Source: a virus
Taxonomy: Duplodnaviria > Heunggongvirae > Uroviricota > Caudoviricetes
Length of the DNA: 10,580 bases
Reading direction: 5' to 3' (one strand)
Virus record (IMG/VR): IMGVR_UViG_2602041863_000006
Part shown: positions 1 through 10,580 of the stretch, in pieces
Layout of the letters: each line of letters opens with the position of its first letter
How positions within the stretch are numbered: position 1 is the stretch's first letter
Notes under the pieces: generated by a model
Databases searched by the model: none
Seen by the model: only the letters and a program-made list of their open reading frames with translations
Told to the model about the DNA's origin: nothing
Program-made: the position numbers and the translations under genes

Positions 1-207
1 AGTTCCATTCCCCACCACCGTGCCACTTGATGCACCATCAAGCCAGTCGAAATTCATACCTCCACTGTTTGGTCTCCTTAATGGAACGGTATGTGTATGT
101 GCGCCAGCACTATTTGCAGTACCAGATACATTGTGGGTATCGCCATCATCGGTATCGGTGATGTCGTCCTCTGCGGGTCCGGGTTCAGTTCTGGCAACCA
201 TACTCAT
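1..207 (-). CDS. Hypothetical protein, N-terminal 69 codons only (gene runs off the left edge); Gly/Ser/Thr-rich with an AGAHTHT motif reminiscent of phage tail-fibre repeats
   Basis: ATG at 207..205 (minus) preceded by GGAG with an 8-nt spacer; the frame stays open to position 1; an in-frame stop lies upstream at 265-267. Translation: MSMVARTEPGPAEDDITDTDDGDTHNVSGTANSAGAHTHTVPLRRPNSGGMNFDWLDGASSGTVVGNGT. It does not resemble a P2 major capsid protein (gpN), which would be expected after O. Confidence 0.4.
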   Translation of the reverse strand, partial: MSMVARTEPGPAEDDITDTDDGDTHNVSGTANSAGAHTHTVPLRRPNSGGMNFDWLDGASSGTVVGNGT

Positions 208-302
208 GGGGTTCACTCCTGAAAAAAATCGGGCGGTGGGTGCGCGGTGTAAACGGTCACGGAGTCAAACCGGAACACCGCGCACGCCGCCCGCTGACGG
301 GG

Positions 303-890
303 TCAGTCGTTAATCCCCATTACGCGGTTAAACCACTGGGTGCCTTCTTCCTGGCGTTGTTCTGCCATTTCGATGATTTCAGACTCGATGGCTTCGGAAA
401 TGAGCGGTGCTTCACCCTGGACACTGTTGAACGTCATCACCGCCTGACGCTGCTGTGCCGTGAATTTCAGGCGCTCAGTGCCCAGGCTTGCCGGGGTGTC
501 GGTCATCGCCAGCCCGACCAGATAGGCGCGCCCGTTAACGGAGAACTGCGGGTGCAGTTCGATACTGGAATAGATTTTCTTGCCGTCCGCGACAAGCTGC
601 TTCATGCGCTCGGTCGGTTCGATTTCTGCATACAGCGCAGTACGTCCGGCCAGCGGACCTTCCGTAATGTCTTCCGTACTCAGTGCGGTGACATCGCCCA
701 TTGCGGAAAATTCGCTTGACGGGCATGGCGAGAGATAGTGCTCAACGTTCACGCGGGCAGCGTAAACATCCGGGTTGAAGTTCTCGGCGGCTTCACGCAG
801 ATGCACCGGACTGATTTCACGGCCATCAACAGTTGATCCGGAGACAGCCACGCGAAACTTTTTGCGGGATGTCTTTTTTTCATTAGCCAT
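303..890 (-). CDS. O: Capsid scaffolding protein, P2 gpO-like, apparently shortened (~195 aa versus ~284 aa in P2)
   Basis: ORF 303..923 (-). The N-terminal two-thirds (KKFRVAVSGSTVDGREIS...VEHY...YLVGLAMTDTPASLGTE) matches my recollection of P2 gpO. Preferred start is the ATG at 890..888, which has a GAGGGG Shine-Dalgarno 8 nt upstream; the ATG at 923 has none. The C-terminal tail is unlike gpO. Confidence 0.7.
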   Translation of the reverse strand: MANEKKTSRKKFRVAVSGSTVDGREISPVHLREAAENFNPDVYAARVNVEHYLSPCPSSEFSAMGDVTALSTEDITEGPLAGRTALYAEIEPTERMKQLVADGKKIYSSIELHPQFSVNGRAYLVGLAMTDTPASLGTERLKFTAQQRQAVMTFNSVQGEAPLISEAIESEIIEMAEQRQEEGTQWFNRVMGIND

Positions 891-923
891 AGTTTTTGCC
901 CCTCTGACTGGTTCTTCAGTCAT

Positions 924-1044
924 GATGGCAAAGCGTAACAGGCTGATACAAAGGGCTTTTGTTGTAAGAAAACGGCCAGAACAGGGGGTTAAGGAGAACG
1001 GTTTCGCGCGCGGGTAATCTTCCTGTAATTACTCAGGGGGAGCA
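924..1044. promoter_or_regulatory. Divergent intergenic region between O(-) and P(+); expected site of divergent late promoters
   Basis: 121 bp non-coding spacer between two divergently oriented start codons. In P2 this interval holds the Ogr-activated late promoters PO and PP. A canonical TGT-N12-ACA dyad was not found at correct spacing (closest is TGT-N15-ACA at 963-983). Confidence 0.4.
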
Positions 1045-2796
1045 ATGATTCAGGACGCTTTTGTGCGCCAGCGTGCGCGGCAACTTTACTGGCAGGGTTA
1101 TCCGCCCGCAGAAATATCACGTCTGATGGGAATAAACCCGAACACGATTTATGCGTGGAAAAAACGCGACCAGTGGGATGAAACGCCACCCGTGCAGCGT
1201 GTCACGCAGTCCATCGATGCGCGCCTCATCCAGCTTACTGAAAAACAGAATAAAACAGGTGGTGACTTTAAGGAAATAGACCTGCTGACCCGGCAGCTTA
1301 AAAAACTGCATGATGGCCAGCCGGATGCGACGGCCACAGGAAAGAAAGGCCGGGCGAAAAAACTTAAAAATCATTTCACGCCGGAGCAGATTGCCGCACT
1401 GCGGGAAAAAATCATCAGCAGGCTGGAGTGGCATCAGCGGGGCTGGTTTGACTCCCTGAGCCTTTGCAGGGAAGCCGGGATACGTAACAGGATGATCCTG
1501 AAATCCCGACAGATTGGGGCGACCTGGTATTTTGCACAGGAAGCACTGCTGATGGCGCTGCGTGACGATGTGGCACAACCTTACCAGCGTAACCAGATTT
1601 TTTTGTCTGCGTCGCGTCGTCAGGCGTTCCAGTTTAAAAGCATTATTCAGAAGGCCGCGGCTGAAGTTGATGTGGAGCTGAAAGGGGGCGATAAAATCAT
1701 CCTCTCCAACGGCGCAGAACTGCATTTTCTCGGTACTTCTGCTGCGACGGCACAGTCCTACACAGGCAATTTTTATTTTGATGAATTTTTCTGGGTCAGT
1801 CGCTTTGCTGAACTGCGCAAGGTGGCTGGCGCTATGGCAACCCTCAGCGGGCTGCGACGCACCTACTTCTCCACGCCATCCACCGAAACGCACGAGGCAT
1901 ACGTCTACTGGAACGGCGACCGCTGGAACGAGAAAAAGGCCGCGCATAAACGCCAGCGTTTTTCTGTGGACTGGAAAACGCTGCATAACGGGCTTATCTG
2001 CCCCGACCGGACGTGGCGGCAAATTGTCACGCTGGAAGATGTGGTTAATCACGGCTGGAAACACACCGATATTGACGAAATTCGTGATGAAAACACCGAA
2101 GACGAGTTCCGCAATCTCTATATGTGTGAGTTTGTCCGCGAAGGGGAATCGGCATTTAACCTGAATATCCTGATTGGCTGCGGTGTTGACGGATACGACG
2201 ACTGGAAAGACTGGAAACCTTTTGCTCCCCGCCCGATGGGGAATCGTCCGGTATGGATTGGGTATGACGCAAACGGCAGCAGTGGAAACGGCGACAGCGG
2301 CGCTGTGTCCGTGGTGGTTCCTCCGGCTGTTCCTGGTGGCCGTTTTCGAACGGTGGAGACGCGACGCGTTCAGGGGCTGGAGTTTGAAGAACAGGCCAGA
2401 GTCATTGAAGAGTTCACGTGTCGCTACAACGTGGAACACATCGGCATTGATGCGACTGGCGGGCACGGGGATGCCGTTTATCAGATAGTGAAACGGTTTT
2501 TCCCTGCTGCTATTCCGTACACCTTCACGCTGTCATCAAAACGGTCGCTGGTACTGAAAATGCTGCAAATAATGCGTGCCGGGCGGTGGGAATACGATCG
2601 CGCCGAACGCGAGCTGGTCGCGGCCTTTAACGCCGTGCGTAAGGTGAAAACACCGGGCGGCTTTATCACTTACGAAACGGACCGCGCGAGGGGGATCAGC
2701 CATGGCGACCTTGCGTGGGCAACCATGCTTGCTGTCATTAATGAACCGATTGGCGGCGAAGGAGAAAACGAGCGTTTCACGGTTATGGAGTTCTGA
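1045..2796 (+). CDS. P: Terminase ATPase (large) subunit, P2 gpP-like
   Basis: 583-aa ORF with a G-rich Shine-Dalgarno (AGGGGGAG, 1035-1042). N-terminal HTH-like segment (YPPAEISRLMGINPNTIYAWKKR) typical of gpP-family terminases. Size matches P2 gpP (~590 aa). The stop overlaps the downstream portal start (ATGA at 2794-2798). Confidence 0.85.
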   Translation: MIQDAFVRQRARQLYWQGYPPAEISRLMGINPNTIYAWKKRDQWDETPPVQRVTQSIDARLIQLTEKQNKTGGDFKEIDLLTRQLKKLHDGQPDATATGKKGRAKKLKNHFTPEQIAALREKIISRLEWHQRGWFDSLSLCREAGIRNRMILKSRQIGATWYFAQEALLMALRDDVAQPYQRNQIFLSASRRQAFQFKSIIQKAAAEVDVELKGGDKIILSNGAELHFLGTSAATAQSYTGNFYFDEFFWVSRFAELRKVAGAMATLSGLRRTYFSTPSTETHEAYVYWNGDRWNEKKAAHKRQRFSVDWKTLHNGLICPDRTWRQIVTLEDVVNHGWKHTDIDEIRDENTEDEFRNLYMCEFVREGESAFNLNILIGCGVDGYDDWKDWKPFAPRPMGNRPVWIGYDANGSSGNGDSGAVSVVVPPAVPGGRFRTVETRRVQGLEFEEQARVIEEFTCRYNVEHIGIDATGGHGDAVYQIVKRFFPAAIPYTFTLSSKRSLVLKMLQIMRAGRWEYDRAERELVAAFNAVRKVKTPGGFITYETDRARGISHGDLAWATMLAVINEPIGGEGENERFTVMEF

Positions 2797-3842
2797 TGAG
2801 CAGAAAAAATAAAAAAGTGCGCATGAGTTCACGCATTGATCTCGCTGATGCGCTCAGGAAAGAATCATCGCTCAGTGCATTCACATTTGATGGTCCTTAT
2901 CGCCTGACCGGGCATGACCTGCTGGACAATATGTACTGTGCTGATAACGGGCGGTGGTATGAAACCCCGGTGGACTGGTACGGTCTGGCAAGAGCTGCCC
3001 GGCAAACGTCCTGGCATCAGTCTGCGCTTTACTTTAAGCGCAATGTATTGCTCGGCTGCTATATTCCGCACCCGCTGCTTTCCCGGCAGGATTTCTCGGC
3101 GCTGGCGCTGGACTGGTTTGTGTTCGGTAACGCATTCCTTGAGCTTCGGAGCAATATGCTCGGCGAACCGCTTAAATTACGGCACGCCCTGGCGAAATAC
3201 ATGCGACGCGGAAGCGATCTTGAATCATGGTGGTATGTGCAGGATGGCAAGGATGCGTTTCAGTTTCGTCCTGGCAAAGTGTGCCACCTGATGAATCCGG
3301 ACATTAACCAGGAAATCTACGGCATGCCGGAATATCTTGGCGCATTACTCTCGGCCAGCCTGTCTCATTCGGCGGACATGTTCAGAAAACTGTACTACGA
3401 CAATGGATCCCACGCCGGGTGCATCATCTACATCGGTGCAGCGCAGGTAAACCGCGAAAGCATGGACTCCCTGAAGGAAACGCTACAGGGTGCGCGTGGT
3501 GGTGGTGCATTTAAAAACGTGCTCATTCACGCGCCCAACGGGGGCAAAGAAGGTGTGCAAATTTTGCCGTTCCAGCAGATCACCGCAAAGGATGAGTTCA
3601 TGAATGTTAAGGCGGCATCCCGTGATGATGTGCTGGCTGCGCACCGCGTTCCGCCGCAACTGATGGGGGCGATGCCGGGCGAAAAAAGTGCGTTTGGTGA
3701 TGTGGAGAAGGCAGCGCGGGTTTACGCAATTAACGAGCTGATGCCCGTAATGGAGGCCATGAAGCATATCAATGACTGGCTTGGCGAAGAGGTGATCCGC
3801 TTTAACCCTTACGCACTGCTGGACACTCAGCCCACATCCTGA
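2796..3842 (+). CDS. Q: Portal protein, P2 gpQ-like
   Basis: 348-aa ORF, translationally coupled to P (ATGA overlap), GGAG at 2787-2790. Size and position downstream of P match P2 gpQ (~344 aa). Confidence 0.85.
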   Translation: MSRKNKKVRMSSRIDLADALRKESSLSAFTFDGPYRLTGHDLLDNMYCADNGRWYETPVDWYGLARAARQTSWHQSALYFKRNVLLGCYIPHPLLSRQDFSALALDWFVFGNAFLELRSNMLGEPLKLRHALAKYMRRGSDLESWWYVQDGKDAFQFRPGKVCHLMNPDINQEIYGMPEYLGALLSASLSHSADMFRKLYYDNGSHAGCIIYIGAAQVNRESMDSLKETLQGARGGGAFKNVLIHAPNGGKEGVQILPFQQITAKDEFMNVKAASRDDVLAAHRVPPQLMGAMPGEKSAFGDVEKAARVYAINELMPVMEAMKHINDWLGEEVIRFNPYALLDTQPTS

Positions 3843-3868
3843 CGCGCTTCGCTTGTCTGCTGCTTCGC

Positions 3869-3893
3869 CGGGGCATAAAAAATTTATGCCCCG
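3869..3893. other. Perfect inverted repeat (11-bp arms, 3-nt loop) 27 bp downstream of the portal stop; possible terminator or protein-binding palindrome
   Basis: CGGGGCATAAA-aaa-TTTATGCCCCG. No U-tract follows on either strand, so it is not a classic intrinsic terminator. Confidence 0.35.
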
Positions 3894-4316
3894 ACTCTCC
3901 AGCTCCTGTATCAATCAGATAATTTCACGACATCTTCCAGCTTATCGCCATCATCGACGATCAGGCTCTTACGCAATCCCACCGCGTTGACTGCATGTTC
4001 TTGCCGCCTCAGTGCGATTTTGACGGCCTTATCTGTCACCCCATCAAATCAAAAGCCCTCACGTCTTTTTCACGCTCAGTGTGAGAAATACAGCCATTCT
4101 GTTGTGTCGCTGCGACATCGTTCAGGGAATGCTATTTACCCCCTGAAACGCGGGCTGTTCCCCCGTCACCTGCGCGCAGAAAAAGTGCGTTTTTTTGTGC
4201 ACGCACGGATCCTTGACGGATCCAGCCGCCACGCGGGCCGGAAGGGCAAAAAGTCGTTCAAAATAATTGTGCAAATTTGTGCACTATCGTGCATGTAAAT
4301 TCATAAAAAAATTACA

Positions 4317-4339
4317 GAAAAAAGGCCGCTTTCGCGGCC
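4317..4339 (-). terminator. Rho-independent terminator for the ATPase-peptidase operon
   Basis: GGCCGC-tttc-GCGGCC hairpin (4324-4339) followed on the minus strand by a run of 7 T (complement of 4317-4323). It lies 8 bp past the peptidase stop (4347-4349). Confidence 0.6.
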
Positions 4340-4346
4340 ATAAAAA

Positions 4347-6551
4347 TTACGTGTCGAGAGAAATTTGTGTGCGCAGTTGAATAGGATTCAGAATTGTATA
4401 TCGCTGGCGAATAACATTATATAAATCAAAGTCTTTTACCCTTACGCTTATTACCATCGCATATTGCATATCAGGGGCTGAAACTCCCTTAACATGGCGC
4501 GAAGAATCTCGGGCATGATACCGTATATCAAAAACTGGATCGCTTAATAATGTATCAGCACTGAACTTTTTGCTTCTGTGCAAACAAGTTTCCCACTTAT
4601 GACCTTCACTCCTACACTCCCTTTCAGTCTTATACTGGCTTTTTTGACCAAAGAAATCATCTGTATCGGTATCGTCAAGGCCGAATCTTGGGCGGAAAGT
4701 TACCTGCATACCGGCCCTTGTATAGTTTACTGAATGTTCAGGATCTACTGGGGTTTGAATGCATAAAGTAGCGGTAAGCTCAAATGCTTCGTCAAAGGGA
4801 ACATCAGGGAATGGGATCGGTGCCCTTAAATATTTATTTTTTGCTAATGAACCATAGTAAATTACTGTAGCAGTATCATTTGGACAATCGATTAAAACGT
4901 TAGGATCCTCACTAAACCGTCCCCAACCGATATGTTCACGCGAATATTTTCTTGATGTTTCAGCATGATGAACAAGCAACGCTTTCAATGCAATGGTGTT
5001 CAATGGAGTTCCTGATAGAGCCGCAACTCCAGCGGCCGTTCTCAATGCTAATGGAGAGGCATAACTGGTTCCTTGAACTCCAACTATAGAACCAAGCAAA
5101 GGGTTGTAAGTGTAAAAAGGCTCGTCGTCGCTTCCACCAAAAATAACACCATCAGGTTTAACGAATCCGGGGCTTCTGCCTGGGCCAATACAGCTATATG
5201 GTGCCCGCCCCCATTTTTCACCGCTACGATCAGCAGCACCAATCGCTAGCGCGTTTACCATATCGGAAGGAGGTTGTATTCTCGCTGCATCACCGTCCTC
5301 ATTGCCATCATTCCCAACAGCAACAGTAAGTAATATCCCATGCTTAGCACAGATTTGGTCTAAAACAGCAGTCCATACATGAACCTCATCATCACCAATT
5401 GGAAGATGAGGACCAATACTTAGATTAGCGAACTTATAGTCACCACTATCAAGAACGGACTGTATTTTCTTAAGGACATCAAATAAATCCCAATTGCCAT
5501 TGTCACCTGATGTCGGTGAAAGAACTCTATAATGATCTACATTCATAAACGGTCTTTTAAAAGAAGGTGCATTTTCCTCGACACGTCCGAATAAGAAAGT
5601 GGATGTTACTTCATTACCGTGCTGCAATAATAATCCGCTTGTTTCTTTGGTGTCTGGATACACGTATTCCGTAACCCAATTACTCAAGTCAGCTGTCCCC
5701 AAGCCACCATCAAAAATGGCAATACGTTCGGATTCAAGAACAGCTTTAGAATTAGGGAGCTCCGGTGTAACTATATTAGATAACTTTCTGACAATGTTCG
5801 GCTGAGTACACCTGAGAGACGGCATCGGCCGCACAACGCGGATTAATGAAAAATCGAGTGTTTTTTTCATATCTTCAGGTCGCGCGTGTGCAACGATGAA
5901 AGTCAGTCCACCAACTTGGATTCTACTTTTGTAATCAACAGAGACACCATATTGTGCCGCATAGCTAATATAGGCTTTAACGATATCATCGTCTTCAACC
6001 CCAGCATGAAGAACCACTTCAAATTTTATCAAATCACTTTTCGCATGCTCAAAATTGCGTGCTCTCTCTTTTCCTTCAAAAAAGCTAACACTTTCAATTT
6101 CGATCAAATCCTTTTGTACGCCCTTCGGAGCTGTAGGGGAATTTAAAATTTCCTTAAATCTTATAACGGCATCATCATCACCGCTAACAAACAGTTGCGC
6201 CGTTACTAAGTCCTTATTCTGATCGCACTGACGTGCCGCTTTCCGTGGGCGAATGATTACCTGACGGCTACCGACATCCCGTAAACCTGTCGCTCTAAGT
6301 AATCCTTCCGGAAAGTAGCTTTTACCCAAAAACGCTGGGTGTAAAGTTAAATTGAATACACTCTCCCCCCTTGGCTTAGCCGCATCATCCAAACTGCGAA
6401 AGCGTGAGAGTAAAGTATCAATCTCTGGGTTTAAATGCTCCCTTACTTCTTCAAGAGTATAGGGATAGCGCTTACCATCCCTTCCTTTAGGCAAAGGTTC
6501 CTTTTTTGTCAGAACATGACCGTTACCTAAAAGTAAGTTCCTTTCCATCAT
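4347..6551 (-). CDS. ietS: Subtilisin-like (S8) serine peptidase, 734 aa, with a ~270-aa N-terminal region and ~200-aa C-terminal region of unknown function; candidate effector of an IetAS-like defence pair
   Basis: Catalytic triad motifs in subtilase order and spacing: Asp in IAIFDGGLG (D281), His in LLQHGNEVTS (H311), oxyanion Asn in AVGNDGN (N414), Ser in GTSYASPLAL (S496, codon complement of 5064-5066). The start ATG overlaps the upstream ATPase stop (ATGATG, 6546-6551) with GGGGG 8 nt upstream. AT-rich codon usage unlike the flanking phage genes. Gene symbol is from recall of the Gao et al. 2020 system and is unverified. Confidence 0.85.
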   Translation of the reverse strand: MMERNLLLGNGHVLTKKEPLPKGRDGKRYPYTLEEVREHLNPEIDTLLSRFRSLDDAAKPRGESVFNLTLHPAFLGKSYFPEGLLRATGLRDVGSRQVIIRPRKAARQCDQNKDLVTAQLFVSGDDDAVIRFKEILNSPTAPKGVQKDLIEIESVSFFEGKERARNFEHAKSDLIKFEVVLHAGVEDDDIVKAYISYAAQYGVSVDYKSRIQVGGLTFIVAHARPEDMKKTLDFSLIRVVRPMPSLRCTQPNIVRKLSNIVTPELPNSKAVLESERIAIFDGGLGTADLSNWVTEYVYPDTKETSGLLLQHGNEVTSTFLFGRVEENAPSFKRPFMNVDHYRVLSPTSGDNGNWDLFDVLKKIQSVLDSGDYKFANLSIGPHLPIGDDEVHVWTAVLDQICAKHGILLTVAVGNDGNEDGDAARIQPPSDMVNALAIGAADRSGEKWGRAPYSCIGPGRSPGFVKPDGVIFGGSDDEPFYTYNPLLGSIVGVQGTSYASPLALRTAAGVAALSGTPLNTIALKALLVHHAETSRKYSREHIGWGRFSEDPNVLIDCPNDTATVIYYGSLAKNKYLRAPIPFPDVPFDEAFELTATLCIQTPVDPEHSVNYTRAGMQVTFRPRFGLDDTDTDDFFGQKSQYKTERECRSEGHKWETCLHRSKKFSADTLLSDPVFDIRYHARDSSRHVKGVSAPDMQYAMVISVRVKDFDLYNVIRQRYTILNPIQLRTQISLDT

Positions 6552-7630
6552 TTAATCCCCCACTTTTGTAATTTATTCGCGATTGTTGGATGTGAAACAC
6601 CAACTAATTCAGCTATCTTCCTATTTGAAAAACCGTCAAAATGATATTTAATTATATTGAGATCATTATCGCTAAATTCATCCAATGAAACCCTCTCCGT
6701 AATTACGGCTTCTATTAATGAGCTTTCAAATGGAATATTTCTAAGTACCTCATTCTTTTTGGAGAAATTCAAAATACGGTTAATGATGGCAAAGGACATG
6801 CCATCTAATAATGGTGCAAGTTTTTTAGATAGTTCAGGTTCAATATTATGATTGACTAAATATCTATCTATCAGTTCTACTGATGGCATATTAAATTTAA
6901 GGATGTGCTCAAATCGACGCCAAACAGCCGGATCTAAGATATCAGGGTGATTAGTCGCAGCAACAAGAAGCGAGGTCGCTGGCCACTCATCTATGGTCTG
7001 TAGGAGTACAGTAACTAAACGTTTTAATTCTCCAACGTCCCTGTCATCATCACGTCTTTTTGCAACAGCATCAAATTCATCAAGCAAAAGGACACATGGT
7101 TTCTCTTTGGCATAATCCATAACGGATTTAATATTATTACCTGTTTTTCCCAAAAGAGAACTCATTACAGATGAGAGATCCAATGTTAAAAGAGGTAAAT
7201 TTAACTTTGCAGCAAGCCAATGTGCGGACATTGTTTTGCCTACGCCTGGCGGGCCAGAAAGTAAAACCGTCTTCACAGGTTCAAGACCAGCTTTGAACAA
7301 AGAAACAGCATTCTCTCTTTCGTTAACAATTGACTCCAGCTTCTTTGAGATATCCGTATTCCATACAGGTTCTTCAACAATTGCGTTGACAGATGTTTCC
7401 TGCAAAAGGTTTCGTCTGGAGTCTCCATCCACAGGCATAGGAGCCTTACTAGATGCCCCACGTAATACTGTTCCCTCAGCAATTAACGAAGCCAGCTTAG
7501 AAGCTAAAGCCTCATCATTTTTACGGATGTTGTTAATCATCTTTCTGCATAGGAGTGTAAATGCATTTGCGTTGCCTTTGATGCCTTGCTCGATGAGTTT
7601 GAAAAGTTCATCCTCCCTCACGTTTACCAT
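6548..7630 (-). CDS. ietA: AAA+ ATPase (classical AAA clade) with C-terminal helix-turn-helix; candidate ATPase partner of an IetAS-like defence pair
   Basis: Walker A GPPGVGKT (complement of 7232-7255), Walker B VLLLDEFD, sensor and Arg-rich segment (ATNHPDILDPAVWRRFE), C-terminal HTH-like NRKIAELVGVSHPTIANKLQK. Preferred start is the ATG at 7630 (MVNVRE...), which has GGGGG upstream; the ORF-track start at 7675 has no Shine-Dalgarno. Gene symbol is from recall and is unverified. Confidence 0.85.
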   Translation of the reverse strand: MVNVREDELFKLIEQGIKGNANAFTLLCRKMINNIRKNDEALASKLASLIAEGTVLRGASSKAPMPVDGDSRRNLLQETSVNAIVEEPVWNTDISKKLESIVNERENAVSLFKAGLEPVKTVLLSGPPGVGKTMSAHWLAAKLNLPLLTLDLSSVMSSLLGKTGNNIKSVMDYAKEKPCVLLLDEFDAVAKRRDDDRDVGELKRLVTVLLQTIDEWPATSLLVAATNHPDILDPAVWRRFEHILKFNMPSVELIDRYLVNHNIEPELSKKLAPLLDGMSFAIINRILNFSKKNEVLRNIPFESSLIEAVITERVSLDEFSDNDLNIIKYHFDGFSNRKIAELVGVSHPTIANKLQKWGIK

Positions 7631-7934
7631 AAAACCCCCAATAAAACATAAGCTTGTGTAAGCTGGTAACTGCATTGATGAAAATCAGTGCCTAATGTTA
7701 CCACTCTTGCTGGCGTTATTCAAAGAGTATCCTCACTTTTTTACTGTATGGATAATCAGCATAAAATCTATCCAGTTGGGTTACTCGAACATATTGTCAA
7801 TACTTGTTTCCAACGATTGATCAGTTCTACAGTTTTATCTCCTTCACTTGTGTTGGCAGCATGCTTATTCCTGAACCAGCTCGATTACTTGGCCATTTGA
7901 GAAAGATGTGTAGATCTTCTGATGGTTTGTATTG

Positions 7935-7965
7935 GAACGGGGTGCATAGTGATTTGCACCCCGTT
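7935..7965. other. GC-rich inverted repeat between parR and the AT-rich island; possible bidirectional terminator or boundary element
   Basis: AACGGGGTGCA-tagtgattt-TGCACCCCGTT, followed on the + strand by TCTTTATGTT. A second short palindrome CAGGGCG-aata-CGCCCTG at 7988-8005 sits just past the parR stop. Confidence 0.35.
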
Positions 7966-8008
7966 CTTTATGTTATGGGATTGGTGGCAGGGCGAATACG
8001 CCCTGATG

Positions 8009-8320
8009 TTATTCAGGAAATAACGCCCGGATATTTCCGGCCATCTGACTGGTTATCTGTGCGGTTGGTACTGGCTGTGACTCGGGGCGTTCTGTCCTGG
8101 TTTGTGTCACTGATAACGTCTCATCGTCAGCCCATGCAGCCAGTCGGTAAGCCTCTGCCGGATTCATTTTCAGAAGTGCCAGCCCGGCCAGAAAAGCCAC
8201 GCGTTGGCCGCTTTTGCGGGCTTCTGGTGTAAGGCTGTCCAGCCATGTGCATGCTTCGCCTTCGTTCTTGACGGCGGCGGGCTTCAGATAGAAACTTATC
8301 CGTCTGGTTGGTGTCGTCAT
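8009..8320 (-). CDS. parR: ParR-like small centromere-binding protein (103 aa)
   Basis: ATG at 8320..8318 preceded by AAGGAG; starts 4 nt after the parM stop, as in plasmid R1 parM-parR. Weak similarity to R1 ParR in the N-terminal part (RRISFYLKP...GLALL). The ORF-track start at 8455 overlaps parM and is rejected. Confidence 0.6.
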   Translation of the reverse strand: MTTPTRRISFYLKPAAVKNEGEACTWLDSLTPEARKSGQRVAFLAGLALLKMNPAEAYRLAAWADDETLSVTQTRTERPESQPVPTAQITSQMAGNIRALFPE

Positions 8321-8324
8321 TGGT

Positions 8325-9284
8325 TTACTCCTTGTCCATTGCGTACAGCCCATTAACCAGAGCAAACTGTGGCACTCCGTCCGCGATGAAAGTCGCATTA
8401 ACTCCGCAGGCTTCGCGGATAGCGGGTGCCACAATCTCCGCCCCTCCACCGACAACCATCACCCGCCCGTAACCCGAAAAAACCGCCAGCGCGCGGATCA
8501 CGCGTTGTTTCAGTGTTTCTTCCTTTTCACGAATAACCGCCATCAGGCTGTTGTAATGCGCGTCATTGTGGATGTGCCGGCGCAGCCAGGCTTCATCATG
8601 GCGATGTTCGATAATGGTATTGGCGATGTGGTGACTGGTACGCATACCGTTAGTGGCCATCACCGACAGTACGGCATCGGCCATCAGGGAAACGCCTACG
8701 TGTGGATCGCAAAACACCTGGCTGATACCTGCCAGTTGTCCCTGAACCTTTGCCACATCCAGCGTGGTTCCTCCTAAATCCACAATCAGCAGGGATTCAA
8801 ACGGACTCATGTCAGCCAGTGCTTTAAAGCCAGCCGGAATGGATTCAGGCATAACCCGCACGTTACGGATAGTGAATGCCTCACCGTTCTGGTACTCCAC
8901 CGGGCGCATAACGTTCGCTTTTTTGCGGTTGATGTTGGCCATGTCCGGCTGTGCGTTTGTGTCGAAATATTCGCTCAGTGGCAGGGTGACAACCACATCC
9001 ACCTCCTGTGGTGTGATGCCTGATTTGACCAGCGCGTGGTGAATGGCGATTACATTCACATCGCTGTACTGGTATTGCGTGTCGGTTGTCTGGACAAAGC
9101 GATCGCTGACCGGATCAAAACCATAGCGCACGCCATCAAGCATGTAGTTCGCAGGCTGCGAGCCGCCGAACGGCGCAGACCATTCCGACTTGAAGCTGTT
9201 CGGGCTGATGGCGTTGCGGCGTTCGCCGTTCTCAGTCCATGCCAGCTTGATGTTGGTGGAGCCGTCGTCGATACAAATTTTCAT
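8325..9284 (-). CDS. parM: ParM/StbA-like actin-type plasmid segregation ATPase (319 aa)
   Basis: N-terminus MKICIDDGSTNIKLAW...ISPNSFKSEW...YQYSDVNVIAIHHAL closely resembles plasmid R1 ParM (from recall). Size matches R1 ParM (~320 aa). AGGAAA Shine-Dalgarno 6 nt upstream of the ATG. Confidence 0.85.
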   Translation of the reverse strand: MKICIDDGSTNIKLAWTENGERRNAISPNSFKSEWSAPFGGSQPANYMLDGVRYGFDPVSDRFVQTTDTQYQYSDVNVIAIHHALVKSGITPQEVDVVVTLPLSEYFDTNAQPDMANINRKKANVMRPVEYQNGEAFTIRNVRVMPESIPAGFKALADMSPFESLLIVDLGGTTLDVAKVQGQLAGISQVFCDPHVGVSLMADAVLSVMATNGMRTSHHIANTIIEHRHDEAWLRRHIHNDAHYNSLMAVIREKEETLKQRVIRALAVFSGYGRVMVVGGGAEIVAPAIREACGVNATFIADGVPQFALVNGLYAMDKE

Positions 9285-9310
9285 GTCGATTTTCCTTATG
9301 TTGATTAATT

Positions 9311-9430
9311 AATCGTTTACGGGATTTTTAAATCCCGTTTTTGCCTGTTTTATGCTTGCTTCATATATCGCGGCGCGTTTTTTGCTCATTTACGGGTTTT
9401 GTGAATCCCGTTTCTGTCTGTTTTTTGTTT
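9311..9430. repeat. parC-like centromere and promoter region: two ~36-bp direct repeats 73 bp apart, each containing an ACGGG...CCCGT inverted repeat
   Basis: Repeat 1 TTTACGGGATTTTTAAATCCCGTTTTTGCCTGTTTT (around 9316-9351); repeat 2 TTTACGGGTTTTGTGAATCCCGTTTCTGTCTGTTTT (around 9388-9424). The perfect palindrome ACGGGATTT-tt-AAATCCCGT at 9319-9338 overlaps a plausible minus-strand promoter for parM (-35 TTTAAA, -10 TAATTA). Repeat 2 lies inside the 3' end of the upstream ORF. Confidence 0.5.
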
Positions 9431-10580
9431 CCACTGGTCAGGCCACCCCGCAGCAGGTCTGCTTTGCGGCGGGCGCGTTCAGTGGTTTCACTGATTCTCT
9501 GTGCGTGCTCTGCGTCGCGGATGGCGCGCAGCATGTCAGAAAGCACTGTAACGGGTGTTTTCATGGTGTTCTGGTCCTGCTGAAGTGTGGATGCCAGGCG
9601 TGCGGCGGCTTCGGGGTCTGATGTCCCGAGCTGTGCCAGATAGCTGGCGACCGGGTTATGGCGGATCTCCGTGCTGCTTACGCCGTGATTACGGCTCAAG
9701 TGCTGCCAGAGCTGCGTGATTCGGCTGTCCGGGCGGGTATCCGGTTTGCGTACAATTTCAAATCCCTGCGGTGCAATGATGCTGCCGTCGACGTACAGAC
9801 TGCCGCCCCGTAACAGGTGCTGCATCTGCTGTTCACCGATATGCAGGCCAAGGGATTCAGCAGACTCCCGCCATTCTTTAGCGAGTAACTCGTGGTTATC
9901 AGGCAAAGGCCGCGGCTGTTTGCGGCTCTGCGTCCAGTTCTGCATTTCATCACTGCTGTTTTTGGCCTGTTTGTCACGCAGCGAACGCATCAGCGCCCGG
10001 CGTTCGTGCCGTTTCAGTGAGCGCATCCATTCGTTCACTTCAACGCCGTCAGGGAGCTGCGGCCACGGTGTTGTCCGTTCTTCCGGCTGTTCTGTCCCGT
10101 TGTTGTCTGTTTCCTGTACACGGGGACAGTTATTGCCACGAGTCCAAGGGGCGGCAGGGCCGCCCTGAAGGTCAAAACCATTTTCGCGGGCGCTGTCTTC
10201 CGCTTCCTGTTTTCGTCTTACCAGCTTCCAGTTATCCGGATTCGTGCACACACGGGAGGATTCCCCGATGAGTGGCGACCAGATCCCGTAAATCTGTACG
10301 CCCTGTTCGCCGTAATCGTTCAGCTCATCTGCGAGGTCGTAGGCGGTGCGAATCAGGTAGTCTTTGCGTGGAACAAGTACGCCGCCCTGTTTCTCTATGT
10401 AGGTGGCAAAACATCCGGCATCAGCGGCAGCAAGAACCGCATCCATTGCGTCATCCTTCAGCCGTTGCGGGCCTTCGGGGTTGCGTGCCATCTGGCTGGC
10501 AAGGCGACGCAGTTCACGCCACACCTGACGGGAGGGGATACCAAAGAACTGGAACTGGCGGACCCGGTGAAGGCGCGCCC
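9361..10580 (-). CDS. Hypothetical protein, C-terminal ~406 codons (the 5' end is beyond the right window edge)
   Basis: The minus-strand frame is open from 10580 to the stop at 9361-9363; the ORF-track start at 10524 is an internal GTG. Contains a hydrophilic low-complexity linker (QEAEDSARENGFDLQGGPAAPWTRGNNCPRVQETDNNGTEQPEERTTPW). No motif I can name; function not assigned. Confidence 0.5.
   Translation of the reverse strand, partial: ARLHRVRQFQFFGIPSRQVWRELRRLASQMARNPEGPQRLKDDAMDAVLAAADAGCFATYIEKQGGVLVPRKDYLIRTAYDLADELNDYGEQGVQIYGIWSPLIGESSRVCTNPDNWKLVRRKQEAEDSARENGFDLQGGPAAPWTRGNNCPRVQETDNNGTEQPEERTTPWPQLPDGVEVNEWMRSLKRHERRALMRSLRDKQAKNSSDEMQNWTQSRKQPRPLPDNHELLAKEWRESAESLGLHIGEQQMQHLLRGGSLYVDGSIIAPQGFEIVRKPDTRPDSRITQLWQHLSRNHGVSSTEIRHNPVASYLAQLGTSDPEAAARLASTLQQDQNTMKTPVTVLSDMLRAIRDAEHAQRISETTERARRKADLLRGGLTSGNKKQTETGFTKPVNEQKTRRDI

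Follow-up and report, generated by a model that had tools for sequence, protein, structure and literature searches.

The first 923 nucleotides of the window, which is the whole 10,580-bp stretch of DNA that was analyzed, very probably bear the marks of two deletions that arose by illegitimate recombination in a P88-like Escherichia coli prophage. We favor this reading because the DNA on each side of the scars is contiguous with that of P88-type phages apart from the missing pieces, and no evidence contradicting the two-deletion explanation was found. One deletion (A) would have taken out about 2.18 kb across a 3-bp overlap, leaving a 195-aa remnant of gpO that holds the protease domain only, and the other (B) would have taken out about 6.26 kb across a 6-bp overlap, so that codons 1-24 of L read on in frame into the final 112 codons of H. 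The parts of this region, and the two head genes that adjoin it, are as follows:

1-135, minus strand: codons 774-818 of the tail-fiber gene gpH, in frame with the gpL fragment (L'); the open reading frame runs off the window.
135-140: deletion junction B, a 6-bp GGGTAT overlap (eight of nine bases with the flank) at which gpL codon 24 passes into gpH codon 774.
136-207, minus strand: codons 1-24 of gpL (head completion/stabilization), the 5' part of the fusion ORF, identified by alignment with gpL of NZ_CP024232.1.
208-310, minus strand: end of gpM that was retained, together with the M-L spacer in its native form, which includes the signals for starting gpL translation; identified by its match to strain 5283.
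303-890, minus strand: truncated gpO (capsid scaffold/protease) pseudogene, with codons from 890 to 306 and the stop at 305-303, 195 aa.
311-313: deletion junction A, a 3-bp TAA overlap at which gpO codon 193/194 is joined to the last 4 nt of gpM.
891-1044: divergent O/P intergenic region of 154 bp, with late promoters predicted by P2 synteny.
1045-2796, plus strand: gpP-type large terminase subunit, intact, 583 aa (Pfam Terminase_5, Terminase_6N and Terminase_6C).
2796-3842, plus strand: gpQ-type portal protein, intact, 348 aa (Pfam Phage_portal).

An exact-protein look-up with the 195-aa product identified the window, over its whole 10,580 bp, as the reverse complement of scaffold KI544479.1 in assembly GCA_000497015.1. 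The product itself is an exact match to ESS95454.1 of E. coli CE549, which is probably the source strain. By megablast, phage P88 is 98.3% identical to the window in DNA, and the window has matches in 1,230 of 5,426 complete E. coli genomes; on this similarity we assign it to a P88-like prophage (Xuanwuvirus, Peduoviridae, P2 family) of an E. coli lineage. The order of genes is the same as in P88 and in the prophage of E. coli strain 5283, running from gpA through ParM, ParR and a cargo hotspot to Q and P and then to O on the opposite strand, and the head genes have the P2 layout (Q<-P<- ->O), with O opposite to P and Q. In the window gpA, ParM/ParR and IetAS are intact, and the large terminase (WP_023486980.1) and the portal (WP_000087812.1) have accessions common to the window lineage and the intact prophage. 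The hotspot cargo is IetAS in the window, whereas P88 has other small genes there; IetAS is a defense pair, and the hotspot in which it lies, neighboring the region described here, is of the P2 type.

The O/P intergenic stretch is contiguous with P88 and strain 5283 and is unchanged relative to intact relatives by BLAST, and in the annotation of P2 the interval from P to O holds pO/pP and an activator site. The window has three matches to TGT-N12-ACA, the activator motif of P2 late promoters, which is no more than expected at random, and all three lie outside the O/P intergenic region. The noncoding stretch after Q, which holds the cos site in P2, is conserved with P88 up to about position 4294; a search of the window for the 19-nt cohesive end of P2 cos with up to three mismatches gave no match, and the P88-type cos evidently differs from that of P2.

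The missing DNA at junction A is visible directly in the relatives. In P88 and about 1,100 E. coli genomes, positions 135-4300 of the window fall into two aligned blocks that together extend over about 6.34 kb in the subject, and the extra subject DNA between them is annotated as the remainder of GPO, a P2-family major capsid protein and gpM. Alignment offsets against the intact prophage of strain 5283 give a size of 2,178 bp for deletion A, and what is missing comprises gpO codons 194-278, all of N (major capsid), and M (small terminase) except for its last 4 nt. Those 4 nt lie at 310-313 and overlap the junction, with only nt 310 falling inside the 208-310 part. On one side of the junction, positions 311-10580 are 99.86% identical to the strain 5283 prophage, and on the other side positions 132-313 are 99.5% identical to positions 9001-9182 of the prophage contig (L015), in which 9179 is the end of gpM and 9076 the start of gpL. 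In a three-way comparison the parental sequences account fully for the junction, and it contains no inserted or foreign DNA.

The gpO-like ORF (195 aa, or 206 aa from an alternative upstream in-frame ATG at 923) scores 241 bits with Pfam Phage_GPO (PF05929), of whose 268 positions the match takes in only 2-183; positions 184-268 are missing, whereas the gpO proteins of P88 (278 aa) and P2 (284 aa) each match the profile from end to end. Residues 1-193 are identical to P88 gpO, after which come a junction-encoded N-D and the stop. The preliminary description, which had been made from the window's letters and open reading frames, put the shortfall against P2 gpO at about 90 residues, and this was borne out, with 83 to 89 residues lacking relative to P88 and P2. 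The alignment to P2 gpO that it recommended for finding the breakpoint places the break at the equivalent of P2 residue 189, directly after P88 residue 193. The divergent C-terminal tail that it described did not stand up, since two residues (ND) are new and the rest is the ordinary divergence between P88-type and P2 gpO, which are 41% identical.

Residues D22, H51 and S109 of the truncated gpO align with D19, H48 and S107 of P2 gpO, where we take D19 and H48 to have protease roles alongside S107. In the P2 protein, residues 1-141 make up the protease domain, in which the S107A substitution is protease-dead, and procapsid assembly depends absolutely on the internal scaffold formed by residues 195-284 (PMC7552001). 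The likeness of the remnant to P2 gpO consists in the N-terminal serine-protease domain with its conserved D19/H48/S107 equivalents. The difference is that the scaffolding domain corresponding to P2 195-284 is absent and that no N gene comes after it: instead of the O-N-M-L order of the family, O' is followed by the M-L spacer and L', with N and M absent. As predicted from this domain content, the gpO remnant keeps the protease domain without the scaffolding C-terminal domain and is not a functional scaffold. The same ORF in NZ_CP024232.1, the closest complete genome, is already annotated by RefSeq as a pseudogene, "incomplete; missing C-terminus". Other truncated GPO entries are numerous in the databases; one form, named from Shigella flexneri and 148 aa long, occurs on 246 contigs, and remnants of this kind are thus commonplace.

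The many short GPO-family entries in databases might also suggest that nothing was deleted and that the window belongs to a natural phage family whose gpO is short and protease-only and whose genes are arranged differently. We regard this as extremely unlikely: the 193 residues are identical to those of a 278-aa gpO, the flanking DNA is contiguous with P88-type phages save for the missing 2.18 kb, the sister prophage of NZ_CP024232.1 has no capsid gene elsewhere, and most of the named short cluster entries bear "partial" in a source name. The 195-aa protein is a truncated 278-aa gpO and not the normal-length scaffold of a related phage family.

At the left edge of the window, positions 1-140 match NZ_CP024232.1 at 100% (positions 1603-1742 of L001, a stretch of that genome), near the 3' end of an 885-aa H gene, while the gpL part belongs to DNA that matches L001 from its position 7998 (window from 132). 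BLAST offsets put the DNA missing by comparison with NZ_CP024232.1 at about 6,264 bp, and deletion B has removed X, the holin, the endolysin, what remained of lysB/R/S, the baseplate genes V, W, J and I, and codons 1-773 of H. As at junction A, the two parental sequences explain everything in a three-way comparison, and foreign DNA is absent. The resulting minus-strand ORF, running from 207 to 1 and off the window edge, reads MSMVARTEPGPAEDDITDTDDGDTHNVSGTANSAGAHTHTVPL..., also given as MSMVARTEPGPAEDDITDTDDGDTHNVSGTANSAGAHTHTVPLRRPNSGG..., with tail-fiber sequence beginning at residue 25 and the motif AGAHTHT at residues 34-40. Beyond the window edge the ORF was read from two sister contigs (L005 and L006), in which the complete product has 136 aa, consists of gpL 1-24 and gpH 774-885, and ends ...NTVKNIAFNYIVRLA. 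It is followed colinearly in both by a tail-fiber assembly gene (Caudo_TAP), a hexapeptide transferase, gpU and the tape-measure gene.

The 136-aa ORF matches Pfam Phage_fiber (PF03335) with 26.2 bits against a cut-off of 20, and the 69-aa fragment inside the window had no Pfam match by itself. In the full-length H of the sister genome, the baseplate-attachment (PF12571), fiber-repeat (PF03406) and collar (PF07484) domains all lie within residues 1-719, and the fusion ORF, which keeps residues 774-885, lacks these N-terminal attachment, repeat and collar domains. It retains the C-terminal His-rich repeat/tip (PF03335) and has the tail-fiber assembly gene downstream. On the gpL side, the full domain of the family (PF05926, about 164 aa) is not present, with the first 24 residues alone remaining, and Pfam GPL found no match on the 136-aa ORF. 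The major capsid gene is indeed not next after O, as had been noticed at the outset, and what the left-edge ORF encodes is this gpL'-'gpH fusion rather than a capsid protein. The suggestion that the next gene is tail-fiber-like holds from residue 25 onward, where AGAHTHT and the gpH sequence lie, and fails for the first 24 residues, which are the gpL N terminus; likewise, the proposed search with tail-fiber profiles succeeded with PF03335 on the full 136-aa ORF, and the profile suggested for it, Phage_fiber_2, matches only the deleted N-terminal part of H.

Relative to the window, P88 and P88-like prophages additionally keep gpO codons 194-278, N, M, most of L, X, holin and endolysin, and also lysB/C, R, S, V, W, J, I and codons 1-773 of H. 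The strain 5283 prophage is about 99.9% identical in DNA over the retained genes but is intact. The closest complete genome, E. coli O6:H16 2014EL-1346-6 (NZ_CP024232.1), is 99.95% identical to window positions 132-10580, and its prophage has the identical junction A and truncated gpO. It differs in still having L, X, holin, endolysin, V, W, J, I and the 885-aa H, followed by the tail-fiber assembly gene, and in a separate 1,382-bp deletion of its own across a 3-bp overlap, which took lysC and R entirely and the greater part of lysB and of S; the site of that deletion falls inside the stretch removed by deletion B. The integration site of this prophage is in the pheA-raiA region, on the pheA-pheL side, and IS100 and methyltransferase genes separate the ogr/hok end of the prophage from raiA. 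Its annotation still includes an integrase, a repressor-like HTH protein, gpA, ParM/ParR, ogr and hok, and the sheath, tube, tape-measure, gpU and tail-fiber assembly genes are kept, with gpD in a shortened form only; no capsid gene is annotated anywhere in the prophage.

Junction A was found in 1 of the 5,426 complete E. coli genomes and junction B in none, and an exact 43-mer across junction B gave no match among GTDB species representatives, a result that shows rarity alone. An exact look-up among about 15 billion proteins found the truncated gpO on 12 contigs and the fusion ORF on 5. Among the contigs with the exact truncated gpO, both junctions occur in seven assemblies (the window and L005, L006, L007, L008, L010 and L011, drawn from NCBI isolates, Logan assemblies and ENA metagenomes), and junction A alone occurs in three (the closed genome CP024232, L004 and L012). 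Contigs with both junctions have 0 to 14 mismatches against the window. Because both junctions recur in seven near-identical assemblies, they are real, recent and clonally inherited in one lineage.

This recurrence also bears on the possibility of an assembly artifact, a short-read chimera in which gpL had been joined to a repeated tail-fiber segment. Repeated segments break or misjoin assemblies, and the window does end in a tail-fiber segment of which many P1-like plasmids and other prophages carry copies of about 98% identity. Nevertheless, the identical junction B is present in six other assemblies from different groups and pipelines, L005 and L006 run on colinearly past the fusion ORF as far as the tape-measure gene, the 6-bp overlap is far below assembler k-mer sizes, and junction A is present in a closed chromosome (NZ_CP024232.1), which together leave an artifact with a vanishingly small probability. 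The metagenome contig L012, which carries junction A, has 24 mismatches, all within window positions 1851-3590 (terminase/portal) and none within 1.5 kb of the junction, a pattern that a recombination patch or an assembly mosaic would produce. An independent recurrence of deletion A was considered for this contig and was rejected on the clustering of the mismatches and their absence near the junction.

The element is phage-derived, is integrated in the sister genome, and lacks essential virion genes that P88 and the strain 5283 prophage possess. From its gene content, the major capsid, scaffold, small terminase, head completion, holin, endolysin, baseplate and a functional tail fiber would all be absent, and the prophage would lack the means to form capsids, cleave cos, lyse its host cell, or produce baseplates or fibers. 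On this basis it is best classed as a cryptic (defective) prophage produced by ordinary decay, a kind of feature that is already understood; the pseudogene status of its gpO is, moreover, already recorded in RefSeq for the sister genome. The preliminary description was right that the prophage is defective, as the missing capsid, small terminase, lysis, baseplate and fiber genes attest when set against P88 and strain 5283. Its idea of an internal deletion is correct insofar as the capsid and morphogenesis genes are gone, although two independent deletions were responsible and not one. In the same way, its view that much of the tail module had been removed holds for the baseplate and tail-fiber genes, with which the lysis genes were also lost, but not for the sheath, tube, tape-measure, gpU and assembly genes, which are kept in the sister.

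The same description had offered, as its other possibility, a satellite-like derivative that retains only packaging genes. In its fullest form this would be a domesticated element, with the remnant kept for use and packaged in trans by a P88-like helper, and it draws on the intact portal, large terminase, gpA, ParM/ParR and IetAS, on the retained gpO protease domain, and on the conservation with P88, to about window position 4294, of the noncoding stretch after Q where cos lies in P2. The packaging module is not intact, however, since the small terminase gpM has been lost. With the small terminase and capsid gone and the sheath, tube and tape-measure genes kept in the sister, the pattern is the opposite of that in capsid-forming satellites and is unlike P4. 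The resemblance to P4-type and cf-PICI-type satellites is superficial and goes no further than integration and the possession of only some of the virion genes; those satellites have genes for capsid-size redirection or helper derepression, which the element in the window lacks, and the annotation of the sister prophage shows ordinary P2-family genes, with no hijacking genes of the sid/psu/delta type seen.

The reduced architecture is not conserved beyond one clone, unlike that of P4-type and cf-PICI-type satellites: neither a recurrent reduced form across diverged elements nor any helper-exploitation gene was found, and the junctions occur only in near-identical DNA, on 12 and 5 contigs in the protein look-up and in one and none of the complete genomes. 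The flanks are undiverged from the intact prophage of strain 5283, so selection has had no time to shape the architecture. A satellite-like or domesticated derivative is therefore highly improbable, and this part of the preliminary description is set aside, given a single clonal lineage, flanks nearly identical to an intact prophage, and a gpO that RefSeq already lists as a pseudogene.

A related and very unlikely suggestion is that the remnant is useful in what it still carries (IetAS, ParMR and hok, together with replication, portal, large terminase and a presumed cos) and so could become a helper-packaged, incipient satellite, or that the fusion ORF itself has a use. In the weaker variant, the gpL'-'gpH tip fragment, co-expressed with its assembly chaperone, might block receptors or poison tail-fiber assembly in superinfecting P2-like or P1-like phages. 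If the suggestion were true, the helper-mobilized remnant would be an incipient satellite caught at its origin.

Under the two-deletion explanation, both events would have proceeded by microhomology-mediated, RecA-independent illegitimate recombination or by replication slippage; RecA-independent illegitimate recombination and replication slippage are the usual route of prophage decay. Deletion A probably came first and deletion B followed in a sub-lineage, because genomes with A alone exist and no contig with B alone was found among those with the truncated gpO. The O' and L'-'H ORFs would then be by-products of deletion and not evolved genes: O' would be open only because a stop happens to lie two codons beyond the break of deletion A, and L'-'H only because deletion B happened to fall in frame, an outcome expected about one time in three.

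The importance of these deletions beyond correct annotation is small. ESS95454.1, now named "capsid scaffolding protein", should be labeled as a deletion remnant, a gpO pseudogene, and the 136-aa ORF as a deletion remnant that is a gpL'-'gpH fusion, and pipelines for prophage prediction or phage typing should score the element as defective. The element does offer a clean and datable case of stepwise prophage decay through short-homology deletions, for which both an intermediate with deletion A alone and an intact, near-identical relative are available, and in which the IetAS defense cargo would have outlived the phage that carried it in.

The prophage of the closed sister genome NZ_CP024232.1, which carries junction A only, has suffered a further loss relative to the intact, nearly identical prophage of E. 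coli strain 5283:

L001 (NZ_CP024232.1) 6412-6736, equivalent to L015 (strain 5283) 6123-7504: third deletion, in the sister genome

This third deletion, of 1,382 bp and with a 3-bp overlap, takes out most of both lysB and S, along with lysC and R in their entirety. In the same prophage, the annotation gives the gpD-type gene in shortened form, next to a partial ORF. Together, these lesions in a relative with junction A only indicate that deletion B struck a prophage that already had several defects. A second carrier of junction A, the ENA metagenome contig L012, has 24 mismatches that are restricted to the terminase and portal genes (equivalent to window 1851-3590), with none near junction A; their source is either a recombination event involving a different P88-like prophage or a mosaic of metagenomic assembly.

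At the left edge, window 1-140, the C-terminal segment of the tail fibre, matches tail-fibre genes of many E. coli plasmids at about 98% identity; these plasmids are non-mobilisable, roughly 90-115 kb in size, and look like P1-type phage-plasmids. What is shared here is a receptor-binding tip cassette, and this sharing is probably why several short-read contigs, including that of the window, have their ends a few dozen bases apart.

Beyond the portal gene Q there is a non-coding stretch and then a two-gene anti-phage defence system, IetAS, which is flanked on its other side by parR/parM/gpA:

3843-4346: non-coding stretch of 500 bp after the portal gene
4347-6551, minus strand: S8 peptidase gene of the IetAS pair, from PADLOC
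6548-7675, minus strand: AAA ATPase gene of the IetAS pair, from PADLOC

The non-coding stretch is conserved with phage P88 as far as about 4294, and by synteny with P2 it should be the location of cos; a search of the window for the P2 cos sequence found none. PADLOC identified IetA with E=2.9e-89 and IetS with E=5.7e-41 (window 4347-7675), at the position where P2-like phages have their old/tin cargo hotspot. Strain 5283 also has the pair in its intact prophage, with protein accessions identical to those of the window, whereas P88 has different small genes at this position.

The right part of the window encodes replication and segregation functions:

8009-8320 and 8325-9284, minus strand: ParM actin-like segregation ATPase and its small Plasmid_stab_B-family partner, from Pfam for ParM
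9361-10580, minus strand: gpA-type replication endonuclease, C-terminal part, from comparison with relatives

The 387-amino acid ORF at 9361-10580, for which a Pfam search returned no match, is the C-terminal portion of a 940-amino acid gpA-type endonuclease cut by the contig end. Within it, four clustered substitutions in 10208-10302 (10208, 10213, 10242 and 10302) set the window apart from L003 (NZ_CP024232.1), from L004, and from the sister contigs L006, L007, and L008, a comparison that excludes sister contigs L005 and L010, which end before the cluster and have no differences from the window over 1-9766 and 1-10019, respectively. Strain 5283 has the same four substitutions and nine others further along gpA (10276-10540), and from this pattern the cluster looks like a small recombination patch. 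Finally, ParM, which contains the Pfam StbA_N and ParM C-terminal domains, and the Plasmid_stab_B-family gene adjoin gpA, and both are likewise present in the P88 annotation, a hint that an episomal phase may exist in the P88-like phage group.

Follow-up and report, generated by a model that had tools for sequence, protein, structure and literature searches.

In P2-like phages the cos site lies between gpQ and gpA and adjoins a defence hotspot (Rousset et al., PMC9122126); the P2/P4 cos is common to the phage and to a satellite that has no terminase (PMC9122126). A 55-bp cos core, that of Ziermann and Calendar 1990, is cited in PMC5694545, PMC3931495 and PMC9122126; the core limits used below were derived here by comparing P2, 186 and P4. 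Read outward from Q, the core of these three consists of YGCGCGC/R, a 19-nt cohesive end, a 19-nt GC palindrome and TTTTAATGCA. The cos site of phage lambda combines a nicking site, cosN, with cosB, which contains repeated R sites for the small terminase. Here we analyse a 10,580-nt stretch of DNA (the window; IMG/VR record IMGVR_UViG_2602041863_000006), with emphasis on the interval 3843-4346, for which a preliminary description had proposed terminase recognition elements or operators.

Genomic setting and elements of the interval

The window is identical to the chromosome of E. coli O6:H16 strain 2014EL-1346-6 (NZ_CP024232.1), and the closest sequenced phages, as judged by blastn, are P88 and its relatives (Xuanwuvirus, Peduoviridae). 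It is a P88-like, P2-family prophage of E. coli in a defective copy: compared to the E2348/69 prophage (L310 178-2936), which has both the small terminase gpM (WP_000632335.1) and the major capsid gene gpN, about 2.2 kb is missing at window 1-1045. This loss removes gpM, gpN and the part of the scaffold gene gpO that encodes its C terminus, and RefSeq marks gpO as a pseudogene. Of the cognate terminase, gpP is present and gpM is deleted. Because gpM and the capsid gene are deleted, a cos site in this copy would be usable only in trans; judged by its sequence, the module 4140-4297 described below is a member of the cos class without autonomous use here. The same chromosome matches 4140-4310 at a second place and the whole window three times, so that another P88-like element or satellite may be present, as a possible helper or competitor.

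The features of the region are collected in Table 1. The preliminary description had placed the interval where P2 has cos, just past Q, and it does lie directly beyond Q and very probably contains the cos region. The conserved module is found between Q and a variable gpA-side region (IetAS, ParM, replication endonuclease), as in P2; it begins ~300 bp past the Q stop (cos being ~310 bp from Q), compared with 168 bp for the P2 cos. The hairpin following Q is at the same relative place as the annotated P2 tQ and is presumably the Q terminator and the counterpart of tQ, although the terminator scan did not list it.

On the far side of the interval, the S8 peptidase (734 aa) and the AAA ATPase (375 aa), encoded on the minus strand at 4347-7675, match IetS and IetA of the anti-phage system IetAS (E=6e-41 and 3e-89, respectively). 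This pair has a GC content of ~40%, versus ~55% in the phage backbone, and is located in the cos-adjacent P2 hotspot. ParM and plasmid-stability (StbB-like) genes occupy 8009-9284 on the minus strand, between the hotspot and the replication gene; they fit the partition systems that about a quarter of P2-like phages reportedly carry.

Table 1. Features in and around the interval 3843-4346 (window coordinates)
Feature	Coordinates	Strand	Remarks
Large terminase gene (gpP homologue)	1045-2796	+	
Portal gene Q	2796-3842	+	
Hairpin after Q, CGGGGCATAAA/TTTATGCCCCG	3869-3893	+	11-nt perfect inverted repeat; outside cos
P88-clade-specific non-coding spacer, Q to cos	3894-4139	.	Q-to-cos distance shorter in other clades
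42-aa ORF annotated by RefSeq	3911-4039	-	Not credible
Conserved module, very probably cos	4140-4297	+	Common to P88-like phages, related clades and satellites
Counterpart of the 55-bp P2-family cos core	4145-4201	+	From global alignments
Predicted cohesive end GGGCTGTTCCCCCGTCACC (minus strand 5'-GGTGACGGGGGAACAGCCC)	4152-4170, +-2 nt	+	Cut positions inferred
19-nt quasi-palindrome TGCGCGCAGAAAAAGTGCG	4171-4189	+	Positional counterpart of P2 CGCCCGCTTCACGGGGCGG, same length
T-run and TGCA box 1, TTTTTTTGTGCA	4190-4201	+	Counterpart of TTTTAATGCA, right end of the P2 core
Spacer from box 1 to box 2	4202-4268	+	Constant length, poorly conserved; low information content
TGCA boxes 2-4, GTGCA x3	4269-4293	+	Exact 10-bp period; conserved in family and satellites
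Terminator of the incoming ietS	4324-4339	-	GGCCGCGAAAGCGGCC then T-run; first element of the variable hotspot, outside cos
S8 peptidase, AAA ATPase, ParM and StbB-like partition genes, replication endonuclease, in this order	beyond 3843-4346	-	

All motifs listed in the preliminary description are found in the sequence, with some coordinates one off and one period to be corrected. Three GTGCA repeats are indeed present, but their period is exactly 10 bp (4269-4273, 4279-4283 and 4289-4293) and not ~11 bp; the triple pattern was obtained in none of 200 shuffles (0/200). A fourth copy in the same orientation, TTGTGCA at 4195-4201, had been counted only as part of GTGCAC, and TTGTGCA occurs three times in the 10.6-kb window, each time inside the interval. 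The GGATCC-ttgac-GGATCC element is located at 4207-4223 (4207-4212 and 4218-4223), one base from where it had been placed, as two copies of the unit ACGGATCC at 11-bp spacing; with four GGATCC in the window against 2.06 expected, it is therefore their adjacency alone that is unusual. The GC-rich CGCCACGCGGGCCGGAAGGGCA is likewise displaced by one base, to 4227-4248, while the run of seven T (4190-4196) is flanked by GTGCG (4185-4189) and GTGCAC (4197-4202) as described. In terms of the element map, the T-run with its GTGCG and GTGCAC flanks is the end of the quasi-palindrome plus box 1, and the GTGCA repeats make up boxes 2-4. Two copies of the 8-mer ACGCGGGC are present at a distance of 83 bp, one at the left margin of the predicted cohesive end (4148-4155) and the other in the GC-rich spacer segment (4231-4238). 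An Rfam scan of the whole window gave no match.

The stem at 4171-4189 was picked up in a terminator-like scan, and its central part varies between clades. The box 1-box 2 spacer holds the GGATCC pair, the GC-rich segment, a semi-conserved GGGC.GAAAGGGCA/A-run and the terminal junction of a virion-derived record discussed below. Only the P88 clade has the GGATCC pair; neither the satellites nor other clades carry it.

Conservation of the module and its colinearity with mapped cos sites

By blastn, P88-like phages are 93-95% identical between the Q stop and ~4298, and the similarity ends where the hotspot starts; of 5426 complete E. coli genomes, 1149 carry the segment 4140-4310. When IMG/VR was scanned with the patterns 4160-4177 and 4267-4284, ~170 loci were recovered, the left block being present in 157. 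The module is shared by ~150 related loci, and the portals of the scanned loci are from 67% to 100% identical to that of the window. In a profile of 83 non-redundant copies, information content is high over 4140-4177 and low over 4178-4190; it is again high over 4191-4201 (~1-2 bits per position over 4190-4201), low at 4204-4247, moderate in the A-run at 4248-4252, high once more at 4259-4297 and nil past 4297. The idea of a conserved hairpin with covariation in the spacer was dropped because inverted repeats vary in place and sequence between clades.

The module is not restricted to phages. The weakest full-length match in E. coli (79.5% identity over 4140-4293) is located in a 12.7-kb gcd-hpt island (L008/L179) that encodes two integrases, an Icd-like protein, a toprim primase, an ogr/Delta-like protein, a P2-family capsid homologue and MazEF, and in which no terminase, portal or tail genes were found. 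Three further loci (L159, L177 and L038, the last of them more distant) resemble it in gene content, and in each of these islands the module is present and terminase and portal genes are missing. The variable module parts of each satellite fit one phage clade better than they fit the window; those of L038, for instance, are 0.76 identical to L037 versus 0.32 to the window. By copying the whole module, satellites could obtain packaging by a helper phage. As represented by L179 7345-19859 (NZ_CM132658.1), the gcd-hpt island is similar to P4 in size and in the genes for regulation and replication, and in addition has its own P2-family major capsid homologue with a 236-aa neighbour; L159, L177 and L038 are further satellite-like islands.

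Alignment to the cos regions of P2 and 186, as proposed in the preliminary description, revealed conservation. In global alignments 4145-4201 aligns end to end with P2 (35/58 identities), 186 (36/60) and phiCTX (39/59), with a 2-nt gap required for 186 and phiCTX; the figure for the intermediate locus L133 is 40/59. Within the core, 4152-4170 and P2 GTGCTTTCCCCGCCTCGCC are identical at 13 of 19 positions by hand count. The canonical GGCG(A/T)GGCGGGGAAAGCA(C/T) cohesive end is not in the window, the best profile match being this 13/19 counterpart. A family scoring matrix built on the segment left of box 1 scores best on P2, 186 and P4 at the cohesive end, where the match ranks first of 241 shifts, at shift +2 in all three because the T-run is 2 nt longer than in P2, 186 and P4. 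Four loci with portals 67-69% identical to that of the window (L133, L135, L138 and L174), which were recovered via the right block alone, have at the counterpart of 4152-4170 the sequence CTCCCCCGCCTCGCC followed by TGCGCGC, which is the canonical P2 CCCCGCCTCGCC. Finally, the profile of the P88-type family matches the right arm of P4 (nhmmer, E=5.6e-6), with the T-run and GTGCA aligned to P4 GTTTTAATGCA, the family CTCAGACCGCGCC aligned to an identical P4 string and boxes 2-3 placed on ATGCAAAGCCATGCAC.

The spacing of the TGCA boxes extends this colinearity to the right arm. Counted from box 1, TGCA occurs at offsets 0/72/82/92 in the window, 0/72/82/94 in P2, 0/6/72/82/91/95 in 186, 0/6/46/72/82/95 in P4, 0/6/72/82/91 in PSP3 and 0/6/71/81/100 in RSA1, the inter-box spacers of these six being otherwise unalignable. 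The +72 and +82 positions are exact in the window, P2, 186, P4 and PSP3, which is our own, unpublished observation; in the literature we found no description of the cos of P88/Xuanwuvirus, of gpM binding sites or of TGCA boxes. These offsets suggest that a four-box TGCA array with fixed 72/10/10-bp spacing may be common to the P2-family cos sites of E. coli, Salmonella and Ralstonia phages. If the array docks the small terminase, it would be a target for footprinting and for engineering of cosmids and transducing particles with P88-like helpers.

Overall, the locus resembles the cos of P2, 186 and P4 in lying beyond Q and next to a variable hotspot, in being common to helper phage and satellite, and in the order of its elements: a GC-rich 19-mer, a 19-nt palindrome, a T-run with TGCA, and boxes at +72, +82 and +92-95. 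It differs from them in the limited (13/19) identity of its cohesive-end counterpart, in a palindrome that is A/T-rich rather than G/C-rich, in having YGCGCGC to the right rather than to the left of the 19-mer, in the longer T-run and in the semi-conserved, G-rich motif that its spacer has in addition. The best core alignment to any phage with mapped ends is that to the Pseudomonas phage phiCTX, which has 21-nt cohesive ends and the record of which annotates repeats R4-R6 across cos. Both phiCTX and the window have CCCCCG.CAC..T, a 19-nt A-rich segment and TTTTT.TGCAC, and L133 bridges the two; unlike the window, phiCTX keeps the canonical GGCGTGGCGGGG, has CTGCG/CTGCA rather than GTGCA in its distal boxes, carries a toxin gene between cos and Q and infects a different host. 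The likeness to lambda cos is probably one of function alone, with a nicking site and, on one arm, bent DNA and a putative array of repeated binding sites; a relationship in sequence is not apparent, and we do not count the window as a member of the lambda family.

On account of its position, its non-coding conservation, its sharing with satellites and its colinearity with mapped cos sites, 4140-4297 is in all likelihood the cos (DNA-packaging) site of this P88-like, P2-family prophage. The colinearity with the cos of P2, 186, P4 and phiCTX supports what the preliminary description had proposed for the content of the interval, and predicted terminase recognition elements are a reasonable reading of repeats that, like the T-run with GTGCAC, are conserved and have counterparts in the cos of P2, 186 and P4. 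Such a cos is an ordinary, expected feature and a known kind of site. It would define the packaging signal of a prophage type that is very common in E. coli, and of the satellites that exploit it, and the module can serve to anchor, by sequence, the left boundary of the defence hotspot next to cos.

On the basis of homology to P2, 186, P4 and phiCTX, the large terminase (the gpP homologue) would introduce staggered nicks around the GC-rich 4152-4170, which would leave ~19-nt 5' cohesive ends. Recognition would involve the right arm, that is, the 19-nt quasi-palindrome, the T-run with TGCA box 1 and the three further TGCA boxes. Starting at +72 of box 1, boxes 2-4 would most likely form a docking array for the small terminase (the gpM homologue), as suggested by P2 and lambda; they lie on one face of the helix because they are 10 bp apart. 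Once bound to the boxes, the small terminase could position the large terminase for nicking at the GC block, again by analogy with P2 and lambda. It is likewise by such comparison that we infer the exact nick positions, the length and polarity of the overhang and the protein that binds the boxes.

Position of the nicks

The colinear alignments and the intermediates point to 4152-4170, and the nicks probably flank this segment, which would put the likely cutting site ~70 bp to the left of where the preliminary description had seen it. The GC-rich 4227-4248, which had been considered to resemble the P2/186 cohesive end loosely, lies in the least conserved part of the module. Two other candidate nick sites, 4230-4248 (from record ends) and 4179-4197 (19 nt between GCGCGCA and TGCACGC), were dropped after colinear alignment and inspection of the intermediates. 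Motifs of the GCR type near candidate nicks were given no weight because they were found for every nick model.

The sole physical clue supports the module as the cos region but counts against 4152-4170. The virion-derived record LR595891 (P88_4B11) opens inside the module: it starts at 4248 and ends at 4249, so that its junction (4248/4249) is 78 bp rightward of the predicted cohesive end. Sibling records of the study that produced it terminate within the P2 cohesive end, and their termini look physical for that reason: the P2_4C9 sequence runs from P2 nt 20 round to nt 9, that of P2_2H1 opens with a Nextera adaptor and then P2 nt 10, and P2_4E6b also has adaptor remnants. In the records of P2_2H1 and P2_4E6b (L309 1-31, NC_049386.1, and L308 11-16, NC_049389.1, respectively), Nextera-like remnants (GTCGGCAGCGTCAGATGTGTATAAGAGACAG and AGACAG) are fused to a partial cohesive end. 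For these genomes end repeats were trimmed and nt 1 was then chosen 'relative to reference genomes' (PMC6969025). Being seamless, the junction of LR595891 fits raw ends less well than it fits a circular contig that was opened anew close to a dip in coverage.

Contig ends were also used as a proxy for virion ends in four scans of IMG/VR and one of metagenomes; they gave no consistent site, most truncations, apart from one virion-derived GenBank record, being storage breaks and not true contig ends. No contig end in these scans was assigned to 4152-4170, which counts against this segment as well. The true contig ends are at 4231 (L023), ~4158 (L259), ~4094 (L063) and 4294 (L149).

These observations bear on an unlikely alternative in which the nicks are at 4230-4269, the cohesive end being either the GC-rich ~4227-4253 or the adjacent A/T-rich 4249-4269, and 4152-4170 being an ancestral relic or a terminase binding site. 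Besides the opening of LR595891 at exactly 4248/4249, the physical appearance of the sibling termini and the draft contig that stops at 4231, this placement would be in keeping with the 19/20 conservation of GGGCCGGA[A/T]GGGCAAAAAGT between the window and the satellite L008, the semi-conserved GGGC.GAAAGGGCA, a loose likeness to inverted P2 GGCGGGGAAAGCA and the repetition of ACGCGGGC at 4148 and 4231. However, the spacer is the least conserved part of the module, the homologous spacer is uncleaved in P2, 186 and P4, the canonical cohesive end is found at the left block in the intermediates and in phiCTX, and the LR595891 junction is seamless, with nt 1 chosen after trimming of end repeats (PMC6969025). 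A more specific version, to which we assign a still slightly smaller chance, is that P88-type phages moved the cutting site ~80 bp into the right arm, to ~4230-4269 around the LR595891 junction, and kept 4152-4170 almost invariant purely for terminase docking; if true, nicking and recognition sites would have swapped roles in this P2-family cos.

Operator and coding readings

Repeats spaced 10 bp apart are typical of operator arrays, and the three distal TGCA boxes of P2 overlap the -35 element of the old promoter and the sequence upstream of it, according to our own reading of the sequence and transcript starts. The conserved repeats could therefore be imagined to regulate the hotspot cargo or the late genes, as operators or a promoter region, rather than to serve as packaging signals, as the preliminary description had also considered, but we regard this as highly improbable. 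No sigma-70-like promoter was found in 3700-4500, and reading the sequence by eye gave no exact match to an Ogr/Delta-type site (TGT-N12-ACA) or to the IHF consensus. The cargo is transcribed toward the repeats and stops at a terminator before reaching them. Moreover, the boxes stay fixed while the identity and orientation of the cargo vary, and they are retained in satellites with unrelated neighbours.

With regard to coding potential, the 42-aa ORF has 22, 22 and 17 variable sites at codon positions 1, 2 and 3, respectively, among 66 distinct relatives, shows no third-position excess, contains stops and frameshifts in some relatives and has no Pfam match. Across 4160-4297, none of the frames on either strand is open throughout the diverse family. 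This bears out the earlier claim that the interval lacks a credible ORF. In 120 of 150 loci the left block and box 2 are separated by the same distance, and this near-invariant spacing, together with the lack of a conserved frame, indicates that it is at the DNA level that the module is conserved. That the region encodes one or more small proteins, either the 42-aa ORF or a minus-strand ORF across 4166-4294 (annotated as 90 aa in a satellite), deserves hardly any credence: such ORFs are annotated by RefSeq, and tblastn with the translation of the satellite ORF matches most loci, but the minus-strand frame is shortened to 8-16 codons in most diverse members and the 42-aa ORF behaves as described above.

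Damaged copies of the module were seen at two loci. One of these, L069 (IMGVR_UViG_2648501669_000002), has a deletion from TGCA box 1 to box 3, apparently through recombination between the repeats; it was rejected as a guide to the need for the box 1-box 3 stretch, on which it is uninformative because the locus is a mosaic with a 30%-identical portal. The other, L312 (IMGVR_UViG_2681813261_000011), has an insertion at the equivalent of window position 4172, the end of which we take to be that of IS1.

Follow-up and report, generated by a model that had tools for sequence, protein, structure and literature searches.

The AT-rich block in the middle of the analysed window (10,580 nt) is very probably a self-contained ietAS anti-phage/toxin-antitoxin cassette, which sits in the cos-proximal hotspot (gpQ - cos - cargo - parMR - gpA) of a P88-like prophage. 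The block was found to hold a complete two-gene ietAS system comprising an ATPase and a protease, and it represents an ordinary, already described kind of feature, namely ietAS in a known P2-family hotspot. The window is a decayed P88-like prophage (Xuanwuvirus, P2-family) of E. coli O6:H16 2014EL-1346-6. This prophage is integrated in the chromosome beside pheL/pheA with its integrase present, and it is defective, with gpN and gpM absent and gpO incomplete. Moreover, the backbone of the window is syntenic with P88, Shae_phiSM and P2. The features are as follows:

2796-3842, plus strand: portal gene gpQ, the left core gene bounding the hotspot (Pfam Phage_portal, 4.4e-18; 98% identity to the P88 portal gene)
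3868-3892, plus strand: hairpin 3' of the portal gene (dG -22.2, z -5.3), the positional equivalent of the P2 terminator tQ
4150-4296, unstranded: conserved cos-proximal block and fixed left hotspot edge, with TGCACAA motifs and a hairpin plus T-run; presumptive cos
4297-7890, minus strand: ietAS cassette, the AT-rich exchanged unit from promoter to terminator, delimited by homology junctions (GC 0.409; in 32 of 5426 complete E. coli genomes at 99.4-100% identity)
4324-4339, minus strand: ietS intrinsic terminator, GGCCGCGAAAGCGGCC then U6 on the minus strand (6 GC pairs, dG -13.7 kcal/mol)
4347-6551, minus strand: ietS, 734-aa S8 subtilase-type protease (toxin/effector; PADLOC IetS match)
6548-7630, minus strand: ietA, 360-aa classic-clade AAA+ ATPase with a C-terminal HTH (antitoxin/regulator; PADLOC IetA match)
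7695-7759, minus strand: putative ietAS promoter (-35 TTGAAT at 7723-7718, 17-nt spacer, extended -10 TGgTAACAT at 7703-7695)
7759-7738, minus strand: conserved block CTGATTATCCATACAGTAAAAA upstream of the putative promoter, a possible operator for the IetA HTH
7891-7913, plus strand: 3'-terminal 7 codons (PFEKDV*) of a DUF4760 gene, left over from earlier cargo
7934-7967, plus strand: right inverted repeat, the terminator of the truncated DUF4760 gene (13-bp stem, dG -25.4, z -5.8; U-rich tail only on the plus strand)
7988-8005, unstranded: CAGGGCG-N4-CGCCCTG hairpin of the backbone, immediately beyond the parR stop (dG -13), the right hotspot edge in most relatives
8009-8320, minus strand: parR-like partition adaptor, backbone (Pfam Plasmid_stab_B, 3.5e-24; phrog_2515 full length; annotated in P88)
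8325-9284, minus strand: parM actin-like segregation ATPase, backbone (Pfam StbA_N, 2e-82, and ParM_N; GC 0.547)
9361-10580, minus strand: 3' part of the replication endonuclease gene gpA, the right core gene bounding the hotspot

The AT-rich block and its two genes

The original prediction held that the interval 4300-7965 is AT-richer than the sequences on both sides, and this was borne out by GC, GC3, a CAI-like index and the dinucleotide signature. GC content was 0.409 at 4297-7890 versus 0.540 (135-4296) and 0.556 (7959-10580), with z = -13.1, and maximum-likelihood two-breakpoint segmentation placed the compositional shift at 4246 and 7975 (log-likelihood ratio 92). Codon usage also shifted clearly at the island: GC3 was 0.33 in ietS and 0.32 in ietA versus 0.53-0.64 in six backbone genes, and the CAI-like index, for which 11 flanking host genes served as the reference, was 0.555-0.575 in the island, 0.68-0.78 in the backbone genes except the short parR (0.56), and 0.63-0.83 in the host genes. 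Furthermore, the dinucleotide signature distance from island to flank was 118-126 versus 49 from flank to flank.

Both genes matched their PADLOC profiles, IetA at 2.9e-89 (PDLC02196, profile positions 5-370 of 374) and IetS at 5.7e-41 (PDLC02197, positions 24-718 of 749), and each belongs to a dedicated full-length PHROG family. IetA also matched Pfam AAA (1e-30) and, below threshold, HTH_50; its closest solved relatives are p97/Cdc48, and its Walker A (GPPGVGKT, 126-133) and Walker B (VLLLDE, 180-185) motifs are intact. In IetS, the catalytic triad (D281, H311 and S496) and the oxyanion residue N414 were invariant in 65 homologues. The dN/dS of ietAS was 0.05-0.15. Thus, the locus combines what identifies an ietAS defence system: an IetA-type ATPase, an IetS-type protease with an intact triad, and adjacent co-oriented genes. 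A PDB sequence search returned no solved IetA or IetS structure, just generic AAA+ and subtilisin relatives. A contig scan with IetS peptide patterns, which were too strict, gave no confirmed relative; the protein search did find homologues, with the close ones in Enterobacterales and Betaproteobacteria and none in low-GC taxa. The 375-aa IetA of the source annotation, which starts at 7675, is probably 15 codons too long; the start at 7630 is favoured because homologues begin at the equivalent of M16. An annotated 42-aa ORF (3911-4039) and small plus-strand ORFs in the island (e.g. 7688-7900 and 7236-7661) matched no family and were regarded as spurious or left unassigned. In Rfam and tRNA scans, the window gave no match, neither a tRNA-type attachment site nor a known RNA in the island.

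The island is one minus-strand operon with its own terminator, in which ietA lies upstream of ietS and its stop overlaps the ietS start in a 4-bp ATGA. Further copies of ietAS lie in the gpA-portal hotspot of two more P2-like lineages (L095 and L099), in L094 (a lambdoid phage) and in L100 (a Tn7-like element); these copies, and that of L002, have the two genes in the same order. The promoter is proposed because the upstream block is conserved, being kept in L094 and L095 although the coding DNA is just 71-76% identical, and not from the consensus scan, in which matches were no more frequent than in shuffled sequences and the minus strand upstream of ietA had none; the putative promoter falls below the threshold of that scan. 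Judged from sequence conservation, this block may well have promoter function, and the C-terminal HTH of IetA is a plausible autoregulator of the operon.

A standing hotspot with earlier cargo

The cos-proximal region between gpA and gpQ of P2 is a defence hotspot (PMC9122126; bioRxiv 10.64898/2026.02.27.708500). In the window, the cargo sits between gpQ (2796-3842) and gpA (from 9361), the latter being annotated intact (2823 nt) in the source genome and likewise in P88. The P2 annotation places tQ at the position relative to Q that the hairpin beyond gpQ holds here. When related prophages were aligned, exactly this interval was replaced by other cargo: P88 has 706 bp of small ORFs, Shae_phiSM has a 736-bp DUF4760 gene, and 20 unrelated cargo clusters of 534-3712 bp were found in 51 P88-like loci (IMG/VR relatives with flank identities to the window of 92-97% in the left arm and 88-100% in the right arm, parR). 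Alternative occupants of the slot include AbiL-like genes (AbiLi/AbiLii-like), RmrA-like plus PIN, PDC-M04A (DUF3800) and Fic/Doc; DUF4760 and Ead/Ea22, which also occur there, have no function assigned. The backbone hairpin at the right edge was detected by regex in 14 of the 20 clusters, with variable loops.

The block had been interpreted as a recently inserted cargo module. Its nature as cargo and a recent exchange were both upheld, but the cassette was swapped into a standing hotspot and did not enter virgin sequence, because the 7-codon DUF4760 stub and its terminator remain at 7891-7967. The stub aligns, TAG stop included, to the 3' ends of 'memP' in Shae_phiSM and of the cargo ORF in L066, and the latter ORF matches Pfam DUF4760 at 1.7e-35.

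The composition bears on the origin of the cassette as well. Very recent import from a low-GC donor, with the AT-richness an unameliorated trace of transfer and not a standing property of cargo, would fit the GC3 contrast with the backbone (0.33 versus 0.60) and the near identity of the cassette among carriers. However, all 20 unrelated cargo types at the site are AT-rich (GC 0.35-0.48), so that AT-richness alone marks the cargo pool and not recency. In addition, synonymously saturated ietAS copies (dS > 2) are still AT-rich and always below the GC of their carriers (0.40 versus 0.48-0.54 in L094; 0.37 versus 0.45-0.47 in L095), and the close homologues lie outside low-GC taxa. Import from such a donor is therefore considered quite unlikely, and the AT-richness looks like a long-term property of the mobile gene pool.

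Cassette edges and exchange between phages

On the left, similarity to P88 ends at 4300 and to Shae_phiSM at 4293, within a few bases of the edge originally predicted; on the right, similarity resumes at 7959 (P88) and 7891 (Shae_phiSM). The island had also been described as delimited by two GC-rich hairpins, both of which proved to be real, but as terminators and not insertion markers. The left hairpin is internal to the cassette (27 bp from the joint) and travels with ietS; it is kept with a loop change in L094, and another hairpin takes its place in L095 and L099. The right inverted repeat is located 45 bp beyond the true right end of the cassette (7890/7891) and belongs to the older cargo, as it was found only with ietAS and DUF4760 (L066) among the 20 cargo types.

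These hairpins near both ends, together with a right end that recurs within 4 bp in three contexts, are what an autonomous hairpin-ended IS- or transposon-like element that inserted itself might leave. Nevertheless, the island contains no transposase, integrase or recombinase, ietA and ietS being its only convincing genes. No terminal inverted or direct repeats or target-site duplications occur at the joints, and no repeat pairs the ends 4297 and 7890. The hairpins show no sequence relationship to each other: the left one is a strand-specific terminator that is replaced in other copies, and the right one is part of the DUF4760 gene outside the cassette. A self-inserted mobile element is thus hardly credible.

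The cos-proximal block at the left edge is invariant or nearly so across P88, Shae_phiSM and the Novemvirus phiT5282H, the backbone of which is otherwise 71% identical, and L095 and L099 have the same architecture. A cos-like 19-mer, GGTGACGGGGGAACAGCCC, lies within the block (4152-4170, minus strand). The best match to P2 cosL at 4152-4170 was 13/19, which 10% of shuffles reached and which is not significant alone, and blastn of the P2 cos junction against 3800-4420 gave nothing significant. Rousset et al. placed cos between gpQ and the hotspot in P2-like phages (2022, PMC9122126). Position and cross-lineage conservation suggest that the block serves as the packaging (cos) signal, and such a role would account for the sharpness of the left joint.

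Among E. coli carriers, identity is 99.4-99.7% in the cassette and 94-98% in the flanks; with Enterobacter phage phiT5282H, it is 95.7% in the cassette and 71% in the backbone. A recent exchange is supported because the cassette is far less diverged than its flanks and backbone. Among P88-like phages, homologous recombination between conserved flanks is the probable route of swapping; these flanks would be the cos block on the left and the end of parR with its hairpin on the right. The transfer across genera would have relied on the cos block at the left edge and on an illegitimate joint at 7890/7891 at the right edge. The promoter-distal edge 7887-7891 forms the joint within 4 bp in P88-like carriers, Novemvirus phages and the deletion derivative L090, with just 1-2 nt of microhomology. 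That ietAS moves as a discrete promoter-to-terminator cassette through a specific exchange process, with this edge as a preferred recombination point, is nonetheless very doubtful.

Proposed function and relation to known systems

Phage protection, and the toxicity of IetS without IetA, are known from the literature on other alleles and would apply here by analogy. Previous work described ietAS as a protease toxin with an ATPase antitoxin, in which defence needs protease activity and ietA mutants were not obtainable (PMC13069673). A Bacillus ietAS acts by abortive infection with a phage-protein trigger (bioRxiv 10.1101/2022.08.27.505566). In E. coli, it was described as prophage-borne, and the system from ECOR52 gave limited protection alone (bioRxiv 10.1101/2022.08.21.504612). 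By the same reasoning, IetS would be an intracellular subtilase, the predicted fold of which resembles unprocessed pro-subtilisins and is hence zymogen-like, and IetA, as a Cdc48-like AAA+ ATPase, would hold it harmless. A phage protein or process may then lift this control, so that proteolysis by IetS would halt the growth of the infected cell, and such abortive infection would protect the lysogen population and with it the prophage. Because the prophage of 2014EL-1346-6 is defective, this benefit to the phage no longer applies in that strain.

The cassette might instead act mainly in addiction, stabilizing the element by post-segregational killing alongside parMR. The ietAS pair was first described as a plasmid-stabilizing toxin-antitoxin pair of Agrobacterium pTiC58, as cited in PMC13069673; here it lies 334 bp from parR, parMR is a plasmid-type partition system, and the phage protection by E. 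coli ietAS alone is weak (bioRxiv 10.1101/2022.08.21.504612). However, the element is chromosomally integrated, as are 1453 of the 1455 parMR matches, and linkage is not consistent, since ietAS occurs in 32 genomes versus 1307 for this parMR and is found without parMR in phiT5282H, L095, L099 and L094. Moreover, the slot is otherwise occupied by defence-type genes. A mainly addictive role is accordingly unlikely and the anti-phage reading is preferred; the two roles are not mutually exclusive.

The ietAS system was reportedly named as a defence system by Gao et al. in 2020. The present locus shares with it the ATPase gene followed by the S8 serine protease gene, full-length PADLOC matches, and intact catalytic and nucleotide-binding residues. 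It is carried by a phage whereas ietAS of pTiC58 is carried by a plasmid, and no architectural difference between the two was detected in the sequences. The closest described counterpart, gp20-gp21 of phiT5282H (annotated 'AAA family ATPase/FtsH' and 'S8 family peptidase'), is 95.7% identical over window positions 4149-7891 and has the same portal-proximal position and orientation, but this Novemvirus lacks parMR and its cassette abuts gpA directly. The ietHAS system (Liu-DS4, PMC13069673) has the same ietA-ietS core, and protease activity is likewise required; it differs by an extra SNF2-type helicase gene, ietH, which is absent from the window. The slot corresponds to the old/tin locus of P2, the P2-like hotspot of Rousset et al. 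(2022, PMC9122126), both in its location, with the portal gene/cos on one side and the replication gene on the other, and in its many alternative, mostly defence-type cargos. P88-like phages have a conserved parMR between the variable slot and gpA, where P2 has old and tin, and the P2 cos region has no nucleotide similarity to the cos region here by blastn.

In conclusion, the appropriate label for the block is ietAS and not 'FtsH/AAA ATPase + S8 peptidase', and the prophage slot should be read as the P2-family defence hotspot, a result of little importance beyond annotation. The locus does offer a clean worked case of cassette swapping, with base-level joints, a stub of the prior cargo and a cassette much less diverged than its carriers, and such cases could help to work out how hotspot exchange happens. 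In addition, the predicted zymogen-like architecture of IetS may provide a testable starting point for the mechanism of ietAS.

Composition and gene content of the island

The original prediction described, by eye, an AT-rich island at 4300-7965, and the quantitative analysis confirmed it. In 400-nt windows, GC content fell to 0.355-0.48 over ~4200-8000, compared with 0.51-0.59 before and 0.54-0.59 after this region, and the GC of 4297-7890 was 0.409 versus 0.544 in the remainder of the window (z = -13.1). Likelihood segmentation with two breakpoints, run unsupervised, placed the shift at 4246 and 7975. The shift was largest at synonymous positions, where GC3 was 0.33 for one island gene and 0.32 for the other, versus 0.53-0.64 in six backbone genes. 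Moreover, a CAI-like index, for which 11 chromosomal genes flanking the prophage served as the reference set, was 0.555-0.575 for the island genes, 0.68-0.78 for the backbone except the short parR (0.56), and 0.63-0.83 for the host. The dinucleotide-signature distance of the island to either flank was 118-126, which was more than twice the flank-to-flank value of 49. Sliding-window GC and codon adaptation, the two compositional checks named with the prediction, therefore both showed the island. A composition dictated by protein function was rejected, as it was ruled out by the GC3 result and by the replacement of the interval in related phages. The gene order was as follows.

Genes of the island and its flanks, from left to right
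Truncated gpO (scaffold), minus strand, leftmost in the gene order
gpP (terminase) and gpQ (portal), plus strand, after gpO and before a conserved non-coding block, which is followed by the island
6551-4347, minus strand, ietS, encoding 734 aa
7630-6548, minus strand, ietA, encoding 360 aa
parR, parM and the 3' part of the replication gene gpA, all minus strand, right of the island

The two island products matched the PADLOC ietAS profiles nearly end to end (IetA, 2.9e-89; IetS, 5.7e-41), and each matched a dedicated full-length PHROG family. IetA is a classic-clade AAA+ ATPase with Walker A (GPPGVGKT) and Walker B (VLLLDE) motifs and a C-terminal helix-turn-helix, and its closest solved relatives are the p97/Cdc48 D-domains. 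IetS is an S8 subtilase in which Asp281, His311, Ser496 and the oxyanion Asn414 were invariant in 65 homologues (down to 41% identity). The RefSeq form of ietA encodes 375 aa from a start at 7675, which is probably too long because all homologues begin at the equivalent of Met16; the 360-aa form from the ATG at 7630, which is preceded by GGGGG, fits the homologues in five other elements and the PADLOC and PHROG profiles. The stop codon of ietA overlaps the ietS start codon in ATGA, which suggests that the two genes are translationally coupled. Furthermore, dN/dS was 0.05-0.15 for both genes against the copies in other phages, indicating purifying selection.

The backbone is P88-like (genus Xuanwuvirus, family Peduoviridae, P2-like), with 98.3% identity to P88 over 311-4300 and 96.2% over 7959-10580. 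Over 135-10580 the window matches, at 100% identity, the chromosome of E. coli O6:H16 strain 2014EL-1346-6, in which the source prophage is integrated beside pheL/pheA. Relative to P88 and most relatives, a 2174-bp deletion at 311-313 has eliminated terS (gpM) along with the major capsid gene (gpN) and has cut the C-terminus off the scaffold gpO (a RefSeq pseudogene), so the source prophage is defective; these genes are kept by the other cassette carriers. IS100 and additional pseudogenes lie near the deletion, and ietAS, parMR and gpA are still intact. Window 1-134 is 100% identical to a piece of a tail-fibre gene from the same prophage, located 6.26 kb away in the closed source genome (L098, 12603-12736 versus 19001 for window base 135), and also matches tail-fibre genes of P1-like plasmids (98%). 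Among complete E. coli genomes, none has 1-134 running straight into 135, and the window therefore has at 134/135 either a junction from an additional deletion or an artefact of assembly or construction. A 42-aa hypothetical ORF (3911-4039, minus strand), annotated in P88 and the source genome, lies between the portal terminator and the candidate cos block and had no Pfam or PHROG support.

A variable slot and its boundaries

Replacement of the same interval by other cargo, which the cargo-module interpretation had anticipated, was found in relatives. In P88, 706 bp with small hypothetical ORFs replace 4301-7958, and in Shae_phiSM, 736 bp with a DUF4760 gene replace 4294-7890. P88-like loci were drawn from IMG/VR with a ParM query, and in the 51 loci with both flanks locatable, the interval from the cos-side arm to the parR stop fell into 20 sequence clusters of 534-3712 bp, all of them AT-richer than the backbone (GC 0.35-0.48). 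ietAS occupied five of these 51 loci, and the cargo clusters also included the following.

Cargo clusters of the slot
AbiL-like ATPase and TOPRIM pair
RmrA-like HTH-M78 peptidase and PIN pair
DUF3800 protein, PADLOC candidate PDC-M04A
Fic/Doc toxin with antitoxin
DUF4760, two types
Ead/Ea22-like proteins

This slot is the hotspot between gpA and gpQ next to cos that was described by Rousset et al. 2022 (PMC9122126) and analysed further in bioRxiv 10.64898/2026.02.27.708500. On its left, window ~4150-4296, ending ...TTGTGCAAATTTGTGCACTATCGTGCAT, is common to all backbones, and cargo divergence starts at 4297. Even phiT5282H, a Novemvirus of Enterobacter with just 71% identity in its structural genes, shares the block. 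Two more distant P2-like phages, L095 and L099 (Yersinia, 186-like), show the same arrangement at the equivalent position, with TGCACAA motifs, a T-run hairpin and, after these, a G-rich 19-mer similar to the P2 cohesive end. From this conserved cross-lineage architecture, we infer that ~4150-4296 is a packaging signal, the outer edge of which would set the left limit of the hotspot. Between the window 19-mer (minus strand, 4152-4170) and P2 cosL, 13 of 19 positions agree, which is not significant alone, and a blastn comparison of the candidate cos block with P2 found no similarity. Repeated TGCACAA/GTGCA motifs and the T-run hairpin flank the cos-like 19-mer in window 4150-4296, L095 9206-9612 and L099 10203-10615. 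Their positions are kept in all three P2-like lineages even though the DNA around them cannot be aligned, and they are candidate terminase-recognition elements.

The island had been described as bounded by two GC-rich hairpins. Both hairpins are real, but they belong to two different genes, and the right-hand one lies 45 bp outside the ietAS cassette. The left hairpin (4324-4339; six G-C pairs, dG -13.7 kcal/mol) lies 8 nt beyond the ietS stop, U6 comes next on the strand of ietS (minus), and the hairpin is thus the intrinsic terminator of ietS. It moves with ietS, as the copy in the lambdoid phage L094 retains the stem with an altered loop; in L095 and L099, other hairpins take its place. In nearly every cargo type, an unrelated GC hairpin and T-run of its own directly follows the conserved left arm, so that a cos-proximal terminator is a general feature of the slot.

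The right-hand inverted repeat (7934-7967; 13-bp stem, dG -25.4, z -5.8) has a U-rich tail on the plus strand only. Beside it, 7891-7913 aligns with the final 23 nt, including the TAG stop, of the plus-strand DUF4760 gene that is the cargo of Shae_phiSM and of the IMG/VR locus L066, and the repeat is the plus-strand terminator of this gene. Among the 20 cargo types, the repeat was found only with ietAS and the DUF4760 type, which marks it as a leftover from the previous occupant. The right-edge element common to most relatives is a different, smaller hairpin at 7988-8005, CAGGGCG-N4-CGCCCTG, which immediately follows the parR stop. A regex search located it in 14 of 20 cargo clusters with a constant stem and the loops AATA, GATG, AACT and AGTT; no U-tail follows it on the strand of parR, and it therefore does not qualify as a canonical terminator. 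A self-mobile hairpin-ended element was rejected, as the hairpins are unrelated and one is outside the cassette. A recombinase and terminal repeats were looked for in the island, and none were found.

L094 and L095 share with the window a conserved block of ~70 nt that precedes ietA, though the coding DNA is just 71-76% identical. The block contains an invariant AGTGGTAAnAT, which reads as an extended -10 (TGgTAACAT, 7703-7695) with a -35 (TTGAAT, 7723-7718) 17 nt upstream, and an additional conserved element at 7738-7759. This conservation points to a putative promoter of the cassette's own with a possible operator; a generic promoter scan was sub-threshold at this block.

Recency and spread of the cassette

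In the six P88-like IMG/VR carriers with both flanks resolved (L086-L089, L096, L097), the cassette was 99.4-99.7% identical to the window, versus 94.0-97.9% for the left flank and 96.7-97.1% for the right flank, which supports the view of a recently acquired cargo module. All P88-like carriers examined share one 3712-bp arrangement including the DUF4760 stub, which points to one acquisition in the P88-like lineage, followed by spread over diverged backbones, likely by recombination in the conserved flanks. Among 5426 complete E. coli genomes, 32, including EPEC E2348/69, carry the cassette at 99.4-100% identity. phiT5282H and two metagenomic relatives also have the cassette, and its place is once more the interval from the portal gene to gpA; the phiT5282H-type cassette is 95.7% identical to the window across 4149-7891. 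The promoter-distal edge of the cassette is the joint within 4 bp in three contexts (P88-like carriers, Novemvirus phages and L090); this recurrence may be a coincidence or may mark a recombination-prone spot. In the P88-like L090 (IMG/VR UViG_2695420596_000005), ietAS is fused directly to an early-region gene at the equivalent of 7887/7888 with just 2 nt of microhomology, and the DUF4760 stub, parR, parM and gpA are deleted.

Diverged ietAS pairs and their amino acid identity
L095, gpA-portal slot, 78%
Yersinia P2/186-like phage, gpA-portal slot, 81%
Lambda-like phage of Plesiomonas type, lysis/cos-proximal region, 85%
Chromobacterium Tn7-like element, cargo, 56%

The last of these pairs shows that ietAS is also carried by transposons. 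It lies in the cargo of L100 (Chromobacterium vaccinii CP017707.1), a Tn7-like element with TnsA, Mu-type transposase, TniB and TniQ, and adjoins an HTH-M78 peptidase gene and a PaaA2-type antitoxin gene. In L094 and L095, the contexts measured, ietAS was AT-richer than its carrier even with synonymous sites saturated. AT-richness thus looks like a lasting property of the mobile gene pool and not a recency clock, and the argument for recency rests on the identity contrast between cassette and backbone.

Function of ietAS and the adjoining partition genes

In this lineage of integrated prophages, the plasmid-type partition pair parMR (8009-9284) is a conserved part of the backbone. Of 5426 complete E. 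coli genomes, 1307 carried it, with 1453 of its 1455 places on the chromosome. This count agrees with the report that about a quarter of P2-like phages have a putative partition system in the gpA-gpQ hotspot, the pair being mentioned there merely as such (Rousset et al. 2022, PMC9122126). The first description of ietAS was of a toxin-antitoxin pair on a plasmid, in which the protease is the toxin and the ATPase the antitoxin (PMC13069673), and the cassette might accordingly be seen as purely an addiction module linked to parMR. This explanation is weakened by the chromosomal integration of the element, by the difference in occurrence (32 for ietAS versus 1307 for parMR) and by the presence of ietAS without parMR in four other contexts; addiction is a possible second function.

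Phage defence by ietAS needs protease activity, ietA mutants were not constructible, and the anti-phage mechanism was given as unknown (PMC13069673). Moreover, a Bacillus ietAS acts by abortive infection with a phage protein as trigger (bioRxiv 10.1101/2022.08.27.505566), and an E. coli ietAS was located in a prophage and was weak when alone (bioRxiv 10.1101/2022.08.21.504612). In the present study, an AlphaFold2 model of IetS from a 65-sequence alignment (mean pLDDT 84.3, pTM 0.87) was nearest to unprocessed pro-subtilisins and Csp germination proteases (6mw4, 9pr9, 4i0w). On the basis of this model, IetS is predicted to be an intracellular subtilase of zymogen-like build, in which prodomain-like modules precede the catalytic domain and a beta-sandwich forms the C-terminal part. 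An IetA hexamer would hold or remodel IetS and keep it inactive, a phage cue would lift this control, and proteolysis by IetS would then arrest the infected cell.

In conclusion, the GC and GC3 shift, the replacement in relatives and the identity contrast bear out the overall observation of the original prediction and support its interpretation. Both the system in the island and the hotspot that holds it are already known, and the exact island sequence is present in RefSeq genomes, labelled there only 'S8 family peptidase' and 'AAA family ATPase'. The additions made here are modest, comprising a base-level account of the swap, the remnant of an earlier cargo, the reassignment of two hairpins, the conserved putative promoter block and the prediction that IetS may be zymogen-like.

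What the first reader, a model, noticed from the sequence alone, without database searches (positions are those of the whole stretch)
4347..7675. AAA+ ATPase plus S8 subtilase two-gene operon in the P2 old/tin hotspot position: candidate IetAS-like anti-phage defence system
Two minus-strand genes are translationally coupled: the ATPase stop TGA overlaps the peptidase ATG. One is a classical AAA+ ATPase (Walker A GPPGVGKT, Walker B LLLDEFD); the other a 734-aa subtilisin-like peptidase with a complete Asp/His/Asn/Ser catalytic set. They sit just past the portal gene and cos-proximal spacer, where P2 carries old/tin and where P2-like phages are known to swap defence cargo. The ATPase+subtilase pairing matches what I recall as the IetAS system of Gao et al. 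2020. The block is strongly AT-rich relative to the phage genes, consistent with horizontal acquisition.
Basis: partly seen in the sequence, partly recalled or inferred. Interest (0 to 1): 0.85.

Follow-up and report, generated by a model that had tools for sequence, protein, structure and literature searches.

The report
Known IetAS defence cassette in prophage
The two genes are a real AAA+ ATPase plus subtilisin-like protease pair of the IetAS anti-phage/toxin-antitoxin family, sitting in the variable cargo slot of a P2-family prophage of E. coli, but this same system at this same locus was already catalogued in 2022, so the finding is correct and ordinary.

Summary
Two overlapping minus-strand genes (ATGA overlap at 6548-6551) encode a classical-clade AAA+ ATPase and a 734-aa S8 peptidase. 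They match PADLOC IetA (2.9e-89) and IetS (5.7e-41). The D281/H311/N414/S496 catalytic set is invariant in 44 homologues. The pair lies in an AT-rich block (41% GC against 54-56% in the flanks), at 4295-7987. This block replaces other cargo of phage P88 between the portal gene and the replication gene A, which is the P2 hotspot. The cassette has a conserved promoter-like block, its own Shine-Dalgarno sequences and a clean terminator. It is not new: Rousset et al. 2022 list this system as P2-hotspot system 7 (listed count 400), labelled "ietAS (Gao et al, 2020)", with one visible residue difference per protein. It is present in 32 of 5426 complete E. coli genomes, in Enterobacter phage phiT5282H, and in a lambda-like Plesiomonas prophage. 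Two corrections: ietA most likely starts at ATG 7630 (360 aa), not 7675, and the prophage in the window is defective. The mechanism is inferred from homologues: a cytoplasmic protease toxin restrained by the ATPase and released on infection. This allele has not been tested, to my knowledge.

The parts
4295..7987 (.). AT-rich cargo block (41% GC) that differs from phage P88. The sub-block 4295-7891 is shared at 95.8% nucleotide identity with Enterobacter phage phiT5282H.
   Evidence: blastn of the window against P88 and phiT5282H; phage search; GC content
7695..7723 (-). Candidate sigma-70 promoter of the operon: -35 TTGAAT (7723-7718), 17-nt spacer, TGg extended -10 plus TAACAT (7703-7695).
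   Evidence: My reading of the sequence. The block is conserved in phiT5282H and in the diverged Plesiomonas copy. The strict consensus scan did not list it, so it is inferred.
7631..7694 (-). Probable 5' leader, with an imperfect palindrome at 7646-7659 and a Shine-Dalgarno GGGGG at 7639-7635.
   Evidence: The palindrome arms change symmetrically in phiT5282H (AGCTT/AAGCT to AACTT/AAGTT). Function untested.
6548..7630 (-). ietA: a 360-aa AAA+ ATPase. It has an N-terminal three-helix bundle (6-52), a disordered linker (53-70), an AAA+ module (about 76-313; Walker A K132, Walker B D184/E185, sensor-1 N227, R238/R239) and a C-terminal helix-turn-helix (321-356). RefSeq and the ORF listing use the upstream ATG at 7675 (375 aa).
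   Evidence: PADLOC IetA 2.9e-89; Pfam AAA and HTH_50; closest solved relatives p97/Cdc48, PAN and FtsH; AF2 model with pLDDT 78; start codon; residue conservation
4347..6551 (-). ietS: a 734-aa cytoplasmic subtilisin-like (S8) peptidase. It has N-terminal alpha/beta domains including a propeptide-like fold (about 33-247), a catalytic domain (about 272-545; D281, H311, N414, S496) and a C-terminal beta-sandwich (about 556-720).
4318..4339 (-). Intrinsic terminator of the operon: GGCCGCGAAAGCGGCC followed by TTTTTT, 8 nt after the ietS stop.
   Evidence: sequence
2796..3842 (+). Portal gene (gpQ homologue), the left anchor of the hotspot.
   Evidence: Pfam Phage_portal; P88 annotation
8009..9284 (-). 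Right-hand neighbours: Plasmid_stab_B (8009-8320) and ParM/StbA (8325-9284), followed by replication gene A (from 9361). These are phage backbone, also present in P88.

Best explanation
This is an IetAS-family two-gene cassette carried as cargo in the gpA-portal hotspot of a P88-like (P2-family, Peduoviridae) prophage of E. coli.

Shown here:
- ietA and ietS form one compact unit. It has a conserved promoter-like block, overlapping stop and start codons, a Shine-Dalgarno sequence before each gene and one terminator.
- IetA has every motif of an active classical-clade AAA+ ATPase, plus a conserved C-terminal helix-turn-helix.
- IetS is a cytoplasmic subtilase with an intact catalytic set. It also has a propeptide-like N-terminal region and a C-terminal beta-sandwich.

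Inferred from tested homologues (pTiC58 IetAS, SGI1 SgiAT, B. cereus IetAS, E. coli ietHAS):
- IetS is a toxic protease.
- IetA, using ATP, keeps it harmless in uninfected cells.
- A phage protein or replication-linked signal disturbs that restraint.
- IetS then cleaves cellular or phage proteins, and the infected cell stops supporting phage growth (abortive infection).

This protects the lysogen population, and so the prophage, from competing phages. The IetA HTH probably autoregulates the operon, as type II antitoxins do. That last step is my speculation.
For: Family assignment:
- PADLOC IetA 2.9e-89 over 22-371 of the 375-aa form, and IetS 5.7e-41 over 22-707.
- The best NCBIfam hits are the IteA/IteS anti-phage models, aligned over most of their length for IetS and nearly all for IetA.
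- IetA is 32% identical to the founder pTiC58 IetA, E 2e-45.
- Rousset et al. 2022 label the same proteins ietAS in their P2-hotspot table.

Unit structure.

Active enzymes:
- Invariant D281/H311/N414/S496.
- Invariant Walker A and B, sensor 1 and arginines.
- No signal peptide.
- Propeptide-like and beta-sandwich domains.

Mobility as cargo:
- Different cargo at the same place in P88.
- The same cassette at 95.8% nucleotide identity in a different Peduoviridae genus.
- 85% amino-acid identity in a lambda-like prophage.
- Present in 32 of 5426 complete E. coli genomes.

Function of homologues:
- Toxin/antitoxin roles: PMC13069673 citing Yamamoto 2009; PMC5006074.
- Abortive infection triggered by a phage gene: bioRxiv 10.1101/2022.08.27.505566.
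- Protease activity needed for defence, and ietA mutants not obtainable: PMC13069673.
Against: - No experiment on this allele was found.
- The ECOR52 ietAS tested by Wu et al. gave only limited protection alone. Its cloning primers do not match this window, so it was not amplified from this sequence.
- IetS is not detectably similar to pTiC58 IetS in a pairwise comparison (E 0.33). The toxin role is therefore transferred through family profiles and gene order, not close homology.
- Both proteins score far below the NCBIfam equivalog cut-offs (253 vs 510 bits; 115 vs 900 bits). The founder pTiC58 pair and the E24377A pair also fail them.
- The pore loop of this IetA clade lacks the usual aromatic residue (S-L-L-G). 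That weakens any model needing processive unfolding.
- Targets, trigger and the way IetA restrains IetS are unknown for the whole family (PMC13069673).
Confidence: 0.8

Rival explanations
1. The pair acts mainly as an addiction (post-segregational killing) module that stabilises the prophage or its remnant in the chromosome, as IetAS does for plasmid pTiC58 and SgiAT does for SGI1. Any anti-phage effect is secondary or absent.
For: - The family was first described as a plasmid-stability toxin-antitoxin system. SgiAT of SGI1 is a working TA pair in E. coli.
- The prophage here has lost capsid and small-terminase genes, yet the cassette is intact.
- It sits next to a ParM/StbB partition pair, another maintenance function.
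Against: - Homologues do protect against phage and respond to a phage gene.
- The slot is one where P2-like phages exchange defence cargo (PMC9122126, abstract; bioRxiv 10.64898/2026.02.27.708500).
- The two roles do not exclude each other.
- ParM/StbB belongs to the P88 backbone, not to the cassette.
Confidence: 0.15
2. A housekeeping or secreted protease with a dedicated AAA+ chaperone, unrelated to conflict between mobile elements.
Against: - No signal peptide or hydrophobic segment.
- Located in a prophage cargo slot and present in only 32 of 5426 complete E. coli genomes.
- Foreign base composition.
- Strong matches to defence-family profiles.
Confidence: 0.02
3. A phage morphogenesis or lytic-cycle function, for example a maturation protease with its ATPase, needed by this phage.
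For: The pair lies beside the head and packaging genes. In Plesiomonas it lies inside the lysis module.
Against: - Close relatives such as P88 lack it and carry other genes there.
- P2-family phages use gpO as the head protease (Pfam Phage_GPO).
- It is kept in a prophage that can no longer build capsids.
Confidence: 0.02

Closest known systems
ietAS as listed for the E. coli P2-like prophage hotspot (Rousset et al. 2022, Cell Host Microbe, PMC9122126, supplementary table mmc6, system 7)
   Same: The same two proteins: one visible residue differs in each (IetA I/V at 'LASL[IV]AEG'; IetS G/D at 'AAQY[GD]VS'; the printed IetS sequence is cut after about 400 residues). The locus between gpA and the portal gene is also the same, and the table holds the variant flanked by StbA and Plasmid_stab_B.
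   Different: Nothing of substance. That table starts IetA at MVNVRE (ATG 7630), which agrees with my start-codon analysis.
IetAS defence system of Gao et al. 2020 (PADLOC ietAS, DefenseFinder Gao_Iet, NCBIfam IteA/IteS)
   Same: AAA+ ATPase followed by an S8 peptidase in one operon. The window proteins align with the IteA model (367 positions) over nearly its whole length and with the IteS model (747 positions) over positions 22-653, and protein lengths are similar (360/734).
   Different: Sequence is diverged: 253 and 115 bits against equivalog cut-offs of 510 and 900. The Gao paper itself was not available to me, so which allele they tested is not known here.
IetA/IetS toxin-antitoxin of Agrobacterium plasmid pTiC58 (Yamamoto et al. 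2009), the founder of the family
   Same: Same gene order. IetA is 32% identical over 253 residues. Both peptidases hit PADLOC IetS profiles.
   Different: - pTiC58 IetA (328 aa) lacks the C-terminal HTH and has an aromatic pore loop (K-F-M-G, against S-L-L-G here).
- The IetS proteins are not alignable pairwise (E 0.33) and differ in length (836 vs 734 aa).
- Plasmid context rather than prophage context.
ietHAS (SNF2 helicase + IetA + IetS) of E. coli (PMC13069673); a locus with this SNF2-AAA-S8 gene order (identification mine) is in E24377A
   Same: Same species and the same ATPase plus S8 core. The protease is needed for defence and ietA behaves as an antitoxin.
   Different: That type has an added SNF2 helicase, adjacent methyltransferase and helicase genes, a 326-aa IetA without HTH and a 795-aa IetS. 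It lies in a chromosomal island, not a P2 hotspot.
old and tin of phage P2
   Same: Same cargo slot between gene A and the portal gene. Both are non-essential lysogenic-conversion genes that block other phages.
   Different: Unrelated proteins, and transcribed in the opposite direction relative to the portal gene.

Membership tests
IetAS (PADLOC ietAS / DefenseFinder Gao_Iet) | An IetA-type AAA+ ATPase matching the family profiles | tested here: met
   PADLOC PDLC02196 2.9e-89, 298 bits, model positions 5-370 of 374; three further IetA models at 2e-42 or better
IetAS (PADLOC ietAS / DefenseFinder Gao_Iet) | An IetS-type S8 peptidase matching the family profiles | tested here: met
   PADLOC PDLC02197 5.7e-41, model positions 24-718 of 749; five further IetS models; Pfam Peptidase_S8 4e-17
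IetAS (PADLOC ietAS / DefenseFinder Gao_Iet) | The two genes adjacent on the same strand, ATPase first | tested here: met
   ATGA overlap at 6548-6551; one terminator after ietS
IetAS (PADLOC ietAS / DefenseFinder Gao_Iet) | Intact catalytic residues (ATPase Walker A/B; protease Asp/His/Ser) | tested here: met
   K132, D184/E185, N227 and R238/R239 invariant; D281, H311, N414 and S496 invariant
IetAS (PADLOC ietAS / DefenseFinder Gao_Iet) | Protection against phage when expressed, dependent on the protease active site | not testable with these tools
   Shown for homologues only. No test of this allele was found.
NCBIfam equivalogs IteA_antiphage (NF042959) and IteS_antiphage (NF042956) | Score above the curated equivalog cut-off | tested here: not met
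   253 bits vs 510 and 115 bits vs 900. pTiC58 IetA, E24377A IetA and E24377A IetS also score below the cut-offs, and pTiC58 IetS gave no hit at the 1e-20 limit of that search. These models therefore define a narrow clade, not the family.
IetA/IetS toxin-antitoxin (pTiC58 type) | Recognisable homology to both founder proteins | tested here: inconclusive
   IetA yes (E 2e-45). IetS not pairwise (E 0.33), only through shared profile hits.
IetA/IetS toxin-antitoxin (pTiC58 type) | Protease toxic alone, neutralised by the ATPase | not testable with these tools
   Reported for pTiC58, SGI1 SgiAT and ietHAS
P2-family defence hotspot cargo | Located between replication gene A and the portal gene, with variable content among related phages | tested here: met
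   Window against P88: backbone identical on both sides, 4295-7987 replaced. P2 carries old and tin there. Listed in the hotspot table of PMC9122126.

The most novel reading that the evidence does not exclude
The IetA clade found here has a conserved C-terminal HTH and a non-aromatic pore loop. It may be both the sensor and the switch of the system. The HTH would bind the operon leader in uninfected cells, and possibly phage DNA or a replication intermediate during infection. The AAA+ ring would then act on the propeptide-like N-terminal region of IetS, so that a cytoplasmic subtilase is held as, or released from, a zymogen-like state. That would be an ATP-driven zymogen switch in bacterial immunity. 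My evidence only shows that the pieces exist (HTH, palindrome in the leader, propeptide-like fold). It does not show that they work this way.
Probability: 0.12. Interest if true: 0.55.

Novelty: already known. Interest (0 to 1): 0.15.

Why it matters
It matters little as a discovery. The system, its family name and its place in the P2 hotspot are already in the literature and in the standard defence-finder profiles. Two things have some value.

First, the biochemical mechanism of IetAS is still unknown for every member: the targets of the protease, how the ATPase restrains it, and what the trigger does. This E. coli allele is compact, has its own promoter and terminator, is present in well-studied strains such as E2348/69, and would be convenient to work on.

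Second, the anatomy worked out here gives concrete handles for that work: the corrected start codon, the conserved promoter block, the HTH, the unusual pore loop, and the propeptide-like and beta-sandwich domains of IetS.

Tried and rejected
- **Upstream ATG at 7675 as the ietA start.** Rejected: not conserved in phiT5282H or Plesiomonas, and it has no Shine-Dalgarno sequence.
- **NCBIfam equivalog cut-offs as a membership test.** Rejected as too narrow: the founder pTiC58 pair and the E24377A pair do not reach them either.
- **Whether the ECOR52 ietAS tested by Wu et al. is this allele.** Its primers do not match the window or any fetched locus, so this stays unresolved.
- **Locating cos through the P2 19-mer and the P2 cos region.** No match.
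- **Rfam scan of the window.** Nothing found.
- **Strict sigma-70 scan.** It found no minus-strand promoter upstream of ietA, and its total count equalled that of shuffled sequence. The promoter I propose comes from conservation instead.
- **Operator-like repeats upstream.** Only a short palindrome at 7646-7659 was found.
- **Gao et al. 2020 and Yamamoto et al. 2009.** Neither could be read. What I say about them comes from papers that cite them.
- **Solved structure of an IetA or IetS.** None found by sequence.
Full report
**1. The observation**

The window holds two minus-strand ORFs, 6548-7675 (375 aa as listed) and 4347-6551 (734 aa). Read on the minus strand, the junction is GGGGATTAAATGATGG. 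The ietS ATG (6551-6549) overlaps the ietA TGA (6550-6548), with a G-rich Shine-Dalgarno sequence just upstream.

- Walker A GPPGVGKT with K147.
- Walker B LLLDEFD.
- GTS496.

Pfam gives AAA (1e-30) plus a weak C-terminal HTH_50 for the first protein and Peptidase_S8 (4e-17) for the second. In an alignment of 44 homologues at 41-85% identity, D281, H311, N414 and S496 are invariant. In the ATPase, the Walker A lysine, the Walker B DE, sensor-1 N227 and R238/R239 are invariant.

GC content is 0.41 in the block 4295-7987, against 0.54 and 0.56 in the flanks.

**2. The surroundings**

The window is a piece of a P88-like prophage (Xuanwuvirus, Peduoviridae) of E. coli. The gene order is:
- a truncated gpO scaffold/protease gene (303-923, minus strand);
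- large terminase (1045-2796);
- portal (2796-3842);
- the cassette;
- a Plasmid_stab_B gene (8009-8320);
- ParM (8325-9284);
- the C-terminal part of replication gene A (from 9361).

Compared with P88, the backbone is 96.7-98.3% identical over 311-4294 and 7988-10580. The block 4295-7987 replaces 744 bp of unrelated P88 cargo.

P2 itself carries orf91, tin and old at the same place between gene A and the portal gene. ietAS is transcribed towards the portal gene, the opposite of old-tin.

I could not locate cos. The P2 19-mer and the P2 cos region do not match the window.

**3. Anatomy of the unit**

A clean intrinsic terminator (GGCCGCGAAAGCGGCC followed by T6) lies 8 nt after the ietS stop.

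I aligned the upstream region with two other copies of the cassette: Enterobacter phage phiT5282H, and a Plesiomonas prophage whose DNA is much more diverged. Two things follow:
- The ATG at 7675 is not conserved, whereas TTGGGGGTTTTATGGTAAA, containing the ATG at 7630, is.
- A block further upstream is conserved. I read it as TTGAAT - 17 nt - TGgTAACAT, an extended -10 promoter at 7723-7695.

Homologues are about 358-366 aa, and the family profiles begin at the position matching ATG 7630. I therefore place the ietA start at 7630 (360 aa). The promoter is an inference: the strict consensus scan did not report it.

A short palindrome at 7646-7659 lies in the presumed leader. Its arms change symmetrically in phiT5282H.

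**4. The proteins**

*IetA.* It belongs to the classical AAA+ clade. Its best solved relatives are p97/Cdc48, PAN and FtsH. The AF2 model (pLDDT 78) shows:
- an N-terminal three-helix bundle;
- a disordered linker;
- the AAA+ module;
- a C-terminal helix-turn-helix, whose recognition-helix residues (S-H-P-T) are invariant in this clade.

At the pore-loop position the clade has S-L-L-G. The founder pTiC58 IetA has K-F-M-G there.

*IetS.* It has no signal peptide or hydrophobic segment. Its AF2 model (pLDDT 83.5, pTM 0.87) matches subtilases best when they still carry their propeptides:

**5. Family membership**

PADLOC gives IetA 2.9e-89 and IetS 5.7e-41, both nearly full length. The best NCBIfam hits are the IteA and IteS anti-phage equivalogs, but far below their cut-offs (253 vs 510 bits; 115 vs 900 bits).

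That failure says little. pTiC58 IetA and both E24377A proteins also score below those cut-offs, and pTiC58 IetS gave no hit at the 1e-20 limit of that search.

Against the founder pair I fetched from pTiC58:
- IetA is 32% identical (E 2e-45).
- IetS is not alignable pairwise (E 0.33), although both peptidases hit IetS profiles.

The family is therefore held together by the ATPase, the gene order and profile-level similarity of very diverged peptidases. The window's pair belongs to the subfamily with an HTH-bearing IetA of about 360 aa and an IetS of about 734 aa. That subfamily is widespread in Proteobacteria.

**6. What is known**

Rousset et al. [quoted passage not shown] The printed sequences differ from the window's proteins at one visible residue each (the IetS sequence is cut after about 400 residues). 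[quoted passage not shown]

Wu et al. note that ietAS in E. coli can sit in prophages.

On function:
- The family was first described as a plasmid-stability toxin-antitoxin pair, with the protease as toxin and the ATPase as antitoxin (PMC13069673 citing Yamamoto 2009).
- SgiAT of SGI1 behaves the same way in E. coli (PMC5006074).
- B. cereus IetAS acts by abortive infection and is set off by expression of a phage gene.
- In the E. coli ietHAS variant, protease activity is needed for defence and ietA mutants could not be built.

**7. Most likely mechanism**

Shown here:
- a self-contained operon;
- an ATPase with all catalytic motifs;
- a cytoplasmic subtilase with an intact active site and extra N- and C-terminal domains;
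- a location in an exchangeable cargo slot;
- recent transfer between phage genera.

The transfer evidence is 95.8% nucleotide identity over 4149-7891 with phiT5282H, while the rest of that phage is not detectably similar by megablast.

Inferred from homologues:
- IetS is toxic when free.
- IetA restrains it at the cost of ATP.
- Infection breaks the restraint.
- Proteolysis aborts the infection.

Speculative:
- The HTH autoregulates the operon through the leader palindrome.
- The propeptide-like region of IetS is the handle on which IetA acts.

The main rival is a pure addiction role. It fits the family's history and the intact cassette in a decayed prophage, but it does not exclude defence.

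**8. Distribution**

The cassette is in 32 of 5426 complete E. coli genomes, always chromosomal, including EPEC E2348/69. It is also in phage phiT5282H. At 85% protein identity it sits inside the lysis module of a lambda-like prophage on a Plesiomonas plasmid. PHROGs holds both proteins as families of unknown function.

**9. Verdict**

The finding is a rediscovery of a catalogued system in its catalogued place, so novelty is 'already known' and interest is low. What remains open is the biochemical mechanism of the family as a whole, and whether this specific allele protects against any phage.

Noticed in passing
window 1-923: The prophage is defective. Relative to P88, 2174 bp are missing at about 311-313: the small terminase gpM, the major capsid gpN and the last ~85 codons of gpO. 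Pfam covers only positions 2-183 of the 268-position GPO model. In addition, window 1-140 is a fragment of the tail-fibre gene, joined through a 9-bp overlap (132-140) to the end of the head-completion gene. Relative to strain 2014EL-1346-6 this implies a further ~6.2-kb loss of baseplate and lysis genes. No complete E. coli genome in the collection has that second junction.
   Followed up: partly
window 8009-9284: A type II plasmid-partition pair, ParM/StbA (319 aa) and Plasmid_stab_B (103 aa), lies between replication gene A and the hotspot. It is part of the P88 backbone. This is odd for an integrating phage and may point to a plasmid-like stage or to stabilisation of the excised form.
   Followed up: partly
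window 7892-7987: A 96-bp stretch absent from both P88 and phiT5282H. It contains a perfect 12-bp-stem hairpin (7935-7946 / 7955-7966), followed by T-rich sequence only on the plus strand. A second hairpin lies at 7988-8005, just after the Plasmid_stab_B stop. These are possibly terminators that insulate the cassette from the gene A operon.
   Followed up: no
L009 2787-6205 (Plesiomonas shigelloides plasmid pPS-MS-17-188-1): The same ietAS subtype (IetS 85% identical) is inserted between the endolysin and a DUF2514 gene of a lambda-like prophage, upstream of its terminase genes. The cassette therefore moves between unrelated temperate-phage types and uses different cargo slots.
   Followed up: partly
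L008 4030-14793 (E. coli E24377A chromosome): A second, unrelated-in-DNA ietAS type in E. coli. It has an SNF2 helicase, a 326-aa IetA without HTH, a 795-aa IetS, a DNA methyltransferase and a DEAD/DEAH helicase in a row. Its SNF2-AAA-S8 gene order matches the ietHAS described in PMC13069673 (identification mine) and fits the RM III co-localisation noted by Wu et al..
   Followed up: partly
window 7150-7160 (IetA residues 157-161, 360-aa numbering): At the pore-loop-1 position this IetA clade has S-S-L-L-G: L159 in 39 of 44 sequences and F in 5, with L160 and G161 invariant. The usual motif is aromatic-hydrophobic-Gly, and pTiC58 IetA has K-F-M-G. This resembles the non-translocating D1 ring of p97 (from my own knowledge) and may mean the ATPase remodels rather than threads its partner.
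   Followed up: partly
window 3870-3892: A GGGGCATAAA...TTTATGCCCC hairpin lies 28 nt after the portal stop, in the position of the tQ terminator annotated in P2. A small conserved ORF on the minus strand (about 3911-4039) is annotated as hypothetical in P88 and in RefSeq E. coli.
   Followed up: no
L004 523-6603 (Agrobacterium tumefaciens pAtG3_79a): A homologous ietAS pair (IetS 37% identical, same HTH-type IetA profile) sits next to a caspase-family protease gene and a DUF3223 gene, beside a Tn3 transposase. This may be a small defence cluster.
   Followed up: no

What the first reader, a model, noticed from the sequence alone, without database searches (positions are those of the whole stretch)
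6560..6643. C-terminal sigma-70 region-4/LuxR-like helix-turn-helix on the AAA+ ATPase
The last ~45 residues (LDEFSDNDLNIIKYHFDGFSNRKIAELVGVSHPTIANKLQKWGIK) have the pattern of a DNA-binding HTH. An ATPase fused to a DNA-binding module suggests the ATPase either senses nucleic acid or autoregulates the operon. I do not recall whether canonical IetA carries such a domain, so this could be a variant architecture.
Basis: inference. Interest (0 to 1): 0.5.

Follow-up and report, generated by a model that had tools for sequence, protein, structure and literature searches.

The report
DNA-binding tail on IetA defence ATPase
The last 45 residues of this prophage-borne IetA ATPase are a real helix-turn-helix DNA-binding domain, shared by most long IetA proteins, and comparative evidence suggests it binds a repeat in the operon's own promoter to keep the toxic protease operon in check.

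Summary
Window 6551-6685 (- strand) encodes a three-helix HTH that follows the AAA+ lid of IetA. It is the first gene of an ietA-ietS (AAA+ ATPase / S8 protease) toxin-antitoxin and anti-phage operon, sitting in the cargo hotspot of a P2-like E. coli prophage.

The isolated tail passes Pfam HTH_50 (TyrR type, 29.9 bits against a cut-off of 27) and matches the TyrR DNA-binding domain 1G2H (E 7.7e-6). Sigma-70 region 4 and LuxR matches are weaker and below threshold.

This is not a rare variant. All complete related ietAS loci I fetched, from many phyla, carry the HTH, and the PADLOC and NCBIfam anti-phage IetA models span it. The short pTiC58-type IetA and several plasmid forms lack it.

Upstream of ietA lies an inverted repeat, TGGnnnn-N23-26-nnnnCCA. 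It occurs in 18 of 41 and 51 of 82 non-redundant loci, against about 1 and 2.6 in shuffles. Its half-site sequence changes together with the recognition helix. The window has TGGTAAC-N26-GTTACCA (7703-7664), overlapping a candidate promoter.

The best explanation is that IetA represses its own operon. This is inferred from sequence only and has not been shown experimentally. The object is an ordinary member of a known system; the operator prediction is the useful new part.

The parts
6548..7630 (-). ietA coding sequence, 360 aa from the ATG at 7630. RefSeq annotates a 375-aa form starting at 7675.
   Evidence: The ORF is. PADLOC IetA PDLC02196 scores E 2.9e-89 and Pfam AAA scores 1e-30. Homologues begin with 'MV...' at this ATG, and the 15-aa extension is not conserved. 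GGGGG lies 5-9 nt upstream of 7630. The operator arm at 7664-7670 would fall inside the longer reading.
6551..6685 (-). C-terminal helix-turn-helix domain, residues 316-360 (331-375 in the 375-aa numbering). This is the finding.
   Evidence: Pfam HTH_50 scores 29.9 bits on the isolated tail. PDB 1G2H (TyrR) matches at E 7.7e-6. The AF2 model has three helices here. The domain is conserved in all long-form IetA.
6563..6592 (-). Predicted recognition helix (third helix, residues 347-356: HPTIANKLQK).
   Evidence: AF2 secondary structure. H347, P348 and T349 are at least 90% conserved in the close clade. The sequence class of this helix co-varies with the upstream half-site.
6890..7267 (-). Classical-clade AAA+ ATPase core, with Walker A GPPGVGKT and Walker B LLLDEFD.
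   Evidence: Pfam PF00004 scores E 1e-30. The best PDB sequence and fold matches are p97 D2, Rpt subunits, PAN and FtsH.
7697..7703 (-). Left arm of the predicted IetA operator, TGGTAAC, 73 nt upstream of the start codon. It overlaps the candidate extended -10.
   Evidence: The arm is invariant in 72-100% relatives while the flanks diverge.
7664..7670 (-). Right arm of the predicted operator, GTTACCA, 26 nt downstream of the left arm.
   Evidence: A relative with 85% identity (L093) has TGGTAAG/CTTACCA, which keeps the symmetry through changes on both arms.
7623..7629 (-). Third TGGTAAA half-site, overlapping the start codon (ATGGTAAAC). It may be an extra site or a by-product of the conserved Met-Val start.
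   Evidence: Some SRDT-class loci have an analogous GGACTA immediately before the ATG.
7695..7723 (-). Candidate sigma-70 promoter of ietAS: TTGAAT-N17-TAACAT with a TG extension. This is an inference.
   Evidence: Read. The -35 and -10 blocks are conserved while the spacer varies at constant length in relatives. The strict consensus scan did not call it.
4347..6551 (-). ietS, the S8 subtilase-family protease (toxin/effector). It overlaps the ietA stop codon by 4 nt (ATGA).
   Evidence: Pfam Peptidase_S8 scores 4e-17 and PADLOC IetS scores 5.7e-41. The overlap is visible. An S8 gene lies immediately downstream of ietA in all related loci.
4324..4339 (-). Terminator-like hairpin after ietS: GGCCGCGAAAGCGGCC followed by a T run.

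Best explanation
IetA is the AAA+ antitoxin/regulator subunit of an IetAS toxin-antitoxin and abortive-infection module carried as cargo by a P2-like prophage. Its C-terminal three-helix HTH is a sequence-specific DNA-binding domain. It recognises an inverted repeat, TGGTAAC-N26-GTTACCA, that overlaps the ietAS promoter and 5' leader. Binding by the IetA oligomer would repress transcription of ietA-ietS, as DNA-binding antitoxins do in type II TA modules, and so hold the level of the toxic S8 protease IetS low and balanced.

Shown here, by computation: the HTH fold, its conservation, the operator-like repeats, their position, and their co-variation with the recognition helix.

Inferred: that IetA itself binds them, that binding represses, and that the roughly 30-33 bp between half-site centres means two distant HTHs of an oligomer engage one face of the DNA.
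For: (1) HTH identity.

(2) K-mer enrichment in the 150 nt upstream of ietA, using non-redundant loci:
- In the clade with an S[HR]PT[IV]-type recognition helix (41 loci, including the window), TGGTAA/TTACCA occurs 46 times. Locus background predicts 3.0, and dinucleotide shuffles give 5.2 +/- 2.2.
- In the SRDTIRK clade (82 loci), GGACTA/TAGTCC occurs 84 times against 2.4-3.7 expected.
- Each motif occurs only once in the other clade.

(3) Sites peak at -100 to -50 and form TGGnnnn-N(23-26)-nnnnCCA inverted repeats. These are present in 18 of 41 loci (1.0 +/- 0.9 in shuffles) and 51 of 82 loci (2.6 +/- 1.6).

(4) Half-site and recognition helix change together:
- SRDTIRK goes with TGGACT or TGGACG.
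- A-R-[ED]-T-I-R goes with TGGAAG (11 loci).
- S[HR]PT[VI] goes with TGGTAA or TGGTAC.
- SHTTV goes with TGGAAC.
- AHTTV goes with TGGTGC.

(5) In the SRDT class the right arm sits between a TTGACA-like -35 and the -10. In the window the left arm overlaps a conserved TG-extended -10.

(6) In 72-100% relatives the arms are conserved while the spacer diverges, and L093 shows a symmetric change on both arms.

(7) No other conserved gene accompanies ietAS. The largest upstream-ORF cluster covers 12 of 112 loci and is the phage replication gene. IetA is therefore the only conserved DNA-binding candidate.

(8) The four short, HTH-less IetA loci examined have no such repeat.

(9) Literature: IetA is the antitoxin and an inactive ietA could not be cloned (PMC13069673). 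IetAS acts by abortive infection.
Against: - There is no experimental binding or expression data.
- About half of the loci in the window's clade, and a third in the other clade, show no repeat under my criteria.
- In the window the left arm coincides with an extended -10 (TGnTAAnAT), so part of its conservation could be promoter constraint.
- The window spacing (outer span 40 bp) differs by 3 bp from the SRDT class (37 bp).
- Promoter assignments are by eye, and the consensus scan did not call them.
- Co-inheritance of promoter and gene inflates the counts, although the upstream regions were de-duplicated and are otherwise unalignable.
- The wide half-site separation is unusual for a simple dimeric repressor.
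Confidence: 0.68

Rival explanations
1. The HTH is an infection sensor or a tether. IetA binds phage or replicating DNA, or is parked on DNA, and a change in DNA binding during infection switches the ATPase and releases or activates IetS. Promoter binding would then be secondary or absent.
For: Phage escape mutants of a Bacillus IetAS map to replication-machinery genes, and the system acts by abortive infection. Half-sites about 3 helical turns apart would suit a large oligomer sitting on DNA. The recognition helix is very strongly conserved across phyla.
Against: The known trigger in Bacillus is expression of a phage protein, yosG, without phage DNA. The conserved motif is found specifically at the operon's own promoter and changes with the HTH class. 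That is what a cis-regulatory site predicts, not a foreign-DNA target. Short-form IetAS systems work as TA modules without any HTH (function known from the literature cited).
Confidence: 0.15
2. The upstream inverted repeats are recognised by something other than IetA (a host factor), or are promoter or structural elements. The HTH would then have a different ligand.
For: In the window the left arm coincides with a TG-extended -10. No binding data exist.
Against: The motifs occur in hosts from at least 10 phyla with no conserved accompanying gene. They are inverted repeats in both orientations at a fixed distance from ietA. Their sequence tracks the IetA recognition helix rather than host taxonomy.
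Confidence: 0.1
3. The tail has an HTH fold but serves protein-protein contact, for example docking IetS or ring assembly, and does not bind DNA.
For: Some HTH folds are used for protein contacts. No PAE or complex model was available to test packing.
Against: All significant sequence matches are to DNA-binding HTHs: TyrR, DeoR/SorC, Aca1, an IS21 transposase and FadR. Conservation is concentrated at the start of helix 2 and in the recognition helix. The operator co-variation is unexplained by this reading. Short-form IetA pairs with IetS without the tail.
Confidence: 0.05

Closest known systems
IetA/IetS of Ti plasmid pTiC58 (Yamamoto et al. 2009, J Bacteriol 191:4656; cited in PMC13069673)
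   Same: An AAA+ ATPase gene is followed directly by an S8 subtilase gene. The ATPase is the antitoxin and the protease the toxin. The AAA core is 32% identical. The PADLOC IetA and IetS models hit both.
   Different: The Ti-plasmid IetA (328 aa; locus L002 on a 214,233-bp Ti plasmid) ends where the window's HTH begins. It has no HTH hit and no TGG inverted repeat upstream. That L002 is the founding pair rests on my own knowledge of pTiC58.
Anti-phage IetAS ('IteA/IteS' in NCBIfam NF042959/NF042956; PADLOC PDLC02196/PDLC02195; Gao et al. 2020)
   Same: Same two-gene architecture and the same long-form IetA with a C-terminal HTH. The window protein aligns to positions 5-370 of 374 in PDLC02196 and 6-364 of 367 in NF042959. 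An Acidovorax plasmid gene annotated iteA has the same tail.
   Different: It scores only 252.8 bits against the 510-bit equivalog cut-off (IetS: 114.9 against 900), so it is a diverged subfamily. It has a different recognition helix (SHPTIANK against SQRQIRNA) and a different upstream repeat.
TyrR/NtrC-type bacterial enhancer-binding proteins (TyrR C-terminal domain, PDB 1G2H; Pfam HTH_50)
   Same: Same domain order: an AAA+ module followed by a small C-terminal Fis/TyrR-type HTH, in a protein that oligomerises and binds spaced sites near a promoter. 1G2H is the best PDB match of the tail (E 7.7e-6).
   Different: The AAA+ core belongs to the classical p97/FtsH/Rpt clade, not the sigma-54 activator clade (no Sigma54_activat hit). 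The predicted role is repression of its own sigma-70-type promoter, not sigma-54 activation.
DNA-binding antitoxins of type II toxin-antitoxin modules (e.g. HigA, MqsA, and Xre-HTH antitoxins)
   Same: The antitoxin carries an HTH and, as predicted here, binds a palindromic operator overlapping the promoter of its own bicistronic operon. The antitoxin gene comes first and the genes overlap.
   Different: Here the antitoxin is a 40-kDa AAA+ ATPase rather than a small labile protein, the toxin is a protease, and the half-sites lie about 30 bp apart instead of adjacent.

Membership tests
IetAS (IetA subunit) | Classical AAA+ ATPase with intact Walker A and Walker B motifs | tested here: met
   Pfam AAA scores E 1e-30. 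GPPGVGKT and LLLDEFD are invariant in the alignment.
IetAS (IetA subunit) | Match to curated IetA profile models | tested here: met
   PADLOC PDLC02196 scores E 2.9e-89 over residues 22-371, and PDLC02195 scores 5.7e-77.
IetAS (IetA subunit) | NCBIfam IteA_antiphage equivalog score of at least 510 bits | tested here: not met
   252.8 bits, aligned to positions 6-364 of 367. This makes it a family member by homology, but not an NCBI 'equivalog'.
IetAS (operon) | An S8 subtilase gene (IetS) immediately downstream in the same operon | tested here: met
   Peptidase_S8 scores 4e-17 and PADLOC IetS scores 5.7e-41. The genes overlap by 4 nt, ATGA.
IetAS (function) | Toxin-antitoxin behaviour and/or anti-phage protection | not testable with these tools
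   Known only from the literature for other members.
Helix-turn-helix DNA-binding domain (Pfam HTH clan; HTH_50 TyrR type) | Profile match at or above the curated threshold | tested here: met
   29.9 bits against a cut-off of 27 for the isolated 61-aa tail. The score is 26.6 within the full protein. Of 52 family tails, 30 hit HTH_23.
Helix-turn-helix DNA-binding domain (Pfam HTH clan; HTH_50 TyrR type) | Three-helix fold with a helix 2-turn-helix 3 unit | tested here: met
   AF2 with a 68-sequence alignment gives H321-331, H336-343 and H347-356 at pLDDT 76-83. A structure search with the isolated tail was inconclusive.
Helix-turn-helix DNA-binding domain (Pfam HTH clan; HTH_50 TyrR type) | Sequence-specific DNA binding | not testable with these tools
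   Indirect support only: promoter-proximal inverted repeats that co-vary with the recognition helix.
Sigma-70 region 4 / LuxR (GerE) HTH | Profile match at or above the curated threshold | tested here: not met
   Sigma70_r4_2 scores 15.8-18.9 bits against 25.7. GerE scores 12.9 against 23.5. The EvgA match in PDB has E 0.02.
Bacterial enhancer-binding proteins (NtrC/TyrR) | Sigma-54 interaction AAA+ domain (PF00158, GAFTGA loop) | tested here: not met
   There is no Sigma54_activat hit among 23 Pfam families. The core matches p97, FtsH and Rpt.
Autoregulated type II-like TA module | A palindromic operator overlapping the module's own promoter, bound by the antitoxin | tested here: inconclusive
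   The operator-like repeat is present and statistically supported. Binding and repression have not been tested.

The most novel reading that the evidence does not exclude
IetA is a DNA-mounted AAA+ machine. The hexamer sits on its operator through two distant HTHs, and occupancy of the DNA is coupled to its ATPase cycle and to its hold on IetS. A phage trigger would then both derepress the operon and release the protease. That would make this a TA/defence switch in which a classical-clade AAA+ unfoldase doubles as a sequence-specific transcription factor whose specificity code (recognition helix to TGGnnnn half-site) can be read from genomes.
Probability: 0.15. Interest if true: 0.7.

Novelty: new member of a known kind. 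Interest (0 to 1): 0.42.

Why it matters

Recognising that long-form IetA is also a DNA-binding protein, with a predictable operator, gives a concrete and cheap entry point. It offers defined probes, point mutants and helix/half-site swap experiments. It also explains how a lethal protease operon can be carried stably by a prophage.

It separates two architectural classes of IetA, with and without the HTH, that detection tools currently pool.

It also corrects the annotated start codon and the choice of probe for any binding assay.

Tried and rejected
- A structure search with the full AF2 model returned only AAA+ ATPases (p97, Rpt, FtsH). It says nothing about the tail, and no solved IetA structure exists in the PDB copy.
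- A single-sequence AF2 model of the 65-aa tail was poor (pLDDT 58). Foldseek gave nothing significant (best E 1.7). Fis and NtrC1 DNA-binding domains recur in the list, but I do not count this as evidence.
- A first scan for perfect palindromes with gaps of 15 nt or less missed the window's operator, whose gap is 26 nt. It was found only after k-mer enrichment.
- The generic promoter scan found no ietA promoter at 9/12 stringency.
- Gao et al. 2020 and Yamamoto et al. 2009 are not in the held library. I therefore could not read what the authors say about domains.
- I tried to recover the experimentally validated B. cereus m1293 IetA. The supplement holds only the first 500 nt. tblastn of its N-terminus against plasmids and phages found nothing, and the protein search returned only two fragments. 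Whether that particular validated IetA has the HTH stays open.
- I considered and rejected membership of the bEBP and sigma-70 r4/LuxR families (see the membership tests).
- I considered that a third conserved gene might encode the regulator. None was found.

Full report
**Context**

The window is part of a P2-like prophage of E. coli. It is 100% identical to NZ_CP024232.1, and the ietAS segment occurs in 34 of 5426 complete E. coli genomes, always on the chromosome. The phage genes are a truncated GPO scaffold gene, the large terminase and portal on one side, and StbB/ParM-like partition genes plus the replication endonuclease on the other.

Between portal and partition genes lies an AT-rich insert, about 38-45% GC against 52-56% in the flanks. 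It carries two - strand genes. One is an AAA+ ATPase (6548-7675 as annotated) and the other an S8 peptidase (4347-6551). They overlap by ATGA. PADLOC models identify them as IetA (E 2.9e-89) and IetS (E 5.7e-41).

According to the literature, IetAS was first described as a plasmid-stabilising toxin-antitoxin pair, with the protease as toxin and the ATPase as antitoxin, and later as an anti-phage system of unknown mechanism (PMC13069673). A Bacillus homologue acts by abortive infection and is triggered by expression of a phage protein (bioRxiv 10.1101/2022.08.27.505566).

**The observation**

The quoted C-terminal peptide is exactly what the ORF encodes. Coordinates 6560-6643 cover residues 345-372 of the 375-aa reading.

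- Profile searches call a helix-turn-helix. Pfam HTH_50 (the TyrR C-terminal type) scores E 4.9e-6 and 26.6 bits in the whole protein, and 29.9 bits (above the 27-bit cut-off) when the 61-aa tail is scanned alone. Weaker hits are HTH_38, Sigma70_r4_2, HTH_23 and GerE.
- NCBIfam's TyrR/PhhR HTH model scores 26.6 bits against a cut-off of 30.
- Against PDB sequences, the last 56 residues match the TyrR DNA-binding domain 1G2H (E 7.7e-6) and, weakly, EvgA.
- A profile built from 52 diverse family tails matches only DNA-binding HTH proteins: DeoR/SorC, Aca1, an IS21 transposase, TyrR and FadR.
- AlphaFold2 with a 68-sequence alignment (mean pLDDT 79.7) gives this layout: an N-terminal three-helix bundle (6-52), a disordered linker, the AAA+ core, lid helices (251-313), and then three short helices at 321-331, 336-343 and 347-356 with pLDDT 76-83.

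The tail is therefore a separate HTH domain after the lid, not the lid itself. 'Sigma-70 region 4 / LuxR-like' is only loosely right, because those models score below threshold.

**Is it a variant architecture?**

Homologues at 48-57% identity from Pseudomonas, Burkholderia, Ralstonia and others almost all carry precomputed HTH Pfam hits. I fetched 80 loci from species-representative genomes and 80 from viral contigs. They come from Proteobacteria, Acidobacteriota, Planctomycetota, Actinomycetota, Bacillota, Bacteroidota, Chlamydiota, Chloroflexota and other phyla.

Every complete locus encodes an IetA of about 355-410 aa whose alignment to the window protein runs into the HTH. Every one has an S8 protease gene starting within a few tens of bases of its stop codon. 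Isolated temperate phages carry it as well: Enterobacter phage phiT5282H at 97% identity, a Pseudomonas Pf phage, and Paenibacillus larvae phages.

The PADLOC models PDLC02196 and PDLC02195 and NCBIfam IteA_antiphage all extend through the tail.

Short forms exist too. The Ti-plasmid IetA (328 aa), a Klebsiella IncF-plasmid form (346 aa), a Bradyrhizobium form (356 aa) and an Enterobacter mori form (345 aa) all stop at about model position 314-329 of 374. None has a detectable HTH. On plasmids the short form appears to dominate: only 71 of 681 matching records cover at least 80% of the query.

There are therefore two IetA architectures, and the window carries the common long one.

**What the HTH does**

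I compared the 150 nt upstream of ietA in non-redundant loci with the rest of each locus and with dinucleotide shuffles.

Loci fall into two broad classes by recognition helix. One is 'SRDTIRK'. The other is the window's class, S[HR]PT[IV] and relatives.

- In the window's class (41 loci), TGGTAA/TTACCA occurs 46 times. Background predicts 3.0, and shuffles give 5.2 +/- 2.2 with a maximum of 11.
- In the SRDTIRK class (82 loci), GGACTA/TAGTCC occurs 84 times against 2.4-3.7 expected, and TGGACTA 67 times against 1.1.
- Each motif occurs once in the other class.

Sites peak 50-100 nt upstream of the start codon and occur in both orientations. They form a stereotyped inverted repeat, TGGnnnn-N(23-26)-nnnnCCA. 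It is found in 18 of 41 loci (shuffled 1.0 +/- 0.9) and 51 of 82 loci (shuffled 2.6 +/- 1.6). The left arm is often exactly 73 nt from the start codon.

The variable part of the half-site tracks the recognition helix:

| Recognition helix | Half-site |
|---|---|
| SRDTIRK | TGGACT / TGGACG |
| A-R-[ED]-T-I-R | TGGAAG (11 loci) |
| S[HR]PT[VI] | TGGTAA / TGGTAC |
| SHTTV | TGGAAC |
| AHTTV | TGGTGC |
| THPTVS | TGGAAA |

In the SRDTIRK class the right arm lies between a TTGACA-like -35 and the -10, which is a classic repressor position. No other gene is conserved next to ietAS. The four short, HTH-less loci show no such repeat.

**In the window**

Three of the window's eight TGGTAA sites cluster within 80 nt at the 5' end of ietA:

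- TGGTAAC at 7703-7697;
- GTTACCA at 7670-7664, after a 26-nt gap;
- TGGTAAA across the start codon at 7629-7623.

The left arm overlaps a candidate promoter, TTGAAT-N17-TAACAT with a TG extension (read).

Among relatives with 72-100% IetA identity, the -35, the left arm/-10, the right arm and the RBS/start are conserved, while the sequences between them diverge. One relative (L093) has TGGTAAG/CTTACCA, a matched change on both arms.

These features also argue that translation starts at 7630 (360 aa, preceded by GGGGG). Most database entries and all distant homologues use that start. The alternative, 7675, lies inside the operator spacer.

**Mechanism and its limits**

The best-supported reading is that the HTH lets IetA repress its own operon, as DNA-binding antitoxins do.

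The 29-33 bp between half-site centres implies that two well-separated HTHs, probably from one AAA+ oligomer, contact one face of the DNA. That step is inference.

Binding, repression and the promoter position are untested. The left arm's overlap with a -10-like element is a caveat, and many loci lack a detectable repeat.

A sensing or tethering role for the HTH cannot be excluded. It is less favoured because the conserved target lies at the operon's own promoter and because the known Bacillus trigger is a protein.

**Novelty and verdict**

The object is an ordinary long-form member of a known defence/TA family. The HTH is implicit in existing profile models. However, no paper in the searchable library discusses an HTH in IetA; the only two co-occurrences of the terms are in unrelated Ea22 papers.

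The operator prediction and the helix/half-site correspondence are, as far as I can tell, new and directly testable. Interest is moderate.

Noticed in passing
window 7630-7675 (- strand): RefSeq annotates ietA as 375 aa from the ATG at 7675. Most database copies (360 aa) and all distant homologues start at the ATG at 7630 ('MVN...'), which has a GGGGG Shine-Dalgarno 5-9 nt upstream. The 15-aa extension is not conserved, and the predicted operator arm lies inside it.
   Followed up: yes
window 7411-7434 (- strand; IetA residues 66-73 of the 360-aa form): A near-invariant motif, P-V-D-G-D-S-R-R (P66 and D68 invariant), sits at the end of a linker predicted to be disordered (pLDDT about 41), between the N-terminal helical bundle and the AAA+ core. 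It is present even in the short pTiC58-type protein as P-V. It could be an IetS-contact or pseudo-substrate segment.
   Followed up: partly
window 6557-6561 (- strand): The Shine-Dalgarno of ietS (GGGGG, 5-9 nt before its ATG) lies inside the codons for the last residues of the HTH tail (K-W-G-I-K), and the two genes overlap by ATGA. The end of the tail is therefore under dual coding and translational-coupling constraint.
   Followed up: partly
window 7934-7967: A perfect 12-bp-stem hairpin (GAACGGGGTGCA...TGCACCCCGTTC) lies between the stbB-like gene and the ietA promoter. The T run follows it on the + strand, opposite to the flanking genes. It could insulate the cargo from antisense or read-through transcription, or mark the hotspot boundary.
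   Followed up: no
window 7737-7760 (- strand): A block, GCTGATTATCCATACAGTAAAAA, about 110-130 nt upstream of ietA is conserved in relatives down to 72% IetA identity while neighbouring sequence diverges. Its function is unknown. It could be a second promoter, a second binding site or the cargo boundary.
   Followed up: no
window 1-923 and locus L001 4414-5591: The prophage looks defective. The GPO scaffold gene is annotated as truncated (C-terminus missing). It abuts the head-completion gene, with no major capsid (gpN-like) or small terminase (gpM-like) gene between them. A virion morphogenesis gene further on is also a fragment.
   Followed up: partly
window 8009-9284 (- strand): A ParM actin-like segregation ATPase (StbA_N E 2e-82) and a StbB-like 'plasmid stability' protein sit between the phage replication gene and the defence cargo. 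This is a plasmid-type partition module inside a P2-like integrated prophage.
   Followed up: no
loci L099-L104 and L012/L108-L112 (upstream of ietA): Sub-clades with other recognition helices have their own upstream repeats. The Pasteurellaceae-like ISRSQV/IPRTQV helices go with repeated TGGTTC/TGGTTG. The Burkholderia MAHTTVGR helix goes with TGGTGCG-N26-TGCACCA plus a nested ATGCAC-N3-GTGCAT palindrome. This extends the helix/half-site correspondence.
   Followed up: partly
locus L002 3143-3736 (Ti plasmid): In the HTH-less Ti-plasmid locus, a DUF6088 family gene lies about 250 nt upstream of ietA on the same strand. I did not check whether it supplies a separate DNA-binding regulator for short-form systems.
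   Followed up: no

What the first reader, a model, noticed from the sequence alone, without database searches (positions are those of the whole stretch)
7676..8008. ~330 bp AT-rich leader upstream of the ATPase gene with no credible ORF
This spacer must carry the promoter and any regulatory input for the defence operon. It is long for a simple promoter and is bounded by a GC-rich palindrome, so it may contain an operator for the ATPase's own HTH or a small RNA.
Basis: inference. Interest (0 to 1): 0.35.

Follow-up and report, generated by a model that had tools for sequence, protein, structure and literature searches.

The report
Patchwork spacer holding the ietAS promoter
The long gap upstream of the ietAS anti-phage operon in this P2-like prophage is mostly recombination debris (dead ends of two genes and a leftover terminator); only the ~140 bp next to the gene is a conserved control region, with a promoter, probable binding sites for the ATPase's own DNA-binding domain, and a possible SOS (LexA) box.

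Summary
The interval is real: no intact gene lies between ietA and parR. The true ietA start is 7630, not 7675, so the gap is 378 bp (7631-8008). Its 41% GC equals that of the ietAS genes.

Its length comes from its history, not from regulation.
- 7768-7891: frameshifted last ~41 codons of a foreign replication gene A (phiT5282H type).
- 7891-7977: last codons and intrinsic terminator of an earlier cargo gene (memP of Shae_phiSM).
- 7964/7988-8008: P88 backbone hairpin after parR.

Only 7631-7766 is conserved in ietAS loci from other contexts (IetA 71-91% identical). It holds:
- a sigma-70 promoter, TTGAAT-17-TGgTAACAT;
- convergent TGGTAA/TTACCA half-sites at the -10 element and about +20. 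This motif recurs upstream of ietA in unalignable lineages (12 sites against 0.9 expected) and tracks the recognition helix of IetA's C-terminal HTH;
- a conserved LexA-like box at 7742-7761 (heterology index 7.4, best in the window), placed unusually at about -63.

No Rfam match and no covariation-supported RNA were found. The small-RNA idea and the idea that length implies regulation are not. Promoter, operator and LexA roles are inferred, not shown.

The parts
4347..6551 (-). ietS, S8 subtilase (734 aa), second gene of the operon
   Evidence: Pfam Peptidase_S8 4e-17; PADLOC IetS 5.7e-41
6548..7630 (-). ietA, AAA ATPase with a C-terminal HTH (360 aa). True start is the ATG at 7630-7628.
   Evidence: Pfam AAA 9.5e-31 and HTH_50 at residues 335-359. 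PADLOC IetA 2.5e-89, aligned from residue 7. The start and the GGGG Shine-Dalgarno sequence (7635-7639) are conserved in 10 lineages, while the ATG at 7675 is not.
7651..7664 (.). Small palindrome AGCTT-gtgt-AAGCT in the predicted 5' UTR. Other lineages have a different palindrome at this place.
   Evidence: phiT5282H has CAACTTA-tg-TAAGTTG. Not supported as a fixed-register RNA helix (44% of cells paired).
7664..7669 (-). Proximal half-site TTACCA (read on the ietA strand), about +20 of the predicted transcript, 39 nt before the ATG
   Evidence: Inverted repeat I7, TGGTAAC/GTTACCA with a 26-nt gap. Conserved in 8 of 10 enterobacterial lineages. Same position (-39/-41) in Vibrio L005 and in L063.
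7695..7703 (-). Extended -10 element TGgTAACAT. It contains the distal half-site TGGTAA (7698-7703).
   Evidence: AGTGGTAA[CGT]AT is present in all 10 lineages at a fixed distance from the -35 and the ATG. The promoter assignment is an inference: 8 of 12 consensus matches plus TG, which is below the threshold of the scan.
7718..7723 (-). -35 element TTGAAT, 17 nt from the -10. Predicted transcription start about 7688.
   Evidence: CTTTGAAT/CTTTGAAA is conserved. Inference; no transcript data.
7742..7761 (.). LexA-like (SOS) box TACTGTATGGATAATCAGCA, i.e. CTG-N10-CAG, centred about -63 from the predicted start
   Evidence: Heterology index 7.37; next best in the 10.6-kb window is 13.4; 1 of 20000 shuffles of 7631-7770 does as well. 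It is also the best site in the 18.6-kb prophage stretch L004. The same matrix gives 1.8 to the annotated phage 186 p95 LexA site. CTG-N10-CAG is kept in the lineages L017, L020, L022, L024, L027, L029 and window/phiT; the first C is lost in L025 and L028. The matrix was rebuilt from boxes recalled from memory.
7768..7891 (-). Pseudogene: the last ~41 codons plus stop (TAG, 7770-7768) of a foreign replication gene A, broken by a 7-bp deletion
   Evidence: DNA matches phiT5282H up to 7891. tblastn of the phiT5282H gpA C-terminus hits 7771-7839 and 7833-7889 in two frames, E 4.6e-13. The resident gpA C-terminus is unrelated.
7891..7913 (+). Remnant of the last codons (PFEKDV*) of an earlier + strand cargo gene (memP of Citrobacter phage Shae_phiSM)
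   Evidence: 90% DNA identity over 7891-8000 to Shae_phiSM, overlapping the memP 3' end; tblastn PLEKDV/PFEKDV
7934..7977 (+). Intrinsic terminator of that lost gene: 13-bp stem, then TTCTTTATGTT
   Evidence: Terminator scan. Fold of -25.4 kcal/mol, z -5.8 on the + strand. The minus-strand version (-23.4 kcal/mol) has no U tract.
7988..8005 (.). Backbone hairpin CAGGGCG-aata-CGCCCTG just after the parR stop; no U tract on the parR strand
   Evidence: Shared with P88-type prophages: 505 E. coli genomes match from 7964, 7988 or 8009 onward. Fold of -13.1 kcal/mol.
8009..8320 (-). parR/stbB partition gene, the right-hand neighbour (phage backbone)
   Evidence: Pfam Plasmid_stab_B 3.5e-24; annotated in P88 and in AR_0085

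Best explanation
The window is a P88-like (P2 family) prophage. The ietAS defence cassette sits in the known variable hotspot between the replication side (gene A, here followed by parMR) and cos/portal gene Q.

The gap upstream of ietA is a patchwork left by a cargo swap.
- The cassette came from a phage of the phiT5282H type, in which ietA lies directly after gene A. It brought along its own ~137-bp control region (7631-7766) and the last ~41 codons of the donor's gene A (7768-7891, now frameshifted).
- It replaced an earlier cargo (memP-like). Only the last codons and the + strand terminator of that cargo survive (7891-7977).
- These abut the backbone hairpin after parR (7988-8005).
- The left joint used 143 bp of shared cos-proximal sequence (4152-4294). 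The right joint, at 7891, shows no extended homology.

Function is confined to 7631-7766.
- A sigma-70 promoter with an extended -10 (TTGAAT-17-TGgTAACAT) gives a ~58-nt leader.
- IetA is reported as the antitoxin-like partner of the protease. It probably binds convergent TGGTAA/TTACCA half-sites over the -10 and at about +20 through its C-terminal HTH, and so limits its own operon, as type II antitoxins do.
- A conserved LexA-like box about 63 bp upstream of the start may add an SOS input.

Shown here: the mosaic composition, the conservation pattern and the motif statistics. Inferred: the promoter, IetA binding and LexA binding.
For: Hotspot and cassette:
- The backbone matches P88 on both sides, and the cargo matches phiT5282H over 4152-7891.
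- PADLOC identifies IetA (2.5e-89) and IetS (5.7e-41).
- The A-Q hotspot is described in PMC9122126. Small intergenic pseudogenes there are read as recombination remnants in PMC13586616.

Mosaic:
- The gpA remnant is found in two frames, E 4.6e-13, and is foreign to the resident gpA.
- The memP tail and its terminator are identified.
- Backbone breakpoints lie at 7964, 7988 or 8009 in 505 genomes.
- All 32 E. coli genomes that carry this ietA have 7350-7900: 31 with the mosaic and one with an intact gene A next to ietA.
- Gene A lies directly upstream of ietA in Pantoea, Serratia, Limnobaculum, Rosenbergiella and L029.
- A ~420-bp gpA remnant also travels with ietAS in Pantoea ananatis, E 6e-39.

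Control region:
- Only the proximal ~135 nt align across 10 lineages, with the box, -35, extended -10, TTACCA and Shine-Dalgarno sequence at fixed spacing.

Operator:
- TGGTAA/TTACCA is the top non-homopolymer 6-mer in 38 upstream regions: 33 sites against 3.5 expected.
- With one representative per lineage: 12 sites against 0.94 expected, 0 of 5000 shuffles.
- Positions are similar in unalignable lineages: window -73/-39; Vibrio -83, -61/-39; L063 -77/-41.
- The motif is present in 5 of 6 lineages with helix [SP][HR]P[TLIM] and in 0 of 5 with other helices, Fisher p 0.015.
- The HTH residues are invariant across the alignment.
- IetA as antitoxin: PMC13069673.

LexA:
-; phage 186 gives a precedent at the same genome position.
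Against: - There are no transcript or binding data. The promoter matches only 8 of 12 consensus positions and was not listed by the scan.
- The LexA-like box lies upstream of the -35, not over the promoter as in classic SOS genes and in 186 p95.
- One half of the box reads CTGA rather than CTGT.
- Two lineages (L025, L028) have ATG instead of CTG, with HI about 11.
- The HI matrix was rebuilt from memory.
- The half-sites are 34 bp apart, too far for a simple dimer.
- One half-site coincides with the -10 element, whose own function could explain part of its conservation.
- TTACCA is also complementary to the start-codon context AUGGUAA, so an RNA reading remains open for the enterobacterial clade.
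- Lineages in the motif test are few and not fully independent.
Confidence: 0.7

Rival explanations
1. The interval encodes a small RNA on the + strand. A promoter TTCAAA-17-TACTGT (7719-7747), whose -10 is one half of the LexA-like box (as in phage 186 p95), would start near 7755 and stop at the terminator at 7934-7977. The result would be an SOS-inducible transcript of about 220 nt.
For: - TACTGT is kept in all 10 lineages, and the shared TTTGAA/TTCAAA block could serve both directions.
- 186 p95 uses TACTGT as its -10 inside its LexA box.
- There is a strong + strand terminator.
- 7754-7977 folds with z -3.75, but most of that comes from the terminator hairpin.
Against: - The body of such a transcript would be antisense to a dead gene fragment plus another gene's tail.
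- The terminator got there by accident of the cargo swap.
- The unit exists only in this mosaic lineage. In the ancestral layout the transcript would run antisense into gene A.
- No Rfam match.
- Sequence downstream of the box is not conserved across contexts.
Confidence: 0.1
2. TTACCA acts in the mRNA, not on DNA. UUACCA (7669-7664) pairs with UGGUAA overlapping the start codon (7629-7624) and lowers translation of IetA. Read-through transcripts that also carry the upstream UGGUAA could relieve this.
For: - RNAalifold's only consensus helix is this 6-bp stem, paired in 95% of cells.
- It appears in the single-sequence folds of phiT5282H and L025.
Against: - The stem never varies, so covariation says nothing. 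Consensus energy is only -2.3 kcal/mol.
- The 5' UTR fold has z -0.04.
- Vibrio, L063, L052 and L075 keep the TGGTAA/TTACCA sites but their start codons have no TGGTAA, which favours a DNA-binding protein.
Confidence: 0.12
3. The conserved box at 7742-7761 is not a LexA site. It would be an UP-element-like or activator site for RNA polymerase or for another host or phage factor, and ietAS would not respond to SOS.
For: - The box is centred about -63, a position typical of activators and alpha-CTD contacts, next to an A tract.
- One half-site is imperfect (CTGA); L025 and L028 have lost the C.
- In the SRDTIRK clade the box at the same place reads CTGT-N8-ATAG, not ACAG.
Against: - HI of 7.4 falls within the range of the training boxes (2.3-14.1), and the site is the best in both 10.6 kb and 18.6 kb.
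- CTG-N10-CAG is conserved across most lineages.
- LexA-like boxes recur in three clades that are otherwise unalignable.
- The P2 Ogr-type pattern TGT-N12-ACA is absent (read from the sequence).
Confidence: 0.3
4. The interval encodes a small protein: the + strand ORF 7688-7900 (70 aa), or its internal ATG forms.
For: ORFs of 70 and 41 aa exist.
Against: - No Pfam or PADLOC match.
- The ORF is antisense to the promoter and to the gpA remnant.
- A 7-bp indel changes its frame in phiT5282H, L015 and L016.
- It is absent from ietAS loci in other contexts.
Confidence: 0.03

Closest known systems
Defence hotspot between gene A and portal gene Q/cos of P2-like phages, and its small intergenic pseudogene remnants (Rousset et al. 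2022, PMC9122126; NAR 2026, PMC13586616)
   Same: - Same genomic position.
- Cargo is swapped between related phages.
- Short unannotated gene fragments are left at the joints.
- The cassette carries its own promoter.
   Different: - In P88-type phages parMR lies between gene A and the hotspot, so the imported gene A tail is visibly foreign.
- The exact composition of this spacer (gpA tail, memP tail, terminator) and the one-sided homologous plus illegitimate joints were not found described in the papers read.
Phage 186 p95-tum-orf97 SOS operon (NC_001317 annotation)
   Same: - A LexA-type box and a promoter lie directly after gene A.
- They drive accessory genes before cos.
- One of those genes (orf97) blocks phage infection.
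   Different: - In 186 the box (TACTGTATGTTTATACAGTA, HI 1.8) overlaps the -10. Here it lies about 63 bp upstream of the predicted start and is weaker (HI 7.4).
- No sequence similarity was seen by eye between the two regulatory regions; no alignment was run.
- LexA binding has not been tested here.
Autoregulated type II toxin-antitoxin operons, and IetAS as first described on the Agrobacterium plasmid pTiC58 (cited in PMC13069673)
   Same: - The first gene encodes the antitoxin-like partner, with a DNA-binding HTH.
- Repeated half-sites overlap the promoter, which is the usual layout for negative autoregulation.
   Different: - The binder would be an AAA ATPase, most similar in sequence to hexameric p97/Cdc48-type AAA ATPases, not a small dimeric antitoxin.
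- Half-sites are 22-34 bp apart.
- The Agrobacterium protein aligns only over residues 8-253 at 32% identity, so it may lack this HTH.
- No autoregulation of ietAS was found in the papers searched.

Membership tests
IetAS defence system (PADLOC definition) | AAA ATPase matching an IetA profile | tested here: met
   PDLC02196 IetA, E 2.5e-89, residues 7-356 on profile positions 5-370 of 374
IetAS defence system (PADLOC definition) | Adjacent S8 protease matching an IetS profile, on the same strand | tested here: met
   PDLC02197 IetS, E 5.7e-41. The genes overlap by 4 nt (6548-6551).
IetAS defence system (PADLOC definition) | Protection against phage, or toxin-antitoxin behaviour | not testable with these tools
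   Only the literature on relatives is available (PMC13069673; bioRxiv 2022.08.21.504612).
P2-like A-Q defence hotspot | Located between the replication gene A side and portal gene Q/cos of a P2-family phage | tested here: met
   Portal at 2796-3842 and terminase at 1045-2796 on one side; parR, parM and gene A from 8009 on the other
P2-like A-Q defence hotspot | Different cargo in otherwise near-identical phages | tested here: met
   P88 has four small genes here, Shae_phiSM has memP, and this window has ietAS. The backbone is 96-98% identical.
LexA (SOS) operator of Gammaproteobacteria | Palindrome CTGT-N8-ACAG within TACTG(TA)5CAGTA | tested here: inconclusive
   CTGA-N8-ACAG: 15 of 20 matches to the consensus, with CTG and CAG intact
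LexA (SOS) operator of Gammaproteobacteria | Heterology index in the range of functional boxes | tested here: met
   HI 7.37 against a training leave-one-out range of 2.3-14.1 (median 7.6). The annotated 186 p95 site scores 1.8. The matrix was rebuilt from memory, so values are approximate.
LexA (SOS) operator of Gammaproteobacteria | Overlaps the -35, the -10 or the transcription start of the regulated promoter | tested here: not met
   For the predicted ietA promoter the box is centred about -63. It would overlap the -10 only of a hypothetical divergent promoter.
LexA (SOS) operator of Gammaproteobacteria | Bound by LexA, with the gene induced by DNA damage | not testable with these tools
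   Needs EMSA or footprinting, and expression data.
Autoregulated toxin-antitoxin-type operon | The first-gene product carries a DNA-binding domain | tested here: met
   HTH_50 at residues 335-359 (E 4.6e-6, 26.7 bits against a cut-off of 27), plus HTH_38 and Sigma70_r4_2. Homologues carry PF18024 or PF13384. HTH residues are invariant in alignment A4.
Autoregulated toxin-antitoxin-type operon | Repeated operator half-sites at the promoter | tested here: met
   TGGTAA over the -10 and TTACCA at about +20. The motif is enriched across lineages and tracks the recognition helix.
Autoregulated toxin-antitoxin-type operon | The protein binds these sites and represses transcription | not testable with these tools
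   Needs EMSA and reporter assays.
Intrinsic (rho-independent) terminator | GC-rich stem-loop followed by a U tract on the transcribed strand | tested here: met
   On the + strand at 7934-7977: 13-bp stem, -25.4 kcal/mol, tail UUCUUUAUGUU. Not met on the minus strand (tail CAAUACAAAC), so it is not an evident barrier between parR and ietA.
Known RNA families (Rfam 15) / structured leader or sRNA | Covariance-model match, or covariation-supported structure | tested here: not met
   No match in 7631-8008 at E <= 1. No compensatory pairs. Leader fold z -0.04.

The most novel reading that the evidence does not exclude
IetA, a p97-like AAA ATPase, uses its conserved C-terminal HTH domains to sit on an array of TGGTAA-type half-sites at its own promoter. 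A LexA-type box then feeds DNA-damage or prophage-induction signals into the same promoter. IetAS would then be a DNA-bound, SOS-tuned defence/toxin-antitoxin module whose DNA binding is part of how it is held in check, or how it senses infection.
Probability: 0.2. Interest if true: 0.6.

Novelty: new member of a known kind. Interest (0 to 1): 0.35.

Why it matters
For genome reading: long 'leaders' in phage defence hotspots can be scar tissue. Here a dead replication-gene tail and an orphan terminator date and orient a cargo swap, showing that the cassette moved together with the end of gene A.

For IetAS, whose anti-phage mechanism is reported as unknown: the comparison gives a concrete, cheap-to-test control region of 137 bp. 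It gives a candidate operator word that co-varies with the ATPase's HTH. It also points to a possible SOS input at the same genome position as the LexA-controlled tum operon of phage 186.

For cloning: 7631-7766 should be enough to clone the system with its native promoter.

Tried and rejected
- Rfam scan of 3800-8500 at E <= 1. Nothing in the interval. The only hits are a sub-threshold 'Histone3' match, which is the ietS terminator hairpin, and a weak gyrA hit near cos.
- RNAalifold and pair counting on ten 5' UTRs. Only an invariant 6-bp stem emerged. The variable palindrome is not a fixed-register helix.
- Single-sequence folds. The leader is no more stable than shuffles.
- Small ORFs. No family match, and the frame is not conserved.
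- Promoter scan. It listed only one + strand site, TTTACT-16-TAAAAT at 7740-7767. Its -10 lies in sequence that is not conserved across contexts, so I did not adopt it.
- An upstream ietA-strand promoter using TACAGT as its -10. No conserved -35, so rejected.
- P2 Ogr/Delta late-promoter site (TGT-N12-ACA near -55). The pattern is absent from the box; this rests on memory of the consensus.
- Fur- and IHF-like readings of the box. Only partial matches, in parts that are not conserved.
- Local duplication as the source of the gpA fragment. Rejected, because the resident gpA C-terminus is unrelated.
- Genome-contig scan with the single protein. It returned only distant Vibrio and Porphyromonadaceae loci. 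The Vibrio loci turned out useful for the motif test.
- Look-up of P0014 found nothing.
- PDB sequence search. No IetA structure; only p97/Cdc48-type AAA domains.
- Literature searches found no description of ietAS promoter control.

Full report
**Context**

The window is a P2-family prophage of the P88 (Xuanwuvirus) type.
- Terminase (1045-2796) and portal (2796-3842) lie on the + strand.
- ietS (4347-6551), ietA (6548-7630), parR/stbB (8009-8320), parM (8325-9284) and replication gene A (from 9361) lie on the minus strand.
- The two low-GC genes are an IetAS defence pair: PADLOC IetA 2.5e-89 and IetS 5.7e-41.
- They occupy the variable hotspot between gene A and gene Q/cos described for P2-like phages (PMC9122126).
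- P88 itself carries four small genes there, and Citrobacter phage Shae_phiSM carries 'memP'.

**The observation**

No intact gene lies between ietA and parR.

That ATG is missing in phiT5282H, L015, L016 and L017. The ATG at 7630, with a GGGG ribosome-binding site, is kept in all ten lineages examined. The PADLOC profile also starts at residue 7 of the 360-aa form. The gap is therefore 7631-8008, 378 bp.

Its GC content (0.41) is that of the cassette (0.413), not a special property of the spacer. The backbone is 0.54-0.56.

Two GC-rich hairpins are real and far beyond chance: 7934-7967 at -25.4 kcal/mol (z -5.8), and 7988-8005 at -13.1 kcal/mol (z -4.4).

**What the spacer is made of**

Comparison with three phages splits it into four pieces.

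1. 7631-7766 continues the cassette's match to Enterobacter phage phiT5282H. There it is the whole 137-bp gap between gene A and ietA.
2. 7768-7891 still matches phiT5282H, but in that phage this stretch is the 3' end of gene A.
   - Translated, the window reads ...SNRAGSGISMLPTQVKEIK in one frame and DKTVELINRWKQVLTICSSNPTG* in another, separated by a 7-bp deletion.
   - tblastn gives E 4.6e-13.
   - The prophage's own gene A ends quite differently. The fragment is therefore foreign and dead.
3. From 7891 the match switches to Shae_phiSM at 90% identity. It covers the last codons of the + strand gene memP (PFEKDV*) and the hairpin at 7934-7967 with its T tract. This is a textbook terminator for that lost gene.
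4. From 7964, 7988 or 8009 onward (depending on the relative), 505 E. coli genomes share the P88 backbone, including the hairpin after parR.

On the other side of the cassette, P88 homology runs to 4294 and phiT5282H homology starts at 4152. The left crossover therefore used 143 bp of shared cos-proximal DNA. The right joint at 7891 shows no extended homology.

All 32 E. coli genomes with this ietA contain 7350-7900. One of them has an intact gene A next to ietA; the other 31 have the mosaic.

**Is this a general pattern?**

Yes.
- In Pantoea sp. B_9, Serratia, Limnobaculum, Rosenbergiella and a Logan contig, ietA (71-91% identical) lies directly after an intact gene A, with gaps of 103-230 bp.
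- In Pantoea ananatis, outside any phage context, a ~420-bp gene A pseudogene still precedes ietA (E 6e-39).
- IMG/VR contig L013 carries the window's short remnant in yet another setting.
- A 2026 survey of P2/P4 hotspots reports many small intergenic pseudogenes and reads them as remnants of intense recombination (PMC13586616).

So the length of this 'leader' records history, not control.

**The part that is conserved**

I aligned 270 nt upstream of ietA from ten lineages in four kinds of context. Only the proximal ~135 nt align. They contain, at fixed spacing on the ietA strand:
- (C/A)TGATTATYYATACAGTAAAAA;
- 20 nt;
- CTTTGAAT;
- 17 nt;
- AGTGGTAA[C/G/T]AT;
- 26 nt;
- TTACCA;
- a short palindrome that differs between lineages;
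- TGTTTTA;
- GGGG;
- ATG.

I read TTGAAT-17-TGgTAACAT (7723-7718 and 7703-7695) as a sigma-70 promoter with an extended -10. The start would be near 7688 and the leader about 58 nt. This is inference. The match is 8 of 12 plus TG, below the threshold of the scan.

**Operator for IetA**

TGGTAAC (over the -10) and GTTACCA (about +20) form a perfect 7-bp inverted repeat with a 26-nt gap. The decisive clue came from distant loci.
- Vibrio ietA (43% identical) has an unalignable upstream region that still contains TGGTAA at -83 and -61 and TTACCA at -39.
- L063 has TGGTAA at -77 and TTACCA at -41 and -20. The window has -73 and -39.
- Among 38 non-redundant upstream regions, TGGTAA/TTACCA is the top non-homopolymer 6-mer: 33 sites against 3.5 expected, with 11 regions holding two or more against 0.15 expected.
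- With one representative per lineage there are 12 sites against 0.94 expected, and 0 of 5000 shuffles reach that.
- The motif follows the HTH recognition helix. It is present in 5 of 6 lineages with S(H/R)PT(V/I)-like helices, and the sixth (L044) has GGTAC repeats in the same layout. It is absent in all 5 lineages with other helices (Fisher p 0.015). The SRDTIRK clade instead has TAGTCC next to its -10.
- The HTH is detected by Pfam, and its core residues are invariant across a 42-89% identity alignment.
- IetA is described as the antitoxin-like partner of the protease, and the anti-phage mechanism as unknown (PMC13069673).

Negative autoregulation by IetA through these sites is therefore the most economical reading.

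Caveats: the lineages are few and related. One half-site is also the -10. The 22-34 bp spacing suggests an oligomer rather than a dimer.

**A possible SOS input**

The distal conserved block contains CTG-N10-CAG (7742-7761, TACTGTATGGATAATCAGCA).

I scored it with a heterology-index matrix rebuilt from 25 E. coli LexA boxes recalled from memory.
- It scores 7.37. Training boxes score 2.3-14.1 in leave-one-out, median 7.6.
- It is the best site in the window (next best 13.4) and in an 18.6-kb prophage stretch.
- It is matched by 1 of 20000 shuffles of 7631-7770.
- The same matrix gives 1.8 to the LexA site annotated at phage 186 p95.
- Homologues score 5.3-8.8, apart from L025 and L028, where CTG has become ATG (about 11).
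- Two other ietA clades with unrelated upstream sequence also carry LexA-like boxes: -116 in the SRDTIRK clade, though that box ends ATAG, and -71 in the L053/L054 clade.
- Phage 186 offers a precedent: directly after gene A it has a LexA-controlled promoter driving tum and orf97, the latter blocking infection.

Against a simple repressor role, the box lies about 63 bp upstream of the predicted start, beside an A tract. There it could at most hinder upstream polymerase contacts. I put LexA binding at roughly even odds and mark it as untested.

**RNA readings**

- Rfam finds nothing in the interval.
- The leader folds no better than shuffles.
- RNAalifold returns only an invariant UUACCA:UGGUAA stem that would cover the start codon. 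It has no compensatory change and only -2.3 kcal/mol. Lineages that keep the DNA motif but lack TGGTAA at the start codon argue for a protein site.
- A + strand transcript is conceivable, from a 186-like promoter TTCAAA-17-TACTGT to the orphan terminator (about 7755-7975). Its body would be antisense to debris, and the unit exists only in this mosaic.

**Verdict**

About two thirds of the spacer is recombination scar, of a kind already recognised in these hotspots. The remaining 137 bp is an undescribed but conventional control region for IetAS.

My rough estimates of each step:
- mosaic composition: about 0.9;
- promoter: about 0.7;
- IetA operator: about 0.5;
- LexA input: about 0.4.

Interest is moderate to low for the finding as posed. 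It is somewhat higher for the testable operator and SOS hypotheses it leads to.

Noticed in passing
window 135-313 and 303-923: The prophage looks defective. Window 135-313 matches P88 locus L002 501-678, and window 311-4294 matches L002 2853-6836. About 2.2 kb is therefore missing, covering the terminase small subunit gene, the major capsid gene and the 3' part of the scaffold gene gpO. ORF 303-923 is a truncated gpO (Pfam positions 2-183 of 268).
   Followed up: partly
window 7631-7675: RefSeq/PGAP and several database entries annotate IetA as 375 aa, starting at the ATG at 7675. Comparison indicates the 360-aa form starting at 7630. The extra 15 codons cover the leader and the proximal TTACCA site.
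   Followed up: yes
window about 4316-4346 (minus strand): A canonical intrinsic terminator, GGCCGC-gaaa-GCGGCC plus a U run, lies directly after the ietS stop. The sub-threshold Rfam 'Histone3' hit at 4319-4364 is this hairpin.
   Followed up: yes
L024 1700-2500 (Pantoea ananatis CP035034.1); L013 about 1240-1360: ietAS cassettes outside the gene A context still drag a gene A 3' pseudogene with them: ~420 bp in P. ananatis (E 6e-39), and the same short remnant as the window in L013. This suggests the cassette is usually mobilised by breaks inside gene A.
   Followed up: partly
L072, L073, L076, L079, L080, L088, upstream of ietA (-116 to -40): A distant IetA clade (37-39% identity, HTH helix SRDTIRK) lacks TGGTAA. 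It has its own conserved TAGTCC next to a -10-like TACTAT, and a conserved near-LexA box TACTGTAATTTCATATAG (ending ATAG instead of ACAG) at a position like the window's box.
   Followed up: partly
L004 (E. coli AR_0085) versus the window: AR_0085 shares the ietAS-parMR-gene A segment at 98% identity, but its terminase and portal genes are only 74.5% identical to the window's. The same cassette and replication module therefore sit on different structural-gene backbones.
   Followed up: no
L029 2370-2397: In this relative the gene A reading frame runs through the LexA-like box (...TADYPYSKK*), so the box is coding there. In most other lineages gene A stops about 20 nt before the box.
   Followed up: no

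Follow-up and report, generated by a model that had tools for sequence, protein, structure and literature searches.

A predicted type II DNA-segregation module adjoining the replication gene of P88-like prophages

Introduction

The parMRC locus (parA/stb) of the IncFII plasmids R1 and R100 is a type II partition system in which the cis-acting sites precede the gene for a ParM/StbA-family ATPase, followed directly by that for an adaptor, ParR, with an N-terminal ribbon-helix-helix DNA-binding domain and a C-terminal ParM-binding tail. Type II systems keep low-copy replicons stable by means of dynamic ParM filaments, and their centromere, parC, consists of repeated ParR sites around the promoter. 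R1 parC comprises 10 iterons. The C-terminal tail of R1 ParR is the part that contacts ParM, and the protein also autoregulates its own operon. P1-like phages, including D6, are plasmid prophages; D6, with a genome of 91 kb, uses a StbA-type ParM.

A comparable arrangement is known from an integrated prophage. In CGP3 of Corynebacterium glutamicum, the actin-like protein AlpC and its adaptor AlpA are induced early and are needed for the excised, circular phage DNA to replicate efficiently, with AlpA binding to sites (alpS) upstream of its own operon (PMC4446434). For P2-like phages, the interval between gpA and gpQ is a defined defence hotspot, and Rousset et al. 2022 described a putative partition system in about a quarter of these phages, proposing that they may be facultative phage-plasmids (PMC9122126). 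The ParR-like gene was entered only as a 'fitness' factor in the phiSM paper, while both parM and parR are already named in NCBI annotation. A literature search for a functional study of this phage cassette yielded annotation-level mentions only. The presence of a partition cassette in P2-like phages is hence already known. Sequence comparison here adds that the cassette is linked to gpA in a fixed manner in no fewer than five genera and that it belongs to the conserved flank of the hotspot, together with strong ParM constraint, a putative two-site centromere layout unlike plasmid iteron arrays, and likely swapping of ParR alleles.

Results

The window, a stretch of 10,580 nt (IMG/VR record IMGVR_UViG_2602041863_000006), had been predicted to carry a complete type II partition locus as on plasmid R1, made up of a ParM-like actin ATPase, a small ParR-like protein 4 nt downstream and upstream direct repeats with internal palindromes, in a P2-like context beside defence genes. 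Both protein assignments were borne out (Table 1). The parM stop and the parR start are separated by exactly 4 nt (8321–8324), and each gene has a Shine-Dalgarno sequence (AAGGA, 8 nt ahead of the parM ATG; AAGGAG upstream of the parR ATG). A listed 148-aa open reading frame (8009–8455) corresponds to the parR frame lengthened to an upstream TTG. The two genes begin 76 nt downstream of the gpA stop codon (9361–9363), on the same strand.

Table 1 Features of the parMRC cassette and its surroundings in the window.
Feature	Position	Strand	Description
Conserved portal-side flank	3843–4300
Variable hotspot cargo	4301–8008		Between portal-side flank and parR stop
IetS	4347–6551		PADLOC 5.7e-41
IetA	6548–7675		PADLOC 2.9e-89
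parR	8009–8320 (ATG 8320, stop 8009)	-	103 aa; ParR/StbB-family adaptor
parM	8325–9284	-	319 aa; ATG start; actin-like segregation ATPase, ParM/StbA family
Proximal parC-like repeat unit	9313–9357		Palindrome 9319–9338; candidate ParR site and operator
gpA (replication endonuclease), 3' part	9361–10580	-	946 aa in full; window end cuts gene
Distal parC-like repeat unit	9386–9430		Degenerate palindrome 9392–9411, within last codons of gpA

ParM matched both PF06406 (StbA_N, 2e-82) and PF21523 (ParM C-terminal domain, 8e-69), and could be aligned end to end with the R1 ParM structures (PDB 1mwk; E 2.3e-92, residues 2–316). In the R1 alignment the phosphate-1, phosphate-2 and adenosine motifs are intact, and DDGSTNIK, MPESIPAG, DLGGTTLD and GGGAE are kept. 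The protein is 46.2% identical over its full length to R1/IncF StbA/ParM, and is thus a ParM/StbA-family ATPase with the intact nucleotide-binding motifs expected of a type II partition system. It was intact in all 87 related loci sampled. Pairwise Nei-Gojobori comparison of 5–6 phages gave a dN/dS of 0.061 for parM, the lowest of the genes measured (terminase, 0.096; gpA C-terminus, 0.16; parR, 0.31). Hence, parM is under strong purifying selection.

ParR was assigned to PF10784 (Plasmid_stab_B, 1.4e-24). A single-sequence search of the PDB returned no significant match, while a profile built from 21 homologues matched ParR/StbB of pB171 (2JD3; E 0.0024, residues 9–74). The AlphaFold2 model of the monomer, made with a 21-sequence alignment, is of low confidence (pLDDT 55.6), and NCBIfam gave no above-threshold match for ParM, ParR or gpA. 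Alignments show an invariant N-terminal segment (R6-P14), followed by helices to approximately residue 64, a hypervariable linker (65–95) and a C-terminal tail in which N96, I97, F101 and P102 are invariant. The N-terminal domain is ~32% identical to that of R1/R100 ParR, and the tail aligns with the C-terminal ETRxNAxxMF motif of plasmid ParRs, preserving an equivalent N-[AI]-x-x-[LM]-[FI] pattern. The phage protein is shorter than its R1 counterpart (103 versus 117 aa) and is devoid of the middle helical segment. The gene directly downstream of parM is therefore predicted to encode an adaptor that binds DNA through its N-terminal region and ParM through its C-terminal tail.

Far greater diversity was seen in parR than in parM. 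Among loci with a ParM 97–99% identical to that of the window, two parR allele classes could be distinguished: 66 loci encode a ParR at least 85% identical to the window protein, and in 15 loci the identity is 50–57%. Both classes share the N-terminal strand, the invariant residues of the C-terminal tail and the palindromes, and no co-variation between allele class and palindrome sequence was found. Megablast homology breakpoints fall inside parR, at ~8266, and ParR alleles appear to have been swapped among related loci.

Two direct repeats of 45 nt precede parM. They share 82% identity, start 73 nt apart and each contain one 20-nt palindrome of the type ACGGGAT-N6-ATCCCGT. The proximal palindrome, ACGGGATTTTTAAATCCCGT, has its centre 44 nt ahead of the parM ATG. 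The distal palindrome has a better version in most relatives, ACGGGATTCACAAATCCCGT. The repeats and their internal palindromes are thus present as predicted, with the correction that the distal unit is located inside the end of gpA rather than in intergenic DNA. Allowing at most one mismatch, CGGGAT-N6-ATCCCG occurs at these two sites only in the whole window, and no further sites were found in the complete P88 genome (35.8 kb). With up to two mismatches the window contains 3 matches, versus 0.33 expected.

The arrangement of the sites recurs in other genera. From centre to centre, the palindromes are 73 bp apart in E. coli and Hafnia, and Plesiomonas has a spacing of 72 bp; the proximal centre lies at -44, -47 and -52 relative to the parM ATG in E. 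coli, Hafnia and Plesiomonas, respectively; and the distal site is found inside the 3' end of the upstream open reading frame in all three. The site sequences themselves differ, reading GGGAT..ATCCC in E. coli, GGGAT..AACCC in Hafnia and GGGAC..AACCC in Plesiomonas. Because geometry is conserved while sequence diverges, a pattern typical of a co-evolving protein and its binding site, we infer that the palindromes are ParR-binding sites. The Serratia/Enterobacter branch departs from this pattern, having inverted and direct repeats of its own. Within the E. coli clade, extra constraint on the palindrome arms was not detected (nucleotide diversity pi 0.075, versus 0.05 for flanking non-coding positions), such that it is the cross-genus architecture, and this only, that argues for the palindromic sites. 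Two palindromic sites by themselves may constitute only an operator, and the proximal palindrome probably acts as an operator in addition to any centromere role. Two sites are also far fewer than the iterons of R1 parC, an observation that weighs against a segregation function.

Comparison with plasmid loci shows where the likeness to R1 ends. The order of sites, parM and parR is the same and both protein families are represented, so the original prediction holds for the proteins; it does not hold for the centromere layout. The phage has a pair of 20-bp palindromes spaced by 73 bp, of which one falls within gpA, and no iteron array, whereas in R1-type loci a clear promoter lies between two blocks of 11-bp direct iterons. 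A similar layout, with direct iterons of ~11 bp arrayed on either side of a recognisable promoter, is seen in plasmid relatives, among them an IncF (IncFIA/IncFIC) plasmid with a StbA nearly identical to R1 ParM.

Unlike in R1, a consensus sigma-70 promoter could not be found ahead of the phage parM. A search for terminator-like sites on the minus (coding) strand between gpA and parM was likewise negative, and the simplest expectation is thus that transcription of the early operon reads through into parMR. In the P2 family, gpA belongs to a repressible early lytic operon. We considered whether the repeats could serve primarily as intrinsic terminators. This was rejected: only the proximal palindrome is terminator-like, and only on the plus strand, antisense to parM, where there is no gene to terminate. 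The distal repeat folds weakly (z -1.2).

A prophage located beside pdxB on the E. coli chromosome NZ_CP103762 matches the window with 100% identity. This prophage has the order integrase, C and Cox, gpA (946 aa), parM, parR, AAA ATPase, S8 peptidase, portal, terminase and P2-type late region, and the gpA of the window is a 100% match to its annotated 'replication endonuclease'. Positions 7900–9500 are 94–97% identical to P88, phiSM, P884B11 and other Xuanwuvirus (Peduoviridae). The portal and terminase proteins are 100% and 99.5% identical to those of P88, respectively, and the P88 gene order is the same (int-C-cox...A-parM-parR-cargo-Q-P-O). Nucleotide similarity and synteny hence place the element within the P88-like phages, and the AAA ATPase and S8 peptidase are recognised by PADLOC models as the known defence pair IetA and IetS, in agreement with the predicted P2-like context beside defence genes. 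A P2 cos sequence has no match in the window. A Hok/Gef gene is also present in P88-like genomes.

Homology to other P88-like phages ends at ~4300 and resumes at 7891–8009. The 160 nt upstream of parM, which take in the end of gpA, are in register in 83 of 85 related loci, while the 1.5 kb past the parR stop fall into 28 unrelated clusters among 73 loci. The variable defence hotspot thus begins only after the parR stop, with parMR forming its conserved edge. No PADLOC model matches ParM or ParR, in contrast to the strong matches of the adjoining IetA and IetS, and parMR display neither the variable presence nor the similarity to defence proteins that characterise anti-phage cargo of the P2 hotspot. 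Systems of that hotspot (tin, old and other defence genes) occupy the same gpA-to-portal interval; parMRC differs in being invariant in P88-like phages and always abutting gpA. In P88-like phages, the P2 defence hotspot accordingly has its true boundary at the parR stop and not at gpA, and pipelines that take everything from gpA to gpQ as cargo will therefore continue to score parMR as such.

Of 5426 complete E. coli genomes, 1308 (~24%) contain the cassette; 1454 of its copies are chromosomal and 2 are plasmid-borne. By tblastn, no two phage-borne ParMs fall below 94.7% identity, and the best plasmid ParM among more than 5000 plasmid records reaches 52.6% identity, a maximum that leaves out six plasmid records bearing the prophage cassette itself (95–99% identity). 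Across 50,697 phage records (tblastn), the sole ParM match outside Xuanwuvirus is that of D6, at 47.8% identity. ParMs from E. coli, Salmonella and E. albertii, where gpA is likewise followed by parM and parR in P2-like prophages with an integrase, are 97–99% identical to the window protein, and intermediate values were obtained for Hafnia (62%), Plesiomonas (62%), Serratia (58%) and Enterobacter ludwigii (54%). These four intermediate loci are P2-like prophages with the order gpA, sometimes followed by one or two small genes, then parM, parR, variable genes and portal; the gpA proteins of the relatives carry PF05840 (Phage_GPA). An integrase is visible in the Hafnia, Plesiomonas and Serratia loci, while the Enterobacter locus ends before that position. 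At a ParM identity of 52.6% or less, the loci belong to plasmids, an integrated plasmid or an ICE, with neither gpA nor portal. The nearest relatives of the window ParM are therefore prophage-borne and occupy the same gpA-parM-parR position.

In a neighbour-joining tree of 130 ParMs, all gpA-linked sequences form one clade of 25 that contains no known plasmid or ICE sequence. The bootstrap value for this monophyly of phage ParM is only 62%, which counts against the segregation reading. In the E. albertii locus L010, a gpA 94% identical and a parM 99% identical to those of the window are joined to late genes with only 30–35% identity; hence, the cassette moves together with the replication module. 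The original prediction had offered a mosaic junction with plasmid DNA as one explanation. This fits poorly with plasmid ParMs reaching at most 52.6% identity, with phage genes on both flanks, and with ParMs of 54–62% identity at the same position in four genera. From these comparisons, parMRC appears to be a long-established part of the backbone in the phage's replication region, as opposed to a plasmid junction or swappable cargo.

Discussion

We propose that parMRC is a functional type II DNA-segregation module belonging to the replication (early) module of an integrating P2-like phage lineage, rather than plasmid debris or cargo, a proposal to which we give about an even chance of being correct. 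Judging by gene order, with parMR directly after gpA on the same strand and no evident terminator, the two proteins would be made while the phage genome replicates as a circle outside the chromosome, following infection or induction. ParR dimers could then bind the two palindromes, which span the gpA end and the leader of parM, with the proximal site probably also acting as an operator. ATP-bound ParM filaments would catch the ParR-DNA complexes through the conserved C-terminal tail of ParR and push sister phage circles apart. The gain to the phage might lie in the spatial spread of replicating genomes, allowing efficient replication or packaging as with AlpC/AlpA of CGP3; alternatively, or in addition, each daughter cell might receive copies while the phage is transiently episomal, as distinct from long-term plasmid carriage. 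Between the two, we prefer a role in positioning the replicating circles to one in stable plasmid carriage. What would be gained from partition within a short lytic cycle is not obvious, a point against the segregation reading.

AlpC/AlpA/alpS is the best functional analogy for such a role: there too the setting is an integrated prophage, with an actin-like filament former, a co-transcribed adaptor and upstream sites bound by it (PMC4446434, PMC5539076), features that the P88-like cassette is predicted to share. Host phylum and phage type are different, and AlpC is described only as an actin-like protein. The plasmid systems differ from the phage cassette in their setting: R1 parMRC resides on a plasmid and the phage cassette in an integrating prophage, while D6 has a ParM homologue (47.8% identity) on a genome much larger than those of the integrating, P2-like P88 group (~35 kb). 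If the cassette does position replicating phage DNA, it would provide a Gram-negative, genetically tractable counterpart of CGP3 AlpAC, and it would imply that viruses have reused plasmid segregation machines for genome positioning.

Persistence as a plasmid had also been put forward for this element, in line with the facultative phage-plasmid proposed by Rousset et al. 2022 (PMC9122126), whereby P88-like phages would be stably inherited, low-copy circular episomes whose loss is prevented by ParMRC and a hok/gef killer. The Hok/Gef gene of P88-like genomes and the StbA-type ParM used by the phage-plasmid D6 are in keeping with this proposal, as is a 34,461-bp circular 'plasmid' record, NZ_CP148288.1, that consists of a whole P88-like genome including the integrase. 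This was the sole phage-sized circular record found. The phage it contains is 100% identical over 10 kb to the chromosomal prophage of a strain that shares its 'Z1323' name prefix, and the record could represent no more than excised, replicating phage DNA caught by the assembler. The distribution within complete E. coli genomes points the other way (1454 of 1456 cassette places chromosomal), and an integrase is found beside the C/Cox switch in every lineage for which that region is covered, the Enterobacter locus ending earlier. A search for replication initiators returned only the rolling-circle gpA, with neither a theta replicon nor copy-control genes seen in these phages. An intact attP junction was not found inside any complete E. 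coli genome record, a search in which records that start at the junction cannot score. None of the marks of a phage-plasmid, namely extrachromosomal upkeep, a plasmid-type replicon and independence from integration, was thus observed, and plasmid persistence fits the data poorly; we consider it unlikely.

A dual lifestyle can also be envisaged, in which P88-like phages either integrate or persist for many generations as ParMRC-partitioned, hok/gef-protected episomes, for instance when attB is occupied or absent. We regard this as distinctly unlikely, yet its consequences would be considerable. Approximately a quarter of E. coli P2-like prophages would be facultative phage-plasmids, and a rolling-circle phage replicon could be held at low copy number. 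Episomal carriage of any such kind would mean rethinking how a very common family of prophages lives.

It is highly doubtful that the cassette is accessory hotspot cargo acting from the repressed prophage at host level or in competition, by interference with plasmids or rival phages. The location within the gpA-gpQ defence hotspot and its restriction to about a quarter of P2-like phages (PMC9122126), along with the adjoining IetAS, are what such cargo would lead one to expect. Set against this, ParM and ParR are without a PADLOC match, and the gpA-parM junction is constant in 83 of the 85 loci, while it is beyond parR that the cargo changes (28 clusters in 73 loci). The cassette has moreover been kept across five genera with cognate candidate cis sites, and the palindromes do not resemble the AAACCC-type iterons of IncF parC, making cross-reaction with F-like plasmids unlikely. 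The hotspot-cargo explanation offered by the original prediction hence fits poorly, and positioning of replicating phage circles remains the reading we prefer.

Very improbable, in our view, is a ParR that acts mainly as a transcription factor, with the palindromes as operators tuning the end of the early operon and segregation reduced to a vestige. The presence of only two sites, one of them over the likely parM promoter or leader region, is compatible with this, as is the autoregulation known for R1 ParR. A regulator of this type would not account for ParM being the most constrained gene measured, nor for the invariance of N96, I97, F101 and P102 in the ParR tail, the part that contacts ParM in R1, in both allele classes.

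A non-functional relic of an old plasmid-phage recombination is scarcely credible: databases do contain some clusters of truncated ParM, such as forms of 188, 229 and 261 aa that have hundreds of members, but the low dN/dS of parM and the intact ParM in 87 of 87 loci exclude a decaying relic, and the cassette is kept in the inducible, plaque-forming phages P88 and phiSM.

Variable cargo and boundaries of the hotspot

In the window prophage, the gpA-gpQ hotspot carries as its variable cargo a complete IetAS defence pair, consisting of an S8 peptidase (IetS, 734 aa) and an AAA ATPase with a C-terminal HTH (IetA, 375 aa). On the portal side, the hotspot is bounded by the ~450 nt that follow the portal gene (window 3843–4300), which display 93–96% conservation among P88-like phages. 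By analogy with P2, cos should be located within this segment; a search of the window with a P2 cos sequence gave no match. At the opposite edge, beside parR, folding revealed a hairpin with a 13 bp stem (−25 kcal/mol, z −5), and the surrounding stretch shares 90% identity with the phiSM region spanning the 3′ end of memP, a gene on the plus strand. The hairpin stretch looks like the terminator remnant of a previous cargo, stranded next to parR upon replacement by IetAS.

Features of the window prophage and of related P88-like loci
Feature	Coordinates	Strand	Basis or description
IetS + IetA	window 4347–7675	minus	PADLOC, 5.7e-41 (IetS) and 2.9e-89 (IetA)
Hairpin	window 7934–7967, within stretch 7891–8000	T-rich tail on plus strand only	folding
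gpA	window 9361–10580 (3′ part); record L001 21462–24302		replication endonuclease, 946 aa
Hok/Gef-family toxin gene	P88 (L002) 34928–35068; NZ_CP148288.1 (L030) 1291–1431		near ogr

Variation in the partition genes and gpA

Two parR allele classes occur among phages whose ParM is 97–99% identical to that of the window. The variation concerns window 8009–8266 and was seen with the E. albertii locus (L010) and loci L032–L111; identity to the window ParR is at least 85% in 66 loci and 50–57% in 15. Recombination breakpoints are located inside the gene, at approximately codon 18, and both classes have kept the palindromes, along with the DNA-binding strand and C-terminal tail of the protein. The distal repeat, a candidate ParR site, forms the end of the C-terminal extension of gpA, a protein of 785–907 aa in related prophages of other genera. 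No match was obtained for the C-terminal 387 aa of gpA in Pfam, nor for the entire protein in NCBIfam.

Shortened versions of ParM are numerous: clusters P0006, P0009 and P0017 (261, 229 and 188 aa, respectively) each contain hundreds of members, some of them found on megabase contigs. This suggests that, in a minority of prophages, the gene has repeatedly become a pseudogene or has been called differently. A contig of 226 kb that is classified under Vagococcus, a Gram-positive genus (‘Vagococcus sp. WN89Y’, NZ_JBQPOM010000071.1), also contains a window-type enterobacterial prophage (92–99.7% amino-acid identity); this assembly is probably contaminated or mislabelled.

A circular P88-like record and R1-type stability loci

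NZ_CP148288.1, a circular record of 34,461 bp deposited as a plasmid from an E. coli strain isolated from a cat, contains a complete P88-like genome including the integrase. It is 100% identical over 10 kb to a chromosomal prophage of the human isolate Z1323HEC0067, with which the cat isolate shares the ‘Z1323’ name prefix. The record may represent a genuine episome or, alternatively, phage DNA that had been excised. P88-like phages also carry, at a position outside the window, a Hok/Gef-family toxin gene, and therefore possess homologues of both classical stability loci of plasmid R1, parMRC and hok/sok.

Follow-up and report, generated by a model that had tools for sequence, protein, structure and literature searches.

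Paired palindromic repeats upstream of parM as the probable centromere-like site of a ParMRC cassette in P88-like prophages

The parMR Locus and Its Host Element

The window, that is, the whole stretch of 10,580 nt that was analyzed, belongs to a P88-like prophage (Xuanwuvirus, Peduoviridae, P2 family), with approximately 96% identity to phage P88 and other Xuanwuvirus. It is 100% identical to the chromosome of E. coli O6:H16 2014EL-1346-6, in which the prophage adjoins pheA. On the minus strand, the gene for the replication endonuclease gpA is followed by a pair of repeats, parM, parR and a variable cargo (here IetA/IetS), and the portal and terminase genes lie beyond the cargo on the opposite strand. 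The par cassette thus has replication gene A on one side and the variable cargo/portal region on the other. The first-pass annotation was made without knowledge that the element is an integrated P2-like prophage and not a plasmid. The 3′ part of the gpA-like gene (9361..10580, minus strand; 940 aa in the source genome) is outside the par system, and its last codons cross the distal repeat. The gap between gpA and parM measures 76 bp and holds the proximal repeat, the parM ATG being at 9284. The C-terminal ~140 aa of gpA (9361-9780) abut the candidate site and form a lineage-specific extension; no counterpart of these last ~140 residues was found by tblastn, the alignment of other P2-like gpA proteins to the 405-aa query fragment being confined to its residues 1-261.

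The region is present in 1308 of 5426 complete E. coli genomes (~24%), at 1454 chromosomal places and at 2 on plasmids. A circular sequence of 34,461 bp deposited as an E. coli plasmid (NZ_CP148288.1) is a complete P88-like genome with integrase, cox, gpA, and parMR; in this isolate, the circular phage form was abundant enough for assembly as a separate replicon. The prophage around the window (NZ_CP024232.1, 3292411-3318011) looks defective: the genes annotated there for the capsid scaffold (GPO) and for a virion morphogenesis protein are partial, and the annotations of this stretch include neither a major capsid nor a small terminase gene. The cargo of the window (4347-7675, minus strand) is an anti-phage defence pair formed by the AAA ATPase IetA (2.9e-89) and the S8 protease IetS (5.7e-41), and other members of the family carry HicAB, a KAP NTPase, DUF4760, or memP in the slot between gpA and the portal gene. 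Finally, a 226-kb contig labelled as belonging to the Firmicutes (NZ_JBQPOM010000071.1, 'Vagococcus sp. WN89Y') contains this enterobacterial prophage, with a ParM 97% identical to that of the window; this assembly is probably contaminated or mislabelled.

The ParM and ParR Proteins

The parM gene (8325..9284, minus strand) encodes an actin-like segregation ATPase of 319 aa with the Pfam domains StbA_N (2e-82) and ParM C-terminal (8e-69), and its product aligns over the full length with the R1 ParM structures (E = 2e-92). Its nucleotide diversity is 0.0057 at codon positions 1 and 2 vs. 0.050 at position 3, a pattern indicative of strong purifying selection across hundreds of prophages. Directly after parM lies the adaptor gene parR (8009..8320, minus strand), whose 103-aa product matches PF10784 (Plasmid_stab_B; 1.4e-24) and shows 33% identity to R1 ParR over 63 aa (residues 6-68; E = 1e-8, BLASTP). 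In this protein, a conserved part (residues ~1-65, including RRISFYLKP) is followed by a hypervariable linker and by eight conserved last residues, NIRALFPE. When more ParR sequences are aligned, the motif (K/R)xNAxxLFP near the C-terminus coincides with the C-terminus of R1 ParR, which in R1 is the ParM-binding peptide. The AF2 monomer model of ParR is of low confidence (pLDDT 54), with an unstructured N-terminus followed by helices at residues 20-29 and 32-52, and at this low confidence its secondary structure is compatible with a ribbon-helix-helix (RHH) fold.

The ParR alleles of E. coli share only ~50-97% identity, next to parM genes that are 95-99% identical. Alleles from 50% to 97% identity have in common an invariant N-terminus and both classes are paired with the same cores in the repeats, as expected if this invariant N-terminus reads the DNA. 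With some phages (e.g., vB_EcoM-705R2), DNA homology ends inside parR, at ~8266; this polymorphism points to a recombination boundary and to a hypervariable linker (residues ~65-95). With regard to plasmids, the identity of PLSDB ParM proteins to that of the window does not exceed 53% once prophage copies are set aside, and a tblastn search of plasmids with ParR returned prophage copies only. Judged by these sequence comparisons, the par genes of the window are a phage-specific lineage.

Anatomy of the Repeats

A repeat search delimits two direct repeats of 45 nt each on the minus strand, at 9313-9357 and 9386-9430, which are identical at 37 of 45 positions (82%) and whose starts are 73 bp apart. 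The two palindrome-bearing direct repeats of 36 bp that had been reported earlier (9317-9352 and 9390-9425) are contained within them, so that both the repeats and their 73-bp spacing, counted from start to start, have been borne out and the units extended. In order to estimate the role of chance, all ungapped pairs of 45 nt lying 45-200 bp apart were scored in the 10.6-kb window and in 200 dinucleotide-preserving shuffles. The repeat pair ranks first in the window, with 37 matches against a shuffle mean of 26.2 (sd 0.92; z ~12) and a shuffle maximum of 30 of 45, and therefore the repeats are real and not due to chance. No tandem array was found at the repeats by Tandem Repeats Finder; instead of the tandem direct iterons of 10-11 bp that characterize R1-type parC sites, two palindromes separated by 73 bp are present. 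An Rfam search of 7600-9700 gave zero matches.

Both repeats share the palindrome GGGATT-N4-AA(T/A)CCC, and the two repeat cores are the only core matches in the window. The proximal repeat (9313..9357; sense AAGCATAAAACAGGCAAAAACGGGATTTAAAAATCCCGTAAACGA) lies in the gpA-parM intergenic gap, ends 28 nt before the parM ATG and is kept in relatives. Its palindrome, ACGGGATTTTTAAATCCCGT, spans 9319-9338, and the core within it, GGGATTTTTAAATCCC (9321-9336), ends 36 nt before the ATG. The distal repeat (9386..9430; sense AAACAAAAAACAGACAGAAACGGGATTCACAAAACCCGTAAATGA) contains an imperfect palindrome, ACGGGTTTTGTGAATCCCGT, at 9392-9411; its core (9394-9409) has one mismatch to the consensus in the window, and the perfect core GGGATTCACAAATCCC is found in most relatives. 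The spacer between the repeats (9358..9385) varies in sequence and is constant in length. It contains the gpA stop codon (9361-9363), and the distal repeat therefore corresponds approximately to codons -8 to -23 of the gpA-like ORF, in accordance with the earlier placement of this copy inside the upstream ORF. Between the proximal repeat and parM, the leader (9285..9312, minus strand) carries an ATTAAT(N)AA block and the Shine-Dalgarno sequence AAGGA. This block, located 25-29 nt 5′ of the parM ATG, is invariant in four lineages that are otherwise poorly alignable.

The suggestion that the same DNA might be both coding and a binding site holds in the literal sense, but its coding side seems to be incidental. 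Translation passes through the core in the frame (x)CG GGA in both E. coli and Plesiomonas, in the frame CGG GAT in a Hafnia relative (L011) whose gpA stop falls inside the palindrome, and in the frame GGG ATT in a second Hafnia relative (L191), where the core is within an unrelated ORF of 167 aa. All three frames are in use and the resulting C-terminal peptides are unrelated across relatives; therefore, DNA is the conserved object. Since the peptide is not conserved and its frame is free to change, the overlap of the distal repeat with the gpA ORF looks like a by-product, in which the upstream ORF would simply run on into the cis element until a stop codon is reached. The locus may also serve as a neat case in which the end of an upstream ORF has come to cover a cis element, the peptide being immaterial.

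Association of the Repeats with parM

The association of the cores with parM has been addressed with the exact pattern GGGATT-N4-AATCCC, 52-62 nt, GGGATT-N4-AATCCC, which was scanned over 2.9 million IMG/VR contigs. Among the 93 matches, 92 are accompanied by a ParM of the window family (tblastn), typically beginning 36 nt downstream, and the remaining one (L086) adjoins a parM stub of ~18 codons, with both repeats intact upstream of the stub. In another locus (L079), tblastn finds only residues 1-25 of ParM and 75-103 of ParR, consistent with a deletion scar similar to that of L086. In every IMG/VR match, the two-core pattern is a neighbour of the window ParM family, and in the P88 genome (35.8 kb) the only two core matches are those at the repeats. 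Because these 93 loci had been picked by the pattern and are biased for estimates of variability, a second, unbiased sample of 90 parM loci was drawn by the ParM protein alone. It yielded 55 unique upstream sequences, of which 54 contain two cores and 52 have the spacing of 73 bp. The one exception is L126 (IMGVR_UViG_2657245439_000011). In this sequence, an exact deletion of 73 bp has left one hybrid repeat and altered the gpA C-terminus, and it looks like the product of unequal recombination between the repeat copies. A scan of genome contigs yielded only 3 close loci.

The immediate upstream neighbour is a different gene in three relatives (L176, L191, and L194), and the cores adjoin parM even where gpA ends at a distance of 0.4-1.1 kb or an additional ORF has come between. 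In fact, the cores follow parM and not gpA, as they stay with it despite the different upstream gene. In L176, for example, a different ORF of 155 aa precedes parM and the first position of the distal repeat is exactly where homology to the window sets in again, which places both repeats inside the par cassette. The earlier identification of parM and parR and of a parC-like placement of the repeats is supported, both by the matches of the proteins to R1 ParM (E = 2e-92) and PF10784 (1.4e-24) and by the fact that the repeats travel with parM across lineages.

Conservation in Close and Distant Relatives

In the close E. coli family, the diversity of the core arms is 0.044 vs. 0.050 at the third codon positions of parM, and 0.18 in the 4-bp centres. 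No extra constraint on the core arms was detectable within this family (0.044 vs. 0.050), and the evidence for constraint therefore comes from a few deeper lineages. Among the 55 unique relatives, substitutions in one arm are frequent and none is compensated in the other. This pattern speaks against a hairpin under selection and is in keeping with a protein site.

The first of the deeper lineages is Hafnia L011, whose ParR is 74% identical to that of the window. Between E. coli and this relative, the arms are identical at 23 of 24 positions, compared with 221 of 319 third positions of parM (Fisher p = 0.002), and a 1-nt insertion compensated by a deletion in the spacer keeps the spacing at 73 bp. 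The spacer of this relative appeared unusually divergent, with 43% identity, in an ungapped MAFFT alignment, but this impression was discarded because identity rises to ~70% when the indel pair is gapped. In Hafnia L191 (ParM 62% identical), a P2-like prophage with parM between gpA and portal, the cores GGGATTGAGGAAACCC and GGGTTCATTAAATCCC are 73 bp apart and are the only matches in 6.9 kb. In Plesiomonas L192 (ParM 62% identical, same genomic slot), CGGGACAACA..AACCC occurs twice at a distance of 72 bp, with 0.02 chance matches expected for the pattern CGGGA-N8-ACCC. A third exact match to this pattern, CGGGATAACTTTTACCC, lies in the portal gene of this relative (5730-5746; 0.02 expected in the locus) and could be either an extra ParR site or a coincidence. 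When the five sequences are aligned, GGGA...CCC is invariant in both sites and the flanks are poorly conserved.

Another arrangement is found in Serratia and Enterobacter relatives (ParM 54-58% identical), which are also P2-like prophages. They have in common the leader AACAGGCAAAAACGGGA or GGGAAC half-sites, laid out as one large inverted repeat with GGGAAC/GTTCCC ends, and the two-core architecture is therefore not universal. The parMR genes are nonetheless found in the same slot of the P2-like prophages of Hafnia, Plesiomonas, Serratia, and Enterobacter.

Transcription Signals around parMR

A consensus scan found no sigma-70 promoter on the gene strand, either in the window or in phage P88. 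The first-pass annotation had described the first repeat as overlapping the likely parM promoter, and this is still an assumption; its proposal of ParR autoregulation is likewise unsupported, no consensus promoter having been found. By eye, only weak candidates are visible, namely ATGAGC-16-TATATG between the repeats and the invariant ATTAAT block before the ribosome binding site, which makes a poor -10 hexamer. The TGT-N12-ACA dyad of P2 late promoters is absent. Alternatively, transcription of the phage early operon (cox ... A) may simply continue into parMR, and this would tie its expression to the times at which the phage is extrachromosomal.

On the other side of parR, the palindrome that had been likened to the repeats is a real and perfect inverted repeat of 12 bp (7935-7966; GAACGGGGTGCA-N8-TGCACCCCGTTC), which folds at -25 kcal/mol and is followed on the plus strand by a T-rich tail, but it is unrelated to them. 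It belongs to the variable cargo region and occurs in just 13 of ~190 fetched loci; in Shae_phiSM, it begins 22 nt past the stop codon of the convergent cargo gene memP. Its candidacy as a second ParR site was rejected, as it is rare, has no GGGATT/AATCCC core and forms a strong terminator-like hairpin after a convergent gene; it is probably an intrinsic terminator of the cargo region. A separate small hairpin, CAGGGCGAATACGCCCTG (7988-8005), starts 3 nt past the parR stop codon and is terminator-like only on the strand opposite parR; P88 has the corresponding hairpin at 10137-10160.

Alternative Explanations

Several functions other than a centromere might be ascribed to the repeats. They could be operators of ParR and nothing else, acting in autoregulation or as a roadblock to read-through, with no role in segregation and in a cassette that is the decaying relic of a plasmid within a chromosomal prophage. 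The overwhelmingly chromosomal location, the presence of just two sites and the defective state of the prophage of the window, with its partial capsid scaffold and morphogenesis genes, would agree with this reading, which is nevertheless unlikely. A relic is difficult to reconcile with the purifying selection on parM (0.0057 vs. 0.050) or with the ParR C-terminal tail, conserved in all alleles and aligned with the C-terminus of R1 ParR; moreover, the occurrence of parMR in the same slot of Hafnia, Plesiomonas, Serratia, and Enterobacter prophages speaks in favour of a function retained by the machine as a whole. Somewhat less probable is a cis element of phage replication (a gpA accessory site or origin), or the site of another regulator such as Cox, C, or IHF, unrelated to ParR. 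The P2/186 origin is located inside the A gene, one of the copies is inside gene A here, and the last ~140 residues of gpA are without counterpart in other P2-like gpA proteins. The cores are not tied to gene A as a P2-type origin or gpA site would be, though, since they stay by parM when gpA is 0.4-1.1 kb off or another gene is between (L191, L194, and L176), they are found nowhere else in the P88 genome and, in IMG/VR, the pattern never occurs away from the window ParM family.

The repeats could also be intrinsic terminators or insulators on the plus strand, each a hairpin with a T-rich run after it, which would stop antisense transcription from the cargo/late-gene side into gene A. A consensus scan does flag 9319-9338 on the plus strand of the window and, in P88, the two copies on the equivalent strand; the plus-strand tails are TTTTTGCCTGTTTT and TTTCTGTCTGTTTTTTG. 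This role is very improbable given that the hairpins are weak (-10.4 and -6.3 kcal/mol; z = -2.3 and -1.2 vs. shuffles) and that no compensatory change accompanies the many one-arm substitutions of the 55 unique relatives. In Plesiomonas, the stem is down to the 4 bp CGGG/CCCG, and half-sites and spacing are retained; the exact conservation of a 73-bp spacing would not be expected of terminators either. A stable GC-rich hairpin before a U-run, maintained in relatives, would be expected of a rho-independent terminator, and the hairpins of the repeats are neither stable nor maintained. That the repeats are a functionless duplication scar can be given hardly any weight: the arm diversity at the synonymous level within the family and the existence of a single-copy deletion variant are what a scar would produce, but cores and a spacing of 72-73 bp have been retained where the surrounding sequence can barely be aligned.

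A Putative parC for Phage DNA

The repeats are probably the centromere-like parC of a type II ParMRC partition cassette carried by a P88-like prophage. Comparison with R1 and IncL/M plasmids supports this reading, as the position and the two-block architecture of the repeats match those of known parC sites, and the repeats are linked to parM exclusively. We infer that ParR binds these sites. ParR dimers would read the GGGATT/AATCCC half-sites, and probably also the A-rich 5′ leader AACAGRCARAAC, by means of the conserved N-terminal domain, for which the family suggests an RHH fold with RRISFYLKP as the beta-strand. At a distance of 73 bp, or seven helical turns, the two sites would be on the same face of the DNA and could thus form one nucleoprotein complex. 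The NIRALFPE tail of ParR would then capture growing ParM filaments, by which the phage DNA circles would be moved apart. Given that integration is the normal course for the phage, the substrate of the system would be the extrachromosomal form, be it between infection and integration, following excision or in the course of replication, or as an episome that arises occasionally. Against the assignment as parC, there are only two sites and no tandem array, far fewer than the ten iterons of R1, and one of the repeats has been lost in a natural variant (L126). Furthermore, 1454 of the 1456 places in E. coli are chromosomal, so that a lysogen offers no obvious partition substrate.

More tentatively, the P88-like and other P2-family prophages of Enterobacterales might use ParMRC on their own DNA circles, with the two-palindrome parC as a handle, although this proposal falls somewhat short of an even chance. 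The circles could be maintained as a heritable episome, as in a facultative phage-plasmid, or the system could serve positioning or segregation after induction, in a way resembling AlpAC of the prophage CGP3. No functional studies of ParM in P2-like or P88 prophages, or of the repeats as a cis site, were found in the literature. If true, such a role would amount to a very common and unstudied use of a bacterial cytoskeleton by a phage, given that ~24% of complete E. coli genomes contain the element. The arrangement itself is the expected one in an unusual host element, and the main interest lies in what ParMRC does for a common integrating phage. The repeats provide a concrete, testable candidate centromere for ParMRC at a conserved position between gene A and portal in the P2-like prophages of at least five genera; with the cis site known, direct tests for a stage with episomal or actively positioned prophage DNA can be made. 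Partition systems on integrating elements are known in few cases, such as the SXT/R391 ICEs and CGP3.

Comparison with Known Partition Systems

The closest model is the parMRC system of plasmid R1/NR1 (stbAB), with a ParM ~50% identical to that of the window and a ParR of the same Pfam family that can be aligned in its N-terminal domain and C-terminal tail. In both systems, the cis site is directly upstream of parM and consists of two similar blocks, which in R1 measure 43 nt and are 94 bp apart. By our own reading of the sequence, the R1 blocks are rich in AAACCC-type units that resemble the AA(A/T)CCC half-site of the window. The parC of R1 comprises ten 11-bp direct iterons flanking a clear promoter, whereas the window has two palindromes of 16-20 bp without a tandem array or a recognizable promoter, its distal block is inside an ORF, and its host element is an integrating phage. 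Another related system is the parMR of IncL/M plasmids (e.g., p24A17014B_A_KPC), in which ParM is 52.6% identical to that of the window and two blocks upstream of parM are likewise exactly 73 bp apart from start to start. Unlike those of the window, the IncL/M blocks are made of T-rich direct iterons of ~10 bp (CGGTATTTTTCT) that flank a good promoter of the TTTACA/TAATAAT type, and the host is a true plasmid. Each block of the window thus has one palindrome and an A-rich leader, in contrast with the tandem iterons of 10-11 bp of R1 and IncL/M.

Partition on elements that normally reside in the chromosome has been described in the SXT/R391 ICEs, whose srpMRC is a ParM-type system (PMC4489591). 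In these elements, the centromere-like srpC is located upstream of srpM and contains direct and inverted repeats to which SrpR binds, and the circle that exists transiently after excision is stabilised by it (PMC4489591). On the other hand, SrpR does not resemble the ParR proteins known so far, the SetCD activator of the element controls expression, and the element is conjugative and not a phage (PMC4489591). In the prophage CGP3 of Corynebacterium glutamicum, the AlpAC/alpS system is switched on early upon excision, and the phage DNA depends on it for efficient replication (PMC4446434). It differs from the window in its distant actin-like protein and adaptor, its 24 short TTAAnnG repeats and its Gram-positive host (PMC4446434). 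By analogy, srpMRC (PMC4489591) and AlpAC (PMC4446434) can be regarded as earlier cases of an integrating element equipped with a partition or actin-like system, and the repeats and par cassette of the window are an uncharacterised member of the known ParMRC type.

Follow-up and report, generated by a model that had tools for sequence, protein, structure and literature searches.

The open frame upstream of parMRC in a tailed-phage sequence corresponds to the 3' part of a P2-type gene A

The large open frame at positions 9361..10580, on the minus strand, of IMG/VR record IMGVR_UViG_2602041863_000006 almost certainly belongs to gene A of a P2-like (Peduoviridae) prophage and makes up the 3' 43% of that gene. 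The product of this gene, gpA, is an HUH/two-tyrosine rolling-circle initiator and is listed as 'replication endonuclease'. The whole stretch of DNA that was analysed, which we call the window, has a length of 10,580 nt. It contains residues 536-940 of a protein with 940 amino acids; the first 535 codons lie beyond its edge. The first-pass annotation had described the frame as a protein which it could not place. It is now placed as a P2-type gpA, by PHROG families 91 and 6857 in the visible part and by the Phage_GPA family in the full gene.

The visible frame and the full-length gene

Translation of the minus strand of the window gives 405 sense codons, from 10578 to 9364, followed by a stop codon at 9361-9363. 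The earlier count of at least 406 codons is right if the stop is included. At the window edge, position 10580, the frame is not closed: it runs off the window, so that the ORF originally listed is only an internal version of 387 aa which starts with GTG. A run of 405 codons without a stop has a chance probability of about 2e-9 with the base composition of the window. Pairwise comparisons with homologous genes give dN/dS values of 0.10-0.30, also for the part which has no counterpart in P2, and the frame is under purifying selection. The low chance of such a run and the low dN/dS together demonstrate a genuine coding region rather than a chance ORF: the large open frame reported at first is real.

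Two PHROGs profiles match the whole visible part: phrog_6857 (E=3e-229, profile positions 456-855 of 855) and phrog_91, 'nicking at origin of replication' (E=1e-92, positions 501-852 of 852). As both alignments fall in the C-terminal halves of the profiles, what is visible is the rear half of a longer protein. A megablast search with positions 9200-10580 finds a match in 1,580 of 5,426 complete E. coli genomes, nearly always in the chromosome and under the name 'replication endonuclease'; over 1,400 complete genomes of E. coli carry this annotation. The best locus is NZ_CP024232.1, with 99.7% identity over 9200-10580 and 99.9% over 7700-10580. It supplies the whole gene, with 940 codons, whose product (WP_047661184.1) is also annotated as 'replication endonuclease'. 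This protein shows 3 amino acid differences from the visible part in 405 residues (99.3% identical).

Recovery of the full gene from flanking sequence and a search with Pfam Phage_GPA (PF05840) had been suggested at the outset. We carried them out on the 99.9% identical locus. The full-length WP_047661184.1 belongs to this family: PF05840 covers residues 179-503 with E=8.3e-129 and 429.6 bits, the cut-off being 31.4. Its catalytic motifs are an HUH site, HWH, at residues 437-439 and a YxxxY pair, Y491-IAT-Y495 (YIATY, 491-495). Since the window begins at residue 536 of the 940-aa protein, these motifs lie 33-100 residues outside its edge. The first-pass annotation was correct in seeing no YxxxY pair in the visible part, as a motif check of the 405 residues confirms, but its use of this absence to doubt a gpA assignment is due to an artefact: the window edge falls just after the catalytic domain. 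For the same reason Pfam is silent in the visible part; neither the 405 residues nor their sub-segments gave anything usable against Pfam, NCBIfam and PADLOC, even at E<=10. Judging from the copy in the near-identical genome, the catalytic half of gpA outside the window would carry the motifs given above.

Other searches gave a similar picture. With tblastn 266 phage records are matched, mostly across visible aa 1-265. In a search of 5.8 billion proteins 120 homologues were listed, and every named one is a replication endonuclease or replication protein A, with the exception of one Dam methyltransferase. The full-length protein also has a sub-threshold match to Pfam REP_ORF2-G2P, and it has no match below E=0.37 in a sequence search of the PDB. 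A protein which had seemed unplaceable or novel thus matches a well-characterised family clearly and over its full length, in an ordinary context.

Bacteriophage P2 gpA (AAD03306.1, 761 aa) is 31% identical to residues 77-744 of the 940-aa homologue (BLASTP, 687 columns, E=3e-79). The full-length homologue shares with it the Phage_GPA domain, the HUH motif and the YxxxY pair, and aligns with the HWH and YIAKY region of P2. An ori nick motif with an adjacent hairpin is found at the equivalent place of the coding sequence. The map position is also the same: it is the last essential early gene, beside the accessory hotspot and cos. From its place beyond the hotspot and its transcription toward cos, the frame had already been suggested to be a homologue of gene A; the PHROGs matches, Phage_GPA in the full-length protein, the alignment with P2 and the synteny all agree with that guess. 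The two genes differ in length, 940 aa here and 761 aa in P2, and at its C-terminus the protein here has a further region of about 195 aa, which contains a conserved domain of some 110 aa. Furthermore, the early operon of the complete locus (NZ_CP024232.1) has no annotated gpB homologue, and the gene is followed by parMR and IetAS, whereas orf91, tin and old are found in P2.

Essentially the same protein occurs in other isolates. The replication protein of Escherichia phage PhiR44_2 (XSB42701.1, 946 aa), which was deposited as a complete phage genome, is 96.8% identical over the visible 405 aa and shares with WP_047661184.1 the arrangement gpA-parM-parR. The gpA of Klebsiella Gegevirus (e.g. 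ST258-KPC3phi16.1, QBP27937.1, 794 aa) has 44-54% identity over visible aa 1-261. It has the identical variant of the nick motif, with 30 identical nt including all third positions. However, it does not have the C-terminal domain of about 110 aa, the genes downstream are DinI/tum-like instead of parMR, and its hairpin stem is GGGCGC/GCGCCC, compared with GGGCGGC/GCCGCCC here. The gpA of phiX174 and other two-tyrosine HUH Rep proteins have the same catalytic logic, with an HUH metal site and YxxxY. They are much smaller proteins with a different origin architecture, and no sequence similarity to them is detectable in the visible part.

A P2-type replication origin inside the coding sequence

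The gpA gene carries the phage replication origin within its own coding sequence, at positions 10126-10165. A nick motif of the P2 type, CTTGGACTCGTGGCAATAACTGT, is located at 10126..10148 on the minus strand; it was found by alignment to the P2 'nick site at ori' and by a pattern search, which gives one match in the window and none in 200 shuffles. The P2 motif is CTCGGAGTCCTGTCAATAACTGT. Immediately 5' of it, at 10149..10165 on the same strand, a GC-rich hairpin can be read from the sequence, GGGCGGC cct GCCGCCC; 3 nt separate its end from the GGA of the motif. The P2 record AF063097 annotates 'nick site at ori' at nt 29892, within gene A. Its surroundings, GCCGCGCCTCGGAGTCCTGTCAATAACTGT, align with positions 10126-10155 of the minus strand of the window, GCCGCCCCTTGGACTCGTGGCAATAACTGT, so that the nick position of P2 would correspond to about position 10145.

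Codon-aligned comparisons show that no other stretch of the gene is as well conserved as a block of 10 codons at visible aa 143-152. Its identity with the Klebsiella phage gpA is 100% in nucleotides and 100% in third positions, against a background of 60% and 39%; with P2 the values are 83% and 90%, against 41% and 26%. When more divergent E. coli gpA genes are compared by megablast, the match is confined to 10118-10167. The peptide of the block is AAPRSPVNNC in P2 and AAPWTRGNNC here, while the DNA core is retained. The origin region is under constraint at the DNA level: this follows from the difference in peptide, the synonymous conservation and the low pLDDT of the region in an AlphaFold2 model, in which the linker encoded by the origin DNA is predicted to be disordered.

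The hairpin forms part of the origin as well. We compared 87 distinct IMG/VR contexts of the nick motif and counted a hairpin when its stem was perfect, had 5 bp or more and ended at most 8 nt before GGA. This rule is satisfied by 73 of the contexts, at the corresponding site and with 17 different stems, and by 7.4% of shuffled sequences. The stem covaries. When the 91 nt around the origin are folded as single-stranded DNA, z is -1.1, and the energy alone is not significant; our case for the hairpin is therefore based on comparative covariation.

It could be argued that the conservation at 10126-10165 reflects a protein motif, AAPWTRGNNC, and not a DNA origin. The peptide AP-W-T-R-G-N-N-C is indeed nearly invariant in an alignment of 57 sequences. 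We consider this explanation extremely improbable, as in the same pairwise comparisons third positions are 90-100% identical inside the block and 26-39% elsewhere. The P2 peptide is different although the DNA motif is retained, the adjoining hairpin covaries as DNA, and AlphaFold2 gives a pLDDT of about 30 for visible aa 111-170. Moreover, the equivalent position is that to which the nick of P2 was mapped by experiment, according to the annotation of P2 and to Liu & Haggard-Ljungquist 1994, as cited in PMC3986222.

A DNA origin inside gene A agrees with P2, for which PMC3986222, citing Liu & Haggard-Ljungquist 1994 and Odegrip & Haggard-Ljungquist 2001, gives an ori within gene A and two active-site tyrosines. 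By analogy, gpA would be made from the early operon after derepression and would act preferentially in cis. It would nick a single strand at the ori that its own gene contains, and one tyrosine of the YxxxY pair would form the covalent link with the 5' end. The 3'-OH left free in this way could then prime rolling-circle synthesis by host enzymes, and the second tyrosine would serve for termination and re-initiation. Nicking, action in cis and the exact nick position are proposed here by homology with P2.

The accessory hotspot and the C-terminal part of gpA

The synteny of the region is that of a P2-like phage. On one side of the hotspot the window holds P2-type gpO (truncated), gpP and gpQ, as identified with Pfam. 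Between gpQ and gpA the hotspot contains IetS/IetA and parR/parM, and gpA is transcribed toward it. In the full locus there are small early genes upstream of gpA, a Cox/repressor pair and an integrase next to pheA. Thus, as on the P2 map, the accessory hotspot between gpA and gpQ has gpA as its conserved flank on the left. This hotspot has been described by Rousset et al. 2022 (PMC9122126): about one quarter of the P2-like phages of E. coli carry a putative partition system there, and the authors speculated that it might permit maintenance as a plasmid. Here the next gene downstream of gpA is parM, at 8325..9284 on the minus strand (Pfam StbA_N, E=2e-82; ParM C-terminal domain, E=8e-69). It is accompanied by a parR/plasmid stability gene at 8009..8320, on the same strand (Plasmid_stab_B, E=3.5e-24), which corresponds to a CDS of 312 nt in the near-identical genome.

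The last ~34 codons of gpA, at 9364..9465 on the minus strand, form a tail which is specific for the cassette. Proteins which are otherwise 94% identical end in at least three other tails, and DNA homology with prophages that have no parM starts only at 9464 or 9477. Two such loci carry either Dam and an AAA ATPase, or three hypothetical genes, in place of parMR. The alternative tails and the start of the homology therefore place the recombination boundary of the hotspot about 100 nt inside the gpA coding sequence.

A repeat search in this region found two direct copies of 45 nt, with 82% identity and a spacing of 73 nt, each with a 20-nt palindrome ACGGGnnnnnnnnATCCCGT. Copy 1, at 9313..9357 (palindrome ACGGGATTTTTAAATCCCGT, 9319-9338), is in the 76-nt gap from the gpA stop to the parM start; copy 2, at 9386..9430 (palindrome ACGGGTTTTGTGAATCCCGT, 9392-9411), is inside the 3' end of gpA. 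The palindrome pattern has two matches where none is expected. From their position upstream of parM, these palindromic repeats are candidates for parC, the centromere/operator to which ParR would bind. When 9150-9700 was scanned for promoters and terminators, no sigma-70-like promoter was detected; 'terminator-like' sites are present in the plus strand only, and one of them is the palindrome of copy 1. Over the whole window no Rfam family was found, nor the 19-nt cos sequence of P2 with up to 3 mismatches.

The visible protein can be divided into several parts. Visible aa 1-210 (9949..10578, minus strand; residues 536-745 of the full protein) are homologous to the post-catalytic region of P2 gpA. 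They are followed by a lineage-restricted C-terminal domain of about 110 aa (9604..9933, minus strand; visible aa ~216-325, residues ~751-860), for which BLASTP finds no counterpart in P2 gpA. A few other gpA variants or fragments have distant C-terminal copies of it, with 28-38% identity. The domain has dN/dS values of 0.11-0.20 and is under purifying selection. Among 1.84 billion proteins, an exhaustive HMMER search with visible aa 205-340 finds just 20 representative clusters with E<=1e-3. Those of full length are gpA proteins with Phage_GPA, and a few are repetitive junk; none of the 20 clusters offers another protein context that might hint at the function of the domain. It has no match either in Pfam at relaxed thresholds, in PDB sequences or with Foldseek. 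To judge from these searches, the last ~195 residues appear to have no counterpart in P2 and no assignable function. We also considered that the domain had arrived together with parMRC. This was rejected: it is also found in gpA genes beside other cassettes.

An AlphaFold2 model of the visible part, based on an alignment of 57 sequences, has a mean pLDDT of 52.9 and a pTM of 0.22, and only short stretches exceed 70. Visible aa 225-290 (pLDDT 72-82) are predicted with moderate confidence as a helix/beta-sheet/helix module; the rest of the model is poor, down to a pLDDT of about 30 for aa 111-170. As Foldseek finds nothing in the PDB at E<=0.001 with this model (best 0.5), no fold is assigned.

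Relation to the partition cassette and present use of the gene

The first-pass annotation had offered as an alternative that the frame codes for a plasmid-type or novel protein which belongs functionally to the parMRC cassette. The frame and parM are direct neighbours on one strand, with the frame upstream; its last 25 codons include a copy of the palindromic repeat found ahead of parM, and in 1,338 of the 1,580 matching E. coli genomes the match spans both the frame and the start of parM. Nevertheless this alternative has practically no probability, as the whole visible part matches gpA families in PHROGs, and no homology with ParM, ParR or other partition proteins is found in it with Pfam and PHROGs. 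PADLOC and plasmid-type families do not match it either. The same gpA lineage, with its C-terminal domain, adjoins Dam and an AAA ATPase or three hypothetical genes elsewhere, and it is only in the last ~34 codons that the protein varies with the cassette. Just 9 PLSDB records are matched; of these, the circular pZ1323PEC0009-2 (34.5 kb) was inspected over its entire length and proved to be the complete genome of a P2-like phage. A looser coupling may also be imagined, since a candidate parC repeat lies in the 3' end of gpA, about 700 nt from the ori, and the protein has an extra C-terminal domain. The gpA variant, its ori and ParMR might together let this lineage persist as a low-copy extrachromosomal phage-plasmid, with ParR binding modulating the end of gpA transcription. 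We regard such a coupling as very unlikely.

The gpA assignment leaves another question, which concerns the present-day use of the gene and not its identity. The frame might be a decaying gpA pseudogene in a defective prophage, so that both the open frame and the ori would have historical interest only. The element has no gpN and gpM and its gpO is truncated, a gene which NCBI also flags as incomplete in the near-identical genome, whereas an intact relative, the circular element of 34.5 kb, has gpO, gpN and gpM. There are also 3 non-synonymous and 1 synonymous differences with the closest genome. However, four differences are too few to show relaxed selection, the dN/dS throughout the family is 0.10-0.30, and all codons are intact, 405 here and 940 in the closest genome. 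A pseudogene thus seems rather unlikely, and even so the gene would still be gpA. With its truncated gpO, and lacking gpN and gpM, the element itself is probably defective, and the gene may be out of use.

The 'unassigned' frame is therefore a well-known initiator, present in more than one quarter of the complete E. coli genomes, and with this the matter is closed. It is mainly a correction of annotation: the protein is in RefSeq at 99% identity, its families are Pfam PF05840 and PHROG 91, and its hotspot context has been published. If the coupling with parMRC were true, what would be new is that a partition cassette overlaps a replication gene both physically and in its regulation. Besides the explanation of the missing YxxxY pair and the silent Pfam search, two by-products are useful. 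The phage origin can be placed precisely in the part of the gene seen here, and a covarying hairpin beside the nick motif is supported. In addition, different hotspot cassettes give the gpA initiator different C-terminal tails.

Hotspot boundary, repeats and accessory genes

The gpA-gpQ hotspot, the accessory region of P2-like prophages, has its recombination boundary at about 9464–9477. This boundary falls within the 3′ end of gpA, so that the C-terminal tail of the replication initiator differs according to the accessory cassette; at least four tail variants are present among proteins which are 94% identical elsewhere. The gpA stop codon itself, just upstream of parM, is bracketed by the two copies of a 45-nt repeat, in positions 9313–9357 and 9386–9430 (73 nt apart), the second of them inside the gpA coding sequence. 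Each copy contains a 20-nt palindrome (ACGGGnnnnnnnnATCCCGT), and no third copy of the repeat occurs in the window. These palindromic repeats are likely candidates for the parC/ParR operator.

The hotspot also has two large genes, both on the minus strand, in positions 4347–7675. By their PADLOC matches they are an IetA/IetS anti-phage defence pair: an AAA ATPase (IetA, 6548–7675, E=3e-89) and an S8 peptidase (IetS, 4347–6551, E=6e-41). The cos site is expected between gpQ and IetS, in the interval 3843–4346, which has no match to the 19-nt cohesive-end sequence of P2 with up to three mismatches. Two sites in the same interval (about 3868–3893 and 4323–4342) each have a GC hairpin with a T-run after it, and so look like terminators.

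State of the prophage and its relatives

At the other end of the window (1–923) the head-completion gene directly adjoins a fragment of the capsid scaffold gene gpO. Its open reading frame (303–923, 206 aa; annotated as 312–890 by transfer from the near-identical E. coli locus L001) is truncated and matches only positions 2–183 of the 268 in the profile; in that near-identical genome gpO is flagged as 'incomplete, missing C-terminus'. The genes for the major capsid protein gpN and the small terminase gpM are absent here, but both are found in the intact relative L010. With gpO truncated and gpN and gpM missing, the prophage looks defective.

L010 (NZ_CP148288.1, pZ1323PEC0009-2) is a 34,461-bp circular E. 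coli record described as a 'plasmid'. The record holds the whole genome of a P2-like phage: integrase, Cox, gpA and parMR are there, as is every structural gene. It represents either the circular genome of an induced phage, caught by the assembly, or a case of extrachromosomal carriage of this parMR-bearing lineage.

The early operon upstream of gpA lies beyond the window, in positions 13491–17112 of L001. It contains DUF4754, DUF4761, MarR-like and other small hypothetical genes; no homologue of the helicase-loader-like gpB is annotated in it, whereas P2 has gpB.

Origin motif in P2-like phages

Across P2-like phages (IMG/VR loci L011–L130) a GC-rich hairpin comes before the ori nick motif GGAnTnnTGnCAATAACTG; in the window this hairpin occupies positions 10149–10165. 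Its stem has 17 sequence versions in these loci, with pairing retained. The nick motif has two main variants among the IMG/VR loci: P2/186-like phages have GGAGTCCTGT/GGAGTTCTGT, whereas GGACTCGTGG is found in this lineage and in Klebsiella Gegevirus. These variants may mark groups of initiator-origin specificity.
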